A DNA stretch of 64,000 nt from contig CBFFRP010000123.1 in the NCBI GenBank assembly GCA_965644295.1, positions 1 to 64,000 on the forward strand. Direction: 5' to 3'. The notes beneath the pieces are model-generated. The model saw nothing but the letters and a program-made list of their open reading frames with translations. It made no database searches and was not told the origin of the DNA. The position numbers were made by a program, and so were the translations under genes. The DNA comes from Paraphysomonas bandaiensis (taxonomy: Eukaryota > Protista > Chrysophyceae). Positions 1 to 64,000 of this stretch are shown here, piece by piece (the first letter of the stretch is position 1; the number at the start of each line of letters is the position of its first letter).

Positions 1-11
1 ATGTAAATGTC

Positions 12-3000
12 ATGGATTCAGAGGAGAGTACTGAGAATGAACACGTCCATGAACCGAACAGTTTTCTAGAGGCGGAGAGGTCCCCTCAAGCGGACGAATG
101 GAGAACAGCCAGACGAATAGAGAAGAAAGCTCTTTTACGAAGAGGCGTTTTGAAGATAGTACGTCGACCATCTGGGGTCAAATTAATCAGATGTAAGTAT
201 GTTCACAAACTCAAGCGTGACATACTAGGCAACATACAGAAGTATAAAGCTCGACTAGTCGCACTAGGAAATCTTCAGGAGAAAACTGAGGAGGAGCCAT
301 CTACATTTGCACCGGTCGTAAAAGGGATAACTATCAGGCTCGTGATTGCAATTGCTTTTATGTTCCATATGCATGTACACCAGCTTGATGTCAGTTCTGC
401 ATTTTGTTATGCAAATTTAGATGAAGATGTCTACATGTACCCACCTCCAGATGAGGAGCTCAGCAATGGATGGTGCTTTAAACTCATCAAAGCACTATAT
501 GGTTTACGAGCCTCACCGCGTCAGTGGAATCGCCACATCGATAAATTCATAAAGTCAATGCAGTTTAGATCATGCGTGTTAGATACCTGCTTATATTATC
601 GTTGGCACCAAGGCAAACTTACGTTATTACTCCTGTATGTAGATGACATCATTATCGCATCTGTGGATTTTGAATTCCTTGTTTTTGTCAAGAACAAGTT
701 CTGCCAAACGTTTGAAATGAGGGACATGGGAGAGTGCCAAAGTTTCCTAAATATTCGAATCACGAGAGGCGAAGACTGGTTCAAACTAGATCAATCGAAG
801 TATGCGGAGAAAGTGATTCAGAAATTCAACCATGTCATGGGAAACAGTAGAAAGAATACAGGGGGGATTCGAAATAAACGACTGATTTCAGTTTTTTTTC
901 AAAAATACTTTTTTTGACTTTTTTTCATCATATTTTGATTTTGATGGTGTTTTGATGGTATGTTATCCCTCTTAAGACAAGCATCACATACACATCACCC
1001 ACACTCCTCATACGATGCTCCCACCCCCACAATAACAACACACGAGATCAGCGTAAGTTCATGTGACCATATGCATATCTCATAACCCTATATTAGGCTT
1101 AAGAAGAGGGAAGAGAGAGCAGCCATATCCATCGGATGAGAATCACAGAGATGAGCACACAGCAAGAGGAAGGAGGGACGAGACTCCTCTCTGAGCCCTC
1201 GGGGACTGAGGAACAGCGATCAGAGTATTTTATTCGATCTGGAGAGGGGCCGAAAGGCTCTGTGCAGTCAGCATATTCAGACTGCTTCGACGGTCTCTGT
1301 TCACACCAGCACAGAGCAGCACACACACGCAGCTGATATGACTGCGAATGAGATCTGCCATCAGATATCTGTCTATTCATGTATTTGTCAGCCCTCCAAA
1401 AGCTTTTTGGTCTGAGTTTGATGTCATCGGAGGTGTTATGTCGAGGTAACGGCGTTGCATAGATTTTGACTCTGCCTTGTAATATACGTTGAATACAGAC
1501 GTAATATCACACCTATTTCAATAACCGTTGTGGCAACCGCGTACGAAAGAACTGTGGAGGGGTGGATGGAAGTTGGTATGCAGAAGAAGCTCTCAAGGCG
1601 AGGGAGAACAAGTTATCTGCAGGATTAACGGAAGCGGCAGGAAGTGCCTATATCATGCCTTCGCTCTGGGTCTGTGACAACAGAGACCACAGAACTTGTC
1701 AATGAGTGACAGCAGGCTAACGAGTTGGTCCTGGTGTTAATATCTTAGTCTTGTGTTGTCCGCTTTCGCCTCAACAATAAAGTCATTGACACTCATAGGC
1801 ACCATAGCCGATGAGTGGGAGGAGAGACCCCGAAGTAGTGAAGTATAAAGGCTCGGTGCTGTCAGTCTATCTATTCGTTGAGCTGTATCAGAGAGGGCTA
1901 CTGTTCCCACAGCAAAGAACTTCGCACCTTTCACCTCTATTTTTCGATATGACACTGAAGTTTTACCTATATAAGATGATAACGGTGATAAAGGTATATT
2001 TGCTCTGTAGCAACGACGGTACAAGTGCTAATGAAGTTGTACCGCAGGAGTGAGATTGGTGCTTTGGTGAAGAACCCTAATATCAGCTAGGTTGTTGTAC
2101 AGTTCACTTACAGCGGCAGAGGGATGTATGAGGTTCAGAGGTCGATAATGACGGTGTTCGAACAATCCTGCAGTACCAGTTGCGATAATATATGAAGGTA
2201 GTATATATACATAATTATTCATGTTGTTATTCCTCATTTATTTCTATGCAATCAGGAGTTGACAGACACTGGTGCAGTATATTCTGCATCTATTTTTACT
2301 GGAAAACGTGACAGAAGTCGGTTGATTGTCGATTTTAAGTACTTTAATTAGTCAATAACACCTTTGTATTGTATAGCACTATAGTGCACATATATTATGT
2401 ATAATGTAACCGTTTCATTCAACATTTTTTGATCTGTAATTGATAAAATTTTATTAAATGTCATTGCAAACATGTTCTCTTTACATCTACTACACTAATT
2501 ATTGCAATGCGTATCATAAACTCAACTTAAATCGACTTTTTCGATATTTCAACAGGTTTGGCGGTTACATCGACTTATGACCATCTAATCGTTCTTCATT
2601 TATGAGGAATGGCTACCAGATGATGAAATAGAGTCCAGTAGTGGTAGTGGGATCAGTACCAGAAGATGGAATTGCAAGGAGGCAGTATAAAGGTATGTGT
2701 GATGCTTCTAACTATATACCTACCTGTGCATATATAGCGTATGTTTGACTTAATTTTTGACTATATGTAGAAATCGGAGGAAATTCAAATAAGCAAGAAA
2801 AAGTCGGATCAAGATAGCTTTTTTATCACTTTACACAGGTGCAATATCATTTTTATCATTTTCATTCAATTTTCTTGAAATTTTTTTATATCGGGAATAC
2901 ACATATATGATGTTTGTTTAGTTGTACTTGTACATCTATTTACGCGGCGTATGTATCGAAAGATAAAAATATTACCGCAGAATAGTCACTGTTATGTCAT

Positions 3001-4102
3001 TGTGTTTCCTTTGCGCTGTAGATGACGTTCTAATTCGTTTATTTCGTGCAGATATGCTATTTTCAAAATTGTGTCTATTTCACTATTCGATATATATTTG
3101 GTAAAAATCATGATTTTTTTTGGTAATTTGTGTGTAACTGTAGAAGTAAATTAGAATAAGCAAGACCCATGTATTTCAAGATAGCATTTTATATAAGTGT
3201 TCATATGAATCTATCTAGAGCATCTAGCTAGCTAACTAGCTTGACCTAGCATAGCATTCATTAGACTGTCGTTTATTTCGAATCCCCCCTGTAAGGAAGC
3301 TCCGTTGCCATCAAATGCACAAGAACTACTAGCTGCAGAACGGGAACTTACATCAGAACAGGAGGAATGGGTCTCAAAATTTCCGTATCGTAGTATTATT
3401 GGAGCAATCCTGTATCTCGCACTCCACACAAGACCAGATCTCGCCTATGCAATCGGACTACTATCGAGATACAGCAGTAATCCTACATACGCATCGTGTC
3501 GTTTAGCTATTCATTTATTGAAATATTTGAGAGGCACCACCAGCAAAGGAATCAAATTCAGTGGGAGTAAGTTTGATTTACATGTATTTAGTGATGCGGA
3601 CTGGGCAGGTGATATACTAACGAGACGTTCAACTACCGGTTATATTGTATTCTTATGTGCTGGAGCAATCGCATGGCAGTCCAAACTGCAGACTACAGTT
3701 GCAACTTCCAGTATGGAGTCCGAGTATATGGCTGAATATGCGGCCATGCAAGAACTGGTGTGGCTACGGGGGGTGTTACGAGAGCTAGGACTCGCATTGA
3801 CGAAGCCAACCCCATTCTTCATGGACAGCAAGAGTGCAAAAGATCTGTCAGAAAATCCAGTCTACCACAAAAGATCAAAACATATTCAGATAAAGTACCA
3901 CTGGGTTCGGGAACACGTAAATGGAAGTTTTCCTACAGCCAGATTGATTCATGTATCGACTAAGGATATGGCGGCCGACATATTTACAAAAGCGTTATCT
4001 ACAAAGCTCTTTAAACTCCATGAAGAAACTATCACAGGGGAAAAGAGGAGCATTTCAAATGAAGTTGAGAAGAATCAGAAGAAGCGGTTCAAGAAAGGTT
4101 AA
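12..4102 (+). pseudogene. copia pol RT-RNaseH, split by the 859-3291 insertion
   Basis: Removing 859..3291 plus one TA restores ...SRKNKEAPLPSNAQELL..., colinear with SSKNKEAPLPTNVQDLL of the intact copy. Confidence 0.92.
859..3291. mobile_element. 2433-bp non-autonomous TIR DNA transposon with TA target duplication (Tc1/mariner-IS630-like ends)
   Basis: Perfect 24-bp TIRs CAGGGGGGATTCGAAATAAACGAC (859-882) and GTCGTTTATTTCGAATCCCCCCTG (3268-3291), TA on both sides; no recognisable transposase ORF inside. Confidence 0.9.
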
Positions 4103-4268
4103 GGGTGTGTTTTTAGTGGGTAAGAATCCCACATAACTGTGTTACAGCGAAGTGTGATGTTCACAGTATCTTTATGAAGATTTTCACATCCGTTTTATCC
4201 TAAGATGACTAGATGATATATATAGCTGCAGTATAACGACGATTACTCGTTTCTACATTGAGGAGGAG

Positions 4269-4590
4269 TGTTGGAATACGTATGGTTCTCTAAGATAGTA
4301 CTGTAGAATACGTTAAATACAATGTGAAAAACAGTAATACGTAGTCAATAGTCAAAGGTGCTATATAGCTATAACTGTGAAACTGAAGTATTATATCATG
4401 ACGATTCAAGATACGGAAGTTGAGCAGTGGTTGACATGAACGAAATAATTTATCATGTTGTTGACATGTGTTACATGACAACACACACAATTGTGTATAC
4501 AATCATAATAAAGTAATCTATCTAGTTTGACTAACTTAAACTTCTCTTACAACGATCTTAATCATCTGAAAATGGTCATTAGTCAATACA
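4269..4590 (+). repeat. 3' LTR of first copia element (right end approximate)
   Basis: Starts TG directly after the PPT; its 3' part (AATAAA..ATCTATCTAGT..AAAATGGTCATT..CA) aligns with the 3' part of the second element's LTR. Confidence 0.7.
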
Positions 4591-5423
4591 ATTAACTGGG
4601 TACTGTGTTTGAGATGCACAGTCACCGGTCAATGTGCTTGATATGGCTATACTATACTATGTTAAACATCAGCCCTATATTTGTAATTACAGAATAATGA
4701 AGTCATGGTGGCGTAGTAGCGCTAAAGTAATGCAACATCCAGCAATTATGATAAGAGGGAATAGAAGAAATGGAATAATATTGTATAAGTAGGTCTGTAG
4801 ACCTTTCGAGCTCTCAACATAGTAATCTTTGTGACTATGCTGTATTAGCTTTTTGAATAATATCTTTGTTTACTATTAATATAGGAGGGTTCAGTATGGT
4901 GTAAAGTGTAAAGCAATTGTCAAGGAGAAGCCTCGTGCAACTACTCCTCGAAGTTGCTATTCCCTCATCCCTCAGTATCCTTTTGTGGTTGAGATACACT
5001 TGTTGTAGCTTTTATTGAGATTAGGGGCTTTATTGTTTCGAGTTAATCTCGTACACCTTCTGCGTTACTGTAAAGTGAAATATTAACGAAAGCTCCTCAC
5101 AACTTCGATGTTAATAATTATAATTATTCATTAAAAGTCGGGTAAGAACTATAACTAATACTGTACAGAAAAGGAGTTACACACTAAAATCAAAATCCTA
5201 ATGGTACGTAATTGTCACACATGAGTTCGTACGTATACTTTTCGTCTTGCTAAGGATTCATAAAAAGTATGGGAGTACTTCAAGGTAAGTACTACACCTA
5301 CTAAACTCTATAATCTATGACATACTAAAAATCACTGTTGTGCAAATTCCACACCTGAGCATTTACAAATGCAAATCGCGATATTTGAGGAAACATTATC
5401 ATCGGCTCCTGATCACGCAAACG

Positions 5424-6332
5424 TTACGAGTGGCTTTTCTGTCGGGATAAATTTTCGACAGTTGTGCTGTCTTGATCTTTCAAAAACGTATTCAGATCTT
5501 CACTTGTGTCGGACGAGTCGGGAACACAAGCTGAAAGCTTTCTCTTAATAGTAGAATGCTCATCTTTTGTAAGTATAGTACTATCATAGAACCGCTGCAA
5601 GTTTTCGTGTAACTTACTGCCAAAGTCGGAAATAGACCTTACCAGTTCCCGTTGTACAAAGCAGTAATAGTTCCCTCTCCCTACTATTTCATTCAGAGAA
5701 GAATGATTTCCTGTCAATATGAGAGCATACTCGCATAGCCACAGAGCATCCTCCATATTTCCCACATTCCTGCTAAACTTCTTGTTCCTAGCTGATTTTA
5801 TACCGGCACTAACTTGCACTCTAAAGGAGTGAATGGATGTCTGAGATATGTATTTAGGACTCTGCAGCTTTGGGGCAAGCTGTACTTCAGCGAGAGGGGT
5901 TGGTGCGGCTTGATACAATGGTGGAGTTACATCTACATGAGATGGCAATACATCAACTCTCAATACTCCTTCAGGTAGTCCGGTAACACGGGACAGAGTT
6001 GCACTATCACGAAGCGCTTGCATGAGAATCATATTACCAGAATTCGAACAAGGCATAAGATAAACACGATTATTCGGCATCACTACAGGTCTAACTGAAA
6101 GGGTCCAGGGGTCATCTGATCGTACACATATTTCAGGAGGAGGTGCCCTACAGGGCTGCACATTAGAAACAACAGGCACTGGTGGTGACGTCTCAAAAAA
6201 TTGGGATGAAAGTCCAACTTGTTGCAGCCAATTATCGCTTACTTGAGAGGAGGTTGTTCGCATAGGGGGTCGACTGCGTCCAGGGTTTCCCTCAGTGTGT
6301 GATGAGTTACTGTGACTATTATAATGAGACAT
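5424..6332 (-). CDS. Hypothetical protein, 302 aa; Pro/Ser-rich N-half, possible AP2-like DNA-binding segment
   Basis: Single ATG-initiated ORF in AT-rich flanks; segment KYISQTSIHSFRVQV...KKFSRN...EDALWLCE loosely resembles an AP2 fold. Confidence 0.6.
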   Translation of the reverse strand: MSHYNSHSNSSHTEGNPGRSRPPMRTTSSQVSDNWLQQVGLSSQFFETSPPVPVVSNVQPCRAPPPEICVRSDDPWTLSVRPVVMPNNRVYLMPCSNSGNMILMQALRDSATLSRVTGLPEGVLRVDVLPSHVDVTPPLYQAAPTPLAEVQLAPKLQSPKYISQTSIHSFRVQVSAGIKSARNKKFSRNVGNMEDALWLCEYALILTGNHSSLNEIVGRGNYYCFVQRELVRSISDFGSKLHENLQRFYDSTILTKDEHSTIKRKLSACVPDSSDTSEDLNTFLKDQDSTTVENLSRQKSHS

Positions 6333-7126
6333 GACAAGCTTTTAACCACAAGTGAAATTCTCGAAAACGGCTATCAGTAACATTCCAATTTCAACGATCA
6401 TTCATGATAAACACCACCCTGAATCCCGCCCTAACTTCATTTGAATAGACCAAGCTTTGTTGACAACTCTGGTGCATGAGATGTATATAGAACAATCAGA
6501 ATGGGAACAAGGGAAGATGTGCGTGTAAGATTCCCATCATGAGTGTGTATGTAAGTTGATTTTTGTAAAAATGAGTGGTATGAGAGAGTAGTACACACAA
6601 AAATGACACAATAGTGGGAAATATAGAGTATATCGTCTATAAAGTACATAGTTTTCCAGAAACTGGCGATTTAATAAGGGAACATCAATTTCAACGGTAT
6701 TTTCTCCGATTTCCAGAGTTCTAGAGTTCGAATTTCTCCATGGAATTCTACACTCCAAGAAGAGTCGAAATCAGAGAAATAGGCTAAAAATACACATTAT
6801 TAGGCCTAAAAAGTGTGGTATTTTTTGTATTGTAAATCCCAACATATGTAAAAATAACCGTTTTTAAATGTATATCTTTTAGTAACGGCATATGGATATT
6901 GTTGTGTGGATATGTGCGTAGATAAGGTGAAGTATGGTAAAGTATGGTAAAGTATGTGTAATACTGCACTACATCTTCTCATATACATATAGATTGAAGG
7001 CAAGGGATTGTGATCGTCATATATATATATATATATCTATATAGCACTTAAGTTTGTCATTATATATCCTGAGATACATCAGATTCATAGACATTCATAT
7101 TACAGTGTTATTATGATAAGTATATT

Positions 7127-10100
7127 ATGAATAAAGTCTATCCTTTATCAACACAACTCTCATATGCTTTATCAGAAATAAATGATGAATTACTTCATGA
7201 TTATAGTGATGAAGAAGATAATACCATACCATCCATTCCATCAAATGAATTCTTAGATGAATGTGTCGCACAGACACCAGCATATTTACGAAACATATTA
7301 GCTCAGACTAATCCGTGTGATGATTTTCGCCCGTGCTCAAAAACTGTTTTTGGGTTCGTACTATTAGCAGATATATCTGGATTTACAAGACTTTCATCAG
7401 TACTTGATGTGGAGTCTCTCAAATATCATATAAAGTACGTCCATATATTTTCTACAGTGCTGTAATATATATTCACATTTTATGCAGTAAATTCTTTACT
7501 CGTCTGCTGGATACTGTAGAACAACACGGAGGGGACGCAGTTAAATTATGTGGAGATGCAATTTTAATCATATGGACTACTTCTATATCGTCATCTCGAA
7601 CAGTAAAGGAAGATCTGGGGCTAAAGGCCTGTCGGTGCGGTATTGAGCTGCTGAATCGATGCGATAATTATGAGGATTATTCTGGTCCGTCCCCTGTCCT
7701 TCTAAAACTGCACTGCGGCATGAGCGCAGGTGAACTACACTGCATGTGTCTTGGAAACATCGAACGTATGGAGTTCCTTATTTCTGGATCACAGCTAAGT
7801 GATATTGGTTCCGCTGAGTCAGAGGCATCAGCAGGACAAATGTGTGTGTCTCCATTTGCGTATAGTTTTATTAAGAACAGCTTTAGTTTTACCATCACTT
7901 CTATGGGGAACTTTTTGATAGGTTCCGAATCTGTTGTTGCAAATTCTAACACTGAGACACTGTTAAGGCGATTCTCGAGCTACCGTCGCAACAGTAGTCT
8001 TGCGCGAACTCCCTCTGTGTCACCAACTTCTGCGGCAACGAGCCCGACTAGAAATCCCTTCACAGCCTTCTTTTTCGGCAAATCAACCAGTCGAAAGCCC
8101 AGTATAGCAGGAAGAATCACTACTGAAGAGACCTCCAGTCGAAGGCATTGCACTGCAAAGAAGAGACATGAGACTGCAGCTGAAAAAACTGAAAAACTGA
8201 TTTTGAGTATGTCAAGAAGACTTGGAGCAGGAAAGCGAGGTCTTGCAAAGTTCAAGGCCATAGCCTTGGCTACCAAGAGTTCTGTTGCCCTCAGAAAAGT
8301 TGTTCGCAGAAGAAAAGTGTTTACAGTTCTTTCTCTTCCATCATTCAAAGGTGTCAAAGACACGGGGCGCCGGAGAGAGATTATGCGCTTCGTACACCAG
8401 TCGTCGCGCTCATCGGTTTTAGGTGGTACAGGAGACTTTTTGGCTGAAATCAGATATGTAGTTACAATATTTGTTCAGATTTTGAATTTGAACGAAGAGT
8501 TTGATAATGGCGAGTTAGACCGGCCACAACTAGTTATAGTTTCTATATTAGAGCTGCTAGCGAAATTAGGAGGAGCGCTTCGACAGTATGTGGTGGACGA
8601 TAAGGGATGTGTGGTAATATGCTCCTTTGGTGTACCTGGGTTCAGTCACAGAGATAATGAGGTGCGAGCGGTGTTGACTGGACTCGGAATAATGGATGTT
8701 CTCAGTGAACATAAAATAACGTGCCGTATTGGAATATCCTCGGGAAATGCCTACTGTGGCTACTGCGGGTCAGAGAAGCGAAAGGAGTATGTCATACTTG
8801 GCCCGAGCGTAAACTTGGCAGCGCGTCTTATGAGCAAGGCGGCTGAACAACAAATCCTAATTAGTGACAGTGTCTATGACTGTGTTATCCGCGACTTTGA
8901 CTTTCAGATTTTGGACCCGGTGATTGCGAAAGGGTACGATCGTCCAGTACGCGTCTACTCTCCACAAAGGGACATGTCGACTACAGATATGGACACAATG
9001 CTTTCCAAGCGGGTGAGTGCGAGACAGAAACCATTATTAATAGATCGTCGAGCAGAAGTGTACTATTTGAGAGCACATATACATAGCTCGCTTCATACCG
9101 AGACCTGTGGTCAAATAAGTAAGTCCGGTTCAACTGTAGTCGAGAGTGCAGTCAATAACAAGCTTATTATCGAGGCTCCACAAGGATTTGGCAAAACTGC
9201 TCTTGTGAAGTATATACTTGAGGTTGAGGATACGTTGTTACACAATACTCCTATCATCAATTGTCATTTAGCTAGCATGGGGGATTCATTTGAAACTATA
9301 TTACACATATTGCGTGAGATTTTTCATGTCGATACCGATCCAGCTGGGGAATGTAACGATAGCGTATTGAGGTATACCAACGAGTGTAATGATCAGCTTG
9401 TGGAAGTACTAACGTCCCGTGCAATGTCTAGCTACGCGGATGTGTGGTTCGTGTTGTTGCATAGGGAGCAATGTCAAGAGTCTGCCAAATTTGCTTGGAG
9501 ACAGCGCAATAACTACTTGTCTATGAGCTGTAGTCAGGTTGACGCAAAAGACCCATACGAGAGTGATATCGTAAGATCAAAGGGTAAACCTGATATTGCT
9601 GGAGATATTGTCTCTGTCAAGCATATCACTTCAGTGATTCCTCTTATCTCGACAATTGGGGTACTACCTGAAAGTGAGGCTGAGATAGCTGCGTGTCCTG
9701 AAAACGATGTATTTCTGATCTCCCTTCTAGAATTTGTTCTGAGAGAGGCTGTGTCAGGCAGTGCGACCAAAACACTTATTATTGAAGACATGCAGTGGTG
9801 TGACAAAGATTCGTATAAAGTTCTTTTGCGCATGCTGAAATGCATGAAGACAGGGTGTTTTATTGGCACAATGCGTCCCAGAGAGTCTGGTGGCAGGATG
9901 CCGTTTTCGCAAGCAGATTCAGTTGTCGATAAGGGTCATATAGCATTAATCAAAGAATTTAAAACCCAATGTAGCATCATGTCTCTAAAACCGTTTGGTG
10001 CACGTGAAGTGAGAGCGACGATTGAAGCAGTATTAGGCCCAAAGTTGATATCCGAGTCACCCAATGCCTTATCTGATGGCTCTATCTTAAAAATATTACG

Positions 10101-12351
10101 GAATAGTGACAATGGAGTTCCTGGCTCTGTGGTTAAGCTGGTTCAGGATCTCCGTTTGTCTATCGGAAAGTTAAGTGATCGGGATCTGGGAGTGATTAAT
10201 AATGTCGCTCAAACTGCTGTTGATGGCCTCAGCGCTGAGAGTCAAGTAGTATTAAAAGTAGCTGCGGTTTGCGGAACAAAGTTTTGTATAGATTTGGTGG
10301 ACGAAGTACTTCAAAACATGGATTTCTTGACTATTGCAGATAACCTTATGATTCATTTGTCCGAACTAACATCGAGGCGCTTGATTAGGAAAACATACGG
10401 CGTTGTACCCTATTTGAATCAATCGGTTACTGGGACTCGTGGAAGTAGCACTGCCACGTACACGTTTTCGGACAAGTGCATTCGAGAATACGTGTGTCTA
10501 CTCATGCTCGAGAGTCAAAAGATGATGATTCATGCTTGTGTTGCCCGTGTAATAGAAGAACAGTACACCCGATCTCCGGCAAAGTTTTCTCAACATGTAA
10601 TAACGTATTTGGCATTTCATTTCGCGCATACAAATGAAATATCCAAGGAAGTTCTGTATGTCGAAAAAGCAGCTAGTCAAACAGGAAGAAGTAATTTATT
10701 TACAGATTCCTATGATTACTACGAACATCTGGTTGGTATTGCAACGGGATATGCGAAGGTGTCTGACGTTTTGAAAGCATACTACTGTAGCCCGAGGAAG
10801 AAATCACCGTCCTTATCTCTTCATAATTATTCAGAGTTTGAGTCGGTTTTTGTCACCAAACGCTACCTTGCCCCGAATGAGTTCAAAGGCTGCGTGCACA
10901 TTAAGTGTCCGGCTATCTCGCAGTTCCTTTTGATGATATACTTCTGTGAACTCAGTTTGTTAGAATACAGGTGTGTATATAGTTTCTAATATATGGTTGC
11001 TCATTCATGTCTCAGACGTCGGAGATTTGGTATGAGTAGTAATTTGTTTTTGTTTGCGAAGCATATTGGAGGGGGGGACATTGGCTATAAGCAGCAATCC
11101 ATTGTCACATGTTCAGGTCGTTTTATTGAAGTACAGCACCTAGATACGTTGGGTTCCCTTTATTGTGCTCAAGCTGAAATAAATTTAATGCGAGGAGAAA
11201 TCTCGTTGGCATCGAAACACGTGTCACAGGCAGTTTTGTTGCTGAAAAAGGTAAAAACTTCTCAATATACTGTTGCACTAGCATTGCAGTCGACAGTGCT
11301 CATGTGTATGGGGAAAGTTGCGGCTGCTGCCAAATCCATGGAAGATGCAACGGCATTTTATAAAAATTTGTATGACGTTGGTTCGGTGACCAAAGCGCAG
11401 CTACACTATCACTCTGCTCTCAAGAGTGTTTCGACTGCTGATTTTGACGCGGCTCGGGCGGAGCTGTACAGTGGACACATGTGCCACATTGAGGACTCAA
11501 AGCTACTTCAATATGAGTTGTGGAACATACGTGCCTGGATTGATTTTTTCGAGGGAAACACTTCTGCAGCAGAAGCCGTGATGACTGATACTGATACCAC
11601 ATCTCGTAGTCCATGCAGTTCCTTATACACTGTGTGGTGCTTGCAGCTGAGGATCGTCATCAATACACTGAATTGTAAATTTTCACTCGCTAAAAATAAT
11701 TTAACGCTTCTAGAGAATGCACAGCAAGGTCACTATGGGGAGGTTTATCGTCATGCGCTCACTGGCATCTTGGCTGTACTTTCGAAGCATTTCATGTCTT
11801 CAGATATTACTCTCCGTCGAAAATGTGCATCTCTCTTAGTATTCGCTGCCCAAAAGTTTTCACAGCGTACTGATACTACACCGGTTGGTGTCGTGTGCAC
11901 ATTTTTGACGGCATATTCTTGCCTTGCAATATTAAAAAATGATGTATATCTACATTTTGATAAAGGGGGTGGGCTCGCCTATCGCATGAGGTATTACACC
12001 GACTCCTTAATAGGAAAACTGGAAAAATTATCTGTGGGAATGCCGTGTTTGACTGTACTCACGGAAGCGCTTTTAATGAAGAAACAAAGACTCCACAACG
12101 ATAAATTGAACTGGCGAGGTGAATATGTTGCCTCAAAGTTGCCTTCGACTTTTTTTAAACTGCAGAAAGGTGAATATTCTCTCAGTAGATATAGTAAATT
12201 CTCTTTTGGTAGAGCATTTTGGTGCGCAGAAATGTTCGCATGTCGCCAAGCACTTAATTGCGATTCAATTGACAACGAGTATTATCGAATAATGGCATTG
12301 GATACACTTCAAAAATATGGAGTGTCTCCAGATCATCCATTCTTTGACTGA
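7127..12351 (+). CDS. ADCY10: Soluble adenylate cyclase type 10-like protein (two class III cyclase domains + STAND P-loop + helical/TPR-like C-terminus)
   Basis: Exons ~7127-7434, 7488-10970, 11016-12351 join in frame; motifs ADISGFT, GGDAVKLCGDA, DDKG, VNLAARLM, P-loop APQGFGKT, IEDMQWCD. Confidence 0.9.
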
Positions 12352-13074
12352 GTGTTTTAAGTACACCGATTCAGATTGCGTGGGTTATATGTGTTGTGCT
12401 GGTTTTATTTCTTTTATTGCGTTTTTTTAGAGTTCTATTACAATTGTAGCTACAGTGTTGCGTGAAAGCTTTATATATTTCATGGTGCTCATGCATGATG
12501 TTACATTGGAATATTTAATGGTTGTACTATGTTTTTCTTACACATTCTCCCTACATAAAAATATATAATACACGTAGAATTTGTCACTTCTATTACAAAT
12601 TTTCACGGCGACTGTATACATTCTACTCCCTCCAACAACCCCCTAAGTTTTAAGTTCCACTTACAGCTATAATGAAGTTCGAACCCGGTGTCAAGCTGCA
12701 ACTATTATAGAAGTAGGGTGGATATATATGCTGTCCTACAGCTCTAACGTTTACTAATTTTTATGAACATTTCTAGGGATGAGGTGACCATGGAAACAAA
12801 GTAGAGAATATAGTGGGTCATCCCTAGCCCCTAGCGATCTGCAGAACTGAAAAATTGTTCAATCAGCTGGAGAACTGTTATATGCCATATAACTGTGGCA
12901 TCTGGGTATCCACTTCCCGGAACTGCGCCAATTACAATCATAAAACTCTATACAGAATATAGAATATATTACTGTAATAAATAAACTTCACATAATTGCA
13001 TAATATGACAAATAAAAGCTTGTCCCACATTCTCTTGAAAAAAGCTTCTTTTCAAACTAAATTTGGTTCAATAG

Positions 13075-13592
13075 CAAGGCTGTGTAACAATTAATTGCAA
13101 TTTAATTGCAAGTGTTTTTTTTGAAATTAAATTGCAATTATTAGTTATAACTACAATCCTGCAGTGTCTTGTGAGACAGGATCGGAAGAACATGATTGCC
13201 ACACTACTTATATATTATATATATCTAAAACTAGAAGGGTATTAAGCATTACATATATACTATGGATCTAGCTCAACTAAGTTTTGCAGGTCATAATCGA
13301 CCGTTCAAAGAAACAGTACCTCTCTTAAAATGTAAGTAAAACGTTATAATGAGAGGCCAACCTTCCCACCAATGTAATAGCCATGAAGGGCAATAAATGA
13401 CCATCGCCCTTAATGTTTTCCAACTTCTATTTCTAATGTTATGTGCTCTTATACTATAGTTAGTAATTGCCAATTAATTGCAATTTAATTGCAACCTTCC
13501 AGCGAGCAATTATAATTGCAATTATTACATATATCCCATGCAATTAAATTGCAATTACAATTAATTGCAATATTAATTGTTACGCAGCCCTG
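13075..13592. mobile_element. 518-bp hAT-type MITE
   Basis: Imperfect TIRs CAAGGCTGTGTAACAATTAAT / ATTAATTGTTACGCAGCCCTG; 8-bp TSD TTCAATAG (13067-13074, 13593-13600); subterminal AATTGCAATT repeats. Confidence 0.9.
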
Positions 13593-13644
13593 TTCAATAG
13601 AAACTCACTTCTGTATTAATAACTCGTGAATATGTCTTATTTTG

Positions 13645-14050
13645 TTAGCAATAGACGTTTAAGAGTCAGTGCTTAACTCTGATATTCCACTATTTATTTA
13701 ATGCTGCAAAAGCTGCTTGTGCGTCACCACAAGCACCAAGGTACAACCACTCCGCTCTATCACTCAAAGCAAACGACTTCAGTGTTTTGGGGTCTTTAAG
13801 GTCCTTCAGCAGGCAGCCTTGTCCCGAGTGCCTGTTTATTCACCAAGACCCAAAGACGTCTCTACTACACAAGTGAGACTTACTAGCGTCTCTTGTACCC
13901 CACAACCATTAGGCTATGAATGGGCAGAAAATTATCTACTGACTATATACTATAATATACCATATACTACCTTTGCCGCTCACGTTAATTTTTCCCGGAG
14001 AAAATTAATCTCCGGTACATATCCCCCAGAACAAAGAACACCACGACAAG
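13645..14050. repeat. Diverged dispersed repeat, copy A (inverted partner at ~47607-48130)
   Basis: Shared blocks such as TTGTGCGTCACC.CAAGCAC.AAGGT.CAACCAC, TACACAAGTGA.ACTTA, GCTATGA.TGGGCAGAA, ATCCCCCAGAAC. Confidence 0.75.
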
Positions 14051-14615
14051 GTGCGGGCCGATTCTATTGAGGGAGCCATATAATATAGACAACTATATCT
14101 TCAGGTATTGGGGGTAGGAGGTGGTATATGTACGTGTTCTTTCAGTTTCCTTGCCTGAGAGTAATTGTTTATTGAACGACTTGCTCCATGATACTTCGGT
14201 TTTGCTTTATACATTCTGCAAGCTCTGTAATCGTATGTGCAATTAATAAGAACTCAAACTACCAATACTGAATCCCTTGTTACTCTGACTAGTAGGTCAC
14301 CACAATAATAGAAAGCACTATGACACTAGTAGTCCTATAAGTTGATCGCCATTATTTATTACTATTACGAGCAAAATTCTAAATACATAACCCTACAGCA
14401 ACTGTATCAATAATGTTCATACATAGCATTATGAATATAAGAATACATAGCATTAAGTATTGTTCTACCGTCAAAATTATATTAAACGGAACAGTCACTT
14501 TCGAGGATAACATTTCCTGTAGATGGAACGTGGTGCAATCTTAAACACCGACCACGCATAGTATAGAGGCTGGTCTATATACGTACTTGCAAACAGCACA
14601 TATGCAGACTAAATT

Positions 14616-17296
14616 CTAAAACTTTGCAAAGTGATCTTGACTGCCAATATAATCCCCCACAAAATCCTCCTCCTCATATTCATCGAAGTTGCTGCTATCA
14701 AGAGGGTTACCGATTGGTGGCGTGTATGGGGCACGGGCGGTGCGTTGGTTGATGGCATTCCAATCGATTGATGCAAAAAAAGGGTCATTCATAATATCCT
14801 TTGTCCCACCATTCAGATTTCCTAAGCGGAACGTAGGGTTGATGGTCAGTAGCTTTTTAACAATTGCCACCAACTGTGGGTCGATCTTAGGAGGAAATGA
14901 AAGATTCTTCTCGGCAGCGACGATATTCTGAAATATTTTGGTCGTGTAGTCAGCCTGAAAAGGAGTGCGTGAGAGATACAACTCATACACCAGGCAACCG
15001 AAGGCCCAGTAGTCTACGCTCTTGTCGTATCCCTTGGACATGACAATCTCTGGGGCCAGGTACTCTGGAGTGCCACAGAGGGTGTATGTCTTGTCTTGTT
15101 TTTGACCATTCTTCATAAACGGAAACTTTTTAGCAAATCCAAAATCGATTACTTTGATATATCCCAAACTATCAATAAGCAAATTCTCAGGTTTAAGGTC
15201 TCTGTACGCTATACTCCTCTCGTGAAGATGCTTGAACGCCAGTAGAACATTCGCTGCATAGAACTTGACTGCGGTCATCTCGAATCCCCCAGCTGTAGAT
15301 CGAGGCACTGTATCAGTCTTCTCATATATGTACGACCACAGTTCGCCTCCTTGAATGAATTCCATCAGCATAAATATCTGATTGGGATGATTATATGTCT
15401 GTAACAGAGCGAGCACAAAAGGGCAACTCGAACATTCAAATAGGAGATTCTTCTCGGCCATTATGTTCTTCTCTTGATGAGAAGCCACCACCTCAGTCTT
15501 GTTCATGCATTTTAGAGCACAAACCGCACCAGACGGTACATGCTGTACCACCTTGACGCGGCCAAAGGTCCCCGTCCCGATGGTCCGCATCATTCGCAAG
15601 TCTTCAAAACGGTAGTCAGTGCGCGGTCCGACGACCTTCGTATCCTCTTCCTCCGCATTGGCATTGGAAGATTCGCGACGAGACATTTCGGTCTTAAGAT
15701 CTTCTTGCACGTCACTAAGCAATGCCTGAAAGTTCTTCCTCTCCAGTACCAGACACTCCACAGGACCAACTGCAATGACATTGGCTTTTCTAGGTTCATT
15801 GGTAATAAGTGCACGCTCTCCAAAAAACTCCTGCGGTGTGAGTCGAATTAGCTCCTCCTCTTTTCCGCCCCCATTTGAGCGTGTACACTTTACCTCGCCC
15901 TCATTAATGATGTAGAACCGCGAGCCCTCTTCGCCCTGCCGAATGATATATGCCTTATCAGGAAAAGCCTGAACCCGCATAACTCCGGCTAGACGTATCA
16001 GCTTGCTCTCCGGAAGACGAGAGAGCAACGGTACACTCTGAAGAATACGAATGCGCATTCGGCGGGCAAGGACATCCTGCACTGGACCGAGGAGCATGTC
16101 GAATTTGTTACGATCCAGGGAAAGACATTTCACTTTGCCCACTGCAATACAATTCGCATGCCGAGACTCATCCAACATCAACGCCATTTCACCAAAGTAG
16201 TCGCCCGCCCGCAGAGTTCTACACATACTGAAATGAAAACAAGATACGGTATCTAATCGCTATGCACTCACAGGAGCTCTATTTCTCGACCACTGGATTT
16301 CAATTGTGTGCACTTTACTTGCCCATCCTCAATAATATAAAAGCAGTCCCCAATATCGCCTTGTCGGATGATATGCTCATCCGGTTCAAAAGAACAGCTC
16401 TCCAGGGCGCCTGCAAGTTTGCTGATCTGGTCGTTGGAGAGAGGATCCAAGAAAGGACATTTCTTGAGGAACTCACAGCGATGCACCATCTTAGAAGAGG
16501 AAGTTGTAGCCAGAATATAACGAAAGGTTCTAATTAACAAAAAGTGAGTTCTAACCTAGAATATATCGCATGTATACCTTAAATCCAGTGCCCATAGCTT
16601 GCATGTGCTTGTTGAGATGACAGAGGCGGCACGTGCGGTGTTGTATATTAGTGCCAGCTCCCCAAAGCATCCGCCTGGGCCATATGTAAAGACCGTTCCT
16701 ACACCCTCTACGCTGGCCTCTGCGCTCCCTGTCTCTAAACAATAGAAAAGGTCCCCCAGATCACCCTGGCGGATAATAACCTCATTCATATCTGAAGTTA
16801 GTGGCCGCATACAATCAATAATTCTGCTCATGTCTTCATCTCCTAGACTCTCAAACAAGTAATGAGCAGAGAGAGCTCCACGCAAAAACTCCCTGGAGGC
16901 CTCGGGTTTGGCGTAGACTGTGAGCTGTCTAGAGGTGTCCGGTGAGTACGCATCCGAGCTGTTGTAGATTTGTACACGGCGAGCTGGCACCTGCTGTTTG
17001 TCCTCTTTACCTACATTAAAGAACAATTAACCATTCCGATATAACTACAACACACATCCAGCATACTAAACATATCGTCGTTATACTCATATATACCTTT
17101 AGCACTTGGTTTATTCGTATGACTTTTAGCCATTGCAGTAGGATCATATCTATTAGGAGTTGATTTCAATCCTTCAACTCCTTCTACTTTATCAGTAGCT
17201 TTATTCTTCTATAAGTGTATGTATCATACATATATATATATATGTATATAAGGGACTTACATTAGAGCTTAAATAGCGTTGATAAAACCGTGACAT
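14616..17296 (-). CDS. Cyclic-nucleotide-dependent protein kinase (PKG architecture: three cNMP-binding domains + AGC kinase)
   Basis: Multi-exon, likely starting MSRFYQ at 17296; three FGExAL..R cassettes; GTGTFG, YRDLKPEN, DFGFAK, TLCGTPEYLAPE; AGC tail SNFDEY. Confidence 0.92.
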
Positions 17297-17686
17297 TATA
17301 AGAAATCTTTTATTAAGGGTGTTATAATATGCAGTGTTGACAATAAGGAGTGTATTAGTAGACAACTTGATGATATATGCATCTATATATAAGTGTAGAT
17401 CTCTATATGATAGAGCTGCATACATATGTATGTATGGTACTATACATGCATGTATTTGCATACACGTACAGCAGTGGTGTATGTATATACGTGGATATTG
17501 AGAGAGAAGGATCCATATAGAAGCCAAAAAACGTTCTATCTGATTATTCAATCTACAAGTTGTAGTACGATGTATTTATCCTACTCAATACTAGTAGATA
17601 GATATGATGTACCTATGTACAACAGCAGTATCCATACTCCGGTACACTGTGGTATAGTACATACTCTGCTGTACCTCATCATCGGC

Positions 17687-17814
17687 ATCCTTTGTATATT
17701 TTTGTTCAAATATGCCTCTAATATTGAGGCAATAATTATCTGTATTCCAGCCGTAGTTGTGTTGCAGAAATGTAGGTAATTTGTGAATCAATTTATTTAC
17801 GAAAAATAAGATGC
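17687..17814. repeat. ~128-bp dispersed repeat, copy 1 (partner 51485-51612)
   Basis: Shared GTATATTTTTGTTCAAA.ATGCCTCTAATATTGAG.CAA.AATTATCTGTAT.CCAGCCGTAGTT...TTTATTTACGAAAAATAAGATGC. Confidence 0.8.
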
Positions 17815-18664
17815 TGAATACCGATACGAGTAACATGGCTCCAATAGAGAAGTAGCAGTGGACACATATATCCATAGATACACACAGTGTCAAGCATACA
17901 GCTCATATATTCCAATTGTTTTCATGAATTGAAGAGCATAGATACTCAGTGTTCCTCCAGTGTATTGGTTTATGATTCAGCTGAATCATTAGTATTGTTA
18001 GAGAGATATGTCTGTGAATATAGATACATAACCATAAATATATAGATATATAGTGTATGTGACTAAGATTATAATATAATATCGTGTCATAAACCTTAAA
18101 ACGTGGATACTATGTGAAGTATATTACCATTACTTTCGATCGCAGGGAGACTTTGAAAACGGTTACTTCGGACAGAAGCTAATTGAATGACAGGAATGAT
18201 CGTGAGTTTCGATGAGTGACATGGAGTTTTTGGCATTGTAAAGCAAAAATGTGTGGATCACTCGATCGAAGCTTTGTTTACATATTTGGAACGTAGTTTG
18301 AACTTAGAAAAGCATGAAACAGTTCATAGAAAATAAATATAGCTTAGAGCTTCCATTGACTGTGGTTTGCTTCAATAATGATAATAATATGCTGTCATCT
18401 GTTTCACTTCTAACCCACGATGTGTATTATATACAATATACATTACAACACAACACTCTTTGATAGACAATAGACACATAAATAGTAGACGTCGTAAATG
18501 AAACTTGTGAGCTAAATTAATGAATTAAAATGTTAAAATGAGTTCTAAACTGTATGCATGACACCTAACCATGTCATTACAGAGAAAATAGGTTGGTGTT
18601 TATTCTAATTTCCAGGCCAACAACAGATAACAAAACTACGACAAAATTCACACGCGAAACCGTG

Positions 18665-19927
18665 TTACTTGCTTGACGGTGATGATAAGATTGGAGCCTG
18701 GGGCACATGGGGCACACTTCGTTTAAAATCGGGTATGACTTTTGCGAGCCTTTCGGCATTGCGCGTGATCCATAGTAGAAATTTAACATTTTGTTGAGGT
18801 GCAGCCTCTTTCATGATGCGCCCGCATGCTCTATCAAACAATGCGTGCTTCTTTTCTATCGCACTCTTCAGAATTTTAATAAGTCCCATGGACTCTTTTA
18901 GCTGCTCAAGAAAGCTAATTGCTTGTATCCTAGGTGTTCCAGAGTTAGATATCCAACGAATGTATATAATATTCAATGTATATATATTTCATACCTATGC
19001 TTCTTCAAAGTTTTCATTTGATCGTCCGTAATATCAAGCTCCTTGGCAAGAATGTCGAACATAGGGCTGTGACCTGCTTCTGCATGTTGCGAGTCCTGCT
19101 GCATTGTCCATATGGCCATCTTCGTTGTCTGTGTGGGGAGCAATAACTTTTCCAATTGAGAGAGATGAAAGGCAACCTAGAAAAAATATTACATGTACAC
19201 AGCGGAATATATAATCTCCGTTAATTACCTCTTTCTGTCGATAAGACCCATAGTCCGCATAAAGATCAACAAATTTTCCTAGTAGTGCCTCAAGCTCTGG
19301 TTCGGAGTCTGAGCTACTCATTCCATTTAGTTTGGCAGTCATCGCTCGCTCCATATCGAGTCGTTGGCGCTGCACTTCAGTTGTGCGCTGCGTCACATTT
19401 TGAAGGTGAGCCTGAAGCTCCGCGTTTTCGTTCTTTAAAGCCGCTATTCGTCGCTCAGTTTCTTCCACACGCTGGCGCTGGCGTTGGCGGGATTCCTTGG
19501 CAAGTTCACGACTGCGAGTACCTTTCCGCTTTTGACCAGCAACTTTATTATCGCTGACACTTCCGGTATCATCATCTCCCCCTTTTACTTCTGCTTGAGG
19601 GGGTTGGTAGTACATCGTTGGGGCTTGAGGTTGGTGTGGTTGAGGGTGCGAGTGGGAGCTCGGTAGTGGATGCTGCAGATGCAGCATTTGGGAAGGGTCC
19701 GTCGGGACGTGGCCATGATAATTTCCATACTGTGGAGGGTGAGAGTACTGCATCTGATGAACAGGAGTCATTAGTGGTTGGATTGCATGGTCCTGCGGCT
19801 GAGCCTGTACTGGTACAGGAGGATTGTTCGGTGCAGTGGCATTGGACCCACGAGAGTCAAGGTCTAACAATATCCACGACAAAAAGTCATCTGTAATAAT
19901 ATGTTCTTCTTGATCGGCCACTTCCAT
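18665..19927 (-). CDS. bZIP transcription factor
   Basis: Basic region RSRELAKESRQRQRQR followed by heptads IAALKNENAELQAHL; Gln/Pro/His-rich N-terminus; about three exons. Confidence 0.8.
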
Positions 19928-20504
19928 GACTTGAATGTATTAGGCCTCTTATATATACTCTAAAGTATTGACACAATTGCTGATATAAGTAAAGTAATCA
20001 GATGATATAACTGATACTGAAATATTCTATAACAGGGATCAAATAGGTCCTCTGATACTTTAATTCACTATATATAACTGAGCTATAAACTCATCATTTA
20101 CTTCTTACTAATCCTTATAAATACCTTCACAATATAATAGAAATGAATTGAATGGAAAACTTCTTAAAGAATTTTTTATATATACAAAAACTATAGAGAT
20201 CCATATGATGGGTGCCTATGTATGGACTCCAAGGGGTTTGCGTCATATAGTGTTGTGTGGGTGAGGGTGGTCTGTATTTTGAAAACAGAGAATACATTGT
20301 ATTCTATGATGAAAGGTATACCATAAATAGTGTAGGGTGGTATGTAGTCTGTCACTATGTATAATTGTATAACATATATGTATGTATGTACATGGTGTAT
20401 GTATATGTCTGCATGCATGCATGATACTCTAGTACTATATCATAGTTATGTATAATTCATTGCAATATAAGTTGCAATAATTTCTAATCCTTATCAAATA
20501 AAGC

Positions 20505-22183
20505 ATGGCAGACGAAACTATGAAAGAATTATTTGGTAGTGATGATGATTCATCAGAGGATTCTCCAGTTAATAAACCTGAGGAAGATACTACTATGAAG
20601 GATTTATTTGGTGATGATGATGATGATGATGATAGTAAAGAGAATGAAGATCAGAGTAATCCACAACCACAATCATCACCTGAACCACAAGTTCCAACAA
20701 GAGAACAAACTATTGAAAAAGAAAAATCTGAAATGGATGAGTTGTTTGGGTCAGATGATGAAGGAGGTACTCATGCAACTACTCTCGTTACCAGACCAGA
20801 GTATAGTGCCCCTAGTCATTCGACATTATGTATAACGAAAAATCGCCGCATGTCAGATGATCCACAAATACTTTTACGAACACCAAATTTTCTTAAAATT
20901 CAGTCGACTGCATTCGATCCCGCTACTTACAATGGAGATCTGGAGAATGAATTATTTCCACAGGCAACGTCTGTTATCCGTTGGCGATACAAGACGAATA
21001 GTTTGGGCGAGAAAATTATTGGTGCCGACGGCAAACCAATACGCGAGAGCAATGCACGACTAGTGAAGTGGTCGGATGGTTCGTACCAACTAGTGGTAGG
21101 TGACGAGGTTTTCAACGCAGGGGTGCTTCCTCAAACGGATAGGTATTGCATCATGTGTTTCTGTTTTTACTGGTAGTAATTTTTCTCGTATAGCTTCATT
21201 TATGCGCACCGCAAGAGCGTCCTTCCGACGAACACACCTGACGAACCAGAAACTGACTCGCAACAAGAAATGAAAACACAGACCTGTTTGCAGTGTGTTG
21301 GTCACAATGGTTGGAAGATGAACCTGCAGCCCACGTCTGTGGACTCTGTTTCCCATGAGCGCATGTCACTCATAATGAATGAGAAATTTCGCAAACAGAC
21401 CAAGTGCGTATACTAGTATCGTTCATTTCTGTGTATATGTGATTTTTTGTTGTTGCAATTACTCGTAGAGTCAAGAAAGCCAGCGACTTTGAAATCACTG
21501 GAGATCCTGAGAAAGATGCAGAGGCTCGTGCAGCAGCATTCGACGAGGCAATTCGAAAGGAACGCAGGCGTAAACGGCAGGAGATGGCTTCCGAGGGCCG
21601 GGGTGTCTATAGAAGGTCTGGAGGAGTAGGGGGCGCAGCGATGAGCGCTGCATATCTACAACAGGGCATGGAGGACGATGACCAGTATGATAGTACTAGT
21701 CTCCGGGATATAAAGCGGGGTAAAGTAAAGGCACCAGTCCGGCCTAGATATGATTCCGAGGATGAAGATGATGACGGTGATTACGGTGATGAAGAAGAGA
21801 TGAAAGGATTTATAGTAAATGATGACGAAGAGGGGGAAGAAGGGTGGGGTGATGAGGACGCAGAATATGAGGAAGAGGGGCCGGTGTCCAGTAAGAAGTC
21901 CAAACCGTCGTCGAAACGCACTGAAAAGGTTTTGACTTATTTCTTTCTGTATTTACAAATTGGATCATATTCTTTTCCACAGGTCAGAGAAAGGAGTTCT
22001 AGCGAAGAACTTGATGACGGTGAAGATGAAGATGGGTCTGTTGAGAGGAAGCGTCCTAATGCCAATAGCGTAGCTGTGAGTGATGATGATGACGAAGATA
22101 ATGATCTTTCGGTCAAAACATCCGTCCCAATGCGTAAGAGAGCCAAGCGCGCCATTGTAGAGAGTGACGATGAAGATATTTAA
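20505..22183 (+). CDS. LEO1: RNA polymerase II-associated PAF1 complex subunit LEO1
   Basis: Repeated ELFGSDD-type motifs; Leo1 signature IRWR...ESNARLVKWSDGSYQLVVGDEVF; acidic C-terminus; multi-exon. Confidence 0.9.
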
Positions 22184-23078
22184 TCATTAATCTCGAATCT
22201 AATTGCTTGTTTGGTGTCATAAAACGGACTATGGCATCACTGTGAGTATTAGTGTTTGTAATCTACGTTATATACTCTATAGGCTATTATAATGAAAGGA
22301 TTGAAATTAACCATTATACAGAGACAGTTTTGTGTGGAATGTAGTCCTTTATTTATTAAGATTTCGTCGGATTGTCACTGTACCCCGACTTTCGCTCCCA
22401 ACTAGTATTCTATGCCCTACACCCTACATTACTGCACTAAAGAAGTAATGACTGAATGGAATAGAATTCAACTTACAAATATTAAGTAATTTCTTGGTAC
22501 TTGCCATCATATCATGCCACTCAAGAGATGTCGTAGATCTACAAGAACAGTGTACTATGGCACATGATACACGATACACTAAACACTAAACTTCACACTG
22601 CGCCTTTTCACCTCAAACAAGTATAGATCCGGTGATAAATACGTACTATGTGTAGTCAACACCAGTCAACATGGTAACTAAAAAGGGTTAGTCGTAATAA
22701 TTACTACTAGCTCAAGGGAAACTCTCTAGACTAATACGATACACTTGTTCAGCTCATACGCTCATACATAGGTAACCTCAACGAGTACACGTCGGCAGTA
22801 TGAGAGTGGATGAAAAGTATCTTCTAGTAACGTAGTAGCAGAAGTAAAGTTGAAGAAATAAACAAGCAAGTATCTAAGTCCCAGATACAATATTTTCGTA
22901 TAGAAATTGTCATCACATTATGTATTATAAAACCAAACAAGTATTACGAAGAGTACGAAAATAGTAGAGCGAGACATTGACAACTACCGTAGCAGTAGAA
23001 CAGCGCGTTGAATACCCCTTGAAGGTTGGATTTTCGAAGTGCAACGAAAGGAGGGAATATATATATCATTTGCTTAAA

Positions 23079-23873
23079 TCAGAAAGCTTCATCGTCTTGG
23101 CTTGGGATGTCCATGTCGCTGAAATCGTCATCGTCCTGTCCTCCGTATGGATCATCCTCATCTTCATCTCCATACTTTCCCGCTTCCTTCAACACACTAA
23201 ACAAAGCTATAACCCACCAACACTACATAGCTTTACATAATCACGCACCTCCTTGCCATACAAGTGAAATAGCATATCCGCTTGAGCTCCTTGTTAAAAA
23301 GGAAAAAATTAAAAGACCAAAGAGTGCCATCGCTAAATGGGTCTTCATTCATGTCAGGTACGTACGAGTAAATTTCGCAATTCCGAAGGCTGATTACCTA
23401 AAAAACACCCATTATCATTAAATATTCGAAATAATATCTTAACACCCGACCTCATCAATGGAATTCCACATCTCTTCCAGAATGGAAGGATTACTCGCCG
23501 TGAGTTCAGCCAGGTGCGAATTCGCACAGTGTAAGGCATACTTCAAATCCCGTTGTACAAAAGCCTCAGGCGACACCGTCGAAAAATCATAATCAGGAAA
23601 AGAAGCATTGAGTGTGCTTATTAAGTCTATCAATAGACGCCTCGTAGACACTTCATTTAAATCTCCAAGTGATGTTGACCTCTTCCTAGAAGGAGGAGAA
23701 TGGGACATCTCTTCCACCATTTTAGCTTCTAACACTTTCGATAGTCTTTTATCTTCTCCAGCACGTTTACATGAGAATGCTTCGATTCTACCATCTAATA
23801 CACATCCTCCCATTTCTCTTCCTGTTAAGAAATTAGAAAAATATTCTAATCCAGCATTCTCTAAATATTTCAT
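23079..23873 (-). CDS. MAF1: Repressor of RNA polymerase III transcription MAF1
   Basis: MKYLE, GRIEAFSCKRAGEDKRL, LISTLNASFPDYDFS motifs; acidic tail ending DDEAF*; three exons. Confidence 0.93.
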
Positions 23874-24321
23874 TGTTAATAGTTTGAGTTATTGTCAATT
23901 TTGAGGGAAATTGAATGCTATCTTGTATATACTTTAAATATAAGCTCTAACTTCAGTTCATATCAAGAGAAACTGTACATGTCAACACAGTTCAATAGGG
24001 AAAAATACGTACCATATGAAGAGGGAGGAATATTGTCAAAAATTGGCAAAAATCGAATTATGAATCTTGAAGGTGTAATCCGTACTACGGTATTGTACAT
24101 ATATATCTATATATATACTTACAATATGTATACAAGTATATGTCTACAAGTACGAAGTTGTAATAGGAAATGGATCATACGTACATACAGCAGCAGGAGA
24201 GGTACGTACATCTCACCTTACTATAATCCAGCCTGTATTAACCAACACCCCAAATAGTCACAGGCACAACTACACATCTCCATTTTTCTTTCCAACCTGT
24301 CACTAGCACATATATCCAACA

Positions 24322-25360
24322 ATGTTGTGTGAAATATCAAGTCAATATGGGTTTTTAGCAGTATGGTTATCTATGTCACTGTTAGGAGTGGTATGTTAAA
24401 TATCTCCATATATATACTTATTCTTACAATATTCCACATAGGTTTCTGTATTGACATTATCGGGAGCTGTATTTTTACCCTTTTATGCGTATCCGAGGTA
24501 TCCATATGGCTGTTTGTGAACTATCGGTTTAACACTTATATATGTGTTAGCTATGAGAAGTGGGTACGTAAATCGAATCCAAAGTTCCCCAGCCCCGAGC
24601 TTGTTCGCAAGGAAATAATCCAATCTCTCAAAGGCGTTGCAATTGGAGTAGTGTGCCCGGCTTTTGCGCTATACGCCTCCTACAGCGGTATGTTACATGG
24701 GTATTGTGGAGATCCGCATGGAGTTGGTGTTAGCGGACACTTACTCCAAACCCTTGTAATTATTGGCTTCTCTGATTTTGTCGAATATGCATATCACTGG
24801 TTGGGACACAGATATCATACCATGTGGAACGTGCACAAACATCATCATGTGTTTTACAACCCTACTCCCTTTGCAGTTATAGGTATGTGAAACATGAGAG
24901 TTGTGTTATCGTTTATACTGATATACTGCTTTTTCTCTCAGCTGACGAATTGGTGGACCAGTTTATGCGATCCTTACCTATGGTTATCCTTCCCGCTATG
25001 ATGCCTATCAATATCGACCTTTTGTTTACTATATATTCCACACTCTTCTACGGTTACGGTGTATACCTTCATTGGGGTTTCGAGTCCCCATATCTCTCCG
25101 CACACAACCCCATATTTAATACGAGCTACCATCACTACTCTCACCATGCAGTGTCTGTGATTGGGCGGCCAGTATACACTGGTTTCTTTTTCAAAATATG
25201 GGACAACCTCTTCAACACGTGCTCACCTTCTCCGTGCTCCTGCTACGAGTGTCGGCCAATGCGATCTAAGGCTGATTACGCCAAGGTAGTGAAACCTGAT
25301 TACTCAGTGTTACTGTCACCCTCTTTCTGGGCGACGGCATCAATGGACATCAAGGAGTGA
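24322..25360 (+). CDS. Fatty acid hydroxylase-superfamily enzyme, sterol C5-desaturase-like
   Basis: Three His boxes (HWLGH, HKHHH, HHYSHH) with hydrophobic segments; multi-exon; start MLCEISS at 24322 inferred. Confidence 0.82.
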
Positions 25361-25881
25361 TGCCGTTATGCGATATAACCTGTGCCTTATCTCTATGCGT
25401 AGTTGCAGCGTACCGCGAATACAGCAGCAACTACGAATATCTGATATTAGCGCCTTCTGATTGGATTCTAATATTCTATATGTTGTCACTCAGAATATTC
25501 TTAGCCTATGCGGCTACGACTGTCGTCTGGCTCTTGATACTACCAAGAGTATTTATGACACATTATGGCGCTCTAAAATAATCATATTATTATAATCTGT
25601 GATCTTAACGTACAGTGTAGCATGAAACCATCATATTGTATTTCTGCTTGTAAGAACGCAATACGTAGAAAACTAATCGATATGAAATATATGATCCATC
25701 GCTAAGTTTGACGAAATAGAAAGAAGTAGTAGCTATAAGAGTAGCTAGGATACGGATAACATCACCCTCACTTAATACTGAACTATACATAGAAGTTTGT
25801 ATTATCGGTTACGAATAGTTGAAAGCACTAAGACAAAACGTTTCACGGATATCCACAAAGCGTAATGAAACTATGTTAAAT

Positions 25882-27279
25882 CTACATTCGATTCTGCATA
25901 CGAGCTGTGTCATCATGTGAATGAATAGGGGCCCATCGCATTGGTCCTGTCTTCTTCCAGAGGGGAATTGACTTGACTGTGTAGACTTGGAGAGATTTTT
26001 TGTAATCGAGAGTTCGATTTGCTACAGAAGGAAAGCACGGACACGGAGGGTGGTTTGGTAAGGTGTGAACAAGGACCGCACAAAACATAGGGTCTGTGTC
26101 TGATGTGTGTATATATACTTTTGGACAGCAGGTCAATGGATAAGCTGGGGGGCATTGCGATGAAACACTTGGGAATATAGGACATAAACACGACAAAGTG
26201 GCGACGGCGGTAACAGTAGTAGTCTGATTTTCGCTATCGAATACAAGCTGCTTTGGGGCATTAGAAATATAAGACCTGGTTTGCGACGAGGATATAATGT
26301 TCATATCCCCCGTATAAGTTCCATTGCTAGGAAAATATCGTATATGAAAACTTGGCAGTATAGGATACAGACATGACGACAGACCGCTGGTGTTCAGCGC
26401 AGTTGTCTTACTAGCGCTATATTGCTCCGAAAGATTTGGAAGGAGATGATAAAAAGTGGAGACGGATTCATTCTTGAAATCATATGAATCATTTCCACGT
26501 ACGCTATCTGGAATAATAGACTTTGATGAATATATCTGTCGGAAAACAGCACCCCACGCATCTTCAGATTCCGAAAACCTTGCGTCGGTATAATACCCAG
26601 AGAGTAATGTTGTATTACATGGAGGAGGAAGGTGGGTATTAGTGTTAGGGGCAAGTACTCGATAGGGCCCAGATATTTCTTCGAGAGTACTTCTATCCAC
26701 GGAATATAACGGCTGGCGCACACGCTGTCTGGAATAGAATGAACGACTCCTACACTTGCTGTTTGGCTTCATTAGTGTCGCGTGTAAAAGCTGTACAGCA
26801 ATAATAACCAACAACCACAAAACCGTCACTTCTTCATTGTTCACAGGAGAGTGTCTACTCGGAATCTGAATAAAACACCATACTATAATCAGCTACAGTG
26901 AAAAAGACCCGCTAACCTCGTGAATATGAGGGGTTTCAAAGCATGATATCGACTCCCGTCTATAGGAAGTATTGAGTAGTCCATATAACTCAAACTTAGA
27001 TGGATTACAAATATATGGTACTTCCTTTCCAGTCTCCCTCATACAAATACATGAAGAGATATCTACTGCACCGGATAGTTCCTAGAATATATAGTAATTA
27101 AGATAGAATGAGATATATGATGATAGTTCAAGTACATCTGTTATAATAATATTCGTGTGTTGTAGATCAAAAAATATTAACTCATGACATGTTCCATGTT
27201 TGTCAGAGAGTGAGAGTAAACATTCACATTCATTCGTAGAATTCCAATTCAGAATATCAAGAATAATTGTAGTATTCAT
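25882..27279 (-). CDS. Hypothetical protein, probable single TM segment
   Basis: 320-codon ORF 25882-26844 with hydrophobic VLWLLVIIAVQLL; upstream exons inferred from splice-like signals, so the start is uncertain. Confidence 0.45.
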
Positions 27280-27903
27280 TGTTCTATGTGGTTATATATG
27301 AATAGTGAACTCATCATATATATGCTTATATATATGAACACAATACACTGTATATATATATGGTTATGACTAGACTGGTTCATATGTAATACACTGTACA
27401 TATATGACACTAGCTAGTTTGTTCCTATGGAGTTTATACACTGTAATCTTGTGGGGATAAAAGGAAATAAAGTAATACGAAGAAGAAGTGAGATATGAAG
27501 TGAGGTGAAGTGAGGTGAAGTGAGATGAAGTCTCTATATTGACACAAGTTCAACAACTATCTAACAAATACATACTCTGTATGTACAATCTACGTACACT
27601 GCTGTACATAAGTAGGTGGGATACATCGCATCCCAGTTCTTTTTTTGTTCGACTCTAGAAAATCACAATATTGTCTGATCATATTTTGGATTTTTTCTAT
27701 ATAAAACAACAGTTTTCAACATTCCCTTATTCCAAGACAAAATATCAGTTAAATTTCGTGTTACAATATACAAAATTTAAAATTCGAATTTGTTTTTTCA
27801 TGCACCACATACATACACATATATGTATATATTCACAGTGATGTGTACATGCATCTCATCACTTTCTAATCATATCAATCCATACTATACAAACCAAAAC
27901 AAT

Positions 27904-29056
27904 ATGAAAGCAACAGGAGGTGCAGGCTTATCAAATAGAGGTGGAGGAAAGACCCGTCAAGGGGGTGGTTCAGTTAAAACAAAGAAGACTGTACCTAGAA
28001 AGACTAAAGATGTTGATGACTCGATTATCATACTAAGAGAAGCTCTATTCACCCCATCTGGAGCAGATAAAGATGTCACTGCTGGCATTGCACCACCATT
28101 CATGAAGTTCAATAGGAATGGATTGGATCTTGTCATAAATTTCTCATCAAAATTAAGTAAAGCAGAAAGCAAATGGGCATTTGAGTTAACTAAGAATCAT
28201 ATGGAGGATGTATATGATGCAAGTGGATATGGATGGGATGATGAGGATAAAATGAGAGAGTTAACTGAGCAAGGTGCAAGATTTCTTATTGTCCGTGAAA
28301 GGGTGGAAGAAGGTATGCCACCCGGTCCTATTCGTGCCTTCATACACTTTCGTTTTACGGTCCAAGGCGAGGTCATGGATAAGATGGCCGGAGACCCATG
28401 TGTATACGTATGGGACATACAGTTGGAAGAAAATATACAAGGCAAAGGGCTTGGTCGACACTTACTTCTCATTTTGGACCTTATTGGGCGACAGCAAAGA
28501 ATGAAACATTTATGTGTACCAGTGCAGCTGAATGACGAGCGTACTACTGAATGGCTTTCAAAGATCAAAGGGTTTGGTCCTGATACAGCTCTAGAGCAAT
28601 TGGTTGGGTTTGATCCAGATATGGAGGTAGGCGGTTGATATACTGATTCACTCAATCGAATGTGTTGAAATGTGTGTATAGGGCTTCGAGGTGTATTCTA
28701 AACCCCTCTGCCTCCCTACAGCTATGAAGACCGCCTCACCTAGCAGCCCTACAGATGTTACTGCCACAGAGAAATCTCCTGTCACAGTACCACCGGAAGA
28801 AGTTAACGTTGGTTCTGATACCGAGGAAGATGCTGAGGGTGAGGTCGAAGACGAAGGTGACGAGGAGCCAGAAATGAACCAGGAAGACATAATCAATGGC
28901 CTCCAAGTGATGTTCAGGGAGAAGCACGGTAGGGATGCCACAGAGGAGGAGGTGGCACAGTGGATGGAAGCTATCAACAGTGTGACGGATAAGTTACAGG
29001 GAGTTCATGTCGATGACATTGAGACTGAAATTGTTGACACACCACGCGATGCATAA
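27904..29056 (+). CDS. NAA40: N-alpha-acetyltransferase 40 (NatD), GNAT
   Basis: FELTKNHM..Y..SGYGWDDEDK..EL...ARFLIV, FIHFRF, acetyl-CoA motif QGKGLG; intron ~28627-28681. Confidence 0.88.
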
Positions 29057-29276
29057 TCTTCATCGTCGATTAAGTGTACTTCTGTATTATGGGATGGTTT
29101 ATGTTAATTTATAATTATGAGCATAGTTTACTTCAATATGATCTATGCGGAGCTTCGAAACGCATTTAAACATAAGTATGCTATGAAACTAATGCACTCT
29201 TAGCTCTTATACGCTTATTTATATTCAAAAATATACAAGCAGCGATATATAGCACTACACAACCCTATCTACATAG

Positions 29277-32087
29277 TCACTTCACGAAACTAGATATGGC
29301 ATTTAAGTGATCTTTCATTCTCTCTATAATTTTCTCCGTAGATGCTAACGACGAGTTAACATTACTCATGGTACGAATATAAAGACTTATTCTATTCATA
29401 AGTTCCTTCATTTGCACTTTCGTAATGATATCCGACCCTTTCTCAATAGCAAATTGCTCGATGAGTTCGTCTGCTGTTAAAGACGAACAGGCAAGAGCCA
29501 TTTCCATAAAAAGCTGTACACTTAGATGTTTCTTCCGCCAGCGATAATAATTTTGGAATGTATCCGACTCTGCAAATCCCATGAAGAGATCCTGTCTCTT
29601 GGACGACACAAAACAGTCTGGTATGTGTCTGGCATTCTTGCGGTATTTTTTCACACTGGCGGCAAAGGAATCTCCCCCAAGGAGTTCGTTCGGGTTGCGG
29701 TAAAGCCACAGAGACGACGCGCCTTTCCGAAGTGGGGACGGTGCCCGAGAAGTAGATGACAATTCTTTTGCTAGTACAGAGACTCTACTACCCGAGGTGG
29801 CGCCTGTACTATCCTCACTGTGCCCCATTGATGTGGCTGATGGTTCACCTCGAGGAGGCGATTTCGAGGCTGGACTGCCACCGTCCGCCCTCCAAAACGA
29901 TCCAGAGATTGATGACGCGGCTGCCGGCATACTGGTGTGCAGGTCACTTCTCGCTTGAAAGTGGGACTCAAAGGGTTTCATTAATGCATACGTGAGGTGC
30001 CGAAAATGTTCCCTGAGGAGCATATTGCCAATGATTGCCTGCCTATCCGAGCCCTGTAGGGAGGGCGTTTCTTCCTCGCCTAGTATGCTACCAAGCATAG
30101 AAAACATAGACGTTGAGGATGAAACGGAAGACTGGGTGGCCAGAATATCCTCTATGGCTGGGCTGTTAACTAATTGAAGAATACGGGAATCTGGTCGAAC
30201 GGAAAGTGAATGACGAATACACAGCATAGTGTTGGCACCACTTCCACCAGATGTACCTGCCCCGCCACTTGCCATCCATCGGTCATGCACTACCTCCAGA
30301 GAGGTTTGTCGAGACAGGCGACTCACACTGCAAGGAAGGTCCGGTACAGGGGTATCAGGTATATCAGGAGGAAGAGTGATTGATAGAGAAGTTGTAGTAC
30401 TGCTGGTGCTGACAGAGGTTGACATATCAGGTCCATCTTCAGAAGTAGTCTCACGAGTTGATGACCGAGACGAGAATAAACTCATTTTTCTTCCCCTAAC
30501 CTTTGAGAAGGGCGAAGCTCCACCGCTGCCCGCTTTGCTCTGAATCACAGGCAAAAATATGCAGGCATCAAAGTGAGCAAATGATTTCAATAGAAATGGA
30601 TTGGTAATGCCAACAATCATCCCTGGAGGGCGAACACCAGCAGGGTAGGTGCTTCCGGTCACACAGGTGCCAAGAGAGCTACCAGAAACACAACGCCCGG
30701 TGACGCTATTTTCACTCGTCGCCCGGGTGAATTGAGGTTGTTCATCCGAAGAAACACCCGCGGTTGTACCTGCATATCCGACTGTCATATCGTGGAGCTC
30801 ATCGAAGCCCTCACTGGATGCGGTCACGTCTAGTGTGCCGGGTCGGTGAGTGGCCCCACTCGATAGTATTGGAGCGCTAGCTGAGGGAGGTGTGCGATCG
30901 TACAGGGACTCCACTACATCAAATATCATCCCACTGTCTGAGCCAAACGAAGAAGTAGGAGATACGACCGCGCCGACGCTAGCCCCTGCCCCACAGCTCA
31001 GCAGTGCCCCGGGTGATCCGCCTGACACTTGAGCATCATCCATCTCGTACTTACGGGCTGAGGCTGCTGACAATAGAGTCACATCGCTATCATAAGGACT
31101 TATATAAGGTCTAAAATCTCCTCCGTATGATAGTGGAGCCGACAAACTAACTAACGCAGTGACCACTCTTGACGAGAGCTCCGCGGAAGGAGCCCAAACC
31201 AGTATGTCTCGCCCAGTTACAACCAGCTCCCACAATGTCCACACGTGCGGCAAGAGGCCTAGTGGCTTCAGGAGTGACAATAAATTTTCATCTCCAAACA
31301 AGCCAGAGCCTCCACCTAGGCCGTCGTCCACCCTGTTACTGATGGAGGGATCACGAGCCCGGGACGGAGGTTCGATGCCATAATCGACGTAAGTCATCAG
31401 ACTCGGTACAATGAAACTAATAATGTCGCCGTAGAATGGAAGCTCCAGGTGTTCACCACCTGTCGGATATGGCCAGGATAAAAAGTGCTCATATGCAACT
31501 TCAATGGAAGCATACAAGTTGCTGTCGTACAACTCTATACTAACTGGCGGTCTGAGGCCGTTCGAATCACCGCTGTTGCAAACAACACTCTTCTGCGGCA
31601 GGTGCTCAACTACACCAGTAAGCCGGTCCAAAATTCTGTACGCAAGCGCCGCAAATGGATGCTTACAGACTAGAACTATGCTTCGTTGAAAGAACCCTCT
31701 CTTCGTTGATGCGTCCCGAGATTGCGAGAACGAAACGAAACAGTTTAAACAATGGTGTTTGAACTCTAGCTGCTTTTCTCGCACACGCAAAAGGTATTGA
31801 AATTTATGCTTACTGCCTGCCTGCAAGCAGTCTGGCATTGATAACATCTTAATATCACTAAGAACATTATCGCTAACCTAAAGATATACACGACATGAAC
31901 TTCATAGTAACATACGTATTGATCATATACCGAATTTGGAGGATACACAGTTTTTATTTGTTGTCCATGCGACTCATCAAACACAACCACCTGAATAAAG
32001 AGATCAATCAATACATAATTTCTATTGTTTATCGTATACCACTATGGCAACAGCCCATGGAGTGGTTTCAATGTTGTTATCATTCAT
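29277..32087 (-). CDS. DENND6: DENN domain protein, DENND6/FAM116-like Rab GEF
   Basis: VVFD..GQ, LSMPD, RGFFQRSIVL, LWELVVTG, DFRPY, GITNPF; short 5' exons from ATG 32087. Confidence 0.85.
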
Positions 32088-33035
32088 CTTCTCTTAATAT
32101 TTATATAATCGGGACATGTAATCTAACAATTGATGTAATGTTATGTATACATCAATGATACTGTAATAAAACTATATATCAGTTTGATACATTAACATGA
32201 GATGAATATGTTTAATTAATTCCTTTCTTGATAGTGTCAGATCTGTGATGTAAGTGCATATATATATATATATATATAGATGTATATGTAATGATGTGTG
32301 TAGTATGTACTACTGCTCTATGTACACACGACTGTGTATGCATATATATAGCAGAGGGACAATTCTACGAATAAAATGAAACTCCGACATACATTTTGTA
32401 CACATACAAACTGTCCATAGAGGCGTTTTTTGACAAAGTGTACCAGCCCTCCACTTGTCGGACTGCACTCGAAATAAAAAAATTGTACTCATTTTGACTA
32501 CAATTTCAAAGCTCTACACTCATATTCCATACGAAAAAACGCAATACAAAAAAATAAAGTGGGACCAGACTGGTCCGCTTTTTGTCGAAAAAAGTCTCCA
32601 TATGTACTTGCATGATGTGATGGTACTGTATATACGGTAGAATACATTGTCCACATAGACTACAGTAGAGTCGAAAAAAAAATACGTTGGTGAATTCTGA
32701 TATTTTTTTGAATATTGCCCTCATCCAAGTGCTGTGTATCCTACACCTGTATGCTGTTGTATGGATATACACAACTCAAAGTATGCTATGGAGTATGTGT
32801 GCTGTGTGTATGTATATCCCACAGCAGGACTGTCTGTTGTATATATACGATACCCACACATCTATCATATCAACATAATCTTACTGTCACAATAACCATA
32901 ACACTATACAAACATACTATCCCATCACACTATCTTGTGTATCCCACTCTCTTAATTCAACAGAGTACATCCACCTATCTCTATCTCTCTCCATTAACTA
33001 TCAGATCCATTACATTCTTGTATTAACACTATAAT

Positions 33036-35041
33036 ATGACAGACGAGACAACAGATGAATTAAGTACAATGAATGCACTTAGTAGTAATATTCATACACC
33101 ACTACAAAAACGTTTAAGAGATAAAACATATGATCTAATATCTTCACAATACACACCTGAATTGATTGAAAAGAAACTCAGTGAATATAATGAGAAAATA
33201 CAATTACATCAAACTCAAACGGCTGAATTAAGGCGATCAACAGAGTTAAGATCATCGGGCCTTGTTTCTTATGAGGTATACATTCGTATTTTGCAATAGA
33301 GCAGCATATCATGTTTTGTATCTTAGAGTTCTCTTGCATCTGCGTCGAAAGTGACAAATATGTCCGTCGCTAAAGCTTTGACAATGGCTGAAACCCCCAC
33401 CACTCGACCTGTTCCTCAGCATGGTAGCCATACAATCTCTCATCCTACCCAAAACTTGGGCAAGCGTTTTTCTCTTTCAAGCGCATCCCATCCTAAAGCC
33501 ACTGAGAAAACTACTGTGGTATACCTTCATATTGCGATATAGCATCTACTTCTTGTACTAATTTCGTATGCTTGGTAGGGTCCACTGGATAGTGAGCACC
33601 AGCAACAACTTGAAGTGATGAATGAGTCTATATTTCATGAATTGTCGGAACAGCTCAAGGGTGAGAAGGTTCGAGTCACAGAGCTATCCGCGAAGATTAA
33701 TGAGTTGCATGGTCTTGAGGAGGAACAGCGGCGTCGTGCACGAGCTCTTGAGGACGAGAGAAACGCGTGAGTATAGAGGTATTGTATCTACGATATTGTT
33801 GTAACACTACGACGCTGTAGTATTGTTGAACAACGAGATCAGATGGAAGAGGAACTCGCGCAGCTTCGGTCGACATGCGAAGGACAACTTGTGCAACTAG
33901 AGGTAAGTTCGCGGAATTTGATGACATGTATCTTATGGGTATTTGTAGAGTAAAACTAATCGTATTGTGGATCTCGAAAAACTGCTTAGTGACTACATGG
34001 ATCGGGAGTCGGAGTTGCGGGACCAGGTAGTACTAGCTGAAGAAAGCAATGAACTGGCGGAGGCGCAGCGGGATGGATATGTATGAGCATATGCTACTAA
34101 CTACCGTATTCTAACTACTGACTACTTTAGCTTTCCAAGATGAATGAAGCTTCGAATAAATTGCGATCCATGATTTCAAGAGTTCAGGAGGTCAGCGACG
34201 AGAATGACGAGCTGCGGTCGCAACTGGCCGCATTACAGGCAGAACGGTATAGAGCTTAAAGCATACGATACTCGCTATTCATTTCTCTTGCGTAGGGATG
34301 CAGCCTTGCAACAAGTAGATGGGAAGGAGTCAACAATCGGACAGCGTGAGAAGGAGTTCAGTGAGATTTCAAATCACAACCAGGAGTTAATTCGAACGAA
34401 TAATGACCTCACCGAGCGCATGTGCGACATTCCAAAAGTAATGTGTGAAGCCTAATGTTGTGGTATAGGAAGCAGCTGGAAGAAACTGTTCGGATTGCAC
34501 GAAGTGATAGTGAGATGCTTCGCGCAGAATTCGACGAGATGTCTCGAGCGAACCAGATTTTAATTGCTGATAATGACAAACTGAAGGCTCGCATGTACGA
34601 TGCTAGTTCAGTTTTTTATGTGTGACTTGGTGGTTTGTATGCAGCGGGACTAGTGAGGCGGAGGTGCAGCGTGCGGAGGATGTTGCGGCGGAAGCGCGAC
34701 AGATTGCGGAGAAGCACAAAAATGAGTACGCTATTGCGATGGAGAAACTGACGAAAGCAGAGCATATAGTGGAAGAGGTGGAGAAAGAGAGAAGCCATAT
34801 TATTAGTGTGCAGCAAGGTCTCGTGAAGCGAGTGGACGCAGAGAAAAAAAGCAATCATGTTACCGTGGTTTATCATCGATCACAGGTTCGCACTTTATTG
34901 TTTTCCATGATAACCTGAAATGTTTCACTATAGACTTTGCTTTTGCTAACGACTATCTGGGCCCTGATAATCGGGATCATTTACAATTATATAGTTGACT
35001 TCAAGCCATGTACACATGATGACTACAGATTTACCTCTTAA
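33036..35041 (+). CDS. Multi-exon coiled-coil protein with C-terminal transmembrane anchor
   Basis: Chain of short GT-AG-bounded exons rich in E/K/R/Q heptads; last exon 34934-35041 reads TLLLLTTIWALIIGIIYNYIVDFKPCTHDDYRFTS*. Confidence 0.65.
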
Positions 35042-35517
35042 AAGGTTTATCCACTCGCATCATCACAACTCATATTTTCTGCTGGCCTAAGTTGCAGTTT
35101 ATAATACTAATAATGAAGAGGTAGTATGGTTGACTGCACATTTTTGTAAAACTGTTTCGGGGAATAATAGACAGTTGAAAACATGGGATAAAATTTCTTT
35201 GTCCTTTATTCACAGATGTCATTCCCGTGACTTCGATTTTAGGTAGAGTGTCATCAAAATAGGAGACGAGCGGTTATCTTTCTAGAAAGAGCTGAAATTT
35301 CGTTGAGGAAACGTATAGAAAAATAGGATCATAAAATATCAGCTCGTAATATTTCGCTTCCTACTTACCACAGTCGTAATACACAAAACTATAGGCTTAC
35401 CTAAAAATTCACATTATTATACTAAATCTCATTATATCAAGTAGACTATAGACATGTAGTTTAGCTTGTAAATTTAGCGAACTTACGAAACACCTGCTTT
35501 ATAATATGAGCCGAGAG

Positions 35518-35810
35518 TGTTGGGAAATGCTCATTTTACTTAGATCAAAGAGAGATTAAGTTGTTAGACTAGATAGATTTATTAATATCGTTTACACGAA
35601 TTGTGTTAAACAACACAAGCTCGTTTTGTGCCATGCATAAATCACTACTTCTGTAGACCTTTCGCTACTAAACATATCTTGAAAGAGCAAACTATTTCAG
35701 TTTTCTCAATATCATAACAGCATCTACACATCACCATACTTCACTGTATTCTCGTACATTGTCTTCAAGTACCACATTGAATATACTAGGATACAGTCCA
35801 TATTCTAATA
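35518..35810 (-). repeat. 3' LTR (293 bp)
   Basis: Direct repeat of 40680-40972; preceded on the minus strand by PPT GAGTGGGAG. Confidence 0.95.
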
Positions 35811-35983
35811 CTCCCACTCAATGTAGAATGCAGTGATACGAAACAACAATGAGTACAGTGATCTTCATGCTATAAACTAGTCTCATAGGTAAAATAGATG
35901 TGAAATCTTATCAAGATACATATATAACTAGCAGTCAACTAGATATATAGTTATGTGGGATTCTCACCCACTAAAACACACCT

Positions 35984-38900
35984 TTAACCTCTTCGGGGTC
36001 GCTTCTTCTGCTGCTCCTCAACTCTGGTTGACACACTTCTCTTAACCCCGGTAATAGTTTTCTCATGACGACTGAAAAGTTTCGTTGACAATGCCTTCGT
36101 GAAAATATCAGCCGCCATATCATCCGTCGACACATGAATCAACTTTGCCGTAGGAAATTTTCCATTTACATGCTCTCTCACCCAGTGATACTTGATGTCT
36201 ATATGCTTCGACCTCTTATGATACACAGGATTCTCGGAGAGATCTTTCGCACTCTTGCTATCCATAAAGAATGGAGTCGGCTTCGCAACTAAGAGCCCGA
36301 GCTCCTTGAACACCCCCCGAAGCCACACCAGTTCTTGCATAGCCGCATACTCCGCCATATATTCAGATTCCATGCTCGAAGTTGCAACTGTGGTCTGTAG
36401 TTTAGACTGCCAGGCCAATGCGCCTGCACATAAGAACACAATGTATCCTGTTGTCGATCGCCGAGTCAGTCTATCACCAGCCCAATCTGAATCACTGAAC
36501 ACATGTAAGTCGAACTCACTCCCACTGAATCTGATGCCCTCATCAATTGTTCCACGCAAATATTTCAATAAGTGAATCGCCAGTTTGCACGATGCATATG
36601 TCGGACAACTACTAAATCGAGACAATAACCCCACTGCATAAGCCAGATCAGGTCTAGTATGCATTGCTAGATACAACACTGCTCCAATAATTTGCCGATA
36701 CGGAAATGAGTCAACCCACTGCTTCTGCTCCTCCGTAAGTTCACGTTCCTCTGCCAACAGATCCTGAACATTAGTAGGTAGTGGGGCCTCCTTATTCTTA
36801 CTACTCTTTCCCATAACTGAGCTGAATTTCTTGATAATATTCTTAGCATACTCAGATTGATCTAACATATACCAATTTTCTCCTCTGGTTATCCTGATGT
36901 TCAGAAATCGCTTACACACTCCCAGATCATGCATCTCGAATGTTTCACAGAACCTACGCTTTACGCTTTCCAAGTAAGTCAGATCAGCGGATGCAATTAT
37001 GATATCATCAACATATATCAATAATAAATGCAGTTTTCCGTTACTCCATCGCATATACAAACACGTATCCAAAATACACGGAGTAAAATGCAATGATTTA
37101 ATAAACTTGTCAATATGTTTATTCCACTGTCGCGGTGAAGATCGCAGTCCATACAATGCCTTGATTAGTTGAAAACACCATCCAGCTAGTAATTCCTCAT
37201 CTGGTGGAGGTGCCATATACACGTCATCCTCCAGATCTGCATAGCAAAATGCGGATGATACATCTAATTGATGCACATGCATCTGTAACATAAACGCAAT
37301 CGCTAACACTAGTCTAATGGTTATACCCTTAACCACTGGAGCGAAAGTGGACGGCTCCTCCTCCTTCTTCTCTTGGAGATTTCCTAATGCCACTAGCCGA
37401 GCCTTGTACTTTACTATATTCCCTAGTATGTCTCGCTTCACCGTATGCACATATTTCGCTCTAACTAATTTCACTCCGCTTGGAATTTTCACGATCTTCA
37501 AGACACGTCTTTTCAGCAATGATGTCTTCTCCACCATTCGAGCTTTTCTCCATTGTTGATACTGTGGAGATCTCTCTGCCTCGGCATATGAATTTGGTAT
37601 CTTGATATCTTCTGTCTCTGCATGGTTAAGATCAATATTATGCGCATCCGGTACTTCAACCATATTAATCTCTCCTAAAACTGACGCGTTTGCCAGTCTC
37701 CGCTGCAGCCGTTTGCGTCGGACCCGACCATCACCATCTAGTTCAATCGGTCGACGAGGTATATAAGAACCCATACCTTGCTCATCCTGAGCACGCACAT
37801 CGTGCGTTGTGGGAGGAGCCCCGCTCACAACCCCAGACTCATAGTCTTCAGAGGTCTGCAACCTCACAGCTGTCTCCTGACAGGTTGGGTCAGGACTCTC
37901 CTGTAACCCTCCAGGTCTTCCCTGGTCCAGCACCCTGGCTGGCATAGTACTCAGGGCGTCCCCCTTTCCTATATATCCGGTATTCCCGGGAGTTTCTGCA
38001 GTCATTCGCACTACGTCCTCGACGTGAATCGGCACCCGGTGCTCGATATGCTTCCGACCTGCAGTTACCAGAGATCGATAGGCTACTATTACCCCCTTTC
38101 GTTCTACTACTCTCGTGGTCTTGTAGAGAAGACCATCCTCATCATCAATATGATATGTACCTTCTAAGCCCGCATAGTCAGACACAATTTTCGGTCTCTC
38201 GGCCTCCTTCACTCGAAGAGCATCTATCTCAGCGAAATAGCTCTCCGAGCGTGACGGTATGGACTCATCAGTTAATACATGTACCGACGTGACGACCCTA
38301 TCAGTCGCAGGTAGATATACATCATATCCTACCTTTTCATCTGAATATCCTATCAGATATCCGATAAGGGCCTTGTCGTCCCAGTCTTTCCGTCGATCCG
38401 CCTTTGTAGTGAGGACATACGCACGACACCCCCATACTCTGAGATATTTCAGGTTGGGAGCCTCACCAGTCAAAAATTCAAGAGGGGACATATACCCCTT
38501 CGCTGTCTTTGTAGGCAATCGAATTAATATGTACCTGGCTGCCATGTAGGCATCTAGCCAAAACTGTGAAGGCAATCCTGACTGAATCAGCATCGCTAAT
38601 GTCATCTCACCACAGGTCCTGAATTTCCGCTCCTCAATCGCGTTCATCTCAGGAGAGTCCGTAGAGCTCCACGTATGTTGATAGCAACCCTGTGACCTAA
38701 GATATTGTCGCAGCTCATCACATATTAGCTCCCCTGCTCCATCTGCATGGTAATGATGCATTTCTAATTTGTACCTTTTCACATCTCCTTCAAAAATCTT
38801 CTTGAAAACCTGCAGTACCGATGACCCAGTCCTATGAACAAGCCCTTCCGACCAGAACATCCGACTGGCATGGTGTGTTAGTTTGAGCACATATATTTCC

Positions 38901-40696
38901 CCTCCTCGAGCTGGACAATTTAAGTATACTGCTATATCGGCCGAGAAATTTGGACGAACGGAGTCCTCATCCTTTGTCCGAAAACTTACTCTGGTGATCT
39001 TCGCCCTGGCGCATACATCACATAGACACTGTTCTTTGGAAACACGTTTCGAGAGATGTTTTCGTTTCAGTCCAGTCCCAATAATTAGCATTCTTTTGTG
39101 GGCTTCTACCAACGCATGCTTGTTAAAATGACCCGCTCTCCTATGTAACAGCTCCAGTTCATCCTCACCCGTACGGTCACTGAGATTTACTTCTGAATCA
39201 CTGGATGTCGATACGTCTGGAAGCTCCAATAACTGCTGTGTTGGCACAGCAGTCATTCCATTCTTCATAGGTCCCTCCAACACCAGCTCATCCGTATTTC
39301 TGTCATATATCTGTATACCATACCATACAGTAAATCGATATCCCATATCGTTCAACTTCCGTCCAGAACAAAGACACCGATTTATCTGACTTGATACCTC
39401 AATGTTCTTCCATGCTCCACGGGAACCTACACTCGTGACGCATATCTCTGACCCTTTTTTCGAACCATTAATAACCTTTGATGTGTGCATATGACTATCA
39501 AGTATATTCACATCATTTATCAAAAACATTGATGACGAACAACAGGTATCAATGTATGTATAGTGAATATCCTCATGCACACTACTGCATATATTCGTCT
39601 CATACACATTACATGACAAGTGATACTCTTCCTGTTGCTCGATCATATTTGCTTCGTCTTCGTCAGACAAATCCGCTGGCTCTCCACGCCTGATGTTTTC
39701 AACTGTAAGTAGTCTTTTGTCTGGTTTCCTTCCATCTTGAAACCTCACAGCCTTGCTCTTGCTTTGCGAGTACTTCTTTTTCGATGCTGGACAATCGATG
39801 GCAAGATGTTCCTTTGACTTACAATTTCTGCACCCAGTATATTCGGCACTTCCAGGTCGCTGCCCTGTAATCTCTGTATCCTTCTTCATCGGCTTCTTCT
39901 TACCGTTGTTCTTCTTACGATGATCCCTCTCTCTGCGATATCGTTTCTTACTGTCTATCAGGTTCAGCTCCTCCACTCTTTTACGCTTCTTCTCCAACGC
40001 TTCCTTCCCAGCCATAGTATCATCATAGCCTTCTATCTTACGTGATACAGTTACATAATTAACATCATCATCCATCAAGTATAATCCAACTCTCAGTTGA
40101 GCATACTCTTCATTGAGCAAGCCTTCTCGTAGTCGACTTGTTTTTGATACCTCCGAGATATCCTGCTGCTGCTCCTGTAGTTCCTTCAGCAGTAGTTCGA
40201 ACCGTAGTACGTAGTCCTTCGCCGTCTCCTCCGGACGCATACGGAAAGAACCATATTGAGTTAAGAGGTCACTGATCCTATTTTGCTTCCCTCCAGCAAA
40301 ACACTTCTTCAACTCATCAATCATTACATGTGTTTTGAACCTGTTTACACCACTCCCTTCTGCCTTGAACGCTTTGTGGGTAAGATGGAATTTACGCAGC
40401 GCTTTCGGGGAATGCTGCACCGCATCCCTGCAGTAAGAATAAGCTATGGCGTTCGCCTTCCAATACCTCTTCACAGCCTGTCTGTACGCCTTCTCCTCCA
40501 TCAACGTAAGTGGCTGCTCCCCGAAGTCGCTCTCCTTAGGTGGCAGTTCCACCGCTACCTCGCTTTGTTCCTTCCTCATAAGGAATGTCTCGAAGTCCTC
40601 AATCCATTGTTCAACGTTAGTCTCGTTGAACTGAGGAACTACTCCTCTATCCTCCTTCTCTCCTCCTCGCTCGCTACCATGTTGGGAAATGCTCAT
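35984..40696 (-). CDS. copia Gag-Pol polyprotein, 1570 aa
   Basis: Zn knuckle CRNCKSKEHLAIDC; protease IDTCCS; integrase HRRAGH..CDVC and D-D-E (SAD, HADG, EER); RT YVDD; RNase H DSDWAG; order PR-IN-RT-RH. Confidence 0.96.
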   Translation of the reverse strand: MSISQHGSERGGEKEDRGVVPQFNETNVEQWIEDFETFLMRKEQSEVAVELPPKESDFGEQPLTLMEEKAYRQAVKRYWKANAIAYSYCRDAVQHSPKALRKFHLTHKAFKAEGSGVNRFKTHVMIDELKKCFAGGKQNRISDLLTQYGSFRMRPEETAKDYVLRFELLLKELQEQQQDISEVSKTSRLREGLLNEEYAQLRVGLYLMDDDVNYVTVSRKIEGYDDTMAGKEALEKKRKRVEELNLIDSKKRYRRERDHRKKNNGKKKPMKKDTEITGQRPGSAEYTGCRNCKSKEHLAIDCPASKKKYSQSKSKAVRFQDGRKPDKRLLTVENIRRGEPADLSDEDEANMIEQQEEYHLSCNVYETNICSSVHEDIHYTYIDTCCSSSMFLINDVNILDSHMHTSKVINGSKKGSEICVTSVGSRGAWKNIEVSSQINRCLCSGRKLNDMGYRFTVWYGIQIYDRNTDELVLEGPMKNGMTAVPTQQLLELPDVSTSSDSEVNLSDRTGEDELELLHRRAGHFNKHALVEAHKRMLIIGTGLKRKHLSKRVSKEQCLCDVCARAKITRVSFRTKDEDSVRPNFSADIAVYLNCPARGGEIYVLKLTHHASRMFWSEGLVHRTGSSVLQVFKKIFEGDVKRYKLEMHHYHADGAGELICDELRQYLRSQGCYQHTWSSTDSPEMNAIEERKFRTCGEMTLAMLIQSGLPSQFWLDAYMAARYILIRLPTKTAKGYMSPLEFLTGEAPNLKYLRVWGCRAYVLTTKADRRKDWDDKALIGYLIGYSDEKVGYDVYLPATDRVVTSVHVLTDESIPSRSESYFAEIDALRVKEAERPKIVSDYAGLEGTYHIDDEDGLLYKTTRVVERKGVIVAYRSLVTAGRKHIEHRVPIHVEDVVRMTAETPGNTGYIGKGDALSTMPARVLDQGRPGGLQESPDPTCQETAVRLQTSEDYESGVVSGAPPTTHDVRAQDEQGMGSYIPRRPIELDGDGRVRRKRLQRRLANASVLGEINMVEVPDAHNIDLNHAETEDIKIPNSYAEAERSPQYQQWRKARMVEKTSLLKRRVLKIVKIPSGVKLVRAKYVHTVKRDILGNIVKYKARLVALGNLQEKKEEEPSTFAPVVKGITIRLVLAIAFMLQMHVHQLDVSSAFCYADLEDDVYMAPPPDEELLAGWCFQLIKALYGLRSSPRQWNKHIDKFIKSLHFTPCILDTCLYMRWSNGKLHLLLIYVDDIIIASADLTYLESVKRRFCETFEMHDLGVCKRFLNIRITRGENWYMLDQSEYAKNIIKKFSSVMGKSSKNKEAPLPTNVQDLLAEERELTEEQKQWVDSFPYRQIIGAVLYLAMHTRPDLAYAVGLLSRFSSCPTYASCKLAIHLLKYLRGTIDEGIRFSGSEFDLHVFSDSDWAGDRLTRRSTTGYIVFLCAGALAWQSKLQTTVATSSMESEYMAEYAAMQELVWLRGVFKELGLLVAKPTPFFMDSKSAKDLSENPVYHKRSKHIDIKYHWVREHVNGKFPTAKLIHVSTDDMAADIFTKALSTKLFSRHEKTITGVKRSVSTRVEEQQKKRPRRG
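40668..40679 (-). other. Primer-binding site TGGTAGCGAGCG (probably initiator tRNA-Met)
   Basis: Immediately inside the 5' LTR; TGG complements tRNA CCA; TGGTAGC matches iMet-type PBSs; tRNA identity is inference. Confidence 0.7.
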
Positions 40697-40972
40697 TTTA
40701 CTTAGATCAAAGAGAGATTAAGTTGTTAGACTAGATAGATTTATTAATATCGTTTACACGAATTGTGTTAAACAACACAAGCTCGTTTTGTGCCATGCAT
40801 AAATCACTACTTCTGTAGACCTTTCGCTACTAAACATATCTTGAAAGAGCAAACTATTTCAGTTTTCTCAATATCATAACAGCATCTACACATCACCATA
40901 CTTCACTGTATTCTCGTACATTGTCTTCAAGTACCACATTGAATATACTAGGATACAGTCCATATTCTAATA
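40680..40972 (-). repeat. 5' LTR (293 bp), contains the gag ATG (40696)
   Basis: Direct repeat of 35518-35810. Confidence 0.95.
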
Positions 40973-41388
40973 GAGAGAGAGGACGATTAATTAAATTGTT
41001 GGATAGCATGATACACGATTGCATTCCATTTTAAGTGGCCGCATATAAGTGTAGGAAAGGTTGTCAATTGTCAAGGCAGTCCAGTCGATGTCAGACCTCA
41101 TAGGACCAAAGGTAAAATATATTAATTTTGGTTTGCATCAGTTCCAGTTACGGGTAGTTTACGGTTTTAGATTTTAAAATTTATAAGTACGAAGATTTTT
41201 AATTTTCCATAACTGCTTGCATGCTAACAGTATAATATATCAAGCTTAAGCTCAGTAGGCATATATTAATTACGAACACGCTATATGTAGCACACAAAAC
41301 ACAAATAATTACGAACACAAGCGGCACAGACGGCACAACAAGTCATTGATACGTCAGATGTGCACAAGACAACACAACAGTTTCCCAA

Positions 41389-42608
41389 CTACCTACGACT
41401 CAGCAACAACTTTTGTTCAAGAGTTTTGGCTAACAATCGCTGCTTAACTGGAGAAGAAGTGAGCTCTGTCTGTTCAATTCCTACGGACAAAAGAGTGCTC
41501 TGGTGAGCAGGCCGCGAGGGCGGTGGTTGTGGGCAAGAGACATTTCTGGCTGCCCACATCTCTGATGTCGAGTGCTGTATTTCTATCTTTGGCGTGCTTA
41601 CACCCGATTCCGTTGTAGTTTCCACGAAAGGTGCTTCTTCATTTATACGTTTGCAGTCATTGTGCATAAGTTTCATTGGTTCCTCACAGCTTGAAGCGAG
41701 AAGCTTAATCCGCTCCCAGTCAACACTATGCCTGATATGCGACCACCGTTGGATAGAGTCGTCGTAAAACCAGATCTTTAAGAGTTTAACCGCACGTAAA
41801 TACTCAACACGGTTAAGCTTAGCAGGACCATATATATGACTTAAGATAGTATTTTGGAGGTCGGTGAACACGCAGTCCTTGAATACCGTCATATTGATGG
41901 CATCCCCTCCCTTGTCTCTCTCTTGTAAGATATCTGATTTCGACGACATCATCAGCGACTGGTAGCGATATAGAAGCATTCTCATAACAGGAGGCGCAAT
42001 TCCATCAGCAAATGGCGACTCCTGACTTTGATTCATGAGCTCTTTTCCAGCTGTCCTCGCAATAGGCTTTGATCGCAGAGGAGACACAGGTCGACCAGAT
42101 TTGTCTAGTGGGCGCTGCTGAAATTTCGCCCATGCAGGCTTGGTCGTTTTTAAAACTGGAAGACAGGCAACTTGTTGAAAAATTTGTGGTCTGGACTCAT
42201 ACTATACCACAACTACATAAGAAAGTGAATTTTATCGAGTCACATAAGTACCTTTCTTCGGGGTCCCTCTCTCTTTCCACGCGACCTTCGGGATGGAACA
42301 CGAGGAATCATTATATCTCTAAAATATTGTCCCGCAACATCGCCATACTCATCCATACGGTCTAATGGGCTACCAGGAGATGTACCCCTAGAGGTCATAG
42401 CCAATTCTGTTGAGCTATGAAAGGGGTCGATATAATCCCTCTCTTCAGTCTTATTCTTTTGTGACTTATTACATGTCCGAATAAGACTCACTCGAAATTT
42501 TGATGTATCAAATCCAGATGGATAATTATGATATTCAGAATTGGTTATATGGGATGGAAAGGAGTTGTAGTGTGAATGATCTCTGTTAGTATTCAGAGAT
42601 AGAGACAT
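41389..42608 (-). CDS. Hypothetical protein (probably two exons)
   Basis: ORFs 42240-42608 and 41389-42087 on the same strand with a plausible short intron near 42210-42250; no recognised domain. Confidence 0.55.
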
Positions 42609-42789
42609 TTGATTATAATATGATCTTATTTACCCACACAGGTAATACTAGAATATCATATCCTGCTCTACACTTGGATGCATGTTATTATATATAGAAT
42701 GATAATGATGTGTTAGTGTGGTCATGGAATAGTGTATGTATACGCCATAGTATGGTACACGTACATCCCACCTGTAACGTTTAACATGC

Positions 42790-43148
42790 GTATGTATGTA
42801 TGTATGTATGTATGTATGTATGTATGTATGTATGTATGTATGTATGTATGTATGTATGTATGTAGGTAGGTAGGTAGGTAGGTAGGTAGGTATGTATGTA
42901 TGTATGTATGTATGTATGTATGTATGTATGTATGTATGTATGTATGTATGTATGTATGTATGTATGTATGTATGTATGTATGTATGTATGTATGTATGTA
43001 TGTATGTATGTATGTATGTATGTATGTATGTATGTATGTATGTATGTATGTATGTATGTATGTATGTATGTATGTATGTATGTATGTATGTATGTATGTA
43101 TGTATGTATGTATGTATGTATGTATGTATGTATGTATGTATGTATGTA
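42790..43148. repeat. Compound microsatellite (TATG)n-(TAGG)n-(TATG)n, ~360 bp
   Basis: Directly visible; TAGG block at ~42863-42890. Confidence 0.98.
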
Positions 43149-43360
43149 TACCGGTATACGATTTATGTATTTGTCGTATTTTGTTCCATTTCTTCTTTAT
43201 TTGTTTTATGGGTTGTGTGTGAGTGTGTGTTTTTACTGGTAGCTACTGGTACGGTACACACATATTGACTTATTATTAATGTCGTGTGGTCTCTGCTACC
43301 CTCACGTATATATATCACCAACATATCTCATCAAACTTACCGCGAGAGTGGATTATTGTA

Positions 43361-46300
43361 ATGTCAAATCAACGTAAAGGCGTTACTTCAAGTAGTGTTC
43401 CTTCACAGAAGAGATATGTTGATCGTAATTTAAATAGCAGTCTAACTAAAGCTCCTACGAATTCTACTCATGGTAAAGAAATTGATTTTATATTATTCTT
43501 ATATTAGTTTTATTTTTTGCATCAGGTAATCAACAAGGGAAGTTGTTAGTTTTACAGAATAATGCAAAGTCTAGAGCTGTGAAATCTGCTGTGGGGGTAT
43601 CTGCTGCGCCAACTCCTGTTAATACATCCAGTCTTAAACGGGAGAATAAAGGAAAAGATACATCAGTTAATCTTGTTCCTGTTGGTACTACTGTATGGGG
43701 GCAATCTTCTGACGCGAAGCAGAATGATACGAGCCCGACTGCACCTGTTGAGGAAAAAAACGCAAGTCCAACTGCTGCCAAACCGGCACCTTGGGCAAGG
43801 CCTTCCCAACAGGAGTCGGCGGATACTACCAACACCCAAACCGCTTCTGCTGACACTAGTAGCACCCAGCGGGAAAGCAAAATGCGCAGCTGGACAGTAG
43901 ACTCTGATGATGAGGAAGAGGCATCGAAACCGGTGGCTGTTCCCACTTACGCTAACCCCGCGGCTGCTGCTGCCGCTACTTCCTCCCCAATGGTACCACA
44001 TCCTCAAGCACGAGCAGATGACTCTTACCGCACTCCTCACATGCCTCCACAGGATTTTCGTGACCGTCATGTAGGGCCGGGGCAGGGTGGCCGACAACAC
44101 TGGCAGCATCATGGGCCAGGACCCTATGACGGAGACAGGGGGCACTCCCACACTGGTGACTACTATAACAAGGGAGCGCGGTACGGACACCACGGAGGAC
44201 CAGAGGGTTCGCACTATCGTGGTGATTCTCGACATGGTCCCCAAGATGGTCGATATGGGCGTGGCTATGGACACTCGCACCATCAGGAAGGCTATGGCCA
44301 GTACGGGCATCGTGGAAGATCTGACCACTACTCCAGAAGTGGTGGTGGAGCATTTTCGGAACCATCTGAGTGGTCTGCAGGGACTCACCATTCAAGGGGC
44401 CTACCACCGAATATGTCAGGCAGTATGGGTGTAGCCCCGTCTAACATTGCCCCTGTACTTGATAGTAGCAATACCGAGAGTATGACAGAGGAGCAACGTG
44501 CCCTCGAAAATGCACGGCTAGAGCGTGAGCAGTTGGAGCGTCGTAAGCGGGAAGAGAAAGCCAAACGCGAAGCCGAAGAGCGGGAGAAACAGCGACTGGA
44601 ACAGGAACGTTTGGAGAAAGAGAAACAAGCAGCTGCTGCAGAGGCTGCGAGACGGCAAAAAGAAGAGGATGAGAGGTGGACCCGCAAGAAGCTCCCATCA
44701 CCCCCTCGTGCCACACCTCAGCAGCAAGTTCCCCCTCAGAGGTATGTGTTCCTTAAATGCTTTATATAAATGAGATGTGCTAATTCAGCATCAGGGGAAA
44801 CTTTGGTAACATCTCTCCTAGATTTTCTCAGCAGCGCCAACATCAAGCCCCCCATACAGGTGGCGCACCGTACGGTGCTCACCCACCTGCTCCACCGCAC
44901 CACCGATACGATGAGAGAGGTAGTGAGCGAGAAGGCGGACCTTACCACCATCATCAAGGAGGCCTCAGGGGACAGCAGCGCATGGGTCACTCTGGAGGAT
45001 TTCCTCCGAATCGCCAGGGTCCTGGTCACATCCAACCGCCGTCTGCAGGAGCAGCGCCCACCCATATTCACACAAGGGGTGCCCGTCATCAGCAAGAGGA
45101 ATACAGGGGACAGTCACAGTATGTAGAAAGTGGCAGAAGATCGAGGGGGGCATCAGAAGATGCTGGGATGGCGTCAGCGACAGTTAGTGGGGATGGAGGA
45201 GCTAATGAGAGCGCCAGGACTGCCGCAACGAATCCTACTCGAATCTTGCAGCATCCTCCGCGCATGTTGTTTGACCATAAATCAGGGGAGATGGTGGAGC
45301 AATCTGCAGTGTCGGGAAGTAATACTAACAAGCCACCTACTGTAGCAAGACGGGACCGGGGTATGTCTGAGAGCTCTACCTCCAGCGATAAACACAAAGG
45401 ACACAGTGAAGCCGCCTGGAGAAACGCACCGTCGAGTGTGAATGGCAAAGCTGGTGTTAAGGCTGCGGACGAGCATGTAACAGAAGAACAGCGTAGGCGA
45501 GAAAAGCGCGCTGCAGAAATTCGTGCAGCTGCATTGGAAGAACAGAGAGTAAAAGAAGAAAAGGCGAATGCTCTAAGGGAAGCTAGAGCAAAGGAAAGGG
45601 CTGAGCGTGCACCCCGCACACAAGGTGTTCTTTACCGCTACGCTGAAGACGGAACACTAGAGCGAGTTCTGACGGAAGCAGAAAAGCAGGAATACGCGGC
45701 TCGAGATGAGGCGAGACGAATGGAAAAGGAATATATAAGAGAGAAGCACGCTGAGAAGGAGAGAAAGAAGCTGGCAGCCAAGAAACAACGCAAGGAGAAG
45801 CTGACAGCCGCCGCTTTGGCTGAAGCAGAGAAAAATTCAGAGCAAGAGGTTGTAGAGGCATCGTCAAGAGAAATTACGATGGTCGAAATGCTAGAAAAGA
45901 TGGAAATCAGTAGTGACGACATCCTGCAGCAAACGGTTGAATTTGTCGAGGTGAAGAGCCGGCGCACTATATCCCAGGAGAAACGTGACAGCAAAGGCGG
46001 GCGTGGCTCAGAGAGTAGCACTAGTGGACCATCCCAGCAACGTGAAGGTAAAGGGGACAAAATTTCCTCTAGGAACAAAGCAAGGGGGGGTAAGGACTCA
46101 CAAGGAGCATCCCAAGGCGACTCCCCATCCAGCGATTCGCCTCCCACTGTGGCACCGGCACCATTACCGCTGCCTACTAAACCTGCATGGCAGGCACCTA
46201 AGTCGACTCTAGTGGACCTCGGAGTACTCCCTGCTGATACCAAGGTTGAAGATACAGCCCCTGCGGAAGACGTAAGGCCAGCCGAGGAGGGCGAAGTCAA

Positions 46301-47295
46301 GAGTGCTCTGCGAGGCAAGAATGATAAAAAGATGACTCGTGCTGAGAAGGCCAAAGAGAGGAGTGACCGCATTCAGATGCGCAGGGAAATTAAAGAAAAG
46401 AAGATAAAGGAAAAGGAAGAACAGAAAAAGCGCAAAGATGTCGCTGACGATACAACACGGCAGTCTAGGGGGGGAGCAGCTAAGTTTGACACTCGCGCCG
46501 CCAAGAATTACCTCCTTAGCGCCGCTATGTCTTCTGCGCCCCGCAAAAACGAAAGCGATACCTCCGAAAACGAACCGGCAACTCCCACTGAAGGAAATGT
46601 AGTAGAAAACGAAAGGTGAGTTGACATTCGCTGAATTGGGATTGGCGTGTTTTGATGTGTTTTGTAGCAGTACTGTGCCCCAAGACGAGGCCGACGTCAC
46701 AGTTGTAGACAGTAATAATAGTCCCGTTGACAATGAGGGAGATGGTGCAGAAGAAGGGGGCGCTTCTCGCGTGGTCAAAGGTGGCAAGGGAAGAAGTCGA
46801 GACGGCAGCCAAACATCGCGGTACGGTAGGCGTGGTGGTGGTTCAGGAACAGGGGGCGCTAAGCCCAGTCCACGTGGTCGCAAGCAGGACAGTGGGGAGG
46901 TGCCAACTGGAGAGAATGCAGTCAGTGGTAGCAGTGGGAAGGTGCCAAGTGGAGAGAGTGGAGTCAGCGGTAGTAGTGGAAAGGGATCGGGACGTGGTGG
47001 AGGAAAGGGTGGAAAGAAAAATGCACATGCAGTCGAAGGAAAACAGAGTGGAGGCCCGCCCCAGTCAACGAAAGCAGCAGATAGCAGCTCAGGAGGGCGA
47101 AGGGAAGGTACTAGCGGTGGTCGGGGTGGTAGTGGAAGGAAGTTTGGGGCAGGTGAGAGTTCGAGACCTGGTAGAGGAAGTGGTGCCTCTTCATCGAAAA
47201 GAGGCCCACCCGCTACCCCCAAAGGCCCCCCAGCGAGAGGCCCACCTAGCAAATCTCCAGCTCAAAACTCCTCAGCGCGGTCACAGAGCAACTAA
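43361..47295 (+). CDS. PRRC2/BAT2-like low-complexity protein
   Basis: BAT2_N-like motif PTPVNTSSLKRENKGKDTSVNLVPVGTTVWG; charged coiled coils; RG/RGG-rich segments; four exons (introns ~43473-43525, 44742-44788, 46616-46667). Confidence 0.75.
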
Positions 47296-47606
47296 TTGAC
47301 GCTTATGTACGGACTTAGGAGCCGAGTTCTGTTTGTGTCCTTGCATTATTATATATGCTCCTGATAATTATGACTAGCTAACGGGTGTCTACTAATGAAT
47401 CAATTATACTTCAAATTAACAAGCTTTAAATCTAACCAGCAAGTATATAGTTTTTTCAGACTACTAAAGTTTTTGCCAGATAATGGTGAAATTGCTTTCG
47501 CTTCATCATTCTTTGCGAATCACCTTGTAATTTATGAGGGGGAAAATAATAATATGAGATATAGTATAGAGACTAGAGTTATTCCCTAAACAAAGTGGGA
47601 TACTAA

Positions 47607-48130
47607 CCTTTTCGTAGTGTTCTGGGTTCTGGGGGATAAGTACTGGAGATAATTATCCGGGAAACTACCGTGAGCCGCATTTATAGTCAATAGTCTGCAG
47701 ATAGCGTTCTGCCCACTCATAGCTAAATGCTTGTGTGGGTCACGAATATAAGTGTCACTTGTGTAGACTTCTTTGGGAATGGGCCCACCTCAAGGGCATC
47801 CGGGGTATTGGGCTGCCTAATAAAGTCAGGCGTCTTGGCTAGTTCACCTCAACCGAATAGCCTGATTTTCATACTGTTATAAATAAATAATACTTTTCAT
47901 ACTGTTATTATCTTCATAGTTACTTATTGTGCATAGTTATACCCTTTTCCAACCATCATCAAAAATTTCACCAGGTTTTACACAAAAACCAGGTTTTGGT
48001 ATTACCTCGACTTCTTACAAAATGTCAAGTGGTTGCACCTTTGTGCTTGCGGTGACGCACAATCAGCTTTCGTAGCGCAAAAGAGTAGGGTATTGGAGCT
48101 TAGCACTAGTTAGTTAAATTGTTTTGCTAT
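47607..48130. repeat. Diverged dispersed repeat, copy B (reverse complement of ~13645-14050, with extra internal sequence)
   Basis: Colinear blocks match copy A in inverted orientation. Confidence 0.75.
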
Positions 48131-50197
48131 ATGAGTTCTGACCTATATTGCTAATAATCAGACTAGTGTTATATATTATTAATTACGGCAGTTAGTTTTT
48201 GTACTTTGTAAAATATTTCATTTCGATATCTTGAACATACAGCAGGGGAGGAAATCATGTTAATAAGAAATTTATCAGGATGATAGAAAAGTGAATAAAA
48301 GTAGTATGTCAATACATACATCAACATGATGAGTAGTTGTTGTTGGCTGTCATTGGAGTTAAAACTTGGTTTGATAGTATACAGCTGTATGTAGTATACA
48401 ATTAATGTAGTTGGATAGCTAGCAACAGTGTGACAGCAGTATATAGGTATACAATAGGGCTCGGGAACAATAGATTTCAATACAAGAGTATACTAGAATG
48501 CGGTGTATATGATGACAAATGCGTAGTTTGTAGCCTATTGAATTTAGTTAAATACGGTGTAATACAGGGATATATAGGGAACAATATTTTGCAATACTAT
48601 TGTTAGATAGCGTTCCGTTAATAATACTGCAATATAGTAGTACCATCAATCAGTACGAAGTAAACCATTCTGTAGATTCCATACTATTAGTACAAGTTAG
48701 TCATTAAGATCATAATAATCGAACCCACTACTGCTTATTATAGCTATAGTAGTAGCTATATTCCTCATACTCATCCTCTCTGAGTCATCATCGTTGGCGA
48801 CGTCAAAATCATCATTATTCATTCAAAAATTTTGATATAATATATATATATTATGTTTGTAATTCTATTCTCAAAATTCGAAACATTAGCAATATTATAA
48901 TAAGTCGGTGTGATCCTGAAACCTCGTAATATTATATTATATGAAACTGTTTTCAGTAGTGAAGGGATACCTAGCCCCTCAATAAGTCGTCAAAAATGTT
49001 CTGGCATTCATAGTAATTCACTTGACTTGAGCCTCCGTCTGAAGCTGATTCGAAACGCTTTCAATCTTTTTCAGGCGCCGTCTACAAGGGCGGTGATTTC
49101 GGATTTATGTGGAGCAGCAGTAGGAATTTAATCAGTCACTGCATGCGGTAACTCTTCGATTTTTGACAGGATCTTATATACGCAACCACTTTATAGTAGA
49201 ATCTAAAAGATAAAGGACCACCTCTTGTGACATTTATTCTTTCCGATAGCAGACTAGTTTGTGGCCACGCAGCCAACAAGCATTTCTTAGTCTGCTACTA
49301 CTTCCTCATTAGCCTTTTCTTGCTTATTTCGCTTCTCTTTTCTACCGATTAAGTTGATGAGATACACTCTACAGTTAAGAAGCTTACTGTCTGATATACA
49401 AAAAGCTGTATAATATATACTATGACAGTCAAAAAATTGATTGCAGTATAAGCCACTTTAACAGAAATAATATCAATGAAGTATTTGGCCGGTCCACCAA
49501 TCAATGTATTGTTCCCTATGTACCACTGCTGTTGTAATGTACAGTCCAATATGTACTTATTATCTTAGTATATAGGCAAGGTGTAGTGAGAGTGTAGTCA
49601 GTGATACTTGACTTGATAGATTGGAGTGCAAGCAATTATTATCACAGATAACCTCTGTCTGACAAAACAAGTCAATAACACTCTCTTCTACTATCAACGT
49701 GTGGCTTGTCAGCGCCTCACAGCATGGGTTTTAACAGCTGTGTAAATATTACAATAATTTGATATTATATTTTTAAATACCAAGCCTACATACTAAAGTA
49801 TACTAAAGTTCAACTCTACTAATTATGTCGCCTTCTAGCACCCTATACAATCAAAGGATTTCAGTTTCTCTAATTTAACTCATATCATACCATTAGTTCA
49901 TGTACTACTGTTTCAACTGCTGTATTCTTAAACTAACAGTCATAATTCGAATATCTTAAAATGAAGCTCTTACTCACTTATAAGTACACTTAAAGATTTT
50001 CGCCTAATATAGGAAGTGTAAAATTGTTCTGGTGACTATTAATTATTTATATTTCTATAGTTTTATATCAACATGTATGTGTAATAGATACTAGCCATTC
50101 CACTTCAAAATCAAAGCATTCTTTCATTGTACAAGTAATACTACGCTCGAACATGCACTGGTTATAGATGCGTGTCGTGGAAAGAGAATGGTATCAC

Positions 50198-51348
50198 TTA
50201 AGAATTTAAGTTTGCACATAACTGTTCGTACACTGATACAGGTATTTCAACAGTTCCCGTTTCAAGGTTTTTCGCTTCTACCTCATCTCCCCTTTCCCCT
50301 GGCAAATATATGTTCTCTACACCTGGAAGTTTGCGAGAGTTCTTGACTCTATCACACATCACTGCTGCTCTCTCCTGGAAATCTTCCAGTGTGCCAAACT
50401 CATTCGGATCCAAAGCAATCACCAGACTTCCCCAATTTTTGCTCTCTGTTTTGTTTTCCATGGCAGCTCCACTCATGGCTCCAGCGAGTAGCTCGATCAT
50501 CAACGCTAGGTGACTCCCTTTGTAAGACCTAGTTTAAGCGATTTACATCCTCAATGACTGATATGGTGCATTCATTACCTGTCAAATACACGGAGGGCTC
50601 CCTTGAGGGCATCAGCAGCAGAAGTAGTGGCGTTACCCTGAGCATCGTACGCAATATCATCTGGTATCGGCTTTCCTTCAGCAGCGGACGTAACTAACCC
50701 GAACCATGCCTCTGCACTTGTGGCCATATCTAGCACTTGGTGACGAGGAGCAGTGGGCAAACCGATGGCGATAGGATTCGTGCCAAATATTGCCTCATAA
50801 GACCCATAAGGTGCAACCATTTCCGGACACTACAAGTATAGTAAGGATGAATTCGAAGATGGATAGAAGTGTACCTGGCACATAACGATACCAACATAGC
50901 CAGCACTAGCTATTCTCTTGACCCAGCCTCCCAATGCACCCGTAGCAGAAGAATAGTTAGAACAAGCTATAGCGGCTATTCCATGCTGCGATGTCTTCTC
51001 AATAACCATATCAACTGCTTTGGCTACAACAGCCATACCAATTCTCTGTCCACCATCAAGTTTAGCTGTTAGTTTGGACTCTCTAACAACTGTAATATCA
51101 GTAGCATTAGGATTGGGTTGTAATGCCCCACTAACTAGTTTAATCAATCCTATATAACGAATATTACATGAATAACATGCGTGTATATGTATATATATGA
51201 TACCTTGATTGTTACCACGTAATTCAGCGTACATAAGTATATCAGTCGATATAGCCGCATCTTCCGTATTAAATCCTGCTTTCAGTAATGCTTGTTCAGT
51301 TAATGAACGTATATGAGATATATTATATCGAATAGATTGTGAAGACAT
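50198..51348 (-). CDS. Ldh_2-family (type 2 malate/L-lactate/sulfolactate-like) dehydrogenase
   Basis: GTNPIAIG, LDMATS, YKGSHLALMIELLAG, YLPGER; four exons. Confidence 0.88.
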
Positions 51349-51484
51349 GATTTTAATTGAAGATAATTATATATGACTGAGTATAATGAGAGGAGTTGTT
51401 AATGTATGTATGTATATATATATGTGTGTGTGTTGGTAGAGGAGTGTATACTGTACTATATATGGATCTTCTGCTTGTGTAGAG

Positions 51485-51612
51485 ATCCTTCGTATATTTT
51501 TGTTCAAAGATGCCTCTAATATTGAGACAACAATTATCTGTATACCAGCCGTAGTTATAGTTCAGTAATATAAAATATTTTTGATTCAATTTATTTACGA
51601 AAAATAAGATGC
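51485..51612. repeat. ~128-bp dispersed repeat, copy 2
   Basis: Same-orientation match to 17687-17814. Confidence 0.8.
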
Positions 51613-52676
51613 ATATGGGAGTCTACCTAGAAGTGGAGATGTTAGAGAGATTTTGGTGGAGTAGGAATAGAAACCTATGGTTTATCATAATTATATTAGT
51701 AGAAAACCTAAGATTTCATAAGTTTTGCTTAGAAATGCAGGATTTTGGGAAATGAACAGGGATATAACATATGTGCGTGTTGATATGATGTGATACATAC
51801 AGTACACTGCTATGAGATTACACACACACATGAATCTTATAATAACATTAAAGTATTAATCTCAGCCAACTCTTCTATAAATGTATTTGAATAGAGTTGT
51901 TTGTCTCTATGATCTCATAAACAACAATACAAACCAATGAAGAGATACAATACATATAGATAACAACATATATGACTGTATGACTGTATGCTTGTATGAG
52001 TGTGTGACTGTATGAGTGAACAAGCCTACTAACTATATAGAAAATTTATTTTTACAGGATTTTTCACCGAACAAAGAGTTGTTGTTACCATTGTCGAGTT
52101 ACGAAGTTCAGATTATCTTTCAAACCAAGATTCAAATTTGTGGCATGTCAGTGAATCTGGTGGATCTCAATGTAATTACCATGATAGCAACTATGCAATC
52201 ACATATCACATCCAGTATTATGTAACATCATGGTCCTCTTTCTAGTTAATATATAATTCAATATTACACACCCAAGAATATTCATTCTCTATCGTTTATC
52301 AACTACATTATACATGAACTCTTGTCGATTGAGAAAGTTTGTGTATAGTACACGAAGGAATTGTGTGCATTTCTAAAATGTAATTCATATAATGAAGAGT
52401 ATTTCATGTTTGTTAACTAATATTAAAGCGTTTAAAAGGATCAACTATTGTCGTTGTACCATACCTGTAAAACTACAATGCCGTGATAACAGTACAAATC
52501 AAACCAATCATTGATAACATCAAGTAATGTATGCTACCCCAATACTGCATATTGCATTGGAGAAACTATATTCAATACTACAGATATTATACTACGGATA
52601 CTACTCATCGACAAGGTCCACAGCATTAAACGGATTCGAACACTATATTACAGCATGTTCATCACCACGGTCAGAA

Positions 52677-55113
52677 CTATGCATCAGGAGCAAGTATATC
52701 AATAAATAACTTGAAGCACCGTCTCTCGTCATCTGCATTTGCCGCGAATATTCTTGGGTCATCACTTGGACTTCTGATACAATTCGGCGCAAACACCAGT
52801 GAGAGATTAGTGATCTCCATATTAGTTATCTGCAGATAGTATAGCAATGTGAGCGATGACAATCGTAAAGACGCCGAAAACATACATGTGAAGTAACTGA
52901 TAGTTCTCTTAAGAAAGTGGCTAAATATTTCAATACACACCAGTTGAGGGGTGGAAGCTCTTTTAGTATGTCCTAGGCGGAAAAATATCAACCAAATGAA
53001 TGAGTACAACTCTACTTACCGCTGCCATTAGGTAGTCATTCTTCTTCCCAGCGCTTACACATAGCGTATACATGTCAAAACCTGTAACCGGCTCAGGCAT
53101 GCGGCGAAACCAGATCTTTAGTAAGTCACAAGCAATGAGACAGTCATGAATGGGTATAGCAGCATCTTCTGGATTAGAGCTAACAGGTTGCTTTAGAGCG
53201 CCTCTGGAACCATTTGAATTACGTATTGAGATGTAGTTCCCTCGCTCAAGCTGAGACAGCACTGCCTTCACCGTGCCCACATCCGCGGCCTCTCTGAAAA
53301 CCCCACTCCTGGTCTTTCCTCCTCGCTGTAGAATGAACTCGCATAGCAACATCAAAACCTACATACCAGATCAGCAGTGCACATGACAAAAGAGAGTCAT
53401 ACCTCTGGTACAGTGTTTTTGGAGTTTACTAGCGTAGATCGTAGCGGAAGCATTGCATCCGGATCACGTGTATACATCTCTTTCAGCAATACACACTCTA
53501 TCCTGCACTCGTACGTCTGCTCACTCAAATTTGAATTCCTAATCAATTAGTCAATCAAACACGCACCTTCTCTGGTAAAAAATAGGTCTTTAGGGGAAGA
53601 ATGTGCTTTCTGTATATTAGATTTTGAGAGATGTGAAGCTGCATTGCTTGCACGTGTTCCGTCTGTTGATTCTTGAGAATGTGGCACAAGAAGCTGTGAG
53701 TTGTGAGAGCAAGTCCACCCACGGCTGAGGGGAGAGTGCGATGTGTATGTGCGTGAGCAGCCACTACTCTCATCAGCTGTGGCGAAGGCAGGTAAAGCAT
53801 GCAAATTGCCACCATCAGTTCCCAGCCCCGCTCCTCTGATACAACGCTCGGATTGTCAGTAGTTTGTTTGATTAACTGGCAATACACTTCGTCAATAATT
53901 CCGGAAGCGTGACAGCGTCCAGCTTCTGAGAGAACCTCAAAAAATATTCTCTCATTGGCCTCCGGCGTTCCAGATATATCCCGGTCCATGTAGCCACATA
54001 CTTGCTCGTACATCTTCTTGGCAAGCTTCTCATTGGCAGCCGGTATGATCGTCAATGACTCATTATACTTCTTGCTATAACTAATGACTATCTTCGAAGG
54101 TTTGATATACTTCCGACCAAACATGCCCCATTTTTTTTGCTTTTTAAAGTGATCCGTGGCATAACCTGCTATAGAGAAGTGCGATATCTCATCCTTTAGC
54201 TCCTGTGGCAAGCCGTGCTGTTGTACAATATCATCAATAGCCTGCGCGGAAGCCATATCCTGTGTCTATCGAACACAGGGAGATGATCAGTTCGATTGTT
54301 GTTTATAACAACCAGTACGTACCGTAGTGCGGCTGCCTCGGCGTCCCCTTGGAAGAGGAGAGGGGTTGACAAGACCACATTCACTGTCCATAGATTGCGT
54401 CGAATGTATGGAGTGCACATCCAGTTTATCTGACAGGGGTCGCTCTGCATGCACAGTTTCTGCTGACCGTGTGGCAGGTGTTGATGAACCAGTATCTCGG
54501 ATAAAGGGCATGGGGTTGCTCATGGTTCGACCGATTAGCATGCCCTTGACTGGTGAACTATTAGACGAAGTTGTCCTTGGTGGTGGAGGAGGTGGTTTAA
54601 AGGGTGGTGGTGGCTTAAATGATGGAGGCTTCAACTGACTGCCTGTTGAGGGGCTACTTATACTACTAGGAGAAGTACTAGGACTCCCTGACGTTGCGGT
54701 AGTCACACTCGACGATGTTGACTCCGCAGTGGTGTTAGCACGTTGTAAAAGCTCTGGAGGTTCATGGTCTGAACGAGGATCCATCCACTGTGAAACATTT
54801 GTAACAGAGTTATAGTAATAAACGCCTATATTAACAGCACAGAGTAAGGTTTATGCACATCCATATATAACCATTACTTACGTTGATCAGGACTAACATG
54901 TCTGTTCCATCCAGGTGGTAAAGGTTTCTCTGGTTCTTCTATTCTTAAACAACTTGCTGGAAAATATCCCTTTGAATCCTCATATTTAATATACCACCAA
55001 TCACTGTTCTCTGATGAGATGACAGACACACTATCACCCGCATTAAGTGATAAAGCATTAGATGCAACAGCTTTATATGAATGTATTACAGTTGCAATAT
55101 TAGTTGATTGCAT
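52677..55113 (-). CDS. SH3-WW-MyTH4-RhoGAP protein (ARHGAP39/Vilse-like)
   Basis: SH3 (ALSL..GD..WW..GYFPAS), WW (LPPGW..YY..SQWMDP), MyTH4 ([20 protein letters not shown]), RhoGAP ([21 protein letters not shown]). Confidence 0.87.
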
Positions 55114-55679
55114 ATTAATAATATGATAGATAGGAGATGCTTATATATATATATGTTCCTGGTAATCCACACGGATCTCTTTAGATCATCAACATACAGG
55201 AGTGTCAAGTGTCTATCAAGTGTCTGTTAAGGGTCAATCACAGTATCTAACACTCTATCATATATTGATCTATCTGATTTATAAGTGTATTATATGACCA
55301 TCTACTTCTAGTTCTACTTCTAGTTGTTAAGAGAACAGCAGTATGATATGGTTCTTCTCGTACACCTCCAGGCTGTATATGTATATATAGAAGCAAGAAG
55401 CAACCAACTGCCTTTTTCACAACGAGATTTTTTATGTCATACTATTGTCAAAAATTATTACCATATACAGATATACGTAAATTAGGTACAGAGATGTCTG
55501 TCTCATCGCTCTCTACACTCAAGGGGGGTATCTAGATATCGGAGTATTATATGACATAGGCAGAAATATATGAGATTCATATACCTAAAAACTAAAAAAA
55601 TGAGATTAAAAAATGTACATTTCTAGATTTTTGTCTTCATTTTTCTCACACCGTTCCTTACATTAAGAATCCCACTGCC

Positions 55680-56183
55680 TTGCAATCAACAGTGTTTGAT
55701 GTTGCAATCAGCAGTGTCCGATGTTGCAATCAGCAGTGTTTGATGTTGCAATCAGCAGTGTTTGATGTTGCAATCAGCAGTGTTTGATGTTGCAATCAGC
55801 AGTGTTTGATGTTGCAATCAGCAGTGTTTAATGTTGCAATCAGCAGTGTTTGATGTTGCAATCAGCAGTGTTTGATGTTGCAATCAGCAGTGTTTGATGT
55901 TGCAATCAGCAGTGTTTAATGTTGCAATCAGCAGTGTTTAATGTTGCAATCAGCAGTGTTTGATGTTGCAATCAGCAGTGTTTGATGTTGCAATCAGCAG
56001 TGTTTAATGTTGCAATCAGCAGTGTTTGATGTTGCAATCAGCAGTGTTCGATGTTGCAATCAGCAGTGTTTGATGTTGCAATCAGCAGTGTTTGATGTTG
56101 CAATCAACAGTGTTTGATGTTGCAATCAGCAGTGTTCGATGTTGCAATCAGCAGTGTTTGATGTTGCAATCAGCAGTGTTTGA
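55680..56183. repeat. Minisatellite, 22-bp unit GATGTTGCAATCAGCAGTGTTT, ~23 copies
   Basis: Head-to-tail near-identical units with no spacers. Confidence 0.97.
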
Positions 56184-56774
56184 CTCAATATAAATCATAT
56201 ATAATGAGGACAATATACACCTACATGTATGTCTCTTTAAAGTAATGATTAAATATTTATTGACATATATTCCGCAAGAACGAGTCAGATGCTGCGGTTG
56301 AAGTATTAGATATAATATGGGCTGATAAATAGAAACATTCACATAGTGAGGATAGAGATAGACCCGAGGATCGAGGAGAAAGGCGGGAAGTGTACGCAAA
56401 TGTAGAAGAGAAATTATACTTTCATTCGCTTTATTTTAAGAATACTTTATATTGGTTAGATTAGAAAATTAATATAAAAAATACTGCATTCGATGGCCGG
56501 GTCACTCAAAATACTATTATTAGGAAGTTGAACTTTTGATAATTTTGAAGATATCCGTATCGGGCATTTTTTAATGGATTTATAAACGCCGTAAATTCAG
56601 ATTTAGGCGCTGAATGTCCAGTGTTTTAACGGCTCAAACAGGATCAACTTGCTTGGACAATTGCTTAGCGATCAGATGTGGAGTAATTTCAGGTTGTGAG
56701 GACATGACAGTCAGTGAAGCATCGTTTTCCAGTATTAAATATGGCAAGGTATCAACAGAGATAGTTCCCCCGAC

Positions 56775-59180
56775 CAGGGCCTGGTAACCATTAATGGCCC
56801 ATTAATGGTAGTCCAGTTCCCGGCAATTATAATGGCATTAATGAAAAATGTCCCGGCAATTATAATGGCCATTAATGGCCCATTAATGGTCTTTAATACC
56901 TACTAACTTAAAGTAGATAGCACCACTCATATAATAGATAGTGCTGTGATCCCTTAATTACTAATTTTTAGTTAACTAGCAGACTGCAATTTTAACTACT
57001 TCTCGCTGCTCTCTACTGGCACATCAGGATCTTCTTGCAGGGCTTCATGGATGGTATAAACACCCCACAACATGTAATTGGCTCGTAGGAATAGCAACGA
57101 TTCTAGACGATATGGATTCATGTTTCTACGCTCAGGCGTCATAATTAACTTTGCACGACTAAAGAGCCTCTCAACAACATTAGATTGTGCTTCGATATGA
57201 AGCAAGCAGCGGTAGTTGGACTCATAGGTACCAAGTCGAGCTCTCTTGGTGACCTCGGCGCTGTCCAGAACACGCTGTGCAAAATCAGCTCCTTCACTCT
57301 CGTCCTCGTTATTTCTGTCGGGTACACCAACCTCCATGGATAAATCCAGTTGCAAATGTCGAACTGCTCTTCTCTCATTGCCTGTCAACTCTCTTTCATC
57401 GTTCCCTTGAATTTTAGCCACTGCCTTCTCAAAATTGGCACTGGCAACAATGCTTGCATTTGGGGAAAGGTATGGATGCAGCTCTGGAAATTCTTGTAGC
57501 AGCATATCAAATAACTGGCGGGCTTGGTACAAATTGGTTCCATCTCTTTGTAAGGCCAGCGTAACACTCTGTAACTTTTCAAGTTGCGTCAAATATTGTT
57601 TCAGATCTCGAAATTTAGCTGGAGTAAGAATCTTATCTTCCAGGGTGCTCGGGAAATTACATTCACCAAGAAAAGGATGCAGTTTTACGTATTTAACCAG
57701 CATGTTGTATGTTGAAGACCACCGAGTTACATTTCTTCTTTCCGGCTTTATGTTTGTCTTCTGCGCAAGCAAACTTGCATTCTTCAGCGTCCTTAGATCC
57801 TTCATCAATGAATCGATTCTTTCAATAATGGTAGTGAGGCCTGTCTGGTTGCAGAAAATATTTGCAATTGCCAAATTCAGTCGATGTGAGTAGAGCAACC
57901 AACCATTGGCTTCTCCATTGATTCAGTCAGTTTGCGATTTACTGAACAGTTATCACACACAAGACAATCGACATTGGCAAGAGTTTTATTGAATACTCGC
58001 AGTTGATTAATGATATGATCTCCGATATCTGCCGCAGTAAATTCAATACCAGGTAAATCGTTTTCGTCCGGTTGCTCTTGAGGTCCGCAGCATAGTAACA
58101 CTCGAGTAACCCCAGCTTTATTTTCCTTGGACCACATTGCGAATATTGCAATATAATGATCTGACATGCTATCGCATGTCCACCCATCAAAAACTAGACC
58201 AAATTTATCTGGTAACATAATACTCAACTTCCTTTCCACGAGTATATGTGTGCGTTGTAAATATTTCATCACCGTCGTAACTGAGATGGGTGCTAAATTG
58301 GTGTTCATCCGAATATACTTATTCTCCACGATAGAAAATGGTTCGTTGTTCATAACTATCCATTGCAGCCACCGAAATAAGTTCCTTGCAGCAGGAGATA
58401 CTTTCTTTCTTACAAAAGACAATATATCGCCCCCGTGAAGTCTTTCACATCCCAAAATTCTCTCGAGTTCCTCTCGCCAAGAAAAATCCGCATGTTTGGT
58501 GCTCTTGGTTATATGATTAACACAACTAGTGTAACCTCGCTTTATATCCTGTTTAAGGCGATCATTGCACAAAGAACAAATATGATACAGAGGATTATCT
58601 GAATCCACTCGAAAGAAGACTCTGTAAATTACACTGCCATCAATTTTTTCGGCCATCATCGTTGCTTAATATGGATATATATACTGTATGGTATAAATAC
58701 AGAGTAAAATATTACTTTGCTTAGTTGTGTACTGCTGTAGCTTCTTTTAACTTTGGGGGAAAATAGTATTTTTATGAATGTCTAGGTAAAATATGCATAT
58801 TTTCAATGATTATTTTAGAGTTTTTGGGGTATATGAGTAGGAATTCCTACGTCGCTATATATAGATATTGCTTGCTCAGGAAACTATTCTCCACATTGAG
58901 AAGATGGTGAACAAAGTTGCCACAAAGTGCCTGTAGAGTTGCATGAACATTGTTGTCTAATATTGCTTAGAGTTTCTTCGGAGTATAGAGGAGATACTAT
59001 ATTCTATTATCTTAAAAACACTCAGTTCTATATATAACAGTACAGATCATTAATGGTAGTCCAGTTACCGGCAATTATAATGGCATTAATGAAAAATGTC
59101 CCGGCAATTATAATGGCATTACCATTAATGGCCCATTAATGGCCATTAATGCCATTACCATTAATGGTTACCAGGCCCTG
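56775..59180 (-). mobile_element. hAT DNA transposon, 2406 bp
   Basis: Perfect 23-bp TIR CAGGGCCTGGTAACCATTAATGG; 8-bp TSD CCCCCGAC (56767-56774, 59181-59188); subterminal CATTAATGG arrays. Confidence 0.95.
56996..58659 (-). pseudogene. hAT transposase with one frameshift near 57893
   Basis: BED-like finger (CSLC..H..H), FDGWT, CDN, C-x-SHRLNL, TRWSS, VERLFS; split over two overlapping ORFs. Confidence 0.88.
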
Positions 59181-59551
59181 CCCCCGACTACTGCTCTTGC
59201 AAAGGAATGAAAAGAACTGCATGCTGTGAGAATTTTCTGCGTTGGTTGCTTCTACTTATTGCCCAAGTAATAATACATTTCAAACAAATTATATAAAGTT
59301 ATGCGTGGCGTTGGAACCGTCAGATACTAGCCATGAAGCGGCACCGTGATCATACTAATGTAGGATAAATATCATAGAGCTAAAAGATAATGCTTCATAG
59401 AGCTAAATGATTCATACTCCTACACTAGTAAAGACATGTTCATCACTGATAATAAATTGCAAAATATAAACAGATGATATATTTACGAAATTGCACTACA
59501 TGCACCTGTCGAATAGTAACGAACGCGCATAAACATCTACACACGTATATT

Positions 59552-62500
59552 TTATACAGTGCCATTGGTTCTTTCTTCAAAGGAGGTAAACTCGTTGGGT
59601 AAAAAACACTCTGACATAACATCAGCGATATCTACATTGCGACTACTTTGACTATTATTACGTGATGCACTTATCATCGGCTCTGACGAAACTTGAGCGA
59701 CATCGGAAGAGTTGTTTGACCCAGTCTCTGGTGACTTACTGCATAGAGGGGTAGCATCCAAAACAATCCCATCAACACTTCTATTCGAAGCTCCAGATGC
59801 CACTAAGCTTTGCCGTTGTTGCTGCCGGAGCAATCTTAGTCTGGCCCGTTTCATTTTCCTCTTGTCCTCTGCATCCCCAGTAGCAATAGAGCATTCACTA
59901 GAAGAGCAAGTCGGAGCGTCGGTGATGTCAATTATTGTCGCAACTACCTGCTCTCTCATTCCGTTGGAGCCAGAGGATAAATCAGGCTTCGCATCTTTGG
60001 GTACGAGCTCTTTATGTCTTTGGAGAGGATCACGTAAAGTGGTATATGGTGCAGGCATGGGCTCTGTTGGACACGGTGGTAGTACTGCAGCCACTTCACC
60101 GCGCACCAGGCTAAGTCCATTACTACTGGAAGATGAATACAGTGCATTAGAAGGCCCTAATAGAGTTGGATAGCTGTAAGGGTTGTCCATAGCTCTGATT
60201 CGTGGTACTGGATCCATTGCTGCCGCCAATCCGTCAAATTCATCATCCCTCTCCGGTATCAACGGGTCATCTCCAACTACATTTCCGACACAGTTCGTGT
60301 CTATTTTTGCACCAAAGTGTTCAACTTCTCGATCTTCGACAGAATCTTCTTCAGCATCTGCCTCGCCCAGAGAAGTGTTCTTGATCTCTTCTGTTGCAAG
60401 CTCCTCTACCAGTCCTGTAAAACAGCACAATAATGATGACAGACAGAAGATATATACACAATAACCTTCGATCGTGGCAGAGAGGGGGGTGATGTCATCG
60501 ATATCTCCGAGCGGATCATCAGCATTAAGATCCACATTTTTGGTGCCTTCAAAAACTTCTCCCAAGGTATTCATTTTTTTCCGCAACATTGGCCACAACA
60601 GGTCATCAATAGTACCCTTAGCAAGAAAATAAAATACGCGGACTTCGGACGTTTGCCCAATGCGATGCGCCCTGTCTTCAGCCTGGATCATTGCCCCGGG
60701 CGTCCAGAACATCTCAGTAAAGAAGACAGTGGAAGCAGCAGTAAGTGTTATAGCCACTCCGGCAGAGGTGATAGCCAGTACTGCGACACGACAAGTACTG
60801 GAAGTCTGAAACTTATCAATTAATGTGAATCTTTCCTGCATATAACTATCACTGAAGAACCCAGACCTTGAATTAACAAACCCACCTTGCTGGGAGTGCT
60901 CCCATCAATACGAATCGATTCAGCTCCACGCTGCCGTAAAAACTTGCTGACAGCGTTCATCACGGAATGATGATGTGCGAATATTATTACCTGCGTAACA
61001 TAAGTCAAAATAATTCATAAATTTTATTTCCTCACTTTTCCCGACATTCTATCATTTAAAAAACTTGAGAGGTGGTCAAAAAACCCATCTAATTTGGCCG
61101 CCCCAGATTCAGTGAACAATTCCATAAGGAGAGACTTTTTTGATTTCTTTTCGTCTTGATATGATGGACGACGAAAGGGTACAGCCGGCACAAAATTATC
61201 AACACTGTGAGCATTCTCGGCAGGGCGCTTCCTACTACTCCTTGACCCGCCCACTCCCTCTAGTTCACTGTCTTGCAGTTGCTGTTGAATACCCCTGTCA
61301 TATCTTAAAATTTCCTCTACTGAACACTGGAAGAACATACCTTAATCGCATCTTCATCTCTTGGCACTTTACTTCAATCCGAATTATTCTACGTTTCTTT
61401 TCAGGGAGTTGATCAAGAATATTCTTTTTAAGGCGACGAATCATTACAGTTCCTAGTAATACCGTATTCAACTCTAACGTGTTGCTGGCCCCTTTATTCA
61501 CACCAAACGACCCACGACCCCGATTTCGACTACAACTGAATTTCATGAGGTGTCAGAAGGCCATTATTACCTACCTGTCACAGTATCGCTTCACAAACTC
61601 CTTTTCACTGGGCCAGTCACTAGGAGCGAGGGCATGTAGCTGCGTGAATAATTCATAGGGGCGGGAGAGGGCCGGAGTGCCTGTGAGCATAACTACCCGA
61701 GGGGCTTTGTCAAGGACAGGCATTAGCGCTTTGGTTCGTTGCGCTTTAGCATTCTTTAAGTAGTGAGATTCATCCACAATTACAACTTTGTATTTCTTAT
61801 CTAGTAGGTACTTTTGTACCTGATTGGGTATGTATTAGATAAATATGTACTAAATATACGAAATACCTTGGACAGTATATTATATGATAGAACAAGGAAC
61901 TTGTGTTCTGAGGCAAGAAGTTCCTTTGGGTTGAGAACGTCGACCACATTAACATCCGACTCAGTAATGAGCTCTGGACTAAGCCAGGATATCAGCTCAG
62001 CCTGTTAGTAATAATTAGCTAAATCATCCGGAGCACAGTAGTGACGAATATGTTACCTTCCAATGATACCGCGCAGATGACGGAGTGACCACCAATACTG
62101 GCCACTCTGACTGATATACTGCAGCAGAGGCAATGGCTTGTATGGTGTTGTGTGTTACTACATATTGTTCACAAACATACAAACTATCCGGAGCGTCTAC
62201 AGATATACAAACAACTTCCGTAATACGACAAGGAATAATCTCACATATGCGACGGTGGGGCCTGGGTGGATTGTCATAACAGCAAGCTGTGTGCGCCTTC
62301 ACAAGATATGGTAGAGAAAACGGACACAGACCAACAGGCAAAACCACCTCTACAATTCGAACATCGTTGTTATTCGACAAAACCGCCGTACCTCCCATAG
62401 ATTGCACTAACTCCGTCAAGTCAGCCATCAAGGCGACTTGCTCTATTGGAATAGATGCAATAGCGGTGCGATATTGCGATGAAACTTTACCACAGACATC

Positions 62501-64000
62501 CATAATTCCTTGTATCACCGCCAAGCGATCCTGCACACCAGCTAAAAGATATGTTCGAGGAATGCAAGCTGTGCTCCCTCCAAGCACAGAGAACAAGAGT
62601 TTCTCCAGTTTCTCACTTCGAATAAAAGTAAACTGCGCTTCATGAACCGAGTATGAGTCAAGGGTATCCATACTGAAACGAAAGTGTTTAAGCCGATCCC
62701 TCTCGCAACCAATCGCGACAGGAATACCTCGTTGTGTTTGCGCTGTATATTTACACAAGCACATACTGGCAACTAGCACTCCTAAAGTGTAAGGATCCAT
62801 TGGAAGTGGGCCAGACTGAGGAAAGTAATTCACCGGCTTCACCATAGGCACCTCCCATCGTGCCTCCCCGGTTTTGCGATCTAAGTAAGCAGCATCGACC
62901 GCACACACACTTCCTCCGGAGAGAGAAACTATCCCGCCCTTGAACATTTGTGTGGTAGACAGAACGATCGACTGTGAACACTCGGAGCTTCCCACAGAAT
63001 ACGAACGATTGACGTGCCACAGGTGGTCGTCAGATACCTCCACCTGTGCTCCGTCAGAAAATCGAACAGTGTACGTCTGGCGGAATCCACGGGGAAATAC
63101 TCCCGTTATCCGAGTCGACCGCCCATTCGAACCAATAACACAATCGCCAACCCGTATGTCACGGAAGGTTGTCCATCCTCCTGGAGTGAGTAAATGACTT
63201 TCCACGGGATGAGCCTTACCTGTGAGTATTAGTAGTCGTAAACTGATTGCGAATTGAATATTCTTCACAATTACCTAGACCCATGTCATCAGCAATGAGA
63301 GCTCGCCCGTGATTCTGCATGACAAATCGTACACCATCCCGCTGTGGTGCCCAATACCCGTTACCATGCCTTTGCTTCAGTTATACACTAACCTGGAATG
63401 GTGCCAAAGTATCGTACAGTCTAGAAGGAATTTGATTTATTAGGGTATCTGCACTTTCATCACTGCCTCCATCCTGCATGTATTAAAATGACACCTAACT
63501 AACATACTGTATTTCAAGCACCTGGGAGGCTATTTGTTTTCTTCTGTGATGTAAATATACCGCGGCAATTGCAGTTCGCGGCAAGGGATCCACCGTCACA
63601 TTAAGAGAAGGTTGAGAGAGCGCAACCTAATTGAATATTAAACAACAAATGAAATATGTATTAAATACTTGTACCCGCAACCGATCGTGAGCACTGATAG
63701 GAAATATCCACTTCTTAGACTCTGCGTCGAACCTAACTCCCGGTACAAGCTTCAGGGTTGATATTACCTGCCCATATATTGACACAATTTCAATAAACAA
63801 TTCGCTCTTACCTCTTTACTGACTATTCGATCTGACTTTGCAGTAAATTCTCGAGAATTAATCAGACTTAAGCTGATGACTGCACGGGGAGATATTCGAG
63901 GAACAAAGGGAGATACACCTAGTATGACAGAATCATGAGAAAATATAGATGTGGTATTCAACAGTGCACCGTAATTATTAGCACTGAAAGGTGCACCATA
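59552..64000 (-). CDS. SMARCAL1: SMARCAL1-like SNF2 annealing helicase (5' end probably beyond window), intein-containing
   Basis: HARP-like VPGVRFDAESKKWIF; LAPFQRDGV; ADDMGLGK[intein]TIQA; VDESH; LTGTP; MIRRLK; IFAHH; RIDGST; QAEDRAHRIGQ; many short introns. Confidence 0.9.
62147..63214 (-). mobile_element. Intein, 356 aa, Ala1, class 3 (WCT) signature, degenerate LAGLIDADG endonuclease
   Basis: In frame between Lys and Thr of Walker A; block A AHPVESHLLTPGGW..IRVGDCV, block B VSDDHLW, block F VVCISVD..DSLY, block G VVTHN/T. Confidence 0.93.

What the first reader, a model, noticed from the sequence alone, without database searches (positions are those of the whole stretch)
62147..63214. 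Class 3 (Ala1, Trp-Cys-Thr) intein in the P-loop of an intron-containing eukaryotic SMARCAL1-like gene
Seen: after splicing out intron 63274-63220 the protein reads ADDMGLGK, then a 356-aa insert, then TIQAIASAAVY. Excising the insert restores SNF2 motif I exactly. The insert begins with Ala, not Cys/Ser, ends His-Asn before Thr+1, and has Trp66 in block B (DHLW), Cys336 at block F4 (VVCISV) and Thr354 in block G (VTHN). Established: this WCT triplet with a non-nucleophilic first residue defines class 3 inteins, which splice via a block-F Cys branched intermediate. They are described mostly from phages and bacteria, often in helicases, including the Deinococcus radiodurans Snf2 intein. The eukaryotic nuclear inteins I know (VMA1, PRP8, RNA polymerase etc.) are canonical class 1. 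Inference: a prokaryote/virus-type intein entered a eukaryotic fork-remodelling gene, so both RNA and protein splicing are needed to assemble the ATPase site. I cannot confirm novelty without a database search.
Basis: partly seen in the sequence, partly recalled or inferred. Interest (0 to 1): 0.95.

Follow-up and report, generated by a model that had tools for sequence, protein, structure and literature searches.

The report
Class 3 intein in diatom SMARCAL1-like gene
A marine diatom's SMARCAL1-like DNA-remodelling ATPase carries a self-excising protein element (a class 3 intein) in its ATP-binding loop, so the gene needs both RNA splicing and protein splicing; the element is real and expressed, but it is a further example of a kind first reported in eukaryotes in 2023.

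Summary
On the minus strand the intron 63274-63220 is removed in cDNA-type contigs. The 1163-base exon 62057-63219, holding the 356-codon insert 63214-62147, stays intact in the mRNA.

The insert splits SNF2 motif I as GLGK|...|TIQ. It has every class 3 signature: Ala1, His64/Trp66, Cys336, Thr354-His355-Asn356 and Thr+1. Its closest solved relatives by sequence are class 3 DnaB inteins. Its predicted fold is a full intein with a LAGLIDADG endonuclease domain. Both endonuclease catalytic acids are lost, so the element is probably immobile.

The genome looks like a marine diatom (silicon transporter genes). It holds exactly three such inteins, all at the same site of three SNF2 paralogs: this SMARCAL1/HARP-like gene, SRCAP/SWR1 and a zf-PARP RAD16-like gene. 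Together with fragments from other intron-bearing assemblies they form one clade, subdivided by host gene. That points to old paralog spread followed by vertical descent.

Protein splicing itself is inferred, not shown.

Class 3 P-loop inteins in a eukaryote were published for Anaeramoeba in 2023 (PMC10710043). This scan has already reported the RAD16-like sibling on other DNA of this genome. Verdict: a new member of a known kind.

Side observation: 18 of 26 SNF2 paralogs carry a short intron within 12 nt of the intein site.

The parts
59552..64000 (-). Host gene, SMARCAL1/HARP-like SNF2 ATPase. It has 14 exons. The ATG lies at 64258 on the same contig, beyond the window, and the stop codon ends at 59552. 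The precursor is 1356 aa and the extein 1000 aa.
   Evidence: Gene model built from 13 RNA joints. Pfam gives SNF2-rel_dom, Helicase_C and a partial HARP match on single exons. The contig C123 is 523 kb.
63220..63274 (-). Spliceosomal intron (55 nt, GT..AG, phase 1 in the second Gly codon of GLGK), 5 nt upstream of the intein insertion point.
   Evidence: Skipped in RNA contigs X8 and X11. Exact ends.
62057..63219 (-). Exon 7 (1163 nt): 5 nt that complete Gly-Lys, the whole intein, and 90 nt of C-extein.
   Evidence: Unbroken in X8 record 15, piece 62056-63215.
62147..63214 (-). Class 3 intein, 356 aa (precursor residues 250-605).
62930..63214 (-). N-terminal Hint half (about residues 1-95), with Ala1 and block B His64/Trp66 (63025-63017).
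   Evidence: pLDDT 93-98 over residues 1-70. Aligned to 6bs8 residues 5-77. His64 is in 181/181 and Trp66 in 178/181 sequences.
62270..62842 (-). LAGLIDADG-type endonuclease domain (about residues 125-315) with the fold kept and the active site lost.
   Evidence: Foldseek hits PI-SceI at 1e-12, the TliVMA/PhoVMA inteins and I-DmoI. Low-confidence stretches at 96-108, 157-160 and 183-194.
62759..62797 (-). LAGLIDADG motif 1 remnant (residues 140-152, DPYTLGVLVASMC). The family consensus LGDG Asp is Ser150 here.
   Evidence: Alignment A1 columns.
62489..62527 (-). LAGLIDADG motif 2 remnant (residues 230-242, RLAVIQGIMDVCG). The family consensus DTDG catalytic Asp is Cys241 here.
   Evidence: The Asp is kept in 47 of the 48 non-eukaryote-like rows (one of which, P0037, lies on a eukaryote-type contig) and is lost in all 8 eukaryote-like rows.
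62147..62218 (-). C-terminal Hint blocks F and G (residues 333-356): Cys336 (F4, 62209-62207), Ile337, Asp340, Tyr346 (F15), Thr354, His355, Asn356.
   Evidence: Cys336 aligns with the block F Cys (residue 118) of 6bs8. Cys336 is in 181/181, Thr354 in 179, His355 in 177 and Asn356 in 180 sequences. pLDDT 90-98.
62144..62146 (-). Thr+1, the first C-extein residue and the Thr of GKT.
   Evidence: The +1 residue is Thr in 147 and Ser in 26 of 178 family members.
62002..62056 (-). Next spliceosomal intron downstream (55 nt).
   Evidence: RNA joints in X8, X11 and X14.

Best explanation
The insert is a class 3 intein in a nuclear diatom gene. It combines a Hint splicing domain with a degenerate LAGLIDADG endonuclease domain. 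It sits between Lys and Thr of the Walker A / SNF2 motif I (GLGK|T) of a SMARCAL1/HARP-like ATPase.

Shown: the pre-mRNA loses 13 short introns, and the 1068-nt intein sequence stays in the mRNA, so a 1356-aa precursor is encoded.

Inferred, by analogy with the MP-Be DnaB, Dra Snf2 and Msm DnaBi1 inteins:
1. Cys336 (block F4) attacks the Lys249-Ala250 peptide bond and forms a thioester branched intermediate.
2. [quoted passage not shown]
3. Asn356 cyclises and releases the intein.
4. An O-to-N shift seals GLGK-TIQ, giving a 1000-aa ATPase with an intact P-loop.

The endonuclease has lost both catalytic acids, so the element no longer homes. It is inherited vertically and kept because losing splicing would kill the ATPase. 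It shares an ancestor with two sister inteins at the same site of the SRCAP/SWR1 and zf-PARP RAD16-like genes of this genome. That implies one ancient entry from the phage/bacterial P-loop intein pool, followed by spread among SNF2 paralogs.
For: - Sequence and boundaries.
- Class 3 relatives by sequence: 6bs8 at 1.1e-9 and 6rix/6riy at 1e-8 to 2e-8, with Cys336 aligned to the 6bs8 block F Cys.
- PHROG families of intein-bearing terminases and DnaB-type proteins, down to 1.8e-16.
- Family statistics: 171 of 178 related inteins lack a residue-1 nucleophile, about 174 end in THN, 173 have Thr or Ser at +1, and 127 follow GK.
- The catalytic columns are invariant or nearly so, and all are present here.
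- AF2 model with pLDDT 84.5 and pTM 0.87. It matches PI-SceI and other endonuclease-bearing inteins and, for the Hint part, class 3 DnaB inteins at 23-38% identity.
- mRNA keeps the intein and drops the introns. The ORF is complete at 1356 aa.
- Composition is host-like: GC 48.0 vs 46.1%, GC3 42.7 vs 39.6%.
- Between two related organisms the intein shows 5 non-synonymous changes, all in residues 156-304, and none in the Hint blocks. The extein shows 3 non-synonymous to 7 synonymous.
- Exactly three such inteins in the genome.
- Nine eukaryote-like inteins form one side of a branch (SH-aLRT 94), with sub-clades that follow the host gene.
- Endonuclease catalytic Asp residues are lost in all 8 eukaryote-like rows.
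Against: - No protein-level evidence: neither the spliced product, the free intein nor a branched intermediate has been observed.
- Pfam's own intein models barely see it (Hom_end_hint 19 bits against a cut-off of 32; no Intein_splicing hit). Classification therefore rests on phmmer, alignment and fold.
- The RNA evidence comes from assembled contigs, two of them from runs whose RNA label is a guess. Their intron-less structure is what argues for cDNA.
- The selection signal rests on only 18 substitutions.
- Tree support is SH-aLRT only, branches are long, and only the best 150 representatives were sampled.
Confidence: 0.85

Rival explanations
1. The intein has been exapted as a conditional switch. 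It still splices, but it is retained in three chromatin and DNA-repair ATPases because splicing of the P-loop is gated by redox state or metal ions through the catalytic Cys336. This would parallel the class 3 Msm DnaBi1 intein, which is an oxidative-stress and zinc sensor. This reading adds to the best explanation and does not exclude it.
For: The closest solved relative is Msm DnaBi1, which is reported as stress-responsive (PMC6195587, PMC7360933; abstracts). The inteins have persisted with dead endonucleases in three genes and several species. The Hint blocks show no amino-acid change between two organisms.
Against: Persistence is explained just as well by the lethality of imprecise loss inside a P-loop. 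No condition-dependent data exist. The endonuclease domain is drifting, not being refashioned.
Confidence: 0.12
2. The intein is a splicing-dead relic. The insert no longer splices, and the gene product is either inactive or works with a 356-aa insert in its P-loop.
For: No protein evidence for splicing. The endonuclease part is clearly decaying. A second, intein-free HARP-like SNF2 paralog exists (C283) and could cover the function.
Against: Every catalytic and structural residue that mutagenesis showed to matter in MP-Be DnaB is intact: His B10, Trp B12, Cys F4, Ile F5, Asp F9, aromatic F15, Thr G5, Asn G7 and Thr+1. The ORF is open over 1356 codons and expressed. Extein substitutions are mostly synonymous. 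The same pattern holds in two sister inteins and in other species.
Confidence: 0.07
3. The insert is an artefact: bacterial or phage contamination, a chimeric assembly, or a very recent horizontal insertion.
For: The nearest sequence relatives outside the eukaryote-like clade are in proteins typical of phages and bacteria.
Against: The insert lies in-frame inside one exon, flanked by confirmed spliceosomal introns, on a 523-kb contig. It is held by runs of at least five organism labels and 14 studies, including poly(A) metatranscriptomes. GC and GC3 equal the host's. Best identity to any representative is only 33-46%.
Confidence: 0.01
4. The insert is removed at the RNA level, as a long intron or an alternative exon part, so no protein splicing is needed.
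For: The exon begins with GTAAG, which resembles a 5' splice site.
Against: cDNA-type contigs from two organisms are collinear with the genome across the whole insert while skipping every neighbouring intron. There is no AG at the insert's 3' end. The 356-codon frame is open and conserved.
Confidence: 0.01

Closest known systems
Anaeramoeba 'cluster 1' class 3 inteins (Gallot-Lavallee et al. 2023, PNAS, PMC10710043)
   Same: These are nuclear eukaryotic genes with atypical N-terminal residues and apparent class 3 signatures. All are inserted in P-loops and they spread among non-allelic hosts. That organism also has inteins in HARP/SMARCAL1 and in an SNF2 protein. Introns were noted near intein sites in paralogs.
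   Different: The lineage differs: an anaerobic amoeba against a photosynthetic marine diatom. Here there are only three inteins, all in SNF2 paralogs, all with dead endonucleases, and grouped by host gene, which points to old vertical descent.
Deinococcus radiodurans Snf2 intein and the many phage/bacterial SNF2 P-loop inteins
   Same: They share the same insertion point (..D/E-x-G-L-G-K | ... T-H-N | T-x-Q). 61 of the 178 related inteins sampled sit in SNF2-like GLGK sites. The WCT triplet and the Hint plus LAGLIDADG architecture are the same.
   Different: Identity is only 33-46%. Nearly all the prokaryotic and phage members keep the LAGLIDADG catalytic Asp of motif 2 (47 of 48). Their hosts have no spliceosomal introns.
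Mycobacteriophage Bethlehem DnaB intein (class 3 prototype) and Msm/Mch DnaBi1 (PDB 6bs8, 6rix)
   Same: The numbering is almost superimposable: His65/Trp67/Cys320/Thr339/His340/Asn341 against His64/Trp66/Cys336/Thr354/His355/Asn356. Thr+1 is shared. These are the best PDB sequence hits.
   Different: The host is DnaB, not SNF2. The DnaBi1 structures are mini-inteins without an endonuclease domain. Their mechanism was shown biochemically, whereas here it is inferred.
PI-SceI (yeast VMA1 intein)
   Same: It is the best overall fold match (Foldseek 1e-12, TM about 0.6). It is also a nuclear eukaryotic intein with a LAGLIDADG domain.
   Different: It is class 1 (Cys1 nucleophile, no WCT triplet), its endonuclease is active, and sequence identity is 12-14%.

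Membership tests
Class 3 inteins (Tori et al. 2010, PMC2807308) | Non-nucleophilic residue at intein position 1 | tested here: met
   Ala1 (GCT, 63214-63212). Non-nucleophilic in 171 of 178 relatives.
Class 3 inteins (Tori et al. 2010, PMC2807308) | WCT triplet: Trp at block B12, Cys at block F4, Thr at block G5 | tested here: met
   Trp66, Cys336 and Thr354. These columns hold 178, 181 and 179 of 181 sequences. Cys336 aligns with the block F Cys of 6bs8.
Class 3 inteins (Tori et al. 2010, PMC2807308) | Thr or Ser as first C-extein residue; C-terminal His-Asn | tested here: met
   His355-Asn356 | Thr+1. Definition taken.
Class 3 inteins (Tori et al. 2010, PMC2807308) | Hint fold | tested here: met
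   AF2 model with pLDDT above 90 in the Hint blocks. Foldseek matches inteins only, including class 3 structures.
Class 3 inteins (Tori et al. 2010, PMC2807308) | Obligate block F Cys nucleophile and block F branched intermediate (biochemical) | not testable with these tools
   Needs a C336A mutant and thiol-lability assays on an expressed precursor.
Active LAGLIDADG homing endonuclease | Two LAGLIDADG helices, each ending in a catalytic Asp/Glu | tested here: not met
   Ser150 and Cys241 stand where the family has Asp. The same loss is seen in all 8 eukaryote-like relatives. The fold is retained.
SNF2-family ATPase | SNF2-rel_dom with motifs I (GxGKT, after excision), II (DESH), III, and Helicase_C | tested here: met
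   Pfam on single exons: SNF2-rel_dom 26.3 bits and Helicase_C 34.8 bits. PDB hits are to SNF2 remodelers.
SMARCAL1/HARP subfamily | HARP domain directly N-terminal of the ATPase | tested here: inconclusive
   The HARP profile matches positions 10-41 of 55 on one 31-aa exon at 19 bits, against a cut-off of 25. Only two loci in the genome give any HARP signal, and both lie upstream of an SNF2 ATPase. The domain is split over three exons, so it could not be scored whole.
Spliceosomal intron (alternative identity of the insert) | Absent from mature mRNA; GT..AG ends | tested here: not met
   The insert is retained in intron-less contigs. There is no AG at its 3' end.

The most novel reading that the evidence does not exclude
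The cluster of short spliceosomal introns inside the motif I codons (G-L-G-K) of this diatom's SNF2 paralogs may be a footprint of the P-loop-targeting homing endonuclease that once drove these inteins. 18 of the 26 paralogs examined have such an intron, 0 to 12 nt from the intein insertion point. One sits exactly at K|T in an intein-free gene. On this reading the introns were gained at, or selected for disrupting, the endonuclease's recognition site. Spliceosomal introns would then have served as immunity against a promiscuous intein, and the three surviving inteins are what remained once the endonuclease died.
Probability: 0.12. Interest if true: 0.8.

Novelty: new member of a known kind. 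Interest (0 to 1): 0.5.

Why it matters
- It extends class 3 (block F cysteine) inteins from one anaerobic amoeba genus to diatoms, which are ecologically dominant, cultivable and genetically tractable algae.
- It shows that such inteins can become long-term vertical residents of nuclear genes. The signs are host-like composition, dead endonucleases, flanking introns and, in a sister copy, an intron inside the intein.
- Three ATPases (a SMARCAL1-like fork remodeler, the H2A.Z-depositing SRCAP/SWR1 and a RAD16-like repair factor) would have ATP-binding loops that exist only after protein splicing. This gives a natural system for asking whether eukaryotic cells use intein splicing as a post-translational control point.
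- It also offers new class 3 intein sequences for protein engineering.
- The motif I intron cluster, if linked to the endonuclease, would bear on how introns are gained.

Tried and rejected
- Pfam and NCBIfam scans of the insert gave only sub-threshold hits. The Pfam Intein_splicing model finds nothing in the genome. Standard intein HMMs therefore miss this family, and this is not evidence against an intein.
- The supplement of the Anaeramoeba paper is not held. I could not check whether its SMARCAL1 intein is class 3, nor add its sequences to the tree.
- PDB sequence searches with host exons could not settle the SNF2 subfamily. The Atlas look-up of a homolog's N-terminus mostly pointed to unnamed clusters and to phage HARP/SNF2 clusters.
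- Rejected readings: contamination or chimera, removal at the RNA level, and a recently acquired mobile intein (the endonuclease is dead and the composition ameliorated).
- The 'AGGTAA at both ends' of the adjacent intron is mostly forced by the Leu-Gly-Lys codons plus the splice consensus. I do not count it as evidence of a duplication. The motif I introns of the paralogs share no obvious sequence similarity by eye, which argues against a recent introner burst.
- No complex-prediction job was sent, because no binding claim is made.
Full report
**1. Observation**

The minus strand of 61500-64000 reads ...HGRALIADDMGLG. A 55-nt GT..AG intron follows (63274-63220), cutting after the first base of a Gly codon. 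Next come GT-AAG (Gly-Lys) and an open frame of 356 codons from GCT (Ala, 63214) to AAC (Asn, 62147). After that comes ACC ATA CAA... (TIQAIASAAVY).

The coordinates are exact.

**2. Is the insert in the RNA?**

I laid public contigs on 59500-64000.
- One 4253-nt contig (X8 record 15, a related organism label) and several from X11 (same organism label as the window) skip 13 intervals. All have CT..AC ends on the plus strand, which is GT..AG on the gene strand. They include 63220-63274 and 62002-62056.
- The exon between these two introns, 62057-63219, is covered in one unbroken piece (62056-63215) with 8 base differences and no gaps.
- The X8 and X11 run labels are guesses. A contig that lacks 13 introns is nonetheless cDNA in structure.
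- Labelled poly(A) metatranscriptomes from the sea show the same downstream joints. One of their contigs lies inside the insert (62797-62952).

The insert is therefore transcribed, is not removed with the introns, and occurs in nature. The stretch is held by runs from at least five organism labels and 14 studies.

**3. Gene model and organism**

Using the joints and 4 kb more of the same contig, the gene has 14 exons, with the ATG at 64258 and the stop codon ending at 59552. It encodes 1356 aa, with the insert at residues 250-605. The extein is 1000 aa.

- Single exons match Pfam SNF2-rel_dom and Helicase_C. One 31-aa exon upstream of the ATPase matches the middle of the HARP profile at 19 bits, below the cut-off of 25.
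- Genome-wide, only this locus and one other (C283, also upstream of an SNF2 ATPase) give any HARP signal.
- 'SMARCAL1/HARP-like' is therefore reasonable but not proven.
- The assembly is 62.6 Mb in 669 contigs, and this contig is 523 kb. It has many silicon-transporter (SIT) loci and the runs are marine, so the organism is most likely a diatom.

**4. What the insert is**

*Sequence searches*
- phmmer against PDB sequences finds only inteins. The best are the class 3 DnaB inteins of M. smegmatis (6bs8, 1.1e-9) and M. chimaera (6rix/6riy), followed by gp41-1.
- The C-terminal alignment places Cys336 on Cys118 of 6bs8.
- PHROGs gives intein-bearing terminase, DnaB-loader and primase families.
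- An exhaustive HMMER search of 1.84 billion representatives gives 12,793 hits, 352 of them at E<=1e-30. The best are only 33-46% identical.

*The family*

From the best 150 proteins I cut out 178 related inteins.
- 171 start with a non-nucleophile (Ala 69, Gly 38, Pro 28...).
- About 174 end in Thr-His-Asn.
- 173 have Thr or Ser at +1.
- 127 follow Gly-Lys, meaning they sit in P-loops.
- 61 sit in SNF2-like ..GLGK sites.
- In the 181-row alignment, His64 and Cys336 are invariant. Trp66, Thr354, His355 and Asn356 are present in 177-180 rows.

These are exactly the criteria of class 3 inteins in Tori et al. 2010. That paper also notes that such inteins sit in helicase-type proteins (DnaB, RecG, SNF2, terminase), mostly in P-loops. 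Block F residues found important there (Ile F5, Asp F9, aromatic F15) are Ile337, Asp340 and Tyr346 here.

*Fold*

An AlphaFold2 model built on a 56-row alignment has pLDDT 84.5 and pTM 0.87.
- Foldseek's best matches are full-length endonuclease-bearing inteins: PI-SceI at 1e-12, the TliVMA/PhoVMA inteins and PI-PfuI.
- The class 3 DnaB inteins match the Hint part at 23-38% identity.
- I-DmoI matches the middle domain.

**5. Endonuclease status**

Of the 48 rows of alignment A1 outside the eukaryote-like set, most have LGDG, ADG or ANG-type sequences at LAGLIDADG motif 1. Motif 2 is D-x-D-G in 47 of the 48.

The window intein has Ser150 and Cys241 at the two catalytic positions. All eight eukaryote-like relatives have also lost the motif 2 Asp and lack the motif 1 Asp. 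The replacing residues differ between host-gene sub-clades, which suggests separate decay after the spread.

Between the window and a related organism's transcript:
- The intein carries 8 substitutions. Five are non-synonymous and all fall in residues 156-304.
- There are no amino-acid changes in the Hint blocks.
- The extein has 3 non-synonymous and 7 synonymous changes.

The numbers are small. They are consistent with a drifting endonuclease and a constrained splicing domain.

**6. Sister inteins and history**

The genome holds exactly three matches to this intein or to the family profile, and none to Pfam Intein_splicing.
- *C125:130017-130991* sits at ..ADEMGLGK|AQP...THN|TIQ of a gene whose C-lobe matches SRCAP at 7e-86 and SWR1 at 9e-78.
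- *C218:324865-325878* sits at the same site of a zf-PARP + SNF2 (RAD16-like) gene. Its coding sequence is interrupted six codons before its end by a 51-nt GT..AG intron with an in-frame stop. Removing the intron restores ..HLYVTDN-YIVTHN. A related ORF from another assembly breaks at the same place (P0031).

Earlier agents of this scan reported that copy and its nested intron. I reached them independently.

In an IQ-TREE tree of 57 inteins, the nine eukaryote-like sequences are one side of a branch (SH-aLRT 94). A FastTree run on 181 rows gave 99 for a five-row clade holding the three genome copies plus P0028 and P0031. They divide by host:
- window + P0028 (92). P0028 comes from an intron-bearing SMARCAL1-like gene of another assembly with the same phase 1 intron.
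- C218 + P0031 (88).
- C125 + four fragments that all end ..THN|TIQ followed by an intron-like read-through (94).

The intein's GC and GC3 equal those of the extein. The simplest history is one old entry from the phage/bacterial P-loop intein pool, spread to three SNF2 paralogs while the endonuclease still worked, then vertical descent and endonuclease decay.

Another SMARCAL1-like gene on a eukaryote-type contig (P0037/L009) has a class 3 intein at the same site. This one starts with Met and keeps the Asp of both LAGLIDADG motifs. It falls outside the clade with weak support.

**7. Mechanism**

What is shown is the precursor-encoding mRNA and the conserved catalytic set. The chemistry is inferred from MP-Be DnaB:
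1. Cys336 attacks the Lys-Ala bond.
2. The N-extein is transferred to Thr+1.
3. Asn356 cyclises.
4. An acyl shift seals the P-loop.

Without splicing, the P-loop is split by 356 residues, so ATPase function should depend on it.

**8. Novelty**

- Green et al. 2018 list no class 3, SNF2 or diatom nuclear inteins.
- Gallot-Lavallee et al. 2023 state that class 3 inteins were until then known only from bacteria and phages. They describe them in Anaeramoeba, all in P-loops of unrelated proteins. They also report inteins in HARP/SMARCAL1 and in an SNF2 protein, and introns near intein sites in paralogs.
- I found no paper on diatoms.

This is a new lineage and a new set of hosts for a known kind, not a new kind. 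The scan had already found the sibling copy in this genome.

**9. Side observation**

I examined motif I in 23 intein-free SNF2 paralogs.
- 15 have a predicted short GT..AG intron inside the G-L-G-K codons.
- Eight of these are at -5 nt, phase 1, the position of the window's intron. The rest are at -4, -6, -11 (three), -12, and exactly at K|T (C255).
- Six have no intron by the splice scan (five plus C362). C182 reads through GCGKT uninterrupted. Two are unresolved.
- The three intein-bearing genes have introns at -5, -6 and -6.
- At the gene's own intron density (13 per 4.07 kb) about one such case in 26 would be expected.
- By eye the introns share no obvious sequence similarity; no pairwise comparison was run.
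- Some paralogs are recent duplicates, and the paralog introns are predicted from sequence only.

The candidate explanations, which I could not separate, are an ancestral SNF2 intron, a proto-splice site created by the Leu-Gly-Lys codons (..TAG|GTAAG..), and gain at or selection against the endonuclease target. In any case, the intron next to this intein is not special to intein-bearing genes.

Noticed in passing
G000 SNF2 paralogs, e.g. C128:118353-118375, C217:121693-121715, C255:59826-59848, C297:~540600-540650, C249:~15957-16014; window 63220-63274: 18 of 26 SNF2 paralogs, including all 3 with inteins, have a short GT..AG intron 0-12 nt upstream of the K|T intein insertion point of motif I. 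Nine are at the same -5 phase 1 position. C255 has one exactly at K|T. About one such case would be expected from the gene's intron density. The paralog introns are predicted from sequence only.
   Followed up: partly
G000:C125:130017-130991 (+) (L007:6018-6992): A second class 3 intein (325 aa, Ala1, ..FIVTHN|TIQ) sits in motif I of the SRCAP/SWR1 ortholog. Introns lie 6 nt before it and 9 nt after it. Both endonuclease acids are lost.
   Followed up: yes
G000:C218:324865-325878 (-) (L006:5863-6879, intron L006:5812-5862): A third class 3 intein (345 aa) sits in a zf-PARP + SNF2 (RAD16-like) gene. A 51-nt spliceosomal intron lies inside the intein ORF, six codons before its end. The same break occurs in P0031 from another assembly. 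This scan has already reported it.
   Followed up: yes
L003:17-1288 (G000:C125, upstream part of the SWR1-like gene): The N-terminal region of the SWR1-like gene holds more than three tandem copies of a 327-nt (109-aa) acidic, Ser/Asp/Glu-rich repeat.
   Followed up: no
L009:2831-5152 (logan SRR31411007 contig; protein P0037): A SMARCAL1-like gene of another organism, on a contig carrying a 785-aa HSP90 gene and a frame break at about 5147-5213 that suggests an intron, has a class 3 intein at the same GLGK|T site. It begins with Met and keeps the Asp of both LAGLIDADG motifs (..LADAS.., ..MDADG..; Pfam LAGLIDADG_3 at 1.5e-6). It may be a still-mobile relative.
   Followed up: partly
G000:C283:29322-30419 (-): A second HARP-like + SNF2 gene (motif I GDEMGCGKT) has no intein but a predicted intron at -12. 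It is a possible intein-free paralog of the window's host.
   Followed up: no
window 57877-58659 (-): A 260-aa ORF just downstream of the host gene has a Cys/His-rich N-terminus that looks like a transposase remnant. It has no Pfam match.
   Followed up: partly
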